Shown: positions 1 through 64,000 of the stretch, in pieces | Position numbering within the stretch: the first letter of the stretch is position 1 | Layout of the letters: each line of letters begins with the position of its first letter | Assembly: GCF_035594765.1 (NCBI RefSeq) | Contig: NC_085842.1 | Span: 180,371,036 to 180,435,035 of the forward strand | DNA length: 64,000 bases | DNA from: Anolis carolinensis | Taxonomy: Eukaryota | Direction of reading: 5' to 3' | Made by a program: the position numbers and the translations under genes | The notes under the pieces: generated by a model | Told to the model about the DNA's origin: nothing | Databases searched by the model: none | What the model saw: the letters and a program-made list of their open reading frames with translations, nothing else

Positions 1-467
1 GCCTGCTTCTGAGGAGGAGCGGAAAGGGGGGGCTGCTGGGATTGGTGGTAGCGCTGGACATGGGGTGGCAAGGGGTTAGAGGGCAGGGCAAGGGGTGGGG
101 GTGGAGGGGCCGGCTGTGGCGGCGGAGGGGGTTGCTGGGGGTATGGAGGGGGAGGCTGGGAAGAGGGGCCATGGCAGTACTGGGCGTGGAGCGCCTGCAG
201 CTTTGACTGGCTGCCATCGGGCAAGGATGGGTGGCTGTGGTGGGGGTGATGCTGGGGAAGGTGGTGGTGGGATGAAGACGCTGAAGATGAGGAGGCCGAG
301 GCCTGGCTGGGCGGCGTCTGAAAGGGACCCTTCCCACGCTTGCTGCCAAAAAGGGAGCCCAGGAAAGATGATGAGTTAGAGGGGGGCCGAGGCTGGGGCT
401 TGTATTCCTCTGGAGGAGGCGGAGGTGGCACTCTCTGGTGGGGACGTGGGCTGCTAATGATAGATCC
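1..467 (-). CDS. IQSEC2: IQSEC2 last coding exon (mammalian exon 15 equivalent), Pro/His-rich tail, partial
   Basis: Acceptor tttgttgctccag|GGA at 468/467. Reads [50 protein letters not shown]...[14 protein letters not shown]..., with no stop before position 1. Confidence 0.95.
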
Positions 468-946
468 CTGGAGCAACAAAGAAGGAGCAAAGGGAGAGAA
501 AGAGTCAGAAAGGAAAGGAAAGGCAGAGGTGGAGAGAGAGAGAAACAGTGGGAAAGAGAAAGAGGGACGGATTAGACAACTGGCTTTCATCATCACCTTT
601 TGCCTCCAGAGTTAGGACTATCCTTATATTGGCTCAGAGAAGACCCACCATTCCCAGCTGTCTGAAGGAGGGTGGGACTTAGTTATAAGCAGATCACCCT
701 GGCCCACTCTCTCTGTCCCAAGAAATGCTCCCCATGTTTTAAAAGCCCACAGGTCTCTCTCTATTGTGGGCAGAGGTACAGATAAAGAAAATAAGTGAGA
801 GAGAGACAGACTGAGAATGAAATAAACCCAGCAGGACTGCAAGGAAGCAAAATGCACTGGGAGGGAGGAAGGAAGGGGGGAACTCATCTGTACCCCTCCA
901 CCCGTTCCACTTTAAAATCTGGCTCATTTTTCTCTGGACCACTTAC

Positions 947-996
947 TTCAATTGTGCTGTCCAAGGATCCCACGCTGTTACGACGACCCCGTTTGC
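947..996 (-). CDS. IQSEC2: IQSEC2 exon 14 equivalent (50 nt)
   Basis: ttgttgcag|GC AAA CGG...ATT GAA|gtaagt; encodes (G)KRGRRNSVGSLDSTIE. Confidence 0.95.
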
Positions 997-2326
997 CTGC
1001 AACAAAGCAGGAGTTAGCCAGACCTGATGTCCCTTTCACCTTTCCTTTCCAGATGATATTCCCAACTTTGTATTGGGTGTAGGGGGGATGGGACCCTCCC
1101 CAATCCCATAAAGCAGAGCAACAGAGCAGAGATAGAGTTAGCAGAAGAGAGAGGAAAACAGAGAGTCTTGCCCCTGCTCCACTTCAGTCTGATGTAGCGT
1201 AGGGATTACATGACATACATCCATATTCTTTTGATGCCATTAAAACAACAGCCAGCTCTTGTATCCACAAATATGCCCACACCAAAAAAGTTCCAAAAAA
1301 ACCCAACAAATCTTGATTTTGCCATTTTAGATAAGGGATACCGTTTTACCAGACAATATATATGGGTTTTGACCATCCAAGGAGTTTGGTATTCATAGTA
1401 GTCCTGGAAGCAAACTAGTGTATACCAGAAAGCTGTATTTCTTGGTATCCACTGCAATTGGGTCAGAATGTGCATGGATTTCTATTGCCACCTCCCCTCT
1501 AATACTTGCACCTTTCCTAAGACTTGTAAAATGGCTGCAGTTTCCCCTCACCCACACATCATTGTAGGCATTTGTCTCCCAACAAGAAGAAGCCCACTTC
1601 TACTAATGTCTGGTGATCAACCCTTGCAACCCAACTTCAGGAGTTTCATTTTTCACCATGTTTACAGGAGGCCATTAAATTATAGGGGATGACATAATGT
1701 GTATCTTTCAGTTTTCTTTCAGTCAGGGTGGGATGTGTTAGTGTGTATACAATAAATAGGATCTATGGACCACACTAAAATATTGAGGTTTAAGAGGATC
1801 AAATGGCAACTGTTTACTAATCTGCACTGCTCACTTTTTATATGCTGTGGGTGATTCATATTTGAATGTTCCCCTCATACAAAATCTTTCTGCTGGTAGA
1901 AATGTCAGGGAGAAAGGTTCAGCCTAGACTTCTGTTTTTCTACATGAAGGCATTTGTCTCCTCATTAGAGAACATTCAAAACACTCAATTTTACACTTAA
2001 TGATTTCAATGATACAGTTAAGAAAAACCTGCCAAATAAATAAACTGGTGCTGCTCCCTGCTCTTCAATTCTGCAAACAATGCACTGGGGAAGGGAAGTA
2101 GTGATGCCATCTACTACATTTCATTTCAGTGGTCACCTGGCAACACCTACGGTGCCTTAAGAACCTCACCACCTCTCAGTTCTGCAGCTTTTAAAAAGTT
2201 CTCCACCTCAGCACAAATCGAGAAACTCTGTTTCCTTCCTCATCTTCATCCCAGCCCCGAGTCCATCAGCCCCTCTCCTCCTGGAGCCATGGAAAGAACC
2301 CAGAGTTCTGACCCCCAGCCCCTCAC

Positions 2327-2500
2327 CAGCATCGGAGAGGTCGCGGAGGGAGCTACTGAGAGCACTTCTCTTCAGTCCTTCTCCCACCGTGTAGGCATCC
2401 TCCAGGCTGCTCCGGGTTAGGGTCCCATTCACAGCATCCTTGGGTCCAGAGGAGGGTGAGGCATTGGGGCGCATCACTCCTTTCTGCTTCTCTAACTCCG
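2327..2500 (-). CDS. IQSEC2: IQSEC2 exon 13 equivalent (174 nt)
   Basis: ctttacag|CG GAG TTA...GAT GCT G|gtgagg; [14 protein letters not shown]...[12 protein letters not shown]. Confidence 0.96.
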
Positions 2501-2820
2501 CTGTAAAGGTTAATGGAGACAGACAGGAACACATTTAAAACCCTTCCCTTTTCTGCCCCACAGCTCTAGTTTATATACAAGACCTACATTGAAGGAGACC
2601 CAGCATAGGTCTTGTATATGATCTGCACTAAGGTCAGCTATGTCTGCACAACTAAACAAAAATGCTATGATTATGCAGTACTTAGCTCTGTGTGGCAGGG
2701 ACAGGTCATCCTTAGAATGTCACAGCCATTAGTAATGTTCCCAGTTTGTTTCTATTTTTTGCTACACTCACTCATTTTAAAATACATTTCCCAGCGCAAG
2801 GAGTAGGACCAACCACTCAC

Positions 2821-2982
2821 ATTCAACGCGATATTTCTCCATCTCTTGTACTTCTGCAATGGATTCCCGCAGGTCACTGGTGAAGCGCAATCGATCCTGC
2901 AGACTGGGGGCATTGAAGATGATCAAGACTTTCCTTTCCCCACCAGGAACAGCTGAGAGCAGTTTAATCCCAAACTGGTAAT
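2821..2982 (-). CDS. IQSEC2: IQSEC2 exon 12 equivalent (162 nt), end of PH domain
   Basis: ccacgcag|AT TAC CAG...GTT GAA T|gtgagt; [53 protein letters not shown]. Confidence 0.97.
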
Positions 2983-3549
2983 CTGCGTGGAAGAGATTCA
3001 GAAACCAGCTGGGTGAAGATCCTCTAGCATCAAAAAGCAGGAAACCAGGGAATATCTATCCATCTTCCTGACTTTCTACATACACGGGGGCCAAGTTGGT
3101 GTACAACATTTTAAAAGTGCATTACAGTAAAGAACCCTCCTCATACAAAAAGTAAAGCACAATTAAAATTATGTTATAGAAAGACACAAGTTAAAGATAG
3201 CTGTAAAAACATGTCTGCAACAGTATTAAAAGATGCATAACACAAAACAAAATAAAATCATGATACTGTCCCTTGCAGTAAAACTCTGCTGCAAGAAGCT
3301 AAAACTCCAAAGCTTTCTTAAATAAAAATAGACCAGGATGTTGGCTTTTTCTCCAAAGGACAGTAACAGAGTGGTTCTGACTATATCCTGAGGGGTAGGA
3401 GATGGTGGATAGGCCATACGTGGGTTAAACTGGCCTGGCACAGGATACCAAGAGGGAGTGGACAGAAGGCCAAAAGAGCCTACTCTTTTTGGGGAGGGGG
3501 TGGAGGTTCAGTATGGAAGATGTCACTTTTTCAGGGCCCCATGGATTTA

Positions 3550-3708
<159 letters not shown>

Positions 3709-4242
3709 CTAAACATTGTGTGAAATGATGAAAAAGATGAAAAATGATGAAAAAGAACAAGATTAACATAGGTGGGTAACAACAGGAAGTTAGCCACTAC
3801 TCTATGCCTCCTGGACACATCCAGAAGTACAGCCACCTGTATGAACCAGGCCCCACTTTTATGCTGAGATGGAACAGCTTAACCCACCCAGTAAGATACT
3901 ATTAATTGTAATTCAATCTGATTCTTATATCGGCAGGGGTACATTCCTGAATCTACTGTGGATCACCTTACTGAAATGATTTTTTCCTAGTGGACCTAGG
4001 TGAAAAATTCTCATTGTGAAGAACTATTTAATATATTCTGCTCCCACATAATCCTGGACATTTCTTTACCAGGGAAATGAATGGGGCTGCCTGGAAGGGA
4101 GGGATTCTTCTGCTTTGTATAAATAGACCCAGAAACAGTAAGGTAAAAGACATCATCTCGCTCTTTCTTATGTCTGTTCAAGGCAATCCGAGGATTTTGG
4201 CTTTTAAACTTAAAATATCTGCAGATGAAATACTGTATCTAA

Positions 4243-4540
4243 CACTATGCAACACAGTTTTTGTTCCTGGCTTATAAATGTCATGTCCTAATTGCTTCTA
4301 TCAAAAATGTGGAAAATGTTTATTAAAACCTTGTATTTGGGGGACGCCCTGCAGCACATTTTGCGATAGGTTTTCGGTGAATATCTGAGAAAGTCTCAAC
4401 CAATTCGACATATGTGGCAGCTACAAAAATGAGGTTTCTGGAGTATAACAACTACTTTCAAAATAAATATGACACAATTAAACAGGAATAACACTTTCAA
4501 ACCAGGAATAGATTTTTTTTCCAAATTTTGTTACATAGTG
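4243..4540. mobile_element. Non-autonomous DNA transposon with CAC...GTG ends (Chapaev3-like)
   Basis: TIRs cactatgcaaca.../...tgttacatagtg; flanks taa / tga. Family assignment is tentative. Confidence 0.55.
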
Positions 4541-4612
4541 TGATCACAGAGACTTCCCGGGTTGGCTGCTTTGGAGCAAGACAGAGAAAAGTGAGCTCCA
4601 TTTTCTTTAGAA

Positions 4613-4746
4613 CAGTGGTTCTCAGCCTGTGGGTCCCCAGATGTTTTGGCCTTCAACTCCCAGAAATCTTAACAGCTGGTAAACTGGATGGGATTCTGGG
4701 AGTTGCAGGCCAAAACATCTGGGGACCCACAGGTTGAGAACAACTA
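4613..4746. mobile_element. hAT (Charlie-like) MITE, family A
   Basis: Palindromic element cagtggttctca...tgagaacaacta with a perfect 8-bp TSD ctttagaa (4605-4612 / 4747-4754). Confidence 0.9.
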
Positions 4747-5652
4747 CTTTAGAAGATAGTGAGAATCTTGTTTTCCCTTCCCAACCCTCATGCCACTCAG
4801 ATACAGTATTACACACTCTGTACCTGTGGAACTGGTACCTGCAGTTTCACCTATCTGCATCTGACAAAATATATAATCTCTAGGAATTTTCTAGGTCCTC
4901 CAGATGATTCTATGATATGCTTCTGTTGGAAGTTACCATACAGTTGCCCTAGGGGACCTAGAAAACGTCTAGGGAGGATACACATCTTTCTAGATCCTCA
5001 AGGGTGACTATGATAATTTCTGGCAGGCGTCCTCCAAGTGATTCTATGCTTTGTTTCTATGGTAAATTACCACAGAGTTGCTCCGGAAGACCTAGTAAAT
5101 TCTTAGAGAAGATACATCTCTATGCATTTTCTATGACCTCTAGTGGGACACTATGGTAACTTCTAGCAGAAGTATTCATTTCAATTAGGCTCACTGTTCA
5201 GGAAAATATCCCTTGCAAACACAGGGGTTGTGCTATATTTGAAATCAATGAAATACCTTCCTAACCAGAATAAATTTTTCATTGTGCAGTTTTATTGAAA
5301 AATATAATTGTAATTAGGTCAGTTTCATGAATCACAATCACATTTCTGTGCTCTGCACAACAACGGCTGTGGCAGTGTTGTCAACAAGAAAATGACAACA
5401 GTGATGCAATATCCATTGTTGGAAGGAATACCAAAAGGTGATTGGCAGGCAAATGAACTGGCAATAAGTTACAGCTGTACAAAAATAACTTCTCATAAGG
5501 AATGTTGTTGAGTTTTTGTCAGCAGTACCTGACCTCCCTCCTCATCTGGGCTGGTCAAAACTGGCACAAGGTAAGGCGCCCAGATGTGCTCAAAGCCTCC
5601 ATTCCCCACAGTACCCATAGGGAGACGAGGTGCCTTTGCTCCCTCTCCTTAC

Positions 5653-5778
5653 CACTAGGAGGTCATTGAAGAGGAAGACTTCCCTCTGGTGCAACCCAAG
5701 CCTTTGGGGCCGGTTGGGGTCAGGCACCTCATACAGCTGGCAGCAGCAAACCAGGCGCCTGTGGGGCAAGGAGAGGAC
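5653..5778 (-). CDS. IQSEC2: IQSEC2 exon 10 equivalent (126 nt), PH domain
   Basis: ctgcccag|GTC CTC...CTA GTG|gtaagg; [42 protein letters not shown]. Confidence 0.97.
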
Positions 5779-5865
5779 CTGGGCAGGATAGACCAGAATA
5801 ACATGTTTGCAGATGGAACAAACAAGACGGAGAGACTGGTGAGACCCCCAACTAGGCCTCCATTA

Positions 5866-6066
<201 letters not shown>

Positions 6067-6114
6067 TTAAAAGCAAGATCCTGAGGTACATGTAGTCTGT
6101 TTTAGAAAGTAGTA

Positions 6115-6414
6115 TAGTAGAGTCTCACTTATCCAACATAAATAGGCTGGCAGAATGTTGGATAAGCGAATATGTTGGATAATAAGGAGGGATTAAGGAA
6201 AAGCCTATTACACATCAAATTAGGTTATGATTTTACAAATTAAGCACCAAAACATAATGTTTAGCAACAAATTTGACAGAAAAAGTAGTTCAATACGCAG
6301 TAATGCTATGTAATAATTACTGTATTTACAAATTTAGCACCAAAATATCATGATGTATTGAAAACATTGACTACAAAAAGGTTGGATAAGCGAGTGTTGG
6401 ATAAGTGAGTACTG
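6115..6414. mobile_element. Tc1/mariner-type MITE (cagtagagtctcacttatccaac TIR family), opposite orientation to the 24634 and 37045 copies
   Basis: TA-flanked; near reverse complement of 24634-24956. Confidence 0.9.
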
Positions 6415-9402
6415 TAATAAGAACACTTGGTATGTAGTTAACACTGTAGCACAGGTAAAATTTTAGCATCCAGATGCTGCTATATCAGGCATGAGTAAAC
6501 TTTGGCCTGCCAGGTATTTTGGACTTCAACTCCCACAATTCCTAACAGCCAGTAGAAGAACATTTTATTGATTAGCCCTTAGGCCATATCAAAGTACCAT
6601 GCCAAACAACTGGGCTTGAAAAGACCTGATTACACTCTATACAAAAATTAGATAAAACACTTGTAACAATACAATGAATAAATATGATAAAACTGAATGT
6701 ATACATTGTATTTCATTGTCACCCCTACAATTTACCCCTAACAGAGCCAGTAGTTTGTCCATTCCTGTGCTAGATTAACTCCTATCAGCCTTAGCCAGCA
6801 TAGTCAATGGAATTTATTGTCTGACTTCATCCGAGGAGCCATAGATTCCTCATTTCTTGGTTGCAGGTTCTTCTAAATGCTTTCTGTAGATTTAATGGCT
6901 AACTCTGGCAAAAGACTTATAAAGTAGGCTAGTGTTATTATTCTTGGTTTAAAGACTGGGACCTGATGACATGAAAAACAGGCTTCCTCAATGCCTCCTT
7001 ATAATACGTAACTGTTAAAATTCAAAGTTGGATTTTGGACTGTATGAAAATTCTTATTGATACTTTGAGTCAAACGTGCTTTAATTTAAAAAGTCTTCAG
7101 CAGTGGCTCCTTTCTTTCTAGATGTATTACAACATATTAATTTTCTATCAGAAGTCTTTGATTTTTGCAAATGCTTATAAACATTTAAATCACATTCTGC
7201 AATATGAAATTTAACTGATAATCAGGCATAGCTGGATCATTTCTGCTCCTTCTGTAGCAAAAAGGCTCATACTTCAAGCTTACAAACTTATTTGCCACCC
7301 ATTGTCTAGGAGGCAGAGGATCTTACTGCTTTAGCAAAATTCCCATAGGTATCTTATAAACAATAATATCCAATCAGATTGAAATTTTGTGCACAATAAC
7401 TAGTGGGATATATTGGTTTGAGTGTTGGACTAAGATTCTGAAAACCAGAGTTCTTCAGCCATACAATCCCACTATATGACCTTGAATGAATCATATACTC
7501 TTAGCTCCAGAAAAACCCGATGATAAGGTCACCTTAAGGTAAGTTAGAATCAACTTGGACCTATTCAACAATTCCCAGTTTATTTATATACATCCCTAAC
7601 ACATGAATATATTTCATGTACAGTATTTCATTTCTTCCTCTTTTGCTTTTCTCTCTCTTCTTCCTCTTGCTCATTTTTCTGCTGGCAATAACAACCTTAA
7701 TTTGGCAATTAAAAGGTTTTTTATTTAGAAATGACGGTGCCATGCATTGTATGTTCCCCAAAAAGGCACTGTACCTGCCCAGAAGGTACAGCATACTTTG
7801 TTGGCACATGAGAGGTTATGGGAAATTCCGATTTCTTAGTACAGGCTGTTCTTCAGCCTGATGTATTGTACCTCTCACAGCTACCTCCAACTGAGAGTTG
7901 GAATCAATCTGTATTTTTTCTTCCAACTTTATATCCTTTATTTAGTGGGAATCATTCCAGTTTTGCTATTCCCAATGGCAGATTAGAGGACTGATGTCTC
8001 AACACAAAACTGCTGCAAATCTTACTTAGCCAGTGAACATTAATTTCTCAAGAGGAGGGGATCCGACATGATTGCGGCATAGTGAAAATATCTATTACAC
8101 CACTGGAATGGAAGCCTATGGGAAATGGTGCATCACTGTCATATCATTGCATAATGTGAAATGCACAGAAGCAATACACAGTGTGCAGTGAGCATTGCAA
8201 CATTACTTTAGGTGCATTATTGTTGTCTGCAACAATTTCACAGGCAGAACAAGTCTTTACCTATCTTTTAATTGATTATGTCTACCTCGCAGCCCTGATT
8301 ACTGTATTGAACTCCTTCATGTTGACTGGTACTGTAACTGTGCTCATTTTAAATTGAACTGTTTTTACTGCTGTTTTATGATATTGTTTTATTATGTTTC
8401 GTTTTTTCATGCAGTTGTATGTTGTTTTGACAACTGACTGTTTGCACATGCTGGAAACTGCCCAGAGTCCTCTCGAGGAGATGGAGAAGTATATAAATAA
8501 AGGTTTATTATTATTATTATAACTCCATTCTACCACGACATTGGTTGGATACATTTGTTATTGTCCATTGACCGTGTGTTTCATCAACAGAATTCTCGCC
8601 ATTATCTTTATATTGAATTACCTATAAAATATGGCCTCAATATTATCAGACTAAGCAAAGATCAGTTGGGAGATCCTGTAGGCAGTTTCCAGAAGGTGCA
8701 CATGAACAGGGAAGTTCCTTGTCAGGTTCACCTTGATGACTTAATCAATTTTCATGAATATGGAGCTGAGATTTGGGCTTCCACTGTTTCAATGCATCCC
8801 TTTTTTTTGTCTTATATTTATTTATTGGATTTGGGGTTTACCATATCTGTTTACATATAGCTGATTGTCATGCTTTGGGTGGCAGATTCTGTCTTGGAGG
8901 AGACTGGGCCTGTGTGCCTGTGGTCTTCATTACAGGGTTCCTTTTAAAGTGATCTTGAATGAGGACATCACGGACAAGTCCAGCTTTAGACTTGCCTCAC
9001 TTCTCATGAAAACTGAAAAGTGTATGCACTACATTTAAGCTTCTGAGCTCCCACAAAAGTGAAACAAATCTTCTGTATACTGACAGGTATCACAGTTGTG
9101 TTTGTTGTTATGTGTCTTCAAGTCATTTCTGACTTAAGGTGGCCTGAAGGTAAACCTATCAAAGGCTAGGAGTGTGTGATTTGCCCAGGGTCACCCAGTG
9201 GGTTTTCATAGCCGAGTCAGGATGTGAATACTAGTCTCTACAGCCGGAGTACAACATTCCTGTACCAAGCTTTTTCTGAGCTCCCAGAAAACTAAAGTGC
9301 ACCCTCTACATCTTGATGGTGTGTGTGCTTATGTGTGGAGGGGGGCGGGCAATAAAAAGAGACAGCCACAGTTAAAAGTTCCTTTAAGCATCAAGGGCTT
9401 TA

Positions 9403-9612
<210 letters not shown>

Positions 9613-12397
9613 TCAAAGAGAAAGTGACCATCAGCACAAAGGACAAAGTCACAAGAGATGGTTAGGACAATGCTGAGACATGTTGCTGCCCAAGATAAAA
9701 ACTGTTCGAGATTGTTTATCTCCCAAGGTTCTTTACTTGTACTTGTACAGTAGGAGCTATACCCCATAAAATCATCTATATTAGCTAACACCACCCAATG
9801 GCTTCAATCACTATAACCAGCACAAGGGGTGGCTGAAAATCCTATGCTCATGCACACAGGCACACACACACTGCATTGAGTCAGACACTTTAAAAACTAT
9901 AGAGAGGAGAACTTGAAAAGGAAAGCTTCTCTATTTTAAGCAGGAAATCTACATTGGCATACGTCTTGCCATAAAATAAGTCTTTGTAATGACACAGGAA
10001 AGTGAAACAGTGCACTAAACTTGAGGTGACATTAGCCAGCCAAAAAAGGAAAAGTTGGGCTTAGAAGACTCCAAAGTAAAAGCAATTTATCAAACCATTT
10101 TTTTTATAAATTAAAAAAAGTTTTGCTATAAAGATATAAAGAATTTATAGTGAGTCAGAGAGTTCTAAATTACATGGCTCCGCCGCCCTTGAGTTAATTC
10201 AGTTTTTTGTTTATAAATATTTATGAAAGTTCCGCATCCCATCATGGAAAGTTCCAAATCCCATTTTCCATTTTGGGATGCAGAACATTCATCAACTTCA
10301 ATTTACTACAACTTAGAAGGGGCTTTCAAGTAATGTAAATGGCCAAATAATCAGTTTGTAGACAGATTCATTATCCAAAGTTTACAGTGATCAATTGGCA
10401 GAAGTCAGTTTTATGCAGGGAAATTCAAAGACAAGCTTCCCTAAGTTTTTGAAGTGGTTTCAGCTGTGATGTTTTAAGGTAACATGGACAAAAAAGAACT
10501 TTAACAATGACCAATTTGTTTATTAAATGACGTTCTCTTATGCTCCTTTCAACTTCTCACAAAAGTATGTTTTTGATACTAGGATATTTTGATCATATGT
10601 ATTGAAACATAATCTGCATTGAAACAATAACACGATAAATCTACAAAAATCCCCTCAACAAGCCCTAATCAATATGCACAGTCAACAGGGTTGTTTAAGC
10701 AGCAAGATGGTGCACTAGGTCTATATGCCGAGGCTTCTCAAGGGTTTAAGTTTCAAATCTGTCAAGAGAAGGGCACCTTGCAGTAGACAGAGAGACACAG
10801 AGGCCTAAAGCATACATGAGAACATGGATTCAGATCTCTACTTCAATCAAAGCTTTCTGACATATTTACATATTACATGCATCTTCGTCTCTACATCTGT
10901 CAGGACAGAAGGCCTTGTGCGCTATGGATTTCTCTATCATTTCCCTGCCAAAATAGGCATCATCCTGAGAGACAGAAAAAGGGAGAGGAGATGTCTTTGA
11001 AAAGACTTCTTGTGCACCAAGTCTAAGGACTGGGCAAGATGATTGCTCTGGGAAAGTCACTGGGCATCCAGTTTCAAATCCAAAGAAAAACTAAATACAG
11101 TCTACAACTGAAAAAAGATCCTTGTTTGTACTGTATTTTCCCGATTTACATGAATCTTCTAGTTCCCTCATCAGGACACATACTCATTGCACATTGTGGT
11201 GAGTTTGCCTCAATGTGAGCGGCCTTTTACAATGTACTGCTTATTTCCTCAATCAGCGGCTATACAGCAGTGGATACTTCACTTGTTTTCTTCCCATCAT
11301 GCACGCACATATATATATTTCCACCTAAGTTCTTATTAGCCATCCTGTTATGCATGCTAATACTGACAGACAGCCCTCCACATTCACTGAGTCAATGGCT
11401 CAGGACTCCCAAAAGGAAAAATGGCAAAGATCATGTGTCAGGATAGCAATTGCTACGAAATCAATATAATTTTTTTAGTCTGTGCAGTCAGACCCCAGAA
11501 AGCTAACCTTTGCTCGCAGTGCCAAAACATTTCAAAAATCCACGATTTAAAAAGTTGTGTGTTTCTTTACTATGTTTGTTAGGAAACTGTGCATGTTTCT
11601 TCTGTTGGTGGATCTTGTCTAAATTAATCATTTTCTCAGAACATAAAACATAAAATAGAAACTCCTAATTAGGTTTCCTTGTCAGGGAGATCTATACCTG
11701 GAAATCCTAAAATATTCCTCAGAATTAAAGTTATTTATGAGATAAGTGACACAGTTTTTGCAGGCTTGATCTCCATTTAAAAGGAGAGGAAGAATCCCTC
11801 CCCACATATACATAATATCTCCAAGTCTCTCTGAGATTGCTTTTGATGTCAAATACTGACATATGTTTCTATTTTAAGATAAGCTTTGTTGGTGGTAAAT
11901 GATGCTGTAGATGGTACACAGGGAAAGAATCCCAGCCCTTTCTCTAATTGTATCCACCATTCCTTCACAGCACTTGGAAGAATTGGGGGCTCCCAAATAT
12001 TCTGCCCAGACCCAGCCGTTGCCTGGCAATCAAATCAAATCAAATCAAATCCCCATCTTTGGACATATAAGGATGCTGGAGGTAGATGAGGCCAATATAT
12101 GATGGTCTTCCAGGGATCATATAGTGCAGAAGAAACAAAGAAAATTGAAGAAGGCAAATGTCACTGATCTTCCCCCTAATAGGTATGAGAAATGTGCAAG
12201 CAATTTCACAACAGAGGCAACTAACATGGTCTTAATACAACATAGGTCTTTCACATAACTGGACAGTTGTTAATGCTTAGCCATGATGCTAAGAAGGATT
12301 CCAAAACCCATCTGCCTAATGGTTGAAGTGCAGCTCATTACAGGATTTCTATGTCAGCTTATTCTGCAAAAAGAAACATCTACACATAAAATAAATA

Positions 12398-12755
12398 CAG
12401 TGTTCCCTCACTACTTCGCAGTTAGCTTTTCCTGTCCTCACTATTTCGTGTTTTTTTAATAAACACTAAAATAATAGTATAAATGATAAAGTAATATTAT
12501 AAATCCCTCTTTCTACTTCCTTCCTAAGGAAAAGCATAAGGAAGGAAGGAGAAGCCAAAGGGAGAAAAAGGAAGCTGAAGCAGTTTTGTTTTCTCCTCAC
12601 AAGGCATGCACATGCTTGAGAGGCGAGGAGGGTGCAGAGACGCTACTTGCCAGTGAGATTGTAAACAACACAAATATAGAGTCCCTACTTCGCAGATTTT
12701 CACTTTTTGCGGGTAGTCCTGGAATGTAACCCCCGCGGGAAGTGAGGGAACACTG
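12398..12755. mobile_element. Tc1/mariner-type non-autonomous element
   Basis: TIRs cagtgttccctcact / agtgagggaacactg with TA on both sides. Confidence 0.88.
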
Positions 12756-13060
12756 TACACCACTTCTTTCCTTCTTTTATCCTTTCATTTGCCTTCATTT
12801 TGAGCATCTGTATCTTGCTTCTTCTACTTCAATAATATAACCTGCCTCCCCTTCCAAAAACCCTTGAAGAAAACAATCTGAGCATATTATCTCTCTTGGG
12901 GAAATGGATTCCATAAATTAAGAGCAGGTTGTTAAGAAAATGTCTTCTTTGGGTGGCCCTGAATGTTATTTTACCCAGCAGTCTGTTTCAACTTGACTGC
13001 TGGATCAACTTGAGTAGTTAGTTTTAAGTTATCAGCATCCTAAAGGATATCTTGGTGCTA

Positions 13061-14073
13061 CCCTGTTTCCCCGAAAATAAGATAGTGTCTTATATCAATT
13101 TTTGCTCCCAAAGAGGCGCTAGGTCTTATTTTCAGGGGATGTCTTATTTTTCCACGAAGAAGAATTCACATCACAAACCAGCATAACCAAATAATAATAA
13201 GTTTATTTATAGCCCGCCTCCATCTCCCCCGAAGGGGACTCGGGGCGGCTTACAGCAAAATCAGATACAAAACAATGATAAAATAAAATATGAAACATCA
13301 AAGAACAATAACAAAAACCAATAATAATATATACACAGCAACCGAAAAAAACACAATGCGGTATTAAAACATCGAATTAAAAACAATGAGGTTGCAATAG
13401 TGGATAAGCAAGGTACAGATTATGAGTTACAAATTTTTAAATAGATAAATAGATAACCAAACTGTGAATCCTTTCAAGAATTTCTATATTATATTTTATT
13501 GCTATACTGTTTTTAAATTACTGTTTTAAATTTCTGTTCGTATGTAAATTTATGTTGTTGTTGGGTTTGTCCCTGTGTAAGCTGCCCTGAGCCCCTTCTG
13601 GGAGATGGAGGTGGGATACAAGAATAAAGTTATTATAATAATAACTTTAATAACTTTATTTTTATACCCCGCCCTATCTCCCCGGAGGGACTCGGAGCAG
13701 CTTACATGGGGCCATGCCCGACATAAAAATACAATAACAGCGATAACACAGTAAAACAATTTCACATCAATAAGACATCAACATCAGTAAAACAAGTCAT
13801 AAAAGTCAGCATACTGCATAAAATGTTAAAAACAGGAGGCTAAAACACATTGTATTATTATTATTACACTATTGTATTATTATTATTATTTCTTGTTACT
13901 ACCTTTATTTCCATGTACAAAAATCTATGGCATGTACATGTACTGATCCTTCATGCTTCCAAATAAAAACTTTGCTAGGTCTTACTTTTGGGGGCGGCCT
14001 TATATTTAGCAATTCAGCAAAACCTCTACTAGGTCTTATTTTCTGGGGATGTCCTATTTTCAGGGAAACAGGG
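13061..14073. mobile_element. Tc1/mariner-type element carrying nested Penelope-like fragments
   Basis: TIRs ccctgtttccccgaaaataag / cctattttcagggaaacaggg with TA TSD. Internal (AAT)n-headed ...ggactcggggcggcttaca fragments occur in both orientations. Confidence 0.8.
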
Positions 14074-14269
14074 TACTTTGCAAAAAGTGTCTACCACTCA
14101 GCTGTTGTCAGGTCTGTCAGTTTAAAACCTGGCTTTGCCACAATCAATGATTGTCTATACATTTTGCGGACAGTTTCAACAAAAAGTATTTTTTTATATA
14201 AAAAAAATACTAGCTTAGGTTCTCACCAACGCCTGAGTTAGGTATTTTAATGGTAAATATTAGAAAAAA

Positions 14270-14460
14270 ACATAAATAATAATAATAATAATAAAACTTT
14301 ATTTATACCCCACCACCATCTCCTTGTGGGGACTCGGGGCAGCTCACAATGTTACGAAAGTAACAGCGCAAATACATTAACAATATACACAGTTTCAAAC
14401 ATAAGAAGATGATAAAACAGAAGTTAAAACAAAGGTTTATAAAAATAACCCATTGTTCTT
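14270..14460. mobile_element. Penelope-like fragment with (AAT)n end
   Basis: aataaaactttatttatacccc...ggactcggggcagctcaca motif, shared with about 13190, 13650, 8450-8520 and 18590-18690. Confidence 0.6.
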
Positions 14461-15742
14461 GAAGTTTATGAATGGTCCCTTTAGAAAATGTATAAGGTTG
14501 TGGGTAAACTAAAGCTCCCAATATCAACTGCCCTTGCCCCCAAACCGCAACAGTAGTTAAACACACCATGTTTGTTCCAGATCTATTGCCAGTGGGGTCC
14601 ATGGTGCTCTGTGATGGTGGATGAACTACAAATCCCATCATCAAGAGTCAATTCCCCCCAAAACATTGCCAGTACTTAAAGTTGACCATGAAGTACAGAT
14701 CCATCATACAGATCCATACTTTAACTTGGGAGATCTCAGGCTGCCCATGACTGCTTCTTGGTAGGGGGTTGGATTGGATGGCCCATGAGGTCTCTTCCAA
14801 CTCTATGATTCTATTATTCTATTTTAAAATAAGGCTTTCTAACTGTTAAAAGAAACATACAAATAAATCAATGCACTTCTGGATCTATTCGTTTAAATAA
14901 ATTACCATACTCTGCCAGCACATGTTGTTTAAACTTGTTATTTCTTGACCCCAAACTATCAAAATTATGCACTGATGCAAAATTCTTCACTTTAAACATG
15001 AAATCTAGAAATTGAGAGGAAGATGGTATCTTTTTGTCCAAGGCTTTGCCCAAAGGTTCCCCAGATATCAATTCATACAAAATTCAGGCTATGTTACGCT
15101 GAAGGCACATAATGCTAAAAGCAAATTCTAGGCTATTTTTAACCTCAGTTTACAATAAATAAAATATGCTAAACCTGCACAATTATCCTTGCGCTTCTTT
15201 CCCTGTACCTTATAGTACATCTTCATTATCACAATCTCATTCATACCAAGGGGAGCCTAAAAACAAACAAGCAAAACAGGGACGAAATATCTAATTATTA
15301 TTGTTATTAATTATTATTAACTGCCTGAGACTCTCCTCGGAGAATTAAAGAACTTGCTCATTCCTTCTCCCTTCTCTTTTTCAGCCATTCCTTTATTCAG
15401 AGAACTCCACGTGACTTGTGAAACCAAGGCAAGCCATGAGCTGGAGTGGGAGGCAAACTCACACTTCTCCCTGAGAAGAAAGGTTGTCTAGCTCATTTCA
15501 GCCAGTGGAAAATGCCTTTCCTTCCTTTCCATGCAATTGTTTTCTACTAAGACATTACCCCCAAATTACAATCTCATATGTGGGGTTAATGGATAGAAAG
15601 GAAACCCTCCTAACCCCAGCTGTAATGCTGACTTCCTGCTAACTATGGTTTGCATGCAAGTCAGTTTCAGAAATTGTTATGCCTTTCTTTTCCTTCCTTG
15701 TTTCTCTGTCAAATGTTTCATAATTCCTTATTTTGTTGATCT

Positions 15743-15997
15743 GGAGCCCCTGGTGGCACAGTGGGTTGGTGCCAAAAGACTGTGATGACCGAAAGGTCGG
15801 TGGTTCGAATATGGGGAGCGAGGTAAGTGCTTGTCTGTCAGCTCTAGCTCCCTATGCGGAGACATGAGAGAAGCCTCCCATAGGATGGTAAACATCAAAC
15901 ATTCAGGCATCCCCTGAACAACGTCCTTGCTGACCACCAATTCTCACACCAGAAGTAACTTGCAGTTTCTCAAGTTACTCCTGACATGAAAAAAAAA
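15743..15997 (+). mobile_element. tRNA-derived SINE (Anolis SINE2-like)
   Basis: Head ggagcccctggtggcacagtggg with B box ggttcgaat; body shared with the 38524 copy; A-tail. Confidence 0.85.
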
Positions 15998-16012
15998 CCT
16001 TGTTGCTTTAAA

Positions 16013-16492
16013 TCAGGGGTGTCAAACCCATTTTCATTGAGGGCCATATCAGCCCTCGATGTTTGCCTTCAAAGAGTCATTGAATCTGTGAATACAGAGG
16101 GCCAACCATAATTTTTTTTACATAGTGATTGTTGCTCTTTAGTGTTTACCCAGTTTGGGTTCCCAGATGTTATTGAATAATAACTCACATCACTTTTTAT
16201 TATATCCGCAATGTGGACTGAAGATAATGGGACTGCAACCCAACAGTACTTGTGACTCTTAGGTTTTAAAGTAAAACATCATATGCACAAGCATTGCATC
16301 TAAATCCAAACCATGCAATCCTGACTAAACAGAACAAACTGCGACTTTACGGTTGTTACTGTATCACAGTGTCCATCAACTGTAGTCATAATGCCTAATG
16401 AATACAGGAATCGTAGCCCAGCATTTGGGGGGCCACATAAAATGACCTGGTGGGTCAAATTCAGCATTCAGATCCTGAATTTGACACATGTG
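16013..16492. mobile_element. Old hAT-like element; related copy at about 43002-43510
   Basis: Ends caggggtgtcaaac...tttgacacatgtg; internal similarity to 43002-43510. Confidence 0.6.
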
Positions 16493-17099
16493 ATCTAAAG
16501 TAAACCATGATAGCTAGGCTTATATCCAGTGTAAAACTGCCTAGGAATAAGTTCAATTTAAATCAAGGGGGCTGATATCTGAGTAGGCACATATTGCCCA
16601 GTGTTACATCTATAATAGTTCTTATCTTGATTAATTTTAACCAGTTTGCCATTCAAGAAGTGATTCCTGATAAATCTTAATCTTAGTTTGAATTAATGAA
16701 GATAAAACATTAAACATTGTTTGCTTCAAATGTTACTGTATGGGAACAAGAGAACTGCAGACAAAAGATTGAACACTGTGGGGCAAAGCATATGGACACA
16801 CATGTGTGTTTGAACACACCACACACCAGTCACGGGTCTAGGACCAGAACATGAGAGGGGCCTTGGTTAGGCATTCAATGAAGACTATTCACAAATTATA
16901 TCAGTACCATGCATCCACCATCTAATGCAATTGGTGGAAAGTGACACTTATTTTTGTAGACAAAGACTTCTGATAAATACACAATCAGCACAGATTGTGC
17001 CACTTAAAACTGCTTCTCAAGACCTAGCTTCCGAAGATCATGGACAGGTAGGGCCATTCCACCTGGTCAAACATCTTGAGGGTATCCAGGCAAGTTGCT

Positions 17100-17400
17100 C
17101 TAATGGACAATTCACCTGGAATAACACTGTGTCCAGTTCAAGAATGGTATCGACAAGCTGGAATGTTTCCAGAGCAGAGAGACCGAAATGGTAAAAGGTC
17201 TGGATTTTGAGCCCTATGAGAATGGCTGAGGGAGCTGAGTATGTTTATCTTGAGAGTAGATTAAATGATAATCATGTTTAAATACTTGAAAGGATGCCAT
17301 ATCGATGTTGGAGCAGGTTTGTTCTCTGCGCAACAGGACAACAAATTCAAACTACAGGAAAAGACATTCCACCTAAACATTAAGAACTCTATGATTCTAA
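17100..17400 (+). mobile_element. CR1 LINE 3' fragment (degenerate)
   Basis: aaactacaggaaaagacattccacctaaacattaag and ctctatgattcta tail, shared with 20915-21240. Confidence 0.7.
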
Positions 17401-19674
17401 AAAATCTAAACTTTGTCTTCTAGGATTGAAGGACTACCAATTAAAAAAGAGTCATGGAAGAATACTTGATTATTTTACAATAACTGCGAGAATATTGCAT
17501 ACTCAAAATGGAAGAGTGACTTATTGCCCACTAAAGAAGATTGGTTATTAAAATTGAAATGAATACGTTTTCTATTTTGATGAAAGATAAGATGTGAGCA
17601 ATGTTTTGAAAAACTGAAAACCTTTTTTATGGAAAAAAATGACAGTTCTTTGATGACTGTTGGTTTTGAAAATTAGTATGAGTTAAATGAATAGATGAAC
17701 TGTAATTTTTAGATTAAGTAAAGGAAGGCTGGGATTGCATGATTTAAAATATATTACAAGGGGTTTAGCTTTTTCTGCCAAATAGTGCTGCTGTTCCACC
17801 AAACTACCAATCTCAGAATTCCATAGCACTGAGCCAGGGACATTAAAATGGTGTCAAACTGCATTAATTCTTCAGTGTATATATACTCATAGTATAAATG
17901 GAGCCCAGTGTTGGGCACAACGATGCTAAAGCTTGGCCTACAAAAATGAAGCAATATTTCAAATCCTTGAGGATATAGGCTAGCATTTATCAACCTGGGT
18001 GTCGGGAAACTGTGTTCCCCCTCATAGGAAGACTGAAACCATTAACATTCATTGAGACAATATTTACCTTATCCACACTAACAGGGTGTGAATGAAAGGT
18101 TTCAATGTAAGTGTGCATTCCCACTTGTTGCTATACCTTTATCACTAACTGGAGAGCTAACTTATTCAAAATTACAAATTATAGATTGTAAATCATTTCC
18201 GCATTTTTCAACAGCAACAGTTCAGTCAACAGTAGCATGAGAGTATGAACTAATACCCATATCCAGAATAAGTCTTTAAAGCAGCCTCTGTGCTGAGGCA
18301 GACTGCACCCAGCAATCTTTAAAAAAACTTGGCACTTTGACCAAGCTTTCCAATAGATATAGAGCCAAAAAGGTTCAAATTATAGACCCACTGGTTTTCT
18401 CACTGAAAGCACTTTATATGACTGGTTGGTTGTTATTCATTTTATGTCTATAATTATGTGTAATTGATGTGTATTTTAGGGTTGGTTGATTTTACTGTGG
18501 TATTGTTATGTATTAATGATGTGAATTATGTTTTCCTTTAATATTGATGCATCTGTATTTATTGCACCGTATGTATTGTTACATTATTAGTGTTTTGTAA
18601 GCCGGCCCAAGTCCCTTTTGGGAGATGGTGGTGGGGCAGAAATAAAGTTGTTGTTGCTGCTACTGCTGTTGTTATTATTATTATTATTGGTAGTGGGCTA
18701 GGAAGGGTTTGACTGGGTTGTAGCAATATTAAAGGATCATTCCATTTCCTGTTTGGCTATTTTAGTGTACTATTTTGGGGGTCAGAAACTGAAGCTAGAT
18801 GGATGAGAGGAATGCAAAAGTCATGTTGTTCGCTTTCTGTTACATTGAGACCAGGTCAAAATAACTGCACTAAGGGACAGTAGGAGGGGATGGCAATGTC
18901 ATATTTGGAGACATTGCAGGGGTTCTCCCACTTTGCACATCTCACCTTCTTCCCAGGCTATCTTCATTTGGCAGTGGAGGTGAATCTCTGTAACTACCAT
19001 TAACAGGAACCAGGTTGGGTAGTAAGATATTGCAAGATTTAAGGATATGTGCTGGGTTGTTTTGTGTGTGTGTTTTGGATTGGTGAGGATGCCAATGTTT
19101 TGCCATAATGAAACAGAATGGGTTTGATTGAAAGACACTATATAGCAGATTGTAGATTCCTGTCAGCTGTCTGTGTGAGGTGTGAGCATTTTCTGCTTCT
19201 TACAAGTCCTGATGTATCTTGACTTTGGTTCTTTTATGGTTCAGATATCTCAGAGTATTAACAACCTACATGGTGGAATCTGTGGATATCTCACAAAGTG
19301 AGTAATGATGTCTCTAACAGACACTTGGGGTTATAGACCTAGAATCTGGTATGATATTTCAATCTTCCAGTTGAAGGTTTATGCTAATTTCAGAGAATCA
19401 GATGACCATGGCTGTGTCAACAGAGCCAAAACAATATAGACAAACTGCTCAGCTTCTGGAGGGGGAGGTCCACTGTCCACATGATGCACAGCTGGATTTG
19501 CAGCAAAACTATTGTGTCCAGACAAGGAAGAAATGTGTTGACTCCACAGCTTCCTGAAAGCTTTGGAGTGATCCTACAACCTCAGAGGTATCATCCATGG
19601 TCCACAAATCTAATTGACCTAACTTCAACATCATCATCAGCAAGCTGCTCCTTCTCAGAAGTTTGCTGGAGAAA

Positions 19675-20526
19675 AAATTAATAACAAAGATTTATAACAA
19701 ACTACTTGAATTGGCCACAGAAACAAGAAGAAATAAAGAACTCAATAATAAAATGGCCAGAAATATAGGCAATACAGATAAAAGAATGGGAAGAAATTTG
19801 GATGAATAAAATGAAACTTACATTACTCAGGCTTGAAGAAAAATTGGTTGAAAATGCTCTACTGTTGGTATATGATGCCGAATGGGAATGATGTATAAGA
19901 ACACAGATAACAAATGTTGGAAGTGCAAGGTAAAGGAAGGTTCATATTTCCACATGTGGTGGACTTGTGAAGAGACAATGACTTACTGGAAGAATATCCA
20001 TAAAGAGTGTCAAAGAATTCTTTAAAAAGACTTTAACATGAGACCTGAATATTATCTATTTGGAATGCTTGATAAAGAACTTTTCGCTGACCACAATGAA
20101 GAAAAGTTTGCTACAGCGGCAAGAATGGTTTTTGCGAAAAGATGGAAGATGAATACAGTACCAGATACGAAGGACTGGCTACTTAAAAGTTATAGAAATA
20201 AAGGACATGGATAAGTTAACATTCTTACTAAAGGAAAACACTGGTAGAGGATTAAGAATGACGGACTGGTCAACCCTTGAAGAATATATTAAGATGAAAT
20301 AAGGACTTGAAAGGGAAAGAAACTACTCTCCTACTTTTTTGCAGGGGCTAAAAATCAAAGGAACAGAAAAAACGGAAGGAAGAAGATCGGAAGTCAAGAA
20401 TACTTCGTTCTTTTTTTTCTTCCTCTCTTTCTTTCTCTCCCTTTTGGTATGTGCCATATTTTCTATTCTTTTGTTGTAGTTTTAATATTAGATTTAAATG
20501 TTATTAATAAAAAAAATGTTTTAAAT
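19675..20526 (+). mobile_element. 5'-truncated L1-clade LINE, antisense to IQSEC2
   Basis: Decayed ORF2 C-terminus KCWKCKVKEGSYFHMWWTC (CCHC motif, about 19912-19968); aataaa plus A-rich end; 16-bp TSD aagtttgctggagaaa (19659-19674 / 20527-20542). Confidence 0.88.
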
Positions 20527-20569
20527 AAGTTTGCTGGAGAAATCAATATCACACCAAAGCATCAAGCTA

Positions 20570-20798
20570 CTTACTTATTTATTTACAAAATTTATATTCC
20601 ACCCTTCTCACCCTGAAGGGGACTCAGGGCAAATCACATTACACATATAGGCAAACATTCAATGCCTTTTAACATAGAACAAAGACAAGACAAACATAGG
20701 CTCCGAGCGGGCCTCGAACTCATGACCTCCTGGTCAGAGTGATTCATTACAGCTGGTTACAGCTGGCTTGCTCTCCAGCCTGGGCCACAGCCCGAGCC
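20570..20798 (-). mobile_element. tRNA-derived SINE with (TAAA)n-like tail
   Basis: Minus-strand head with B-box-like gagttcgaggccc; ends in ...ataaataag repeats. Confidence 0.65.
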
Positions 20799-20914
20799 CA
20801 GAAATGTGATGTTGTCAGAAACCTTCAGGGCAGGAGTGGCTTACTGGTGGAGATATAACAGCAGAGGCAGAGCCCATGATGCAACTCAACCTGGGCAGCT
20901 TTGGGGAATAAATC

Positions 20915-21240
20915 TGAGAAGACATGATAGCCATGTCTAAATATGTGAGGGGAAGTCATAGGAACAGGGAGCAAGCTTGTTTTCTGCTGCCCTGGAGACT
21001 AGGACACAGAACCATGGCTTCAAACTACAGGAAAGAAAGGAGATTCCACCTGAACATTAGGAAGAACTTCCTCACTGTGAGAGCTGTTTGGCAGTAGAAC
21101 TCTCTGCTCCGGACAGTGGTGGAGGCTCCTTCTTTGGAGGCTTTTAAGCAGAGGCTGGATAGCCCTCTGTCGGGGGTGATTTGAAGACGATTTCCTGCTT
21201 CTTTGCACGGGGTTGGACTCTATGATTCTTTGATTCTATG
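20915..21240 (+). mobile_element. CR1 LINE 3' end
   Basis: aacattaggaagaacttcct...ttttaagcagaggctgga...ggttggac...(ctatgatt)n tail typical of CR1. Confidence 0.88.
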
Positions 21241-22501
21241 AGAAGCTCTGGAATGTTTTAACCCAGATTTATCTAATAGGTATAGATGCGGCCCACATCT
21301 CTCCCTGTTTTCATATTTTCCAGGCCTCACATGAACAAATTTAGCCTGTAACATGTCTTCTCTAAATCTTCAACTTTGAACTAAAAGCCTTGCATCAGAA
21401 TAGTTATTTGGTTTGTTTTTTCCATCTTGGGCTTGACCAAGGTTTAGTTCTACACCAAAATGTTATTAAAGGGGGGCAGAGAGGAAAAACGTGTCAGAGA
21501 TTAAAGGGAATCCATGTTCCCATGGCTGCTTCCAAGTTTGTTTGTTTGGGGGGGGGGTAGTGTTCTTTTTGTACTGGAAACTCTCTTTATCAGAAGCTCT
21601 TAAAATACAATGGGTCCACCTCAAAGGACTGCCAAAGAGCCCAAGAATCTGTGAAATGGCTAGATATGGCCTACATATCAGCATTGTGCTTGGAACATGG
21701 CAAAATCAAGTCTTCCTTTTTGGGTTTTAAAAGCTGTGATTGGTTGACTGAGCGATGCAAAACCTGTAAATAGAGTACTGACCATATATGTTCTTTAGTC
21801 CTGTAACAATTTTATAACAAATTCTGAGGTACGTTAACAGTCTGCCAGTGTATACAGAGGTATAAACTTTATGATAATTATGCCTGAATGAGGACAATTC
21901 TTTAAAATGAAGCAATCTTAAAGATCCTGGCCACACTCCGACCCTTGGTATGTAATCTTTAAGCATGATGAAATGAAAGAGTGAGTCTCTTGTTCTTGCA
22001 CACCCACCATGTGTCAGAATGCCCTGCTTTTTCAGGCGTGTATGCACATACATTTCTACGCACATAATTCCCGTCCCTTCTTTCTTGTGGCAGATGGATC
22101 GAGTGGGTGGGATACATGCAAATGGAGATATATGTGCATGTAAGACCAATCACAGTACGTCCTAAATGCTGTGGGAAGCACAAGGTAGAGATTCGCTCCA
22201 ACGCCTCTCTGGCTGTAGAGTTTCTATACTGGAGCCAGCGTGTGAATGAGTACCTTATTTGTTCAAATTACTGAACGGTCAACTTTTTGGCCTTTCCTTC
22301 AGACTCCTTTGTGATACATACAGAAATCGAAGCCGAAATGCATAAGCAATTATCACTCCCCATGATCCAGAATAATCTCAGACGTTATGTACTGCAGCAT
22401 CATAATACAAGGTTCTCAATGCCATGACTAACCAAAGGGATTCTGAGACAAAGCCACGTGCTCCTTGCTGTGTATGTCTTAATCTCCAAATTAAGCCTCT
22501 A

Positions 22502-22699
<198 letters not shown>

Positions 22700-23827
22700 T
22701 CACACACAAAGGCAAGCTGGGCAAAGAGGAATGGGTTCACATATTTAGTCCCGTTTTCACATGCTATCTTGCATCAAAAACCAGTGTAATTCATGAGTGG
22801 CTCATGGGCTGAGCAGCAAAGGTGTAACCTCACACCATTTCAGAGTGATGCTCCTCTATAACCCCTCACCCTAAGTATACTACTGTCTATACTTTCTTTT
22901 TAACACACTGTGAGAAAAAGACATGGTTGAAGGTATACTCTGCAGTTCTGTAATTACACAAATGCCTGCTCATAAGATGGAAAAAACACAACAGAACGCC
23001 TAATGGAAGCAATGGGGAAAGTGCATGGAAAGTCTAGCATTCTTTAGCTGTGATAGCTAAAGCTAATGGGGGTTGTAATCCGGCCAACATGTGGAGGCCA
23101 CAGTGTTCCATTCATATCTAACCAATATATTCCTCTCACAGATGTACTATACACTGAACTAGCATTCCTGGTAAATCAATTTTTCCCAGCCCTTGTATCA
23201 GTTTAAAAATGTCATCACATAGTTTCCCCAGGCAACTCATACCAATAACGATCTGCATTTAAGAGCTGGAAATCTCTTTTCAAATATTTGTGGTATTATT
23301 GCCTCTTTTATTTCTTGTAGAATGGATAACTCATAAAACCATTGGGGAGCTTTTCATGAAATTTCTATTCTCCTTTATCTTGTTAAAATTACTCTTTGTA
23401 CGTTATCAGGAGATTTCTGGTCTCCATAAGCTTTGAAATTATAACAGTACTTTCGTACATATACAGCATTTTCCCTAACTTACTTAGGCTAAATTTATTT
23501 TCTCTAAATACTAAAAATAACACTTTAATTTTCACAAGCCTATAAGGGAAACCTGTAGTATGCACTCCATACTTCTAGGGACAGGAATGACAAAGCTGAT
23601 CCTTTAGAAGAGGCATTTGCATTAAGATTTGGGCTAGAAGCTTTCCATTCACAATATATGATTTCAAGTAGTACGCTTGTCAAAGAAAGCCTCACCACTT
23701 ACTTCTCTCTTTTAAAAATGTACAAAGAGCCAATATTTATGCGACATTCAATGAGCCTGGGAACAGAGTGGACTGTAAAAGTTGAAGTGATGTTGGGTAG
23801 GGGAGAGTAATTATATAGAATTCCTTA

Positions 23828-24094
<267 letters not shown>

Positions 24095-24633
24095 CTACTG
24101 GGCTACAGTGCTAAGGACTTCTTCACAATGGTCTAATAACCCATGTATTCACTGTGCATTTGATTCTGGATGGTCACCACAATGTTCTGCCACTACTGGT
24201 GGATATCATGGTGTTAACTAGGTTAAGCCCCCATTTAAAAAATGTTGGAGTTTGCCTGAAGCTCTGGAGGTAACTCAGCTTGGGCCAGTCCAAATGGACA
24301 CTGCCACCATCCCTTGTGTTTGTCAGACCCCAGGAGCAGTCATGTCAACATGGGTGGTAAAGTGACAGTCCAGCTGGGCCAATAGAGCCTGGGCCTGTTT
24401 GGACCATCAAGACTCTGACCTATTGCCATTGTAAGTTCAGGACAGTGAGTGTGGTCGCCCCTGGAACCAGTCAGGCTCTAAACAACCCACAATTAAGTAG
24501 CCAGTGTAAATGAGCCAAGGAGGATCATCCTCCAGAAACTACTTCAAATGCCTGATCTTTCATGTAGTTTGTATTGTTTATCTGGAAAAACAGCAAGAAA
24601 TAAATTATTTATATATACATATATACACACACA

Positions 24634-24956
24634 CAGTAGAGTCTCACTTATCCAACACTCACTTATCCAACGTTCTGGATTATCCAACGCATTTTTGTAG
24701 TCAATGTTTTCAATACATTGTGATATTTTGGTGCTAAATTAGTAAACACAGTAATTACTACATAGCATTAGTGCGCATTGAACTACTTTTTCTGTCAAAT
24801 TTGTTGTATAACATGATGTTTTGGTGCTTAATTTGTAAAATCATAACCTAATTTGATGTTTAATAGGCTTTTCCTTAATCTCTCCTTATTATCCAACATA
24901 TTCACTTATCCAACGTTCTGCCGGCCCGTTTATGTTGGATAAGTGAGACTCTACTG
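24634..24956. mobile_element. Tc1/mariner-type MITE, full length
   Basis: 23-bp TIRs cagtagagtctcacttatccaac / gttggataagtgagactctactg, embedded in a TA/CA microsatellite. Confidence 0.92.
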
Positions 24957-24969
24957 TGTATGTATATAT

Positions 24970-25004
<35 letters not shown>

Positions 25005-27511
25005 AGGGGGGGAGGGAGGGGGTATAGGTAAACGAAGAACCGTCATTTTTTCTAGCAGCAGTGGTATTTATTCCTTTTAGCCCAAAGTACAAAATCCTGT
25101 AAAAATATAAAGACAGACTGCTTCTGGTTTCCTTCCTTCCTTCTTTCCTTTCTAGTTTAAAATGAGCTTCTCCTGGATGATTCTATGAGAGATGTTTTAT
25201 TTTGATGTGAAGAGACATCAGGTGGCTCCAAGTAGGTGTAGGAACCACAAAAATAGCCTGTGCTGCACTTTTCAACCCCAGCTTTTAGTCAAAGGCCTCT
25301 ACAAATTATCTAATGGCTATGCCATTCTGCTCCCATTTGATCATGCAAACAAATCCAAGGCTAAATTGGGCAAGGGCTAATTATAACACATTACTGGGTA
25401 AACATCTCCTTTCAAATTAGGCTGGTGCAAGACATTCTCATTCTCTAAGTGTCTTTAACTGTTCTCCAAAGAGTCACCGAGAATAATTTTGGGATGACAT
25501 TCAACTTCAGTGCCCCCACTCCCCAAATTCAATGCTGGCATGGTCAGGCCAAGCCTGACCAAAAGATGAAGACTTACTGTCATGTTTTTCACTTAGCTCA
25601 ACAGCCCATATGCAAGCATCAAGTAAGTCATAAGCTGAAGTTAAAGGCTGCATCTAAAATTTCCTATTAATTCTAAGCTTGCCAGCGGCAAGCAACCCTT
25701 AATAGTGGAAGCAACAGAAACACTAGAGTTACACAAAGAGTAGTACCAGATTCTCAAAGAGTCACCACATTGCCAAAACAGATTAAAAGTTTTTCAGAGA
25801 GCTCCATAATTATAAGCTACTTCAGGGATCATTCAGACCAGCGGTTTCCAAACTTTGGATATTTTAGACTTCAAGCCCCGGAAGTCCCCTTGGCCAATAG
25901 TTAGTAATTCTGTGAGCTGAAGTCCAAAACACCAGGAGGACCAAAATTTGGGAACCACTGATTAGATTTTGGTTGGGGGGGGGGGGGGGGAGAGACGGGA
26001 GAGGGGAGAGGAAAGAATAAATAAACTCTTTTAAAAGTAAACAATTGAGCATCATAAATGAGTTATAGCTCCAATGTGCCTCCAAGGCTGTTAGTTAAGC
26101 TTTAGTTATACTTTTCAGGAAAATTATCTTTATCCTCTATTCCGCAAAAATAACTTAAATCGTTACTTGCAGCTGCTTAAAAAAGGATCTGAGGTGCAAA
26201 CTGCTGACTTGATGGCATAAAACACATTTTCCTCCTGTCCATTTTGCCAATGCTTAAACACCCACAGCAGACTATGAGGCAGCGGCATGAGACAAAGTAT
26301 AAGCCAGCACTTGAATCATGAGGCACTCCTCTCTCAACATACAGTGAAGCCATAGGAAGCTCTGTGACTCTGAAGCCGTATGAAATGATGGTAGGTTACT
26401 AACCACAACTACTTTATCAGTTACCCTGTTTTTGAAGGGGGAGGGAGAAAACTGCTGGACATAAGTAGTTGATAAGGGTGGAATTGGGATTGGTAAGGTT
26501 AAGTAAATAAGATACATTATACTGAGTGAAAATGTAAGCAGAATTTCATTATTGAGATTTGTATAAGTCTAACTGTGTCTACAATTAATAAAACTTTTTT
26601 AAAAAACCCAAGAGCAACAGTATACAGCTGTACCACAAAATGAATGAGTTATCTGCTGCCAAGTCTTAGTTGTAATGGACAGTAGTCACACTACTGTTCT
26701 TGGGGAAATAATTAATTAAAAGAACTATTTTCTAGGGAACATGGGGTGGTGGTTTGAGCATTGAACTACGATTCCAGAGACCTGGATTCAAATGACAACT
26801 TGAATGTTCATGGGCAAGTCACATTCTCTCAGCCTTAGAGAAAGGTAAAAGCAAAATCCATTCTGAACAAATCTTGCCAAGAAAATCCCATGATGGGTTC
26901 ACCTGAAGAGCTGCCATAGATCAGAAACAACTTGGAAGGCACACAACAACAAAGATACTTACTAACTAGTTTCTTGCAAGTGTTACATCTTCAAGAAACA
27001 CTACTACGCATAGACCACATCTGAGGAATTACAATGGGCAATGGCACATGATTTCACAAAGTCATCTCTACAGGCCAGATGTTGTCAAAAGTGTTGCCAT
27101 CAATCCACTTTATCCCTGGTTGAAGGAACAGTTGGAGCTTCTCCATCTGGTGCTTCAGTTAGGCACTGAGGTTGTTGCACACACACACATACATTACATG
27201 AGTGCCACAGACCAAAGGGGCTCTAAGATTGAGACCTGTCTGGTCCTGACAGTCCGCATCACTTCTGCCTGCCAGACATCTCTCCTCATACCCAGTACAC
27301 ATAAAATACTTTCCATCTCATCCTCACCAATGAGAGGAGCAGCAGCCACACCTCTGGAAAGAGGAGATTCAGCAAAATTTAACTGACCATCACAAGATAC
27401 TGATCATCCCTCAGGTAGCAACACACTTCAAAGTCCAGAGCAGCCTTGGCTGGAGGCTGCAGAAATAAATCAGCTATAAAGCCAAAGCTGGTTTTAATAG
27501 TCCCCTTCCCC

Positions 27512-27591
27512 CCTGTGGATACTAAAATCTATAGATGCTCAAGCCCCAAGCCCAAGGGGCTTGAGCATCTATAGATTTTAGTATCCACAGG
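27512..27591. repeat. Perfect inverted repeat, 36-bp arms, 8-nt spacer
   Basis: cctgtggatactaaaatctatagatgctcaagcccc-aagcccaa-ggggcttgagcatctatagattttagtatccacagg. Confidence 0.95.
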
Positions 27592-27897
27592 AGGTCCTGG
27601 AAGAAACGCAAGTGGATTTGGAAGGCCCCTCTGTACTGTGCTGCATGCTACATTTCCTGCCTTGACAGCTTTTGTGTTTTAAGGGGAAAAGAAAGAAAGA
27701 TGGCGAGAAGACTTAAGAAAATTTTTGAGCACAACTGTCTTAGACCCCAAAGATTTTTTGTTGTTGTTGAAAAGTCTTGTTTGGAATCATTCTGGGCTAA
27801 GACTCAGCGTTGAAATTCACTCAATGGCCACAAGATGTCAGTAACACCACTGCCATGGTTTTGTTTCATTTATGTGTTTCTCAATATGTGCTTAGAA

Positions 27898-28032
27898 CAG
27901 TGGTTTTCAATCTGTGGGTTCCCAGATGTTTTGGCCTTCAACTCCCAGAAATCCCAACAGCTGGTAAACTAGCTGGGGTTTCTGGGTGTTGCAAGCCAAA
28001 ACACTTGGGGACCCACAGGTTGAGAACCACTG
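27898..28032. mobile_element. hAT MITE, family A
   Basis: cagtggttttcaa...ttgagaaccactg; TSD gcttagaa / gcttagga. Confidence 0.9.
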
Positions 28033-30762
28033 GCTTAGGATGTTGGAAAAGCTTTTTGCAGAGGTCACTTAACCAAAAGAAAACATATCTGGATCTCAAG
28101 AGAGGAAGGCAGTCAGAGAACCCTAACAAAGACATGGCTACACTCTTTGCTAGCCTTTCCCAAATTTAACTTCATGAAAGATAAAAACAGGGTAACCAAT
28201 GAGGTAGTAAATACAGGACACAGGTCGATCTAAAAATGCCAAAGAGCATTTATGCACTCATTGGGCTGATGTCAAACCTGCAACTAACCTATGAGAGAAG
28301 AGAAACAGTGCTTTCCTGAATTGATCCAGCCAGATCTGGAGCCACATCAACAGGAGTCTGGGGCCTAAGGGCAAGAGAATAGAAAGCACCATATTTTTAT
28401 GTGCTTGCAAGTTGTTTCTGACCTATGGAGCCCTAAGATGAACCTGTCATGGAATTATCTTGGCAAGATTTGTTCAAAGGGGGTTTATCTTGGCCCTCCT
28501 CTGAGGCTGAGAGAATGTAACTTGCCCAAGGTCACCCAGTTGATTTCCATGGCTGAGTGTGGTCCCAATCCGGCATTCAAACCACTACACCACACTGTTC
28601 CTCCAGCCATCAAGGCATATGTAATTTTGCTGCATTAATATTACATCTCTCCTCCAGTGAGTGCAATGTGGTGGACTTGCCTTTTCCCTTACACACAATA
28701 TCCTCAAAACCCACTTGTGAGGTAAAAGACAGGCTGAAAGGGAGTATGAGTGACTGAAGCAAGATTGCCTAGTGAGTTTCAAGGCCCAGGAGTAACTAGA
28801 ATGTCAATGTCCTGGACTCAGTCCAAAACATTGGCTTGTGTGTGGCATCCATTGTGAAACTCTCTGGTACTCTTGAGCAGCCATCCCACTTAATACAATC
28901 AGAGTTTCTGGATGGATTGAACTCTACATCTGTTAATACGTGTGTAAATGTGTGAGTATGGGTGGCGGGTGGGGGTTGCAATGTGTACATTCAGCCTCTG
29001 GCCTCAAGAACATCTTCTGTTAGTCCCATACTAAGCAAGTACAATCCTCTCCTACCAGAAAGAGACAAATGAGCATGGATTGTCTCTCAGGGAGGGAGGA
29101 AGGCCTGGAGCTCTCCTTGCCTGGCACTTTGCCCTGAGGACTCAATATGAATCATGACTCCAGCTGGTTAATATGATGTGATGGCTGCCTCCCAACCCCC
29201 AAGAGCCTGCCTCTTGCCTCCTGCAAGCAAAACAGATGCTGTCTTGCTCAGTAACAATTAAGCAACAGGAAGATCCCAGCCCTCCTCCCACCTCCTTTGT
29301 TGGCCTTGTGCAGCACAGGCAAAGTAGATGACCTGATTCCCACCTTCAGGCGGGTTGCAATGCTATGCCAAAAATCCTACTTTTCCCAATAAAAGTTTTC
29401 ACCTGTGTAAAACTCAATATGTCAAGCTGTTGTTCAAAGCAAAGGAGCATGCCAACCCTTGGCAGAAGAGCCCAAATCCTGAAGGCATAACTTCAATAAT
29501 TCTAGCAAGTGGAGGGAAGCATGGTCCAATATTATGCTTAACTGGAATATGGGGTAGGAATTTGGGGAAACTAGAATTCCAGTTTAGTGCATTGGCTCCG
29601 AACCAGCCCCCCCCCCCCCCCAATGAATCAAACACAATGTTGTGTCTAGGTCTCCCTGACAACATTCCAAGAACATAAATGCTTCTCCTGATTCAGCGCC
29701 ACAAAAAGCTCAATAACAATTCAACCTTCTTGTCACCAAGGGTTTGTGCAAAGTCCCTGCTCCAGCCTGTTGTGCTAAAAGGGAAGAGTTTCCATTTGGA
29801 GAAATCAACCATCTGAATGACTGTACACTTTGTTGCCCAGCAACTGCAACAACATGGTAATTATTGTCACAGTTGTGTCTGTTGTGTTCCTAAAATATCC
29901 AAATTGTGCAAGAAGGAACCCCAGAAGCAATAACATTGGGCTGAATGTGCCAATCTGTGCACATTTTCATTATAGGATTTCTTTGATTTCTGTGATTTAG
30001 GCAAAACACATAAAGAGAATGCGAAAAGGAGTAGATTAGGAAGCTGTTTCCCTCTCTTTGTATTTTACAGAAAGTTCAGGAAATGTTCATGCTGTTGAAT
30101 CTGGCTTCGTATTAAACAGAGAAATCAGAAAAGTTACTTTTTTGGCTTTTATACCCAGCACACCCCATTGGGATGCAAGATGTCCAGATTGTTTCCCACA
30201 TGTTCAGGTAACAATCTGGAAACAGCTGCAAGAGAAGCTTCTCAGAAGCAGCAGGACCTTAGGGAAAGTCTTTAGTTGCTAAGATGTGGGTCATATCTTC
30301 TACCTGCCACACCTTAAAGGCTTTGGCGATGTCAGCTTCAGAAATCTTAAGTATCTGGAGCAGGAAAGGTGTGGTCCTTCAGATAATGCTAGATTGTAAC
30401 TCCTAGCATCCACTGCCACTAGCTATGTTGGTAAGAGACAATGGGAGTTGTAGGCCTACATCATTTAGAGGCCCACAGGTTGCACAGGTCCCCTTTAAAT
30501 ACTATCATAGACTATCATAGACATGTCACATCCAGCACAGAAACCTATGCAGAGATTATATAGCGTGGCCAGCTGGGGTATTCTAGGAGATGTGGTCTCG
30601 AAAGATACCTTCTCCAAGGTTTTATTTTACATTACTGCAGTCACATTAGCTTTGACTAAAATGTGACCACCCTATCTTGTTCCAGTTAACACAGCCTGTT
30701 TCCTCCAAAGACCTAAGGCCAAAAAAAGCCCCCTTAATCCACTCTGACCAGTCATCTCGTAC

Positions 30763-31694
30763 TTGTTGAAGAGGTTGAGGCCGATGCGGTACTGCCGGCG
30801 CTGTACCACGTCATTGTTGAAGGCAGGTGAATCCCAGCTGTGCCGCGTCTCCCGCTGGTAGGTTTGTTTGCAGGGCCCACCAGGGGCCGAGGAGGTGCCA
30901 GTGGGGGCAGGTGGGGGTGGGTCCCGCAGACTGTCGCGAGAGGAGGAGCCTGAGCTGCAATTGATGGTCTCATTGGAATTGGTGGTGCTGTTGAGGCTGT
31001 CGTTGTCACCATCAGAGTTGTCTGGCGGAGGAGGCTGGGGCATCCGGCTGGGGGGCTGAGGGGGCGGCATGGGGAGAGGTGGGGGAGGCTGGTTTTGTTC
31101 CGGATGATAATGCCGATGTGGATGTGGGGAGCGCCCAGGACCAGGAGGGTGGCCAGGAGGGTGGCCAGGAGGGTGGCCAGGAGGGTGGCCAGGAGGGTGT
31201 TTGAGAGTGCCATGGGGGCTGCAGCCATCTTGCTCATAGATCAGGCCCCAGTTGAGAGATCCCCGATCGGAGCGGTCGCTCAGATCCACTGAGCTGTCGC
31301 TGGGAGGTTCAATAGTGAGTAAAGGGAGGTGGGCACCCCGCAGGCGGTAGTCCCGGCACTCCATGCATGGTGTACTCCTCCGGCTAGCGCCCCCATTCTC
31401 CCGGCTGTCCTCACGCTGTGGCCCACCCCAGTACTCTGGCCGTGGGGGTGGTGGAATCGGTACCCCTGTGGTGGGCTCAGGGGGCTCAGTGCTGGGCGGG
31501 CGATCCAGAGAGAGGGGCGATGTGGGAGCTCCTTCATCCAGATATAGCGTCACGTCGCTGAATGAAGTGGCTGCGCTGTCACCCTGCTGCTCCTTGGACT
31601 CGCTCTTTTCCAAGGTAGGGCCTCCTGGTCCCCCCTCTTGCCCAAGCGGGTGGCAGTTCAAGGCTTCATCAATTGATTCTGCCAGAGACTTTAC
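30763..31694 (-). CDS. IQSEC2: IQSEC2 exon 5 equivalent (932 nt), Pro-rich linker and start of Sec7
   Basis: ccaacag|GTA AAG TCT...TTC AAC AA|gtacga; [15 protein letters not shown]...[22 protein letters not shown]...[26 protein letters not shown]. Confidence 0.97.
31141..31199 (-). repeat. Coding tandem repeat, 5 x 12 bp, encoding (HPPG)5
   Basis: Plus strand (ccaggagggtgg)x4 followed by ccaggagggtg. Confidence 0.97.
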
Positions 31695-33189
31695 CTGTTG
31701 GCAAGCAGAAAAGGGAATTAGCCATATGGTGGACTCTACCCAGGACTGTGTAGACAAAAAGAAGCAAGTGGTGGAGTAATGATATTAAAAATGCTATACC
31801 AAAGAAATCCACCTTCTGTGCTCCACATCAATTAAGCAAGCATGTGCAGTAAGCTTTGGATAAGCTTTTATAACACATGCTGCATTTTGCAGGAAGACAA
31901 ATGAGACCTTGAATCAAAGTCCAGTACAGAAATCCAGAAAAAAAGTGACCATACAATTTTACCAACACCAAATGAAATCTGAGCAGGAAATCTAACCCTG
32001 CAGTGTTTTACACAACCATTTAAAATAGCACTGTATGATCCATCTTTCTTATTGCCAAGATCCTTCAATGACTACTCATATTTCTTATTTATCAAAGGTT
32101 TCCTGTAACATAAATTGAAAGTTTCCTCTTTACAAGTTTTATTGTTTCTTTATTTGCTCCTTAATTAGTGCGTTCCTGTTCAATGTGTGCGACACTTTAA
32201 TTATGGCTTTCATTTGATTTTCTCTTTCTTTCTTTCATATACTATAAAATAAAGGAAAAATGTAAGAAAGCAAGTACTTAAAGTCTCTTTCCTATTCCAG
32301 GAAACAGAAGCCAATTTAATGATAGGAAAGTCATCACTAATCCACCAAGCGTATCGAACAGGAAGTTTTAACAGACGCAGAATCTATAAGGAAAGTTTTA
32401 ATTAAAGAAATATGAGCCCTTACAATGCCTTCTCTGCCTACAACAGATAGGAAAGTGGTGCATTTTGTGTGGTACAACTATAAAAAATAACTGAGCCTTG
32501 AACAAAGTAGCTCAAAATTAGAGAATTGGATTAAGTGGATACAATCATTGCAACCTGGAATATCCAGAGTGTTCGAATGATGGAGTTTTGCTCTCTCAAA
32601 GTCCCCAGAATCTAAAATCAGATAGGGGAATGTTCCTACTAACTGACACACACAAAATATTTTTTAAGGCTGTTGATAAGCCATCTCATTCTTACTCTAT
32701 TTTCCTCTTGCCTCTCCCTTAGTCCTTTCCTGAACGTGACACTTCTGCTTCCAAATTAGTTTTTACTGTGACCTGGATGGCAAGAAAACTAGTTTCCAAA
32801 TGAAAGCTAAGATGCTTAAAAAGCTGTTTTCTAGTCAAGAACTGATATCCTCACTTGTTTGATGTCATTCATAGAACTGGGAAACCCACACAGACCGGGA
32901 GGTTGATGGGGTGCGAAATCTTTAAAATACAAAACAACAAAAAGCAAACAAAAAGAGCCTATTTTGAATGCAAATGGGGAATGAAGTACTCAATTTATTA
33001 ACAATTTAGTTCTGTTTCATGATCTGAACTTGATCAATCAATTGTCCACATGTCTTTGCAATAAAAACTGGTTCTGTTATCATTCTTTCTAGATCAGTCA
33101 TGGATAATCTTTTTCAGGTTTTGGGCCTTACTGCCATGCCCTGAATCTAACAAGGGGAGCACTTGATATTTCAAAGATTTACCTAAAGA

Positions 33190-33400
33190 CCTTAAATGCA
33201 CCAGATCTCATCTGATCTTGGAAGCAAAGTATTTTCAGTCCTGGTTAGAATGGCAGAATGTCAATAAATGCCAGATGCTGTAGGTGAAATTTCAGAGAAA
33301 GGAACTAACAAAATTATCTCTTGATGTTCCTTACAAAAGACAACCCTACAAAATTCACGAGTATGCTGTAAGTTAACAGTAAAACACACACACACAAGCA
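33190..33400 (+). mobile_element. 5S rRNA-derived SINE (degenerate)
   Basis: ccagatctcatctgatcttggaagc...ctggttag...gctgtagg matches the 5S core; followed by a non-5S tail. Confidence 0.65.
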
Positions 33401-35390
33401 AGAAAAAACACACATGCCACAAATTATGGTAGTAGGTTAGCAACAATCCATTCTTTCCAGTTTTGTTTACAAACAAGGTATGTGGGAAAGCAAAACAAGG
33501 AGGTGTATTTTCCCCTCATTAGCAGCAATATTATAATAGTGCTGGTGGAGAGAGCACAAAAACTGACAATGCTATCCCACAAGTGACCTGTACACCTACT
33601 TATTGTCCACCTTCCCTCTATAGAATTTAGAACATTTTCAATTAGTGAGATTGTTGTGATCTTAGTATGATAGCTTTTGTTAGGTGGGTATTGTCTGAAT
33701 AACAACAAATCACCCTTTCCCCATCAGATGTGAGACTTGAACTAGGAACTTACTGACTTGGAACTCAAGGTTTTTGAAACCAACCTCATGCTGCATGGGA
33801 ATAAATTTTTATTACTGCCAGTGTAAAGTGTAAATTTATTCACTAAAGACAACTAGGCAGCTTAAAGTATAAATATAATATGAAGCACTTGTTTATTTTT
33901 ATTTTTTTTTCTAATCATTTGAATATTGCCTTTAGGAAATAAAAAAAATCCCAAGGAGATTTACAAAATAAAATCAACAAAGGAGTTAGCAAATGCCATT
34001 TTAAAAACCAAACATCAAACATGATGCTAAGGGGCTGGGCTTATGAAGTGGCTGCCCACCATTTTCAAAGCTCTCCTAGCTTAAGGCAAGTCATCTGTAA
34101 GAGAGTACACAACATTTTATCTCCCTATATTAATTTGCAGGGTGACATGGAATTAATTATGTCAGCTCCTGTTGGAATATAGTAAAGCCCTTATCCCAGG
34201 ATTCTTTAATGAATGGAAAGGCACTGAAACAAAAAGATCAAAGACTATCTGTCCTGTCTTTTTTCCACACCTGGAAAACATGATTTCATGGGCAATGGCT
34301 GCCCAAGCTACTATCAGATCTACTAAGCTTTTAAAAGGAATTTTAACAGGGCATTAAGGTCTGGTACGTTCTTTCCACTTTACCTCTTTCAAATGACAAT
34401 CTGATATTAGTGCAATTCTTTGTTGATTTCGGATGAGTTTTAATGTTTTTTGCAATTATGCTCCCTGTTTGTCTTTTTTTTGAGAAAGAGGTGAAGACAT
34501 TTTTTATAACTAAAATGCAAGTGAATAAGCAGTTCAGAAGAACTGTGGTACTCAAAAGCAGATTTATTCTTCACTGATCCAGAGAGAGTCCTCACTCATT
34601 CAATATCCTTCTATTTTTAAGCTATAAAATCAACGAAAAGGCTATTTGCTGAGAGAGGATGGCCCATCGTAACTTTGGACAAAGCGTTTCTTTTAAAATA
34701 AATATATAATTCCTGCATTCTACTTCTTGGAACCAATAAGATTTGCATTTTCAGTAGAAAGAAGAAGGCTTCTCCTTTCAAATGCCATCTATCAGAGTCA
34801 ATGTTGTTTTTGCAAATTAGTCAATCCTCTCCTTTCAACTGTCTCCATAAATGAAAGCACTGCTTGTTAAAGGAAGTCGTACATCTCTGTGGGCCAACCA
34901 GCATCATGGGTAGTTGGAATTAAGTCCTAGACTTTGTCACTGAAACACCAATTGAGACCTTACGGAGTCAAGGAATGGGCAGTGTACAAAAGTCAGAATT
35001 CACACTGGTACTACAAAAGCTATTAGGGGCTCTTTGATGTAAAACCTAAACATTTCCCATTGAAAACAAAGTGAGTGCAGATATCACATTTTCTCGAAAA
35101 GAAAATACGTTTTTTCCAGCTGCTGCCACTACTAGGAGAGCGAATTTGGAGGTGACAACAGTGGAGACCTAGGAAGTCCAAAAACAGTCAGTGACTACAC
35201 GCTGTTCAGTTCAAGAGACTGAAAGATATGTGAGGATTTGGGAAGGATTGAAAATGAGCACAGAGAGTAGTTAGAAGTCCTGGAAGTTGAAGAAGGCCAA
35301 AAGGGGCAGATCAAGAGGCTATGGGAAGGTTTCAGAGAAAAGAAACAATTTGCTTTGATGGGAAACTATGAAAAAGAGGAGACAGCCTAC

Positions 35391-35789
35391 CTGCTTGGAG
35401 AAGGAGTCCTCAAGCTCTGTGATGTCATTGCAGAAGCCTCCAGAAGAGGAATGCAGGGAGCTGCCATCCAAGCCAGTCCGGCAGGAGCCACCATAGGGTA
35501 AGCCATGGTCCAAGAGATGCGGCCGAGACGTAGCCATGGTGCCTTCGTCCAGAGAAGCAGGTTTCCCTTCAAAGTAAGGGGCATTCTGGGCCTTGTCAAA
35601 CTCCTCAAAGGAGTACTGCATCCGCATGTTGGAAAGAATGATGCGTCGTGACATGCGGCTCTCAGATGCCGAGCTTCGCAGGCGTTCAAACTTCTTGTTC
35701 ATGCGATACTGGCGGAAGGCGGTCTGGATGGTGCGAGCCGCCCGTCGGCTCAGGAAATAGCCCCCATATTTCCGCTCCAGCATCTCCAC
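35391..35789 (-). CDS. IQSEC2: IQSEC2 exon 4 equivalent (399 nt), IQ motif
   Basis: attacag|GTG GAG ATG...AAG CAG|gtaggc; [49 protein letters not shown]...[13 protein letters not shown]. Confidence 0.97.
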
Positions 35790-36198
35790 CTGTAATGGCA
35801 AAGGCTCAGTTGGGATATAGGGTTAAGGACAGCAAGACCTGGGAGGGCACAGAAATCCAGAGGGGTTTTTCTATTTCCTCCTCTCTCGTAGGAAAATATG
35901 AAACAGACAAACTTCAGACTTTGGCTGCAATTCTACTGGCTGGTGTAATTGTTCTGAAATAAAAAGAGATGGAGGCCCTGGTAGTGATTTGGCCACAGAA
36001 GCAATCTGTGGGCACTACAATGGGCACAGATGATGGGAGCTGCAGCAAGCAACCATCTTGGAGGGGAAGAGGTTTGGTGCCTCCCAAGGGGTTAGGGGGC
36101 TATGCATTGTATCTTTCTTTTGCTCCCCACCCTCCACCTTGATGCCCCCACACAATCAAAGATTTCAGGAAATCTCTCCCTATCTCTCATTTCTTCAT

Positions 36199-36372
36199 GT
36201 TGTTTAATGCTTTCATGGCCGGAATCACAGGGTTGTTGTGTGTTTTATGTTTATGGTAGGCATCCTCAGAGGTTGTGAGGTACCTCACAACCTCTGAAGA
36301 TGCTTGCCATAGATGTGGGAGAAACATCAGGACAGAATACTTCTGGAACAGCCCAGAAAACACCCAACAACC
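36199..36372. mobile_element. Penelope-like insertion with inverted pLTR remnants
   Basis: Central palindrome gcatcctcagaggttgtgaggt|acctcacaacctctgaagatgc; 15-bp flanking direct repeat ctctcatttcttcat (36184-36198 / 36373-36387). Confidence 0.8.
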
Positions 36373-37044
36373 CTCTCATTTCTTCATTCAGCTGTAGAGA
36401 ATTGAAACATGGCAAATGGTTCCTGCTCTATGAAGGGATCCCTCCCAGCTAGATCCAAGGCCACACAGCCTTCTCAAGAGCTTTTTGAGTTAAAGTTTTC
36501 CAGACCTTCAAGAACTTGACCTTTGGGCTGGGAGAGGCACTGGCTCCAACTTTAAAAGGAGTGCTGTGAACAGTGGGAATGCCAGTGAAAGCAACTTCAT
36601 CTGGTTTCAGCTGGCCTTCAGGCCTTTTCTTGTGAACTTCTGCTGCAAACCATGGAGGAAATCTGATCACCACCACTTTGATCAAATTTCCAATAAGGAG
36701 TTCTAGGCTTGGAAAGCCTCCTTGGTCTGGCCCTGTTGGGCCCAACAGGACCCTAGCATAGGCCACTTCCCCTCAGCTAAGAGCTTGCTACCTGGAAGAT
36801 GGAAGAAGGGAGGGTAATTTCCCTTGTACCCAAAGTGCTCTCCTAGCTCTGTGTGTGAAAATATAGGGGATTCCACTTTCAGAGTAAGAGGTATTTTAAT
36901 CTTGCATATTGGGACTGGCCAGATGGCCAAACTATAATTCTGCCCCAACATTTGAGGTAAACAAATGGTTCATCTTATTAGAGTTAAAAAAAACCCCCAA
37001 AAACCCGGGACCAACCAACTGTGAAAAAAGTGAATGGGAAAATA

Positions 37045-37378
37045 CAGTAGAGTCCCGCTTATCCAACCTTCACTTATCCAACATTTTGCATTATCCAACG
37101 CAGTCTGCCTTTTAGTAGTCAGTGTTTTTGTAGTCAATGTTTTCAATACATTGCAATGTTTTGGTGCTAAATTCATAAATACAGTAATTACTACATAACG
37201 TTACTGTGTATTGAACTGCTTTTTCCTGTCAATTTGTTGTAAAACATGATGTTTTGATGCTTAATTTGTAAAATCATAACATAATTTCACATTTAAAAGG
37301 CTTTTCCTTAATCCCTCCTTATTATCCAACATTTTCGATTTTCCAACCTTCTGCCGGCCCGTTTATGTTGGATAAGTG
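37045..37378. mobile_element. Tc1/mariner-type MITE, same family and orientation as 24634; right TIR clipped
   Basis: ta|cagtagagtcccgcttatccaac...ccggcccgtttatgttggataagtg. Confidence 0.9.
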
Positions 37379-37541
37379 TATTATGATTTTTCCGCCTGTA
37401 TATTTGGCTGGCACTGAAAGTGGTCTACACATTACTCAATGCCACTTTAGACTACTTCAACTATTATTTTATCCTTCTCTCATTGTAAATCACACAAGAA
37501 ACATTGTGCTCCAAAACTGAGGAGCTTAAAAACATCATTAC

Positions 37542-37833
37542 CTTTTTGTCCTGCAGGTCCGTGGAGAGCTCATAGCTGTCTGACAGAGCCTTGGAACGCT
37601 TGCTCTCCTCCTCTTCCTGCTTCCTCAGCGCCACGCTGGCGGGCTGTAGCCGAGCACGTTGGGCCCACGGTAGCCCCGGGGATGGAGTATGACAGACAGA
37701 GGAAGAAGAGGAGGATGGCACCAAGTCGTAGTGCTCAACTTTGGTCACTTCCGGAGCACAGCGGTAAGGAGCCTGACTGCCCAGATTGTCCACTATAGTA
37801 CCAGTCTCACTTCCTGGTGGATCACCTTCCACA
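37542..37833 (-). CDS. IQSEC2: IQSEC2 exon 3 equivalent (292 nt)
   Basis: tctcttcag|T GTG GAA GGT...AAA AAG|gtaatg; [12 protein letters not shown]...[44 protein letters not shown]. The acceptor is phase 2. Confidence 0.96.
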
Positions 37834-38523
37834 CTGAAGAGAAAGAGGGGATGAGGTTAGATATACAGTAAATCCTCCAACACGACTCTAGAATCAACTT
37901 GTGACATAAGCTGACCACAGAGTTGCATGGAGGAGCTATACATTCATAGAGAAATGTACTCTCAAGTCAAAAACAGCCTTTTTATTTGTGGTTTTTCCAC
38001 TTGAAGAAGCCCTATGCTTCTAACCTCAGTGATTGTGGAAAGACCACTGCAATAGTTGAGGAGGAGCACTGACAAAAGATGAAGAAACTCATTTTAGTAA
38101 CCTGAACAAACTTTACTTCATCCTTCATCCCCTTCCTCTCACATCACAGGCTAGCCCATTTAGCTTTTACTGGTCTAAATCAGCATAATTAACACAATCC
38201 AGGATTGGATTTAATTTCTTTAAAGACAGCAGTATCCTTCAGAAGTATTTCAAGAGTGGCAGTACTGCTGATGGAGTGTATGTAGAATATATAGAATAAC
38301 TGTTCTCCACAAACATAAACTCCCAAATCGCTCCTCATCCTTCTGCGTAACCTGGCTGGAATGGTATTTAGATGTGGAAAACAACACAAAAGGTGGGATA
38401 AACATCCCACAGGGCCATTGATCCAATGAAGATCAGAGTTGATGCCTCTTAACCTTTTCGCCCCACCTCCAGCTTCTTTTTTAATGTTACTAGAGAAAAC
38501 TGCATATCTATATTGGCTTTGAG

Positions 38524-38809
38524 GGAGCCCCCGGTGACACAATGGGTTAAAACCCTTGTGCCGGCAGGACTGCTGACTTGAAGGTTGTATTGCTGACCTG
38601 AAGGTTGCCGGTTCGAATCCAATCTGGTGAGAACACGGATAAGCTCCCTCTGGCAACTCCAGCTCTATGCGGGGACATGAGAAGCCTCCCACAGGGTGGT
38701 AAAACATCAAACATCTGGGCGTCCCCTGGGCAACGTCCTTGCAGACGGCCAATTCTTTCACACCAGAAGCGACTTGCAGTTTCTCAAGTCACTAATGTCA
38801 CACACAAAA
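38524..38809 (+). mobile_element. tRNA-derived SINE (Anolis SINE2-like), full length
   Basis: ggagcccccggtgacacaatggg head; ggttcgaatcc B box; 12-bp TSD attggctttgag (38512-38523 / 38810-38821). Confidence 0.92.
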
Positions 38810-39239
38810 ATTGGCTTTGAGAGGCAGAAAATTTTCTTCCAGAAAATATTCCATAGTTTGAGTGGACATGCAATATAACTGAAAAAGCCACTTCTTTGAA
38901 TAGACAGGCAGGTTCCTCTGGAAATCAATGTGCAACCATTGGAACCTTTGACAAGAAAATATTGGGTGTATGAAAAAGCATATGGACACAGGACTTTTAC
39001 AGAGGTAGATAAAAAAGGAATATTGCTATCTGGATTATGGGCTTTTCCATTCTGCAACACAGTTCTAGTAAATTACTGGTCCATTTTGTTTTGGGATTTT
39101 ATTCAACCTAACAGTTGTTTTGCCTCTTGCAGCCAAGACTTGACCTAAATATAAGACCTTGGGGGCCTTCTATGTTTTTGATATAGCTTTCTTTCTATAT
39201 CTTGTATTTTCCCCACTTGGTGAGGTTAAATTTAGGCCT

Positions 39240-39600
39240 GGGTGTTGTTGACTGCTATGAAGTCAACTTCAACTTATGGAGGCATTATTAATGAAAAATA
39301 TCCAAGTTTCCCTATCATCAACAGCCTTGCTTGAGTCTTACAAATGTAGACAGTTGTGGTGTCCTTGATTTAGTCTATTCAGCTACAATCCCATCTTCTT
39401 TGTCTTTTCTGACAACCCTCTACTTTACCAAGAATTATTTTTTCTAATAAGCCATGTCTTCTCATAATATGGCTAGAGTATGACAGTCTCTGTTTAGTCA
39501 TCTTGGTTCAAAGGAAGAATTCAGGCTTGACTTGCTCCACGACACATTTATTTTGATTTTTTAAGCAGTCAAGAGTATTCACAGAACTCTTTTTTATGGA
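39240..39600 (-). mobile_element. Old RTE-clade LINE 3' fragment
   Basis: Degenerate ctactttaccaag...cttctcataatatggctagagtatgacagtctctgtttagtcatcttgg, resembling an antisense RTE ORF end. Confidence 0.55.
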
Positions 39601-42600
39601 TGTCATTTTCCAATATCCTTGCCATCTTATGAATTCAACACCTCCCTTTGTATGTTCCATCCTCTGTATCCACGCTCCCCATCTTGAACTCTCTATCTAC
39701 TTGTATACTTTTGTACAGTCATCGTACTAACCTGAGATAAAATTGTGTCACTTTACAAAAAGAATTCCAAAAAATGAGGGGGAGAAAAAACTAGTTTGGC
39801 AACCAGAAATGTAATGAGAGAGCATAGGTCAGCAGGAAACCTCCATAACAAAGATCACACCTCCATTTGAAATGTTATCAGTGGGATAGCACAAAAATAT
39901 AGTGGGAGGAACTGGTACAATGGATACGGACTTGTGACATTTACTCCAGCCTCTATTAGAAACTCGCCCAACAGGAAAAATAAACAAAGCGTACTTTGCA
40001 GTGAGCATAAAAAGTTGCAACTAGTACTTCAGGAGGAAAAAACCTGGGACACAAAGAAAAGTCACGTGGCTATATAGTATACACACCCTGCTAAGTACGC
40101 CTACAACTCATGTCAACTCCTGAGGCTGGAGGAGCCCCGATTTGAAAGGACTGGGGTGATTTGTTCACGGGATCATGGTCCACACCTTACATATAAGAAA
40201 ATCTTAGTTTTATGCAAAATGCTTCAACATTTGGGGAAACTTGGTCAGTGCTGCCTTTATCACGGTTTATGCAAAAGAATCAAGCTTTACCTAGAAATCC
40301 ATTGGCAGGCATCCTGTACCTGCTCATAGGTGGGGCAAACCAGAACAAAGTGAACTGAATTCTATTTGTGTAGGGCCCCTCACATACATGCATTAGCTAG
40401 AGGTGAAATTGAGAGGCAAGGCCAGAGCAAGTGTGGCACACTGACAGTGGGCAAGTACATCCTTCATGTCCTTGCCTGAGCATTTGCAGAGGACTCATCA
40501 TCTGTCTGTAATTTTAAGAGTATCTTGTTTGCAGGCTTAGGGAAAGTTTTTATTTCCCAATGGGAAGTCAAAGTACAAATATATTTGGCACTAATCTTTC
40601 TGTTGTTTTAGAAATGCTTTAGTTAATTGGATATTTTGTAATTACAGAGATAATAGACATACACATACGCACACAGGAGCAAGGACCAATCTAATGAAAT
40701 AGTCTCTAAGCCAACATGCATCAAAAACTTTTAATTAATGAAACCCCAAATTCCCTCAAGAAGCTGGGTGATAACACACACACCTCAATTTTAAGCAGGC
40801 TGATCTAATAAGATGTATAACTAGTTCATTTCCAAGATTGTTATATTGCTGATCCTCTGTTTCCATAGATTCCACATCAACGGATTCAACTATCCATAAC
40901 TTCAAATTATTTTTTCAAATTCAAAAAACCAAATTTTAATTCTGCCTTTTATATAAGGAAAGCCATTTTATTATGCCATTGTAACATCCATTAAGAACCC
41001 AGAGATTTTGCTATCCACTGAGATCCTGGAATCAAATCCCATTGGATACCAGGGGCCCACAACGTGTTAGTCACCAGAAGAACAATGGCTACTGTGGATT
41101 GTCAAGTGCATTGCCATTGCTGGTTTTTATACTCCAAGGCAATTAACAAAAGCAAGAAGTCGACTAAGTTCCTGCCAAGCTTCCATTCAAGGCTGATGGG
41201 TGTCAGAGTATGCAGGGATACTGACACAAGTACTCTTCTGTTGGTGTAGAGGTTCTCTCTCCTTAATGTGCAAAGGAACATCAATATGAGCTGAGAAACT
41301 GTTTTACTAGGCAGTTACAAGATGCAGTATTGGAAGCAGTCTATATCAGATAACAAGATTCTTATCAAAATACCTAAGGCTGGGATGTTTGTGCTCATGT
41401 AAATGTCACTGCTACCATGTCTGCATTTAAATTTGCCCTCACCTCATTGTCCAACTTCCGTCTCAAACCACACATACTGCATATAAGTTGAGGCTTCAGA
41501 ATATCACAGAATACCATGTATCTGAGGAAGTAACCGTGTGAGTCTCGGAAGTTGATACTGCAATAAATCTGTCACTTTTTATTGGTGTTACACAACTCTT
41601 GTTACAAAGGGAAAATAACAATTCATTCAATGATGAAAGCTGCAGCATGATGAAATTTCACTCTCTTAAAACTGGTGTCCCATATCATTTTAGCATAACA
41701 AATCAGTCTCCAAATATTCAGATCATCTAAAAATACTTCATGTGGGGCTGCAAGCAACTAAATACGTTTTAGCTCATTAGATGATTAGACTAAATGATGA
41801 ATGAGAACCAGTGTGACATAATAGTTTGAGTTCTGGCCTACAAATCCAGGTGACTAGTTTGAATCCCCACATGGCCATAGAAATACCACTGGCTAATCTT
41901 GGGCAAGTCACACTCTCTCCGCCTCAGAAGAAAGCAATGGCAAACCCTTCCTGACGAAATCATGCCAAGAAAACCCAATGCTAGATTTGCTTTAAGGCGC
42001 AAATATGTCCAAGTGACAACAACTGATTGTCAATTAATCTACTAATACAATTTAGCTAACTTTGCATAAAGTTACACCGGTAGTTTTGAAGCTGCAATTG
42101 TAGGTTCTTTTTTAAACAACGCATCATGGTGTCAAACCAAGTATAAGCTAGGAGTAGGCAAAATGTGGTTTTGGCCATATGTTTTCTCTCAAGGCTCTTG
42201 CCTTTCCAGGCTCCTTGCATCACTCTTCTGACTTCCAAAAGAATCTATTGCTGCTCCTGGAAGTCTTCAGGAAGAAAATTCATCATATAGGTGATTAAAA
42301 ATAATCCAAAAGTACTTCTTTCAAGTTTGTTTTGGATGCCAGAAGAATGCGTTTTTGGACAAAAAGGGGGAAATGGATCTGTAGACTTAGGAGCCTAACA
42401 CAACATAGAATTTGATTTGTGGAAAATACAATCATCTGATAAAGAAAGCTATATCCAGCCCAGCTTCCTCTTTAGCAAAGGTGAATGCCAAAATATTTTG
42501 CTAAGACTGAGTATATTTTTCAATCTTGTTTATTAATCACTCCTATATATATACATATGACCCAGTTAATTGGGGACACTTTTCCAAAAATTCTAGTGGT

Positions 42601-43091
42601 TTTGATTCGTTCATTGATAAATAATTAAACAGTACAGCCTTGTAGTATTAGGAAACTAAAACACTTTCAAGGAATAAGCCACAATTTTCAGGACTTATTT
42701 AGGTTCTACAACAAGAAATCTCAAATTGTTGTACCACTGAAATCTAGAGAAGTGACACATTCCAAGGACAAAAGAGAGGTCAGTTTTCAAACAGGGTTTT
42801 ATATATCTTAGTAGATAAACTAGGAAGAGGAAGTAACAATGATCTGAGAAGAGTGTTAGGGAACATTAACTCTATGACAGAAAAGGCCCTGAGGGCAATG
42901 TCTCCCTACATAATACTAGGAGGTGGAACAGAGTTTCACCAAATAATTTTATATGCTAGGACAGCTAGGCGATATAGCATGGGAGCTAGCATGGTATAAA
43001 TCAGAGGTGTCACATCATTTTCATGGAGGGCCACATCAGTTTTCAAGGGTTGTTGAATCTACGGATGGAAAATCTGTAGACAAAGGTGGCT

Positions 43092-43094
<3 letters not shown>

Positions 43095-43130
<36 letters not shown>
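43095..43130. repeat. (TG)18 microsatellite
   Basis: Read directly from the sequence. Confidence 0.97.
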
Positions 43131-43134
<4 letters not shown>

Positions 43135-44725
43135 GTGGTTGGTGCACTTTCATTTTTGCCAATTTGGGCCCCAGATGTTATTGAATGACAACTCCCATCA
43201 TCTTTTATTATCCGCCATAAGGATTAGGGATAATGGGAATTGCAACACAACAGCTGTTGTGGCTCTGAGGTTGGGGAAAGCTTAAAGGATATTTTAAAGT
43301 CAGATATCATTTCCACAAGCCTTGTATCTAAATTCAAATCGCACTCTCCTGCCTCAACAGAACAAACAGTAGCCTTCCAGGTGTTACTGTACAACAACTC
43401 CCATCACCTCTACTCATGATGTACAATAGTGAGGAATGCAGGAGTTATATTCCAGCATCTAAAATGACATGGCAGGCTAGATTCGGGGCCTTGAATTTTA
43501 AACATGTGGTATAAATGGTTAGAACACTGGACCAGGACTGCAGGCAACCAAGGTTCAAATCACTCCTCAGTCATTGGGTGATTTTGAGCAAGTCACACAC
43601 TCTTTCAGTCTTAAAGGAAGGCTTAGCAAAATTCCTTTGAATATAGTCACTGTAAATCAGTTATCTTGAAGGTCTGCAACAGAAAAATGTTATGGTAGTG
43701 GTAGTGGTGAACGGCTGGGGGGGAGGAGATGTGTTTGACATAATCAGCAACAGAGACAAATTAAGCTTTAAGAATCAGTACTAGGAACTGGGCCCTGAAA
43801 GGAAGAAATAGCCAGCATCGATGCTTCAAAACAGGAGCTACATGGGTGAACTAGTCTGCATTTAGGAGAAAACAATAAACTGTCTCCTGCAATAACCAAA
43901 CTTCCTTCAAATCTCACCCCAGTGAGGACTTTTGACTCCCTTTTGATGGTTTCTGAGCATCTGGTTATATGTCAAGGCCAGGATAGCAAGCAGTGTTGGC
44001 TTCATCTTGGAACAACATGGACTCTAGCTCCTGGTCAAGCTCATCCAGAGAAAGAAAACAACTCTCAGTCTAGCCTACCTCACAAGTTTCTTTTTAAGAC
44101 AATGTGGGTGGTGGGAGAGGTTTGAGGAAATGTGCCCTGAGCTCCCTATAGGCAGGATGGAATAAATAATAATAAGGGCATATAATGCAATTACATTAAG
44201 ACAATTACCAAGGAAGCATGGACAAGAAACAATTAGATCAGTACAACTAATTAAAGAATGTGATTGCCACAGGAACTACTTCTCTGGTGGTAGTCCCTAC
44301 TCAGAAAAGCTGTACTTAATATTGATGCCACCAACTTTTGCCCCTCTTCTGGATATGTGGGGAAAAAGCCATGAGTCACATAGTTCCCAGGTTGAAAAAT
44401 AGAGAAAACCAAGAGAGTTAGGAAACCAACTTTTTTCTCTTTGGTAGAGCCAGCGTGGTATAATGGTTTGAACACTGAATTATGACTTGAAATCCCCACT
44501 TGGCCATGGAAACCTACTGGGTAATCTTGCGTGAGTCACACACTCTCAGCTCCAGAAAACACAATTTTATGTTTAGTTTAGGGTCACAACGAGTTGAAGG
44601 TACATGACAACAACAGAGCAAGGGATTGTGGCACAGGAATGGATGGTCTCACTTTTCCTAATGAATATACTAGAGAAATGTAATGATCCCAGAAGTTCTA
44701 CACAGAGGGTAAGAAGAGTCAAGAA

Positions 44726-44845
44726 CAGTGGTTCTTAACCTGTGGGTCCCCAGATGTTTTGGCCTTCAACTCAGTGGTAAACCCGCTGAGATTTCTGGGA
44801 GTTGTAGGCCAAAACATCTGGGGACCCATAGGTCGAGAACTACTG
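44726..44845. mobile_element. hAT MITE, family A (internal deletion)
   Basis: cagtggttcttaacc...gagaactactg; TSD gtcaagaa / gtttagaa. Confidence 0.85.
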
Positions 44846-47814
44846 GTTTAGAATCTAGATAGAAAGAGTTAAGTTATTGCAGGTGTGATAAAGGAATGTT
44901 AATTGCAGGAGAAAGGACAATAAATATGAACATCTAGTCCAGCAGCCAAATATGAGAACAAAAGGCGTATCTCATTCTTGCATTGAGAAGTATTTTTAGC
45001 CAGAGATGAAACCAGGGCCAGCTGGTACACAAAGTATCTACTCAACCACTGGGCTAGAGCCCTTTCTCCCAGAAGGCTTGGGCAGCCTTTGTTTAGTGAT
45101 CATACCCCTGTTTAAAGAACATTTTCCTTAAATCCTTTCTATTTGGACTCTTCTTACTCTCTGTACAGGACCTATGGCATCATCATTTTTTAGAAAGCCT
45201 CCTCCTCTCAGTCCCTTAAGTAGTATTTTGTTTTAAGGAAGGTAAGACTGGAAGTCACTTTGTGGGACCTGTCTTCAATGCTTACCAAATGATTCACAGA
45301 GTTGTGGGAGGAAGTGGCTGGCAAGATAGCATTAAGGACGACACCACTTCTTTGGACTGGCCCAAGCTGATGTAACTCAGCCATTCTGACAACACAATCT
45401 AGCCAACTGAAGAGTAGAGAACAGAACTTTCTGCACTGCAAGCTTTCAGGTTCCTCCTTAAGCCACTAATTTGGAGAAAACACAAAACAGGTCTGCATTT
45501 CTGAACAGGATTCACAGTGTGAAGCCTGTAATGCCAGGTTTCTATGGCAGCAATAACAGCCAGGACTGGCCTCAAACATTTTGTTACCTGAAATGAAGCA
45601 GCACTGGAGCACTAGCATGGACAGGGCTAAACCGCAACATTTTGTTGCCTGACACAGAGCACTCACCCTAGTTAAACTGCAAAGTACTCAAAGCCAAGCA
45701 AGCTATTATGGTATGTGAGGCAGTAAAACAACCTATTTTGAATGACTGACTTACTGCCCCTTTCATGACACCCCAAATCTACTGCTTAAGGTGACACAAT
45801 CTGCAGTAGTGCCATCCCTTGATGTTGGGTTTAATTGGCTGATGGGATGTTAACAGATTATCACTGCAGATAAGATTATCAACTGGCAGTTAAGAAGCAC
45901 AAGGTAAGATTTGCATTGATAATACACAGCTCTAGGTAAGCTGTCCCCTGGATTCAGGCTGAAGACCTTAGCTAAGAGCCTATCCAATCTGTGCAACCAA
46001 ACTAGACAAGAATAAATGTGCCTTGGTGACTACACTGACAGAACCATACATAATCCACTTTCATCATGATGCAAGCAGAAGGGTGCATTTCAGGGACCAA
46101 TGCTCAAGGACGACCCATCAAGACAGATGGAGAGATTGCCACTGGGTATCTCTTTTCTTCCTTCTTCACACACAGAATATTAGTGAAGGATCACTTTACT
46201 ATAAGAAGGAAAAACAGAAAAAGATGCAGGACACGGGAAGGACGGACGACACACCACACCAAGCATACAGCAATATTACTGTCAAAACCTGTCTTAAGTA
46301 GGCGAAGAGCTGTTAGTAAGCTCACAAGCACGAAATTGGGTGTGACAATAATGAATGTGTACTGCACGCAATATCATGAAAAGCTTTCCTGAACATGCAA
46401 CAGACTGTAAGTGAGGGTAGTGGGTAGGAAAATTCACTGTAAGGTAAAGGACAATGAGGATGTGATACACTGCTGAAAAGCAAAGGTGTGATTAACAGAA
46501 CAAGGAAAGAATGAACAATGGTGGTAAAAGATAATTGGGCATACACATATATTTCAATAAGCATGCTGGACACATTTTTCCCCAAAGCACAATTTTTTTG
46601 TTTTGCAACATGCATACCTTTAAAACAAAGGAGACACACCCAAGCCTTGATAAATCCAAGAGAAGCAATCCAAATATTATCCCCCCCCCCCCAAAAAAAA
46701 ATGCACAGGGAGCATTCAGTAAGGAAAAACAAAGGAACACACACCATGGAGAACATAAACCATACCACTGTAGAAACCAGGGGCAAAGTACAACACGCTG
46801 TGAACCATCAGAGCCTTCTGTCTGACACCACACCGACGCTCAGACACCGCTCAGCTTGAAGGATTCTGCCGAGGAGTCAAACAAAAAGCAGCAGAGGCTA
46901 CTTCAAATCTTTCCCTCCTTGTTAAGCCTTCTTTCATCAGCTGAATCAGCAGCCTTGAATTCAAGGATTCCAGGCTGCTGCAAGTTCAAATCCCAGCAGG
47001 ACCAATTTATGCCTTTTCTTGATCACGGTTGTAGAAAGGAAGACATTTTGGTGTCACCTGCAGTTGGAACCAGCATGCCCTGCCTCAACACACCTTCACC
47101 TCTAATCACCTAGACTTGTTTAAGCTGCGTTCCTTTCCATCAGGTTTCTGGGCAAAATCCCAGCTTAAGGGATTTCCACTCTCTAGTCCTTTAAATACCC
47201 TTCATTCTCTCGCATCCTCCTCCACCCAGCAAGGTTTCATCCAGAAAACAAAATGTTCCTTTTATTTCCTCTCTTCAAATGTTATGAGAATGAGAGACAG
47301 CAGCTGGTGTAGTCCACCCCAGCGGCGGCTGCATTTTGTAGAGTTAAAGAAGTTCCATATGGTACCATTCCAAACATGAGACGTTCACTCAGAACAGAGA
47401 TGTAATGCTTCAGGTCATGTGTCAGGTTGGGTTCTTTGTTGGAGATGGTGTATGCATGTGTGTGTACTAGTGTATTTACCCTTTGGGATTACACCTGCTA
47501 GGAGGAGGAGAACATTATAGATAATCCTATAAACCAGTGCTTTCCAATCTTTGGTTCTCCAGCTGTTTGGGACTTCAACTTCCAGAAGTCCCAGCCAACT
47601 GTCAAGTATTCCAGGTGATTCTGAATAGCAGACCTTGGATAGATAACATTTTTGAAATATAATGCCCAGAAATTACTATTTATATTTGGCACAAAGTGCA
47701 TGCAATTAGGTGATGGGTAATTTAATAGACCGGTGGGCAGGCTACGTGTTTGCTACTGCAATGATGATGATGATGATGATGTTGATGTTGTTAATGATGA
47801 TAATACAATCACAG

Positions 47815-48640
47815 ACCACCAGGGTAATCCAGTCTAACCTTCTTCTACCATGCAGAATCAAGCACTACCAACAATTGACAATCCAGCCTCTGTTTCAAAA
47901 CCACATTTTGAGGAAACATATTCCTGTCAGAATGTTTTCCCTCAAAGTTTAGGTGAATTCTCTTTTTCTGTAGTTTAAATCCATTGTTCCATGTCTTAAT
48001 GTCTGAAGCATCAGAAAACAAGCTGACTGCCTTCTTAATATGGTAAAAAGGTAAAGGTTTCCCCTGACGTTAAGTCCAGTCGTGACCGACTCTGGGGGTT
48101 GGTGCTCATCTCCATTTCTAAGCCGAAGAGCCAGCATTGTCCATAGACACCTCCAAGGTCATGTGGCCAGCATGACTGCATGGAGCATTGTTACCTTCCT
48201 GCTGGAGCGGTACTTATGTTTTCAAATAACTAGGTTGGCAGGAGCTGGGGCTAACAGCGGGTGCTCATTCCACTCCCGGGATTTGAACCTGGGACCTTTT
48301 GGTCTGCAAGTTCAGCAGCTCAGCGCTTTAACACACTGTGCCCCCAATACTTTCAAATACTGAAATATGGCTATCTTGTCCGCACTTCCTTTAAGTTAAA
48401 CATACCTAGTTCCCTAAGTTACTCCTCATAGGACTTGGCTTTGACCATTTTGGTCACCCTTCTCTAGACATGTTGCAGCTTGTCGATATCCTTCTTGAAT
48501 TGTAGCATCCAAAACGGGCAGAGTGTTCTATAGCTGAGGTCTGACCAAAGCAGTATAGAGCAGGATAATGACTTTCTTCAGCCTAGACATTATGTTCCTA
48601 TTGGTGTAGCCTAGGATTGCACTGACTTTTTAAGCTGCCA
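47815..48640 (-). mobile_element. CR1 LINE 3' fragment interrupted by a Sauria SINE
   Basis: Antisense CR1 ORF2-end motifs on both sides of the SINE (tttctgtagtttaaatccattg; ctgaggtctgaccaaagcagtatagag). Confidence 0.75.
48042..48346 (-). mobile_element. Sauria SINE, near full length
   Basis: (aaaggt)n = ACCTTT tail; aggtcatgtggccagcatgactgcatgg core; tRNA-like head at the right end. Confidence 0.93.
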
Positions 48641-50244
48641 TCATTTTTATGGTGACAACAAAAGAAGAGGAAGACAGACATGGGGAAAAGGAAAATGATA
48701 TACTCCTTCACTACTACAAATTAGAACACAAATGTATTTATCATGTCAGAAGCAAGTTGAGAATATAGTTATAATGTATAAAAATATGATATTATTTCTA
48801 GTGCCCACTTTTTGCATGGTAGTCAAGCAGCGCTTCTTGTAAGTCAGAGCACAGTCCAGAGTGACTTCCAGGTATTTTGGTGTGCTGCAATGTTCCATTG
48901 GGATTCCTTCCCAGGTAATCCTCAGAGCTTGAGATGCTTATCTGTTCTTAAGATGAAAGGACACATCTGTGTTTTAAATGGATTAGGAATCAGCTGGTTT
49001 CTCCTGTAATAGGCAGTAAGAGCACCTAAAGCTTCGAAGAGCTTCTGTTCAACCATTTTAAAATTCCCTGCTTGAGCAGTGATGGCACGATCACCATCAT
49101 AGATGTCTCTTTATTATAAAAACTGTTTGGTAGTGGAACAAGGAGTGGACTTTCCTTCTTTTAGAGGTCTTTAAACAGAGGCTGCATGGGAATGTCTCAG
49201 GAGTGTTTTGGTTGTGTGTTCTTGCATGGTGGTAATGAGTTGGACTAGACCCTCGTGGTTCTTTCCACCTCTACAATTCACTACTATAAGAGAAGAAATA
49301 ACCTTGGCGTTGTTGTTGGATGTCTTAGCAAACACATGCAGAGACAATATCCAAGATATAAGAAACCACACTCAAGCAGACACACTTCACACCAACTTCA
49401 CCATCACTACAGATGCATTTTGATACATCTGGTAGAGAGACAGATATATATCACATTTTCCCAGCAGGAAGAGTACTGTGGTTTACGGGATACGGAAATA
49501 TGATTTTACTGCCACAGAAGCCTAGCCAATAGATATCTGGATTTCATGGAGTAACTGTGCAATTAACAAACTCAAAAGCATCCGCAGGGAAAAGCTCTTG
49601 CTCTCCAGGAGACAGAAATGATGGAAACAAAGTGGTTGCCTGACAAAGACATAAAGATGACCTTCTGTTTCCTACTGTGAAAGGAAAAACAACTGTTGAA
49701 AAGAAGGGGGGGAGAGGGGGGGGAGACAGAGAGAGAGAGCGAGAAGACACAATAGTGCTGCTGATACTAATCTATGTCAACACAACTCTTCCCTGACCCT
49801 AGCATGTATATATGTCAATACAATATAATGTGTGAGGAAGAAGGCTTTTCTTAGCATACATATTTTTCTGCTTTCCAGATTCTATTTGAACAGAGGATTG
49901 CATCTACAAAAATGTGTTTAGTCCATTGGTTTAAAATTGGTAAGCTACATAAAAGATGCTGAGAGACTGCAGCTGCATGATAAGGAACAAGAAAGACTGA
50001 TAAATATTTGGAAGAGATAACAAGGCAATGTTGTTTATTAGGTTGTTAATTGCTTACAAAGGTGTGCTTAATTGTGTAGGCAGCTTTAATGTAACTATTT
50101 GTCTTATCAGAATGCTTATGAAAATAGCAGATGGCAAGGCAATCATTTTAAAAGAAACATTTTCTTTTCCTTATTATACAGGGGGAATTGTCTGTTCTAT
50201 TCTACAAGTTATGAGGACACACAAACCTGATAGATAGGTACATA

Positions 50245-50546
50245 GACAGACAGCATAGGGAAGGGTTAGAACCCCTGTGGTGTTTGTTTTGCTGTCTATG
50301 CCCATTCAAAAGATTTCACCTCACTTTCTGTCCCTGTGACAATCGTATTTTGACAAATGTGGCTTGTCGTGGAAACAAGGATTAGTGATAAAGCTTCAGT
50401 GAAGACACCTTTTCCCAATGATGATGACTCTTCCAGGAGTGAATTTCCCTTCCGGGGGGCAGATTTCTCTCACTTCCTGTGATCTGACCCCGTTCTTAAT
50501 TATGAATCATTTGTACATCTGGTGTTGTAATTTGGGGACTGCCTGT
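50245..50546. mobile_element. Tc1/mariner-like fragment (one end)
   Basis: Ends in ...gtaatttggggactgcctg|ta. Confidence 0.55.
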
Positions 50547-50607
50547 ATGTATATGCCTTCATGTCATTTATCAACTTATTGTAAACTAAATGGGGGGGGG
50601 GGGGGGG

Positions 50608-50751
50608 TTAGGCAAGAGATACTCAGAAGTGGTTTTGCCAGTTCCGTTTTCTCAAACAGAGCCTACAGCACCTGGTATTCCATGGCAGTTTCCCATTCAA
50701 GCACCAACCAGGATTTATCCTGGTTAGCTGCCAAGATCAGATAGGGATCTG
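50608..50751 (-). mobile_element. 5S rRNA-derived SINE
   Basis: Minus strand cagatccctatctgatcttggcagctaaccagg...tgggaaactgccatggaataccaggtgctgtaggct (5S-like), then ggaactggcaaaaccac tail shared with the 58830 copy. Confidence 0.8.
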
Positions 50752-52450
50752 AAGCCTATCTATTCCAGCTATAAGGAAAATATCACCAAACAACAGCTAT
50801 CTGCTAGGTATACAGTAGGATGCAATCTATATGCAGACTGATCAAACAGTACAAACTATGCTAGATTCACACATTTACAGATGTTTTCTCTGTATGAAGC
50901 AACCTGATGAATGTTTTTGGTTGACAGCATATCCATACAAGTATGCATACACAGACACGCGCACACGCACATACAAACAGGTACACTTATACACCAAACA
51001 TTCATTCATAGGCATATATATTTACCCACAGGATTCCAACATAATCACTCGGCTCAAGGACTGAAATAAGGATAAGACTGGTAGGGGAAGTCTCTGAAAT
51101 TGGCATTTTGCATGATCAATCTCAAATATTTCATGCAGATAAGTATGACACTGTATATGACCTCCAGGCCACACATAACACTTCCTGGCTTTTTCTGTTG
51201 TGTAATTAAAGAAGAGCATCATAATAGCATACATATTTGTTATTACTGTGTCATTTGTTTTCAAGTGTGAGTGAGCAGTTGTGTTTCTCCGGCACTTGGG
51301 GCAAATCTAGCTACAAGGCACATTCTTCCCTTGGCTTCCTGCAAGAACTTCTAATGTCTCAAAACAAGCAGTCCCCAAGTCCAAGATCACTTTGCCTAGT
51401 AAGCGCAAGGGATACTCAGATTCAACTTCACTGTCATGGAGCTCAAGTTGGTTTCCCAAAACAGACATCTCATCTCATCCTGCTTCACAGAATGATTATC
51501 TCCCCTACAGCTCCACAGAAGAGCAGAGTAAACTAAAGTAGTTATTTATTCATTACTAATAGTATTTTTTACAACAGATACTCAGTGTGTTCTTTTCTAA
51601 TGAATATTACCTAGTCACCAACAGGTTTGACATGTCATTATTCTCCTTGTTTTGCCAAAGCTTCAAAAATGTAATCTAATGAATGCCAGCTGAGAAGTCC
51701 CACCCTTTTTAATGAATTTTACTCTCAGGTAGGTTGTCTATCACTCTTCAAAACCCAGGCACCTCAGTCTGGTTAGGATTGAGAGGGTAGCCTTACTAGA
51801 CTTTTCAGCTCAGCTTAGTTTTTTGAGATCCTCCTACTCTTGAAACCAGTGTCAGCTTCAAGATGACATATTTGGAAGACTCCATATAGAGGTCTCCCTC
51901 TCAGAAGAAACGGGTGTCAGCAATTCAACAGTTATTTCCACGCTGGAAACATCCTGTCTTGGGAATGGCAGCATGTGGCTTTCATGTCAGTAGAGCGTTG
52001 AATACACTCAAAGTTTTGATTTAAACTTTAAGGTAAAGTTATTGAAAGTGCTGAACCCTATCCCCAAATTAGGTTCTGTGTCTTGGTTGGTTTATTTAAA
52101 GTTTAGTTTAAAACTGTAGTTAACACAACGTTTACAAAGACATGAGTGCAACTAGTTACTACAAGTTGGGGGCTATCAAGTGTGCAAGCAGATCTAGCAA
52201 AAGATCTACACCTACAGAATCACCAAATACTCCCTTTCAGCATTAGGATGGTGCTATAAATCATTATATGATCAATATCTGACTCGTCAATTGATAAATC
52301 CATTTTGTGCAAAAAGAAGAGTGGAGAAGAAATTTAAAAACATATTTAAGAATGATTTATTTTAGCATCAATTCTGCATTTCAATCAAGATACACAGTAT
52401 GAACAACTTAACCAGTGACAAAGTAATGGGGCTGGGATTAGAGTATAAAG

Positions 52451-52585
52451 CAGGCATGGACAAACTTTGCCCTCCCAAGTGTTTTGGACTTCAACCCCCA
52501 CAATTCCTAACAGCCGGAAAGGTGGATGGGATTTCTGGGAGTTGAAGTCCAAAACACCTGGAGGGCCAAAGTTTGTCCATGCCTG
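52451..52585. mobile_element. hAT MITE, family B
   Basis: TIRs caggcatggacaaacttt / aaagtttgtccatgcctg; perfect 8-bp TSD gtataaag. Related copies near 6486 (partial) and 58170-58300. Confidence 0.92.
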
Positions 52586-53220
52586 GTATAAAGGGAGACA
52601 GAGAACTTGGTAAGATTATATATAGATCTATCAAGCAGCTGGCCTGTTAGGCTAGAAGTGTCAAAGCAATGTTTAGTTGGAAGACAGTTCCTCTTTTTAT
52701 TATATGTTTGTAACTGTGATGATATATGCACAGTGCTAGGGAACTATTGTCCCTGTTCGTACCACTGCTAACAGATTGAATCCTAAACACTCAAACACAG
52801 ACTCTAGTTTTTGGCCATCTTTTCTGCATTAACTATCAAAATGGGATCGAAATGGGATCATGTTGGGTAATATACACTCAAGTAAAGAGAAATATCAGAA
52901 TTATGTTTAAAAAATAAACGTCCCAGGCACCATACACAGAGCACTGATGCCTCGTGCATCATGGAAAACTTTATTCAACCAGTCCTCTGACTTCAGAGAT
53001 TTCAGAAGGCATTACCAAAACACTTAAACCATACACTCATAAACAACAGGACTACAAGATTGCTCGGCCTCCTGTTTTTCACAAGAGCTAGGATCCTTAG
53101 GAAGCCACACCCAACACCACATTCTGCTTATTCCCCCATCAGTTCTGCTTAATCTCAGCATGCTTTAACATCAGACTCATACATGAATGACTACAGACTT
53201 CTTCATTTTGTCAATGAAAT

Positions 53221-53358
53221 AGAGAAGTTTCTCAAACTGTGCTCGTCCAGGTGTTTTGGACTTCCGCTCCCAAAAATCTCAGCCAGTTTACCAGCTGTTA
53301 GGAACTGTGGAAGCTGAAGTCCAAAACATCTGGAGGAGCACAATTTGAGAAATTCTGT
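53221..53358. mobile_element. hAT-like MITE, related palindromic family
   Basis: agaagtttctcaaactgtgctc...gagcacaatttgagaaattct; core shared with families A and B. Confidence 0.75.
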
Positions 53359-54679
53359 AGTAGAGGGTCCCCAATGCACTAAACACGTGAGAACTCTATG
53401 CAATGGTAATCCTGGTCATGCAGAAAGGCAGTTTATCTTCTGCTGCAAAGGTTAGGATTTACTTGCAGTCATCTCAATACACGGCCAGGAACTAGCAGAT
53501 TATTGTCTCCCTATTTTAGGAGGAGATAACTCATAACCTATTGTCTACAAGTAAAATTCCCATACCTTTCAATTGAACTTTCTAGGTTTCTTTTTAAAAT
53601 CTGTTGTTGTATGCCTTCAGGTTGTTTCTGACAGAGTTTTTCAGGGCTTAATGTACATGACTTCTCCAGGGCTACCCAGTAGGTTTCCATGGCTGAGTAA
53701 AGATTCAAATCCTAGTCTCCAGAGTCGGAGTCCAACACTCAAACCACAATGTCATGCTGGCTCTCACTCCCATGATACTTAAGATTTTAAAACATGGTTT
53801 TGCCTCAAAACTTAAACCAAAAAAAAAAATCCTTTTTAAAATGTCAATGTGCACAGAGCAGGTTTGTTTTTAGGGAGAACTGCACTTCATGGAGATTTCT
53901 GGGAACACAGAGTTCTTAAAATCAAGATTAACCTACCCATCCTGGGTCGGGTTTATATCTTTGCTTTTTTCAAATTCAGTAACAGGATGTTGCCCCTCCA
54001 TCTTTTATAGATTTGCAGTCATCTCATTATGGAAAGTTGATATTAAAAACGGTTGCCCCTGTCATTTGACAGTGGGCCATTTGTATCCACTCTGCAAAAA
54101 GAGACTGTTAGTAACTGAGACTGAAGCAGTTTCAGATTACTTGATTCAAGGCAAAAGATTGTGATCTTATGTATGTACTAACAGAGCTGCAGAAGAAAGG
54201 AGATGAATTGGGAGGATAAAGAGACCTATTTAAAAGGCTGTTATGGCACTGCGGTACTTTAGGATTTCCAATCTCCATTCAGATCCTTTTCTCAGATCCT
54301 TTTCTCCCTTATATGACCCAGAGTGACATAGTAGTTTGAACACTGAGCCAAAAGAGTGGGGTTCAAATCCTGCCTCAGCCATGGAAACCCACTGGGTGAC
54401 TTTGGGCAAGTGCCACTCTCTCTGCCTCAGAGGAAGACACAGGCAAAAGATCCCTTTGAACAATTCAGCTGTTATGGAAGAGGTGCAAATAGAGGGCTAA
54501 AGGGAGAAACACACCAAGAGGAAGGCACGTCAAGCTAACCCTTGTTGGATCATCTTCCATCTGGAAATTGATGTCCTCATTGTGATAGACCACGCGGATC
54601 CAGAATAGGTCTCTACAGTCACTTATGGACCCACTGTCAAGACTCTACGAGGGATCACCAATGATGATTATTATGATGA

Positions 54680-54915
54680 ACCAGAGTGGCATAGTAGTTT
54701 GAACACTGAGCCAGAACACTGGACTGGAAACCAGGGTTCAAATCCCTGCACAGTCATGAAAACCCACTGGGTAACTTTGGCAAGTTCAACTCTCTCTGCC
54801 TCCGAGGAAGGCACAAACAAAAGACCCTGCTGAACAATCCTTGCCAAGAAAAACCCATTAAATATTATCCGTAGAATGCCATACATTGGGAATGACTTGA
54901 AGGCAAACAAAAACA
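54680..54915 (+). mobile_element. Old tRNA/CORE-like SINE; one of more than 10 degenerate copies in the window
   Basis: gggttcaaatccc...aacccactgggtaactttggcaagt...ctctctgcctc...cttgccaagaaaaccc. Similar copies near 7400, 9100, 26745, 28400, 41810, 43520, 44450, 53600, 54320, 55400, 60230 and 62860. Confidence 0.7.
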
Positions 54916-55105
54916 ATCCACTGAGGATGACCTTATCCAGGTACAATGTCTTTCTGAACTGTCTCATAAATTCTGAAATTCAAGATAGGGGAAAATATGC
55001 TCACATAATGAAGACTGTAGGAAAAGGAAACAGGTCTAAATAATTTGCTAGAGATGAAGTTGTAGCAGTTGAAGTTCTTCACATGGGTCCCAATAGTCTC
55101 TAGTA

Positions 55106-55240
55106 CAGTGGTTCTCAACCCGTGGGTCCCCAAGTGTTTTGTCCTACAACTCCCAGAAATCTCAGCCAGTTTACCAGCTGTTAGGATTTCTGGGAGTTGA
55201 AGGCCAAAACATCTAGGGACCTACAGGTTGAGAACCACTG
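55106..55240. mobile_element. hAT MITE, family A
   Basis: cagtggttctcaacc...ggttgagaaccactg; TSD ctctagta / ctctaata. Confidence 0.9.
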
Positions 55241-56801
55241 CTCTAATAGAAGCTGAATGGAAGCCTCTGAGAAAAGGTTGCCTGTGACAAAATGGCCTGT
55301 GTGGATCTCAGAAAGGACTCTCTGCATTTCCTATTGGCTCCCTTTAGTCCTGGTAGTGAAAGAGTTGTTGTTGCTGTTTTTGTGGCTTCACATCCACTTT
55401 AATTACAATGACTTAATCCTAGAGTGTGGTTTTTAACAAGATATTGTCAGAGGGTTTTGCTACTGCCTTCCTTTAAGGCTGAGAGAGTGTGACTTGTTCA
55501 AGCTCGCCCAGTGGGTTTCTATGTCCAAGCCAAGATTCAAACCCTGCTCTTCTAGAGTCCTAGTCCAATACTGAAAATGTAGATGTGGGGAAGGCTGGAT
55601 ATAAAGAAAGTTAACAGTAATTATGATAATAACAATAATAATAGCCAGCACATAACCACCTCAACACATCATTGCCTCAATTTCTCCAGATCGGATCAAC
55701 CAGGCTACAGCTCCTACCTCCTCACCTGCAACATCAGTGTCCATGCTGGCTTGGGATGATGGATGGTGTAATCCAGCACATCTCAGGGTGTGGGCTAGTA
55801 TACCCAAGCATTGGGGGGGGGGGTCAATTTAGAAAGTTTGAACTGGCCTCCGAAATTTGACAATGAAGTGATAATGAAGCTTGTGATGATTAAGTGAGAA
55901 TGAAGCTTGCTCAAGTCAACTGAGATTTTGAATGAAAAAGGGGTATTTGGAGTACTTGGGTAGGGGGTTCCCCAGTGAACACACCAGAACATATCTAGCA
56001 GAGAAACCAGGGTTTCCTGGCAAGGTCTCTGTTGAATGAAAGAGATCCCATGAGGGGCAGATGGATAAACATGTCTGAAGTCACGAACACAGGCCAGTAA
56101 GTGACCATCTGTACAGAAGAGAGATGTCAATTTAGTGGCGTGTCTTCTGAGAAATCCGGAAATATGGGAAGACAGCCTGCAAATTGGATTTGGCTCTCAT
56201 ATATGGAGGGAAGGGCAAGTCTCTGTGCGAAGGGATCCACTCAAACAAATGGTGCAAGGAGCAGCGGATATTCTCTTCCGGCTTGTGCCTGGGGTGGCTG
56301 CATTCAGCAGCAGCATCTTTCAGAGCATCTTGGGTACAAGCAAAAGCATTTTGCAGGGGGGGGGGCATTAAGAGATAAATGAATGGTAGAAGTACAGAGT
56401 GGTTGAGGCAGAAAAGCAATCCTGATGAAGACAAATTATTTGGGGGACATTTCTGAACAAACACAAGAGATGAAGGATTTCCCTCTTGGTGTGTGGAAGC
56501 ATTTCTAATAGGAGATCCTTGGTTTGGGATGCAGTTGCTATTGGGGGGGGGGGGGGGATTATATGGGAGGGGGAAGCTGCCTAAGAGATAACGAGGGAAA
56601 GGAAACAGAGGAGGAAAAGAGCTCCTGCTGTGTTGCCACTGAGAGGTGATTCCCTCCTGAGTGGGAATATTTCTGGTGGGGGGGGGGGGCACAGGGAGAA
56701 AGACTATGCAAAGTACTTGAAATAAAAGAGATCCCTCTTGGCGGGGGAGGGCAAAAGGGTGGAATCTCCAGGGAGGAATGAGTAAAAAGGGGCTCACTCA
56801 C

Positions 56802-56866
56802 CAGTGCAGGAGTTTATGCTGCAGCTGCCCCGGGCGGCGCTCAGACGAGCATTGCAAGCACCACAT
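56802..56866 (-). CDS. IQSEC2: Candidate alternative first coding exon of IQSEC2 (MWCLQCSSERRPGQLQHKLLH-C)
   Basis: acagccATG start context; consensus donor TG|gtgagt in phase 2, matching the exon at 37833; CpG-rich surroundings; similar to the IQSEC1 N-terminus MWCLHCNSER (recalled). Confidence 0.85.
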
Positions 56867-57200
56867 GGCTGTGGTTGTGCTCCCTCCAAGCCAGGATCCC
56901 GGCGTCCTCCTCCTCTGTTTCCTCAGCAAGGGATTGGGGGGGGGGGGGAGGTGGGGACCCCGGATGACTCTCAGTGGAGGAGGAGGTGGTGACAAGCCCC
57001 AAAGATGCCCAGGCGCCAGCGCGGCGTCTCCATCCCTCCTCCTTCGTCCTCGCAAAGGGGAGGAGGAGAAGGAGGAGGCAAAGACTTCTCAGCCCTCCCT
57101 CTGGAGAGCCCTGCATCCCTCTCCTCTCCCAAGTCCATCAAGGCCCCTGGCAGCCCCTAAAAAGAAGACCCACCCCCTGCTCCTGCCCCAAGCATCAGGG
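56810..57200 (-). promoter_or_regulatory. Small GC/CpG-rich region, likely internal promoter/5'UTR for the MWCL exon
   Basis: Local CpG clusters (cgggcggcgc, gcgccagcgcggcg) and long G runs in an otherwise AT-rich, CpG-poor intron, directly 5' of an ATG-bearing exon. Confidence 0.55.
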
Positions 57201-57493
57201 AGCGATAGCTCTGGGATCCTGTGCCCACCTTTGTCTCTCTTTGGCAGCACTCTGATCAATGACACCTTTCCACCCAAGAAAAGAGAGACACCCGACACTA
57301 GGGATCCCCAAACGTCAGTCCTCCTGTCCTTTTGGGCATCATATTCTCAGAAGCTCCAGCTAGTTTGTACAATGGTTAAGAATTATAGAAGCCGAAGGTC
57401 CATAGTTTGGAACTACTGATCTATAATGTATTGTGAAGGGAGTTTAATACCACTTTAACTGCCACGGATCAATGCAATGGGATCCTGGGATTT

Positions 57494-57801
57494 CTGGTGG
57501 CACAGTGTGTTAAAGCGCTGAGCTGCTGAACTTGCAGACCGAAAGGTCCCAGGTTCAAATCTCAGGAGCGGAATGAGCGCTCGCTGTTAGACCCAGCTCC
57601 TGCCAACCTAGCAGTTTGAAAACATGCCAATGTGAGTAGATCAATAGGTACCGCTCTGGCAGGAAGGTAACGGCACTCCATGCAGTCATGCTGGCCACAT
57701 GACCTTGGAAGTGTCTAAGGACAACACCGGCTCTTCGGTGCAACAACCCCCAGAGTCGGTCACGACTGGACTTAACGTCAGGGGAAAACCGTTACGTTTA
57801 C
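57494..57801 (+). mobile_element. Sauria SINE inserted into an older repeat
   Basis: Reverse complement of 48042-48346; tggtggcacagtgtgttaaagcg head, ggttcaaatc B box, degenerate ACCTTT tail. Confidence 0.92.
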
Positions 57802-57912
57802 TAAGATACCAGTACCCTTTGGCAGAAAAAGCTAAGAATTTTGTAACACTACAACTCCCAAGATTTTGTTGCACTGAGCCAGGGCAGTTAAAGTGCTGTC
57901 TAACTGCATTAA

Positions 57913-58052
57913 CTTACTAACGGTATCCTTGAAGTGACTGGGTTGACCTTGAAGGAACTGAGGGCGATGACGGCTGACAGGGAGCTCTGGCGTGGACTGG
58001 TCCATGAGGTCACGAAGAGTTGGAGACGACTAAACGACTGAGCAGCAGCAGC
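57913..58052 (+). mobile_element. RTE/BovB-like LINE 3' tip
   Basis: gacagggagctctggcgtggactggtccatgaggtcacgaagagttggagacgactaaacgactga plus short-repeat tail; 11-bp direct repeat aactgcattaa (57902-57912 / 58053-58063). Confidence 0.8.
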
Positions 58053-58829
58053 AACTGCATTAATTTGACAATATAGTTGCACCCAAGGGCTGTGGTTCAA
58101 AGGCAGGGTGGAAGTTGTCAGGATCTGTGGACAAGCCGGATTCCTTGGTTTCATCCCTTCACTCGATCCCAGGCAAGGCAACTTTGGCCCTCCAGGTGTT
58201 TGGGACTTCATCTTCCACAATTCCTAACAGCTGGCAAGCTGACTGGAATTTCTGGGAACTGAAGTCCAAAAAACTTGGAGGGCTGAAGTTTGCCCATGCC
58301 CCATGCCTGCTCCTGTTCTGGCTGGGCATTTAGTGCTCAGGATTTCCTTTGCCTTCGGTCCAGCCAAAATTTCTAAGGAATGCTCTGTCAAGACTTGTGC
58401 CAAATGATTATGATTATTATTATGTTTATTTATGCCCTGTTTTTTCTCTCCACAAAGGAGACTCAAAGCAGCTGATGGGTGTGGTTTATTCCATGGTCAC
58501 AGTGTTACACACACACTTTGCATACTTGAAGCACATCAGAAGTATCTCTACATATTGCAAAAATATTCCTACAAGAGCTAACCCAGTGGGGGAAGAGTGT
58601 GATCTAATGGTTAAAACAAGAGTGGGCAAAGTATAGCTCCTGAGGCCCCAAGGTGAGGTCCTCAAATGATTCCAGATCCCTCCCAAATTTCTTAAAAGGC
58701 CTGTGTAATCTCCCTATATACCATTCTGCAATTTACCCCTAGTAAACCCTATGAAATCCATTGGGTTGCCACAAGTTGATAGGCAACTTGAAGGCACACC
58801 ACACACACACACACATTATGTCAGGACTC

Positions 58830-59000
58830 CAAAATACCAGATGCTGTCTGATCTTGAAAGCTAAGTGGGGTCAATCCAGGTGGATGGGAGATCCCTGTAG
58901 CTTGTTTTTCAGAGGAAGGAACTGGCAAAGCCACCTTTGTGTATTTCTTGCCTGGGAAATCTGCGGGGTCTTCATAAGTATGACATGAAGGCACATGAAC
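58830..59000 (+). mobile_element. 5S rRNA-derived SINE (degenerate)
   Basis: ccagatgctgtctgatcttgaaagctaag...ggatgggaga followed by ggaactggcaaagccac tail. Confidence 0.65.
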
Positions 59001-62000
59001 ATTATATCAGGGGGAACAGCAGGGGTGAAGCTGGTGTCCCAAATACCAGAACTGCATTCATAATTCTGATTAGAAACGAAAAGGGACTCTGTGGGATCTG
59101 AGCTTCCTAATGCTGCATTTGAGAGGGTGCTAAATAAGCCATGTAATTCATCTGGGGATCTTGGGCCAGCGACACTGAGCGTTCCCAACCCGTCACGGTT
59201 GTTATCAGGATAAAACACCCCAAACATGGGTTCAGCTGTGAACCCACTGAGGGGAAAAGTAGGATATGAATGCAACAAGAAAGAGAGCGGTAAAGGAAGT
59301 CTGAGGATCAACCAACTGAGGTAGGACTACTGATTTCTTGGCTATACTCTAGTTAGGGCACTTGGATTTGGGTCAATAATCCCCACAACAAATAGCAGAC
59401 ACTCTAGCACACAAATCCAAAATCAAAACTAGAAAAAAACCAGACTGTTAATGTGACAAATAAAACAAATATGATTTTTAAAATGCCCAGGAAAACAAAA
59501 AGGCCATAGTGAAGATGTCAAGCAGGCCTCTTTAGGATGGGCATGTTGTCTTTTCCATCCAGTGACTTGGATGAAATCAAAAACATTATCCTCTTAAAAA
59601 GTTTTGCTCAGTTACTCAGTAAATGATAACAGAAATCTTGGGAGAGCAGGGATATAACTGGGGAAGAAGAGAAAGCAAGTTTTAAAGGACATTTTCCCTC
59701 CAGCATTTGGTCCTTAATCCATGAGTAGAGCAATTACAGAAGCAGGGTGATTGATAATCTGGCCCAGGGAACCAGAGGACAATATGCACATTAGCCAAGC
59801 CCAGAGAAAGGACTGTAATGAAACAGCGGGTCCTACTCCATTTATTTAAGATGTACGTATATATTTCAGAATAGTTTTTCTCCCAGGGAAAAAGAAGAAG
59901 AAAATGTCCCCGCTCTTTCTTTTACAGTAACTGACACCAAGACAAACAAATAAATATATCTACTGACCACTTTTCCTCACTTTGGTTGGCAGTTCTGGCA
60001 CAGTTACTTTACGATCAATATCAGCTCTTCATGGCCTCTGAATACTGAGATTCCATGTGGCCTCCAAGACTGTCACCAACAGACCTGTTCTCTATGAGTT
60101 GCTTTTCAAAACACCTCAGAATGCTTTCTAATAAATGACTTCTCAAATATCACTCTTCAGTTATAAATCATATGTGGAATTATGATACCTCAACTCTACA
60201 GGGCTGTACAGCAGATGGGATGTGCTGAGACAACAACATGTAGTTGTTTGAGAATTGGACAGTGACTCTGAAGAGCCAGGATTTGGATGGGTGACTTTGG
60301 ACAAGTCACAACAAACACTCTAATCCCCAGATAACTCTGTAATAGGTTTGCCATAGGGTCATCATAAGCCACAAATGAATTGAGGGCAGACAACAAAAAC
60401 AACAAAAATATTGTGCAAGTATACCTCAGGACAAGCCCAAAGCATTTAGCTGACAGAGGCAAAGGGAAATACAGCATCACTCATTTCGCTAAGGCCCCAT
60501 CCATACAGATCATTTAATGAAGTTCAAAGCTAGATTCAAACAGTGGCAGCTACACAACAAACACCCACAAAAGTGGGTAAAATAAGCCCTTAATGCTCAT
60601 TACTGCTTTGTAGTCTGTGTACTATAATCACCATCCAGGCCTCAAAGTGATTCCAGGATTTCCAATTTCTTCCATAGCGGCTTGAAACTGCATTACAAGG
60701 TCAGTGTAGATGTGCCCATAGAGAAGTTAACCAGACTAGCAACTGAATCCTACTTTAGTGAACTTGATGATAGGAAGTATTTTTGGGTCAGTTTGGCACT
60801 CACAATTCTGTCCTTGTCAGTATTCTGCACTCCTCCCAAGCTTTGCAAACACAGAGAAGTGATGTCTTGCCATTTTTCATTGCCACCAGCAGATTATGGC
60901 TAGACAAAGGACTATCTACAGGATCACAGCTTTTAAAGAATTCACTGGAGTGTTAATGAGTTGTTTTTTTTAATATGCTAGAATAAAATTCAAACGAAGA
61001 AACTGCTTGTTAAAAATGTGAAAAACAACACTCCCCAAAGGAAGATCTTCCAGTTTGTTGTTTCAGGCAGTGGCCTAATACAGGTTGGACATCCCTTACC
61101 ATGAAATCTGAAATTTTCCTAAATTGCCCACCTAGTTGACTGAGACAGTGACACTTTTACTATGTGATGGTTCAATGTACACAATTTAGTTCCAAGGACT
61201 AAAATGTTTAAAATATTGTATAAAATTACAGTCAGGCTTTTTGCAACACAAACAAATTTTGTATTTGTTATTTTATTACAGTATTTATTATTTAGAGAAT
61301 TTTTACTTTGCTCCTCAGCTACTAAGATACTCAAAGTAACTTACAAAATGTTAATTTCCCCTCAGGCTTATAGTGTACATAAGATCAATAGTGATCTTCC
61401 TCCTGTTTTTGACTTGGGTTCCTGTTTCAAGATATCTCATTATGTCTATATATGCAAATACGGGTATTTCAAAATTTAAAAAAACCAATCTAGAATCCAA
61501 AACATTTCTGATCCCAAGCATTTTGGATAAGGGGTTTTCAAGGTGTAGTAATAATGCCTCCAAGGTAAGCAATTACTGATAAACTTATCTGTATATTGAT
61601 ATATTGTGGTGGTGAGTTTGGTATATCTTCATCATCATCTTTCTGGCGAACAGCCTCTTCATTTGTGTTTTTGTTTGCACGAAATTTTTAATATAATTTC
61701 TCAGCAGCACTTCAGAGAAAATGTGTTTCTGTAAAAATGACATCTTCTAGCACTGAATTCCACGTCAGTTATGAGCCATGCGAAGCAGTGCTTCCTTCCT
61801 TTTGTCTACCCTGAATATACTCATTATCAGTTTCATCTGCCAGCAACAGAACACAGTGTGCACTACCCTGCTGCTCCAACAGAACAAACAAAAAGGTGTC
61901 TCGCCAAACCATTCATAATTATACCCACCACATACTCCAGATACTGGCATTCAGACTTTATTTACAAATATTTAAGTACACTTGGATCACCAAATTTCAA

Positions 62001-63192
62001 AGCCGCTTCATGTACACGTACACAAAATGCACACAACTGACAAACATAAAATACACAAACCGACAGACATTCTTTATGTGGTTCATGAAACAGATGTGAA
62101 GATGGACTAAACAAAGAAGGCTTGCATAAATATGTTTAAACGCAAAGGCAGAAGACTCCTGCATATGTATAAATTCCAGAAACATGCATTCTGATACATG
62201 AATAGGCAATTCACAAACCATCATGGGTGTAGACAGACAGACAAGTACAAATATACACACGAACAGGTAGTGTCTAAGGGCATACATGCATATATTTACA
62301 CATGTATACATTCTCATATACTATATGCAAATGTTACAATGAAAGGCACTTACATAATCTTTCAAATACTGCTGAAATAATACACATGAGCTTCCATTAA
62401 GCAATGGGAGGTATAATCCAAGGAGCAAGATTGGGGAAGGCTTTCTAAATGTAAAACCACACAGTAGAAACACTGACTTACAGCTACAAGGAGTATGCAG
62501 GAACTAGGGGAAAATGCAAATAATCAGATGGATAGGTCCTAGAACCACTTAAGTACCTTGCTTTTAGGCGTGAGGATCACTAAATAAAAAAGTGGCCATC
62601 ACACTTGAATTTATATGCATGTAAATAAGGTAAAAGAGGTTATTAGATTACCACATTCAACTTTTTTCTAAAAAAGAGGGGACAAATATGAAGGAAATGT
62701 ATCTATAGCCTGCAGCAGATTTAGGGTAAATATCTTTACTCAAATTGTTATTCAGAATTTGAGAAATGGTGGCAAATTCTACAATTACTGACAAATTGCT
62801 AACAAGTAGATCATTGGGTCCACAGAGTATCCATATATAAACTGAAGAACTTTATTGTTTTTTGCCATTGTATTCTTCCAAGGCTGAGAGAGTGTGACCT
62901 GCCCATGGTCATCCAGTGGGTTTCCATCTGGATTTAAACTCTCATCTCTAGAGTCCTAGATCAACACTTATACCACACTGGCATAAGGAATTTGTGGGGG
63001 AAAATATGTAATGTGTTCCTAATCTCAGCATCTGTAACAGAAGACCAATAAAATGCCATTTAAAAGGGAATCTACAATTTTATTGTTGGGATATACAGTA
63101 TTTGAGGCTTGATTATTATACAAGTTTGTTGAACACAGTTTCATGTATATACAAAGAGCTTTGAACACCATACAATTGCTCTGGAAGACTAG

Positions 63193-63338
63193 GTTGGTAA
63201 AGGTTTTCCCCTGACGTTAAGTCCAATCGTGGACCGACTCTGGGGGTTGGTGCACATCTCCATTTCTAAGCCGAAGAGCCGGCATTGTCCGTAGACACCT
63301 CCAAGGTCATGTGGCCAGCATGACTGCATGGAGCGCCA
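63193..63338 (-). mobile_element. 5'-truncated Sauria SINE
   Basis: Matches 48050-48190; 9-bp TSD gaagactag (63184-63192 / 63339-63347). Confidence 0.92.
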
Positions 63339-63691
63339 GAAGACTAGTGATACCTAGAAAAGTGTTCTTTCTAGGCCTCCAGCACAATTTTATTGATCCT
63401 ATGGTATACTTTGGCCAGAAGTCCAAGACATTGATTTTTTCAGGTAGGAAAAACAGCGTTTCAGATTATGCAAAAATTGTATTGTATTGTGCACGGAGAC
63501 CCTGAATTAATCCATCACATAATATGCAGACCTACAAAGTATACTTAAGTACTAACATACACTTAAAAAGTTACTTACTCCCTGTTTTGTATTCACGGTC
63601 ACTACTTAGTCATAATTTGAACACTACTTCCACATTCTTAATGCCTATCTTAACTGCTTTACTGAAAATCCATTTCAAGCAGCTGATGGAG

Positions 63692-63776
63692 AATACAGAT
63701 CTTGTCTGATCTTTGAAGCTTAGTAGGGTCAGCCTTGCTTTGTACTTGAATGGGAGACTACCATCCAACACCAGGT
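63692..63776 (+). mobile_element. 5S-derived fragment (SINE head or 5S pseudogene)
   Basis: cagatcttgtctgatctttgaagct...gggtcagcc...gtacttgaatgggagactacc. Confidence 0.65.
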
Positions 63777-64000
63777 TTGATCAAGCAAGTTTGCAGTGGG
63801 CACCCAACATAGCTGCAGTTTTATACACACTTAGCTGAAACCTGTTGATCTTACCTCTGTGTAAGCACACATAATTTACTCTATTTACTCAAATCTAGCA
63901 CATTTTTTGCTTAAATCACCTTGCTGCAATTGAGGTATGCAGTAGATTCGAGTAAAGCAGTAATTTTAGTGCTGAGCCAAAGTAAAAAGGGAAGCTGCTT

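Follow-up and report, generated by a model that had tools for sequence, protein, structure and literature searches.

A probable alternative 5' coding exon of squamate IQSEC2 with a counterpart in IQSEC1

Positions 56802-56866 on the minus strand of the window, by which we mean the whole stretch of 64,000 nucleotides of Anolis carolinensis contig NC_085842.1 analysed here, very probably (at roughly 0.85) constitute a genuine alternative 5' coding exon of squamate IQSEC2 (BRAG1). The exon and the elements through which it connects to the body of the gene are as follows:

56802..56866, minus strand: alternative 5' exon, coding part; ATG, 20 codons and 2 bases, 65 bases in all
56796..56801, minus strand: 5' splice site GTGAGT, consensus, phase 2, directly after the terminal TG at 56802
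37834..56801, minus strand: 18,968-base intron separating the alternative exon from exon 3
37542..37833, minus strand: exon 3, 1 + 97 codons, the common N-terminal extension starting VEGD

The 21 codons at 56866-56804 (minus strand) encode MWCLQCSSERRPGQLQHKLLH, which comprises an M-W-C-L-Q-C head and then a basic tail. The ATG, at 56866-56864 (minus strand), stands in the context gccATG; upstream of it the frame is open to a stop at 57091-57089 and holds no further in-frame ATG. The acceptor AG of exon 3 is found at 37835-37834, and on the donor side of this exon gtaatg follows 37542 (minus strand). The phases of the two exons agree, with the codon split across 56802->37833 being TG plus T, i.e., a cysteine at residue 22. 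Thus, the ATG, the codons, the gtgagt donor and the phase matching exon 3 that the first-pass annotation had described are all correct on the sequence. The joined product of the alternative exon and exon 3 was read by eye from both exons, and the searches of the window gene were run with single exons or whole database proteins. A tblastn comparison of 13 MWC-type N-termini from other species with the 64-kb window matched only the alternative exon, with E-values ranging from 3.5e-13 (gecko, 21/21 identical) to 6.6e-4 (a fish IQSEC1); the best E-value in the rest of the window was 0.15 or worse.

The claimed identity of the gene as IQSEC2 is borne out by the conservation of exon 4, the collinear match of a gecko isoform, the Pfam domains and a phylogenetic tree. 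The exons relevant to this assignment are:

35391..35789, minus strand: exon 4, which spans 133 codons and holds the IQ-motif region; 94% identity with Pogona IQSEC2
23828..23995, minus strand: Sec7-domain exon (PF01369, E = 2.6e-13)
9424..9594, minus strand: Sec7-domain exon (PF01369, E = 1.7e-15)
2816..3001, minus strand: IQ_SEC7_PH-domain exon (PF16453, E = 2.7e-18)

The IQ-region, Sec7 and IQ_SEC7_PH exons thus occur in order and all on the minus strand, with the Sec7 and PH exons downstream of exon 4. The domains were recognised in single-exon translations, and the Pogona vitticeps IQSEC2 match comes from a search with exon 4 alone against 1.84 billion representative proteins. In tblastn searches of the window, the gecko IQSEC2 isoform X3 matched at 88.9% over 875 aa (1343 bits), a snake IQSEC1 at 66.9% over 590 aa (792 bits) and a fish IQSEC3 at 53.4% over 498 aa (520 bits). 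The gecko match is collinear from residue 1, with residues 1-21 falling on 56866-56804, and the window gene lies at about equal distance (87-89%) from all the sampled squamates. A maximum-likelihood tree of 40 proteins recovered an IQSEC2 and an IQSEC1 clade with 100% SH-aLRT each; MWC-start proteins are present in both, and all the sampled MWC-start IQSEC2-type proteins of the lineages listed below are lodged within the single IQSEC2 clade. The tree was computed from 970 columns, the 22 N-terminal ones probably among them; since these could only draw the MWC rows together, the split into two clades is not owed to them.

Several entries named IQSEC1 or IQSEC1-like by NCBI are placed inside the IQSEC2 clade, namely alligator KYO19261.1, catshark XP_038637948.1 and further ones from catfish, salmon, surfperch and frog. 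In the bird and lemming loci a gene with JmjN, ARID and PHD domains (KDM5-like) directly follows IQSEC2; the window ends inside IQSEC2. One turtle model (Pangshura, P0198) is an IQSEC2 fused to the KDM5-like gene. The IQSEC2 of Lemmus lemmus (locus L002) is unusually compact (40 kb) and divergent in sequence, and the bird IQSEC2 locus L003 is that of Zonotrichia. Of the large exon 5 of the window, gecko X3 aligns with the distal part alone (31022-30723 vs 31694 onward, minus strand), which suggests that an alternative splice occurs inside this exon.

The exon is conserved at IQSEC2 in other vertebrates, with the MWC start found from shark to birds. In the IQSEC2 clade an M-W-C-[L/I]-x-C start running into the VEG[D/E] exon is already annotated in the gecko, two turtles and Alligator mississippiensis, and also in five bird proteins, two newts, a frog, a catshark, the bowfin and many teleosts, the lineages sampled being those of representative proteins and their cluster members. 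The closest counterpart is isoform X3 of the gecko Heteronotia binoei (XP_060107885.1, P0194), whose first 21 residues are those of the window exon and whose residue 22 is a cysteine. It has the same junction onto the VEGD exon, lacks the coiled coil and is collinear with the window over its remainder; however, it belongs to another species, differs over that remainder to the extent given above and is a computational gene model, as are all the equivalent predicted isoforms of turtles, birds, newts, bowfin and teleosts. Across 17 proteins of the IQSEC2 clade, M1, W2, C3 and C6 are present in every one, L15 in 16 and C22 in 14; the conservation of the exon peptide is centred on residues 1-11, L15 and C22. 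At the nucleotide level, blastn aligns the window exon with the bird IQSEC2 exon at 76% over 71 bases (E = 2e-10), and the similarity is limited to the region from the ATG through the donor, the flanks not aligning. Between these two exons 13 codons differ, 6 of them synonymously, which points to constraint on the peptide and not on the RNA alone.

Comparison with IQSEC1 supports an origin of the exon deeper than either paralog. Within the IQSEC1 clade, the MWC head occurs in proteins from a snake, a swallow and several fishes, and most of the MWC peptides of this clade have 22 residues with a terminal cysteine before VEG[D/E]. Exactly 65 coding bases followed by GTGAG are found at four loci, namely the window, bird IQSEC2 (L003), bird IQSEC1 (L005) and bowfin IQSEC2 (L006), and in each of them the MWC exon is followed at a distance of 3 to 19 kb by the VEG/VDG exon. 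A lamprey isoform (P0372) has WCLYC preceded by four extra residues and an IQSEC1-like tail; no MWC-type start was seen in the sampled hemichordate and crinoid isoforms. As the exon occurs in IQSEC2, in IQSEC1 and in the lamprey protein, it should be older than the IQSEC1/IQSEC2 split. These sequence comparisons support the proposal that it is homologous to the MWCL-type first coding exon of IQSEC1 and was present in the vertebrate ancestor before the two genes separated; the same-length, same-phase IQSEC1 exon and the lamprey protein thereby uphold the earlier suggestion that it predates the duplication. The conservation of the MWC exon spans an estimated ~500 million years.

We take the MWCL-type IQSEC1 isoform to be BRAG2b, i.e., IQSEC1 variant 2. 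The first-pass annotation had put forward a human IQSEC1 start of this kind, and the same head, length and junction are found in bird and snake IQSEC1, the sequences in which this was checked. The IQSEC1 exon resembles the window exon in its M-W-C-L-[H/Q]-C head, its 65 coding bases, its phase-2 GTGAG donor and its junction onto VEG[D/E], and the isoform it begins is likewise devoid of the long N-terminal region. It differs in belonging to a paralogous gene from a separate, fully supported clade and in having an acidic, helix-prone tail (TQSLLELELDSC). With the tail after the head being basic in IQSEC2 and acidic in IQSEC1, a shared function is possible for the head only. A second recurrent alternative N-terminus, with a K-x-x-C-x-D-Y-W-x-x-L-C pattern of about 25 residues ahead of the VEG/VD exon, was seen in proteins of lampreys (P0380, P0381), hagfish (P0398) and Scleropages IQSEC1 (P0159); the IQSEC family thus probably has a further alternative first exon of ancient origin.

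Mammalian IQSEC2 presents a different picture, as had been claimed: none of the sampled placental and monotreme IQSEC2 isoforms has an MWC start. The sampled mammalian proteins begin instead with the coiled-coil exon, with a MEPP/HQYCC exon pair or with short model-specific peptides. The downstream promoter P1 of human IQSEC2 yields a 949-residue product with an arginine at position 6 (PMC6752297, PMC9409358), which is thus not an MWCLxC start. Searches with tblastn and blastn detected no counterpart of the exon in the IQSEC2 loci of the Chinese hamster (L001, with gaps), the Norway lemming (L002, gapless) and the aye-aye (L004, gapless), the best matches there, at 20-21 bits, being at the level of wrong-strand noise. 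Since the same queries find the exon from teleosts to squamates at E = 1e-5, an intact mammalian exon should be visible. Three weak candidates were rejected: a hamster stretch (L001:25212-25238, YCLQCTSRR, 20 bits) is AT-rich, has no ATG and runs into a stop four codons on; an aye-aye stretch (L004:55670-55720, 20 bits) finishes with KLLH before a stop, has neither ATG nor GT donor and is blank in blastn; and a polar-bear Ensembl start of 13 residues (P0358), superficially like the exon in shortened form, is matched neither in hamster nor in lemming. An MWCL string at L001:12652 seems to belong to a rodent SINE. Going by the three non-human loci and the sample of isoforms, mammalian IQSEC2 seems to have lost the exon.

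The mammalian P1 isoforms (NM_015075, NM_001243197) are comparable in being coiled-coil-less IQ-Sec7-PH proteins made from a promoter that lies downstream of the coiled-coil exons and upstream of exon 3 (PMC6752297, PMC9409358), whereas their N-terminus is an unrelated sequence from two exons, MEPP... followed by HQYCC (e.g., hamster P0214 and goat P0346). This exon pair would supply the coiled-coil-less isoform of mammalian IQSEC2 instead of the MWC exon. The HQYCC exon is found in the platypus (P0354, P0355) as well as in these two placentals, and it is also a cassette in long squamate IQSEC2 isoforms (P0204, P0212, P0224, P0245). It is absent from positions 37834-64000 of the window, the 26 kb upstream of exon 3; being present in squamates, it is thus a separate exon further upstream and not the mammalian version of the MWC exon. 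The echidna IQSEC2 gene has a length of 131 kb.

Transcripts that use the alternative exon would splice from 56802 to 37833, and the upstream coiled-coil exons would be skipped by this alternative start, giving an ArfGEF isoform that retains the IQ, Sec7 and PH modules and is predicted to begin with a 22-residue peptide headed by M-W-C-[L/I]-x-C. By replacing the exons that encode the coiled coil, the exon would yield an IQ-Sec7-PH ArfGEF without a self-association module; an isoform lacking the N-terminal coiled coil, as previously proposed, is what gecko X3, the bird isoforms and others represent. As to the head itself, W2, C3, L/I4 and C6 are invariant or conservatively replaced in the 17 IQSEC2-clade and 6 IQSEC1 proteins. 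N-terminal dual-cysteine S-acylation signals are known in synaptic scaffolds such as PSD-95. The MWC head is similar to these in having two cysteines within the first six residues and hydrophobic flanks, whereas its spacing is CxxC and not CxC, so that we are dealing with a resemblance only. By this analogy there is roughly one chance in three that the Trp2-Cys3-[Leu/Ile]4-x-Cys6 head is an N-terminal membrane-targeting signal acting by dual S-acylation, which would localise the isoform in place of self-assembly through the coiled coil. Our literature search returned no report of acylation of the MWC N-terminus; rodent Iqsec2 figures in palmitoylome papers, and the one acyl site of Iqsec1 in the papers searched is Cys960, with the MWC N-terminus not listed (PMC10996552; bioRxiv 10.1101/408468, 10.64898/2026.05.15.725211). 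Invasion of PC3 cells did not depend on the unique N-terminus of IQSEC1 variant 2 (there BRAG2b), and swapping this N-terminus shifted localisation; these constructs carried GFP at the N-terminus, so that an N-terminal signal would be masked in them (PMC7955138).

It is also possible, if on the unlikely side, that the head works without lipidation, be it through recognition of the Met-Trp N-terminus as an acetylation or degradation signal, through a redox or metal function of the CxxC motif together with Cys22, or through a nucleotide constraint at the start codon, i.e., translational control. The focus of conservation on residues 1-11, L15 and C22 fits such a reading, as does the literature result on acylation, and the retention of Cys22 in most lineages is left unexplained by simple dual palmitoylation. 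Against its metal-binding variant, the ligands expected of a C2H2-like site fail, as His17 and His21 are not conserved: a zinc knuckle of the form C-x2-C ... H-x3-H was rejected because His17 is replaced by Arg, Ser or Gln in turtles, alligator and birds, residue 21 is Tyr in teleosts, and both histidines of the window peptide are also replaced in IQSEC1. Against the nucleotide variant stands the synonymous fraction, 6/13, of the codon differences between window and bird. Returning to dual S-acylation, we consider it rather unlikely that its fuller version holds, in which the head would be an acyl anchor that brings a coiled-coil-less ArfGEF to membranes, predates the IQSEC1/IQSEC2 split, was lost from mammalian IQSEC2 and is kept in mammals in IQSEC1 only. 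If it were true, patients would lack an isoform class that is present in non-mammalian models of IQSEC2 disease, the gene being X-linked in humans.

Potential transcript evidence comes from sequencing runs, all of which were compared as assembled contigs; none of them is on record as RNA, and the RNA nature of run X13 is a guess. Record 9 of X13, a 155-base contig, covers 56802-56932, and its match ends exactly at the 56802 donor; its 24 further letters match nowhere in the 1.6-kb stretch compared. One repeat aside, 56802-56932 is all that X13 covers. A spliced transcript would look like this, with a putative acceptor side, and a direct splice onto the VEGD exon is consistent with the phase and with the homologous gene models that make the same join. 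Runs X1, X2 and X4 cover the intron too and therefore represent DNA or unspliced RNA. Two further elements upstream of the ATG emerge from these contigs and the adjoining sequence:

56867..56932, minus strand: 5' untranslated sequence of at least 66 bases, continuous with the exon (X13 record 9)
56915..56917, minus strand: candidate 3' splice site, a cag that follows a C-rich tract; it is in frame with the ATG, 48 bases ahead of it

If the candidate acceptor at 56915-56917 is used, some transcripts may contain the exon as an internal one. In that case the promoter would lie further upstream and one or more noncoding 5' exons would be joined at 56917-56915, with the protein unchanged. We regard this as doubtful. 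A single contig, record 27 of X4, matches 56827-56915 and then continues with 19 unmatched letters, thereby diverging exactly at the C-rich tract and cag, and the CpG enrichment around the exon is weak (observed/expected 0.3-0.6), with GC peaking at 0.64. However, the divergence is that of one short contig, the X13 contig runs on past 56915 to 56932, and in both bird and bowfin the gene model starts at the ATG, an argument of little weight where UTRs are not modelled. A short upstream ORF of about 20 codons in another frame is present at about 57033-56973 (minus strand), and it would be inside the 5' leader if transcription begins further upstream.

It is unlikely that the peptide is functionless in itself and that the exon serves only as promoter and start codon for the coiled-coil-less isoform. 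This would accord with the swappable N-terminus of IQSEC1 variant 2, with which invasion was kept (PMC7955138), and with mammalian IQSEC2, which appears to manage without the MWC exon. The constructs of that study were, however, GFP-tagged at the N-terminus, and across two paralogs the head keeps its M, W, C and C without exception and the peptide its length of 22 residues; given this invariant head and fixed length, a mere start codon is insufficient as an explanation. That the match is a chance ORF or a decayed pseudo-exon, or that the gene is really IQSEC1, is highly improbable, as nothing beyond the shortness of the exon favours these readings, and they are refuted by the tblastn E-values set against the window background, the intact donor with fitting phase at which the RNA-like contig ends, the protein comparison, the 65-base layout shared by four loci, and, for the gene, the clade placement and exon-by-exon identity that give IQSEC2.

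In terms of its status, the MWC-start IQSEC2 isoform is already known from public gene models and is an ordinary alternative start. On the question of novelty, the isoform is annotated in many RefSeq and Ensembl models, and our literature search found no study characterising it and no paper on an N-terminal exon shared among IQSEC genes; the string MWCL in full texts pointed mostly to the lymphoma cell line MWCL-1 and to OCR noise from old scans, and never to IQSEC. In this genome the window exon should be entered among the alternative 5' coding exons of IQSEC2, as in related species. The occurrence of the same 65-base exon in IQSEC2, IQSEC1 and a lamprey gene places it among the oldest parts of the isoform repertoire of the family. 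There is a modest evolutionary point in an ancient exon that is shared by paralogs and was not detected in mammalian IQSEC2. It is of relevance for fish, frog and bird models of IQSEC2-related disorders and for what the conserved di-cysteine head may do in IQSEC1, whose isoform with this head is well studied.

A tRNA-derived SINE, which we take to be of the squamate 'Sauria' type, occupies 57497-57700 on the plus strand of the window. ARAGORN detected no intact tRNA in it; over its first 65 bases the summed contig depth reaches millions in all four runs, and thousands of contigs end in the SINE.
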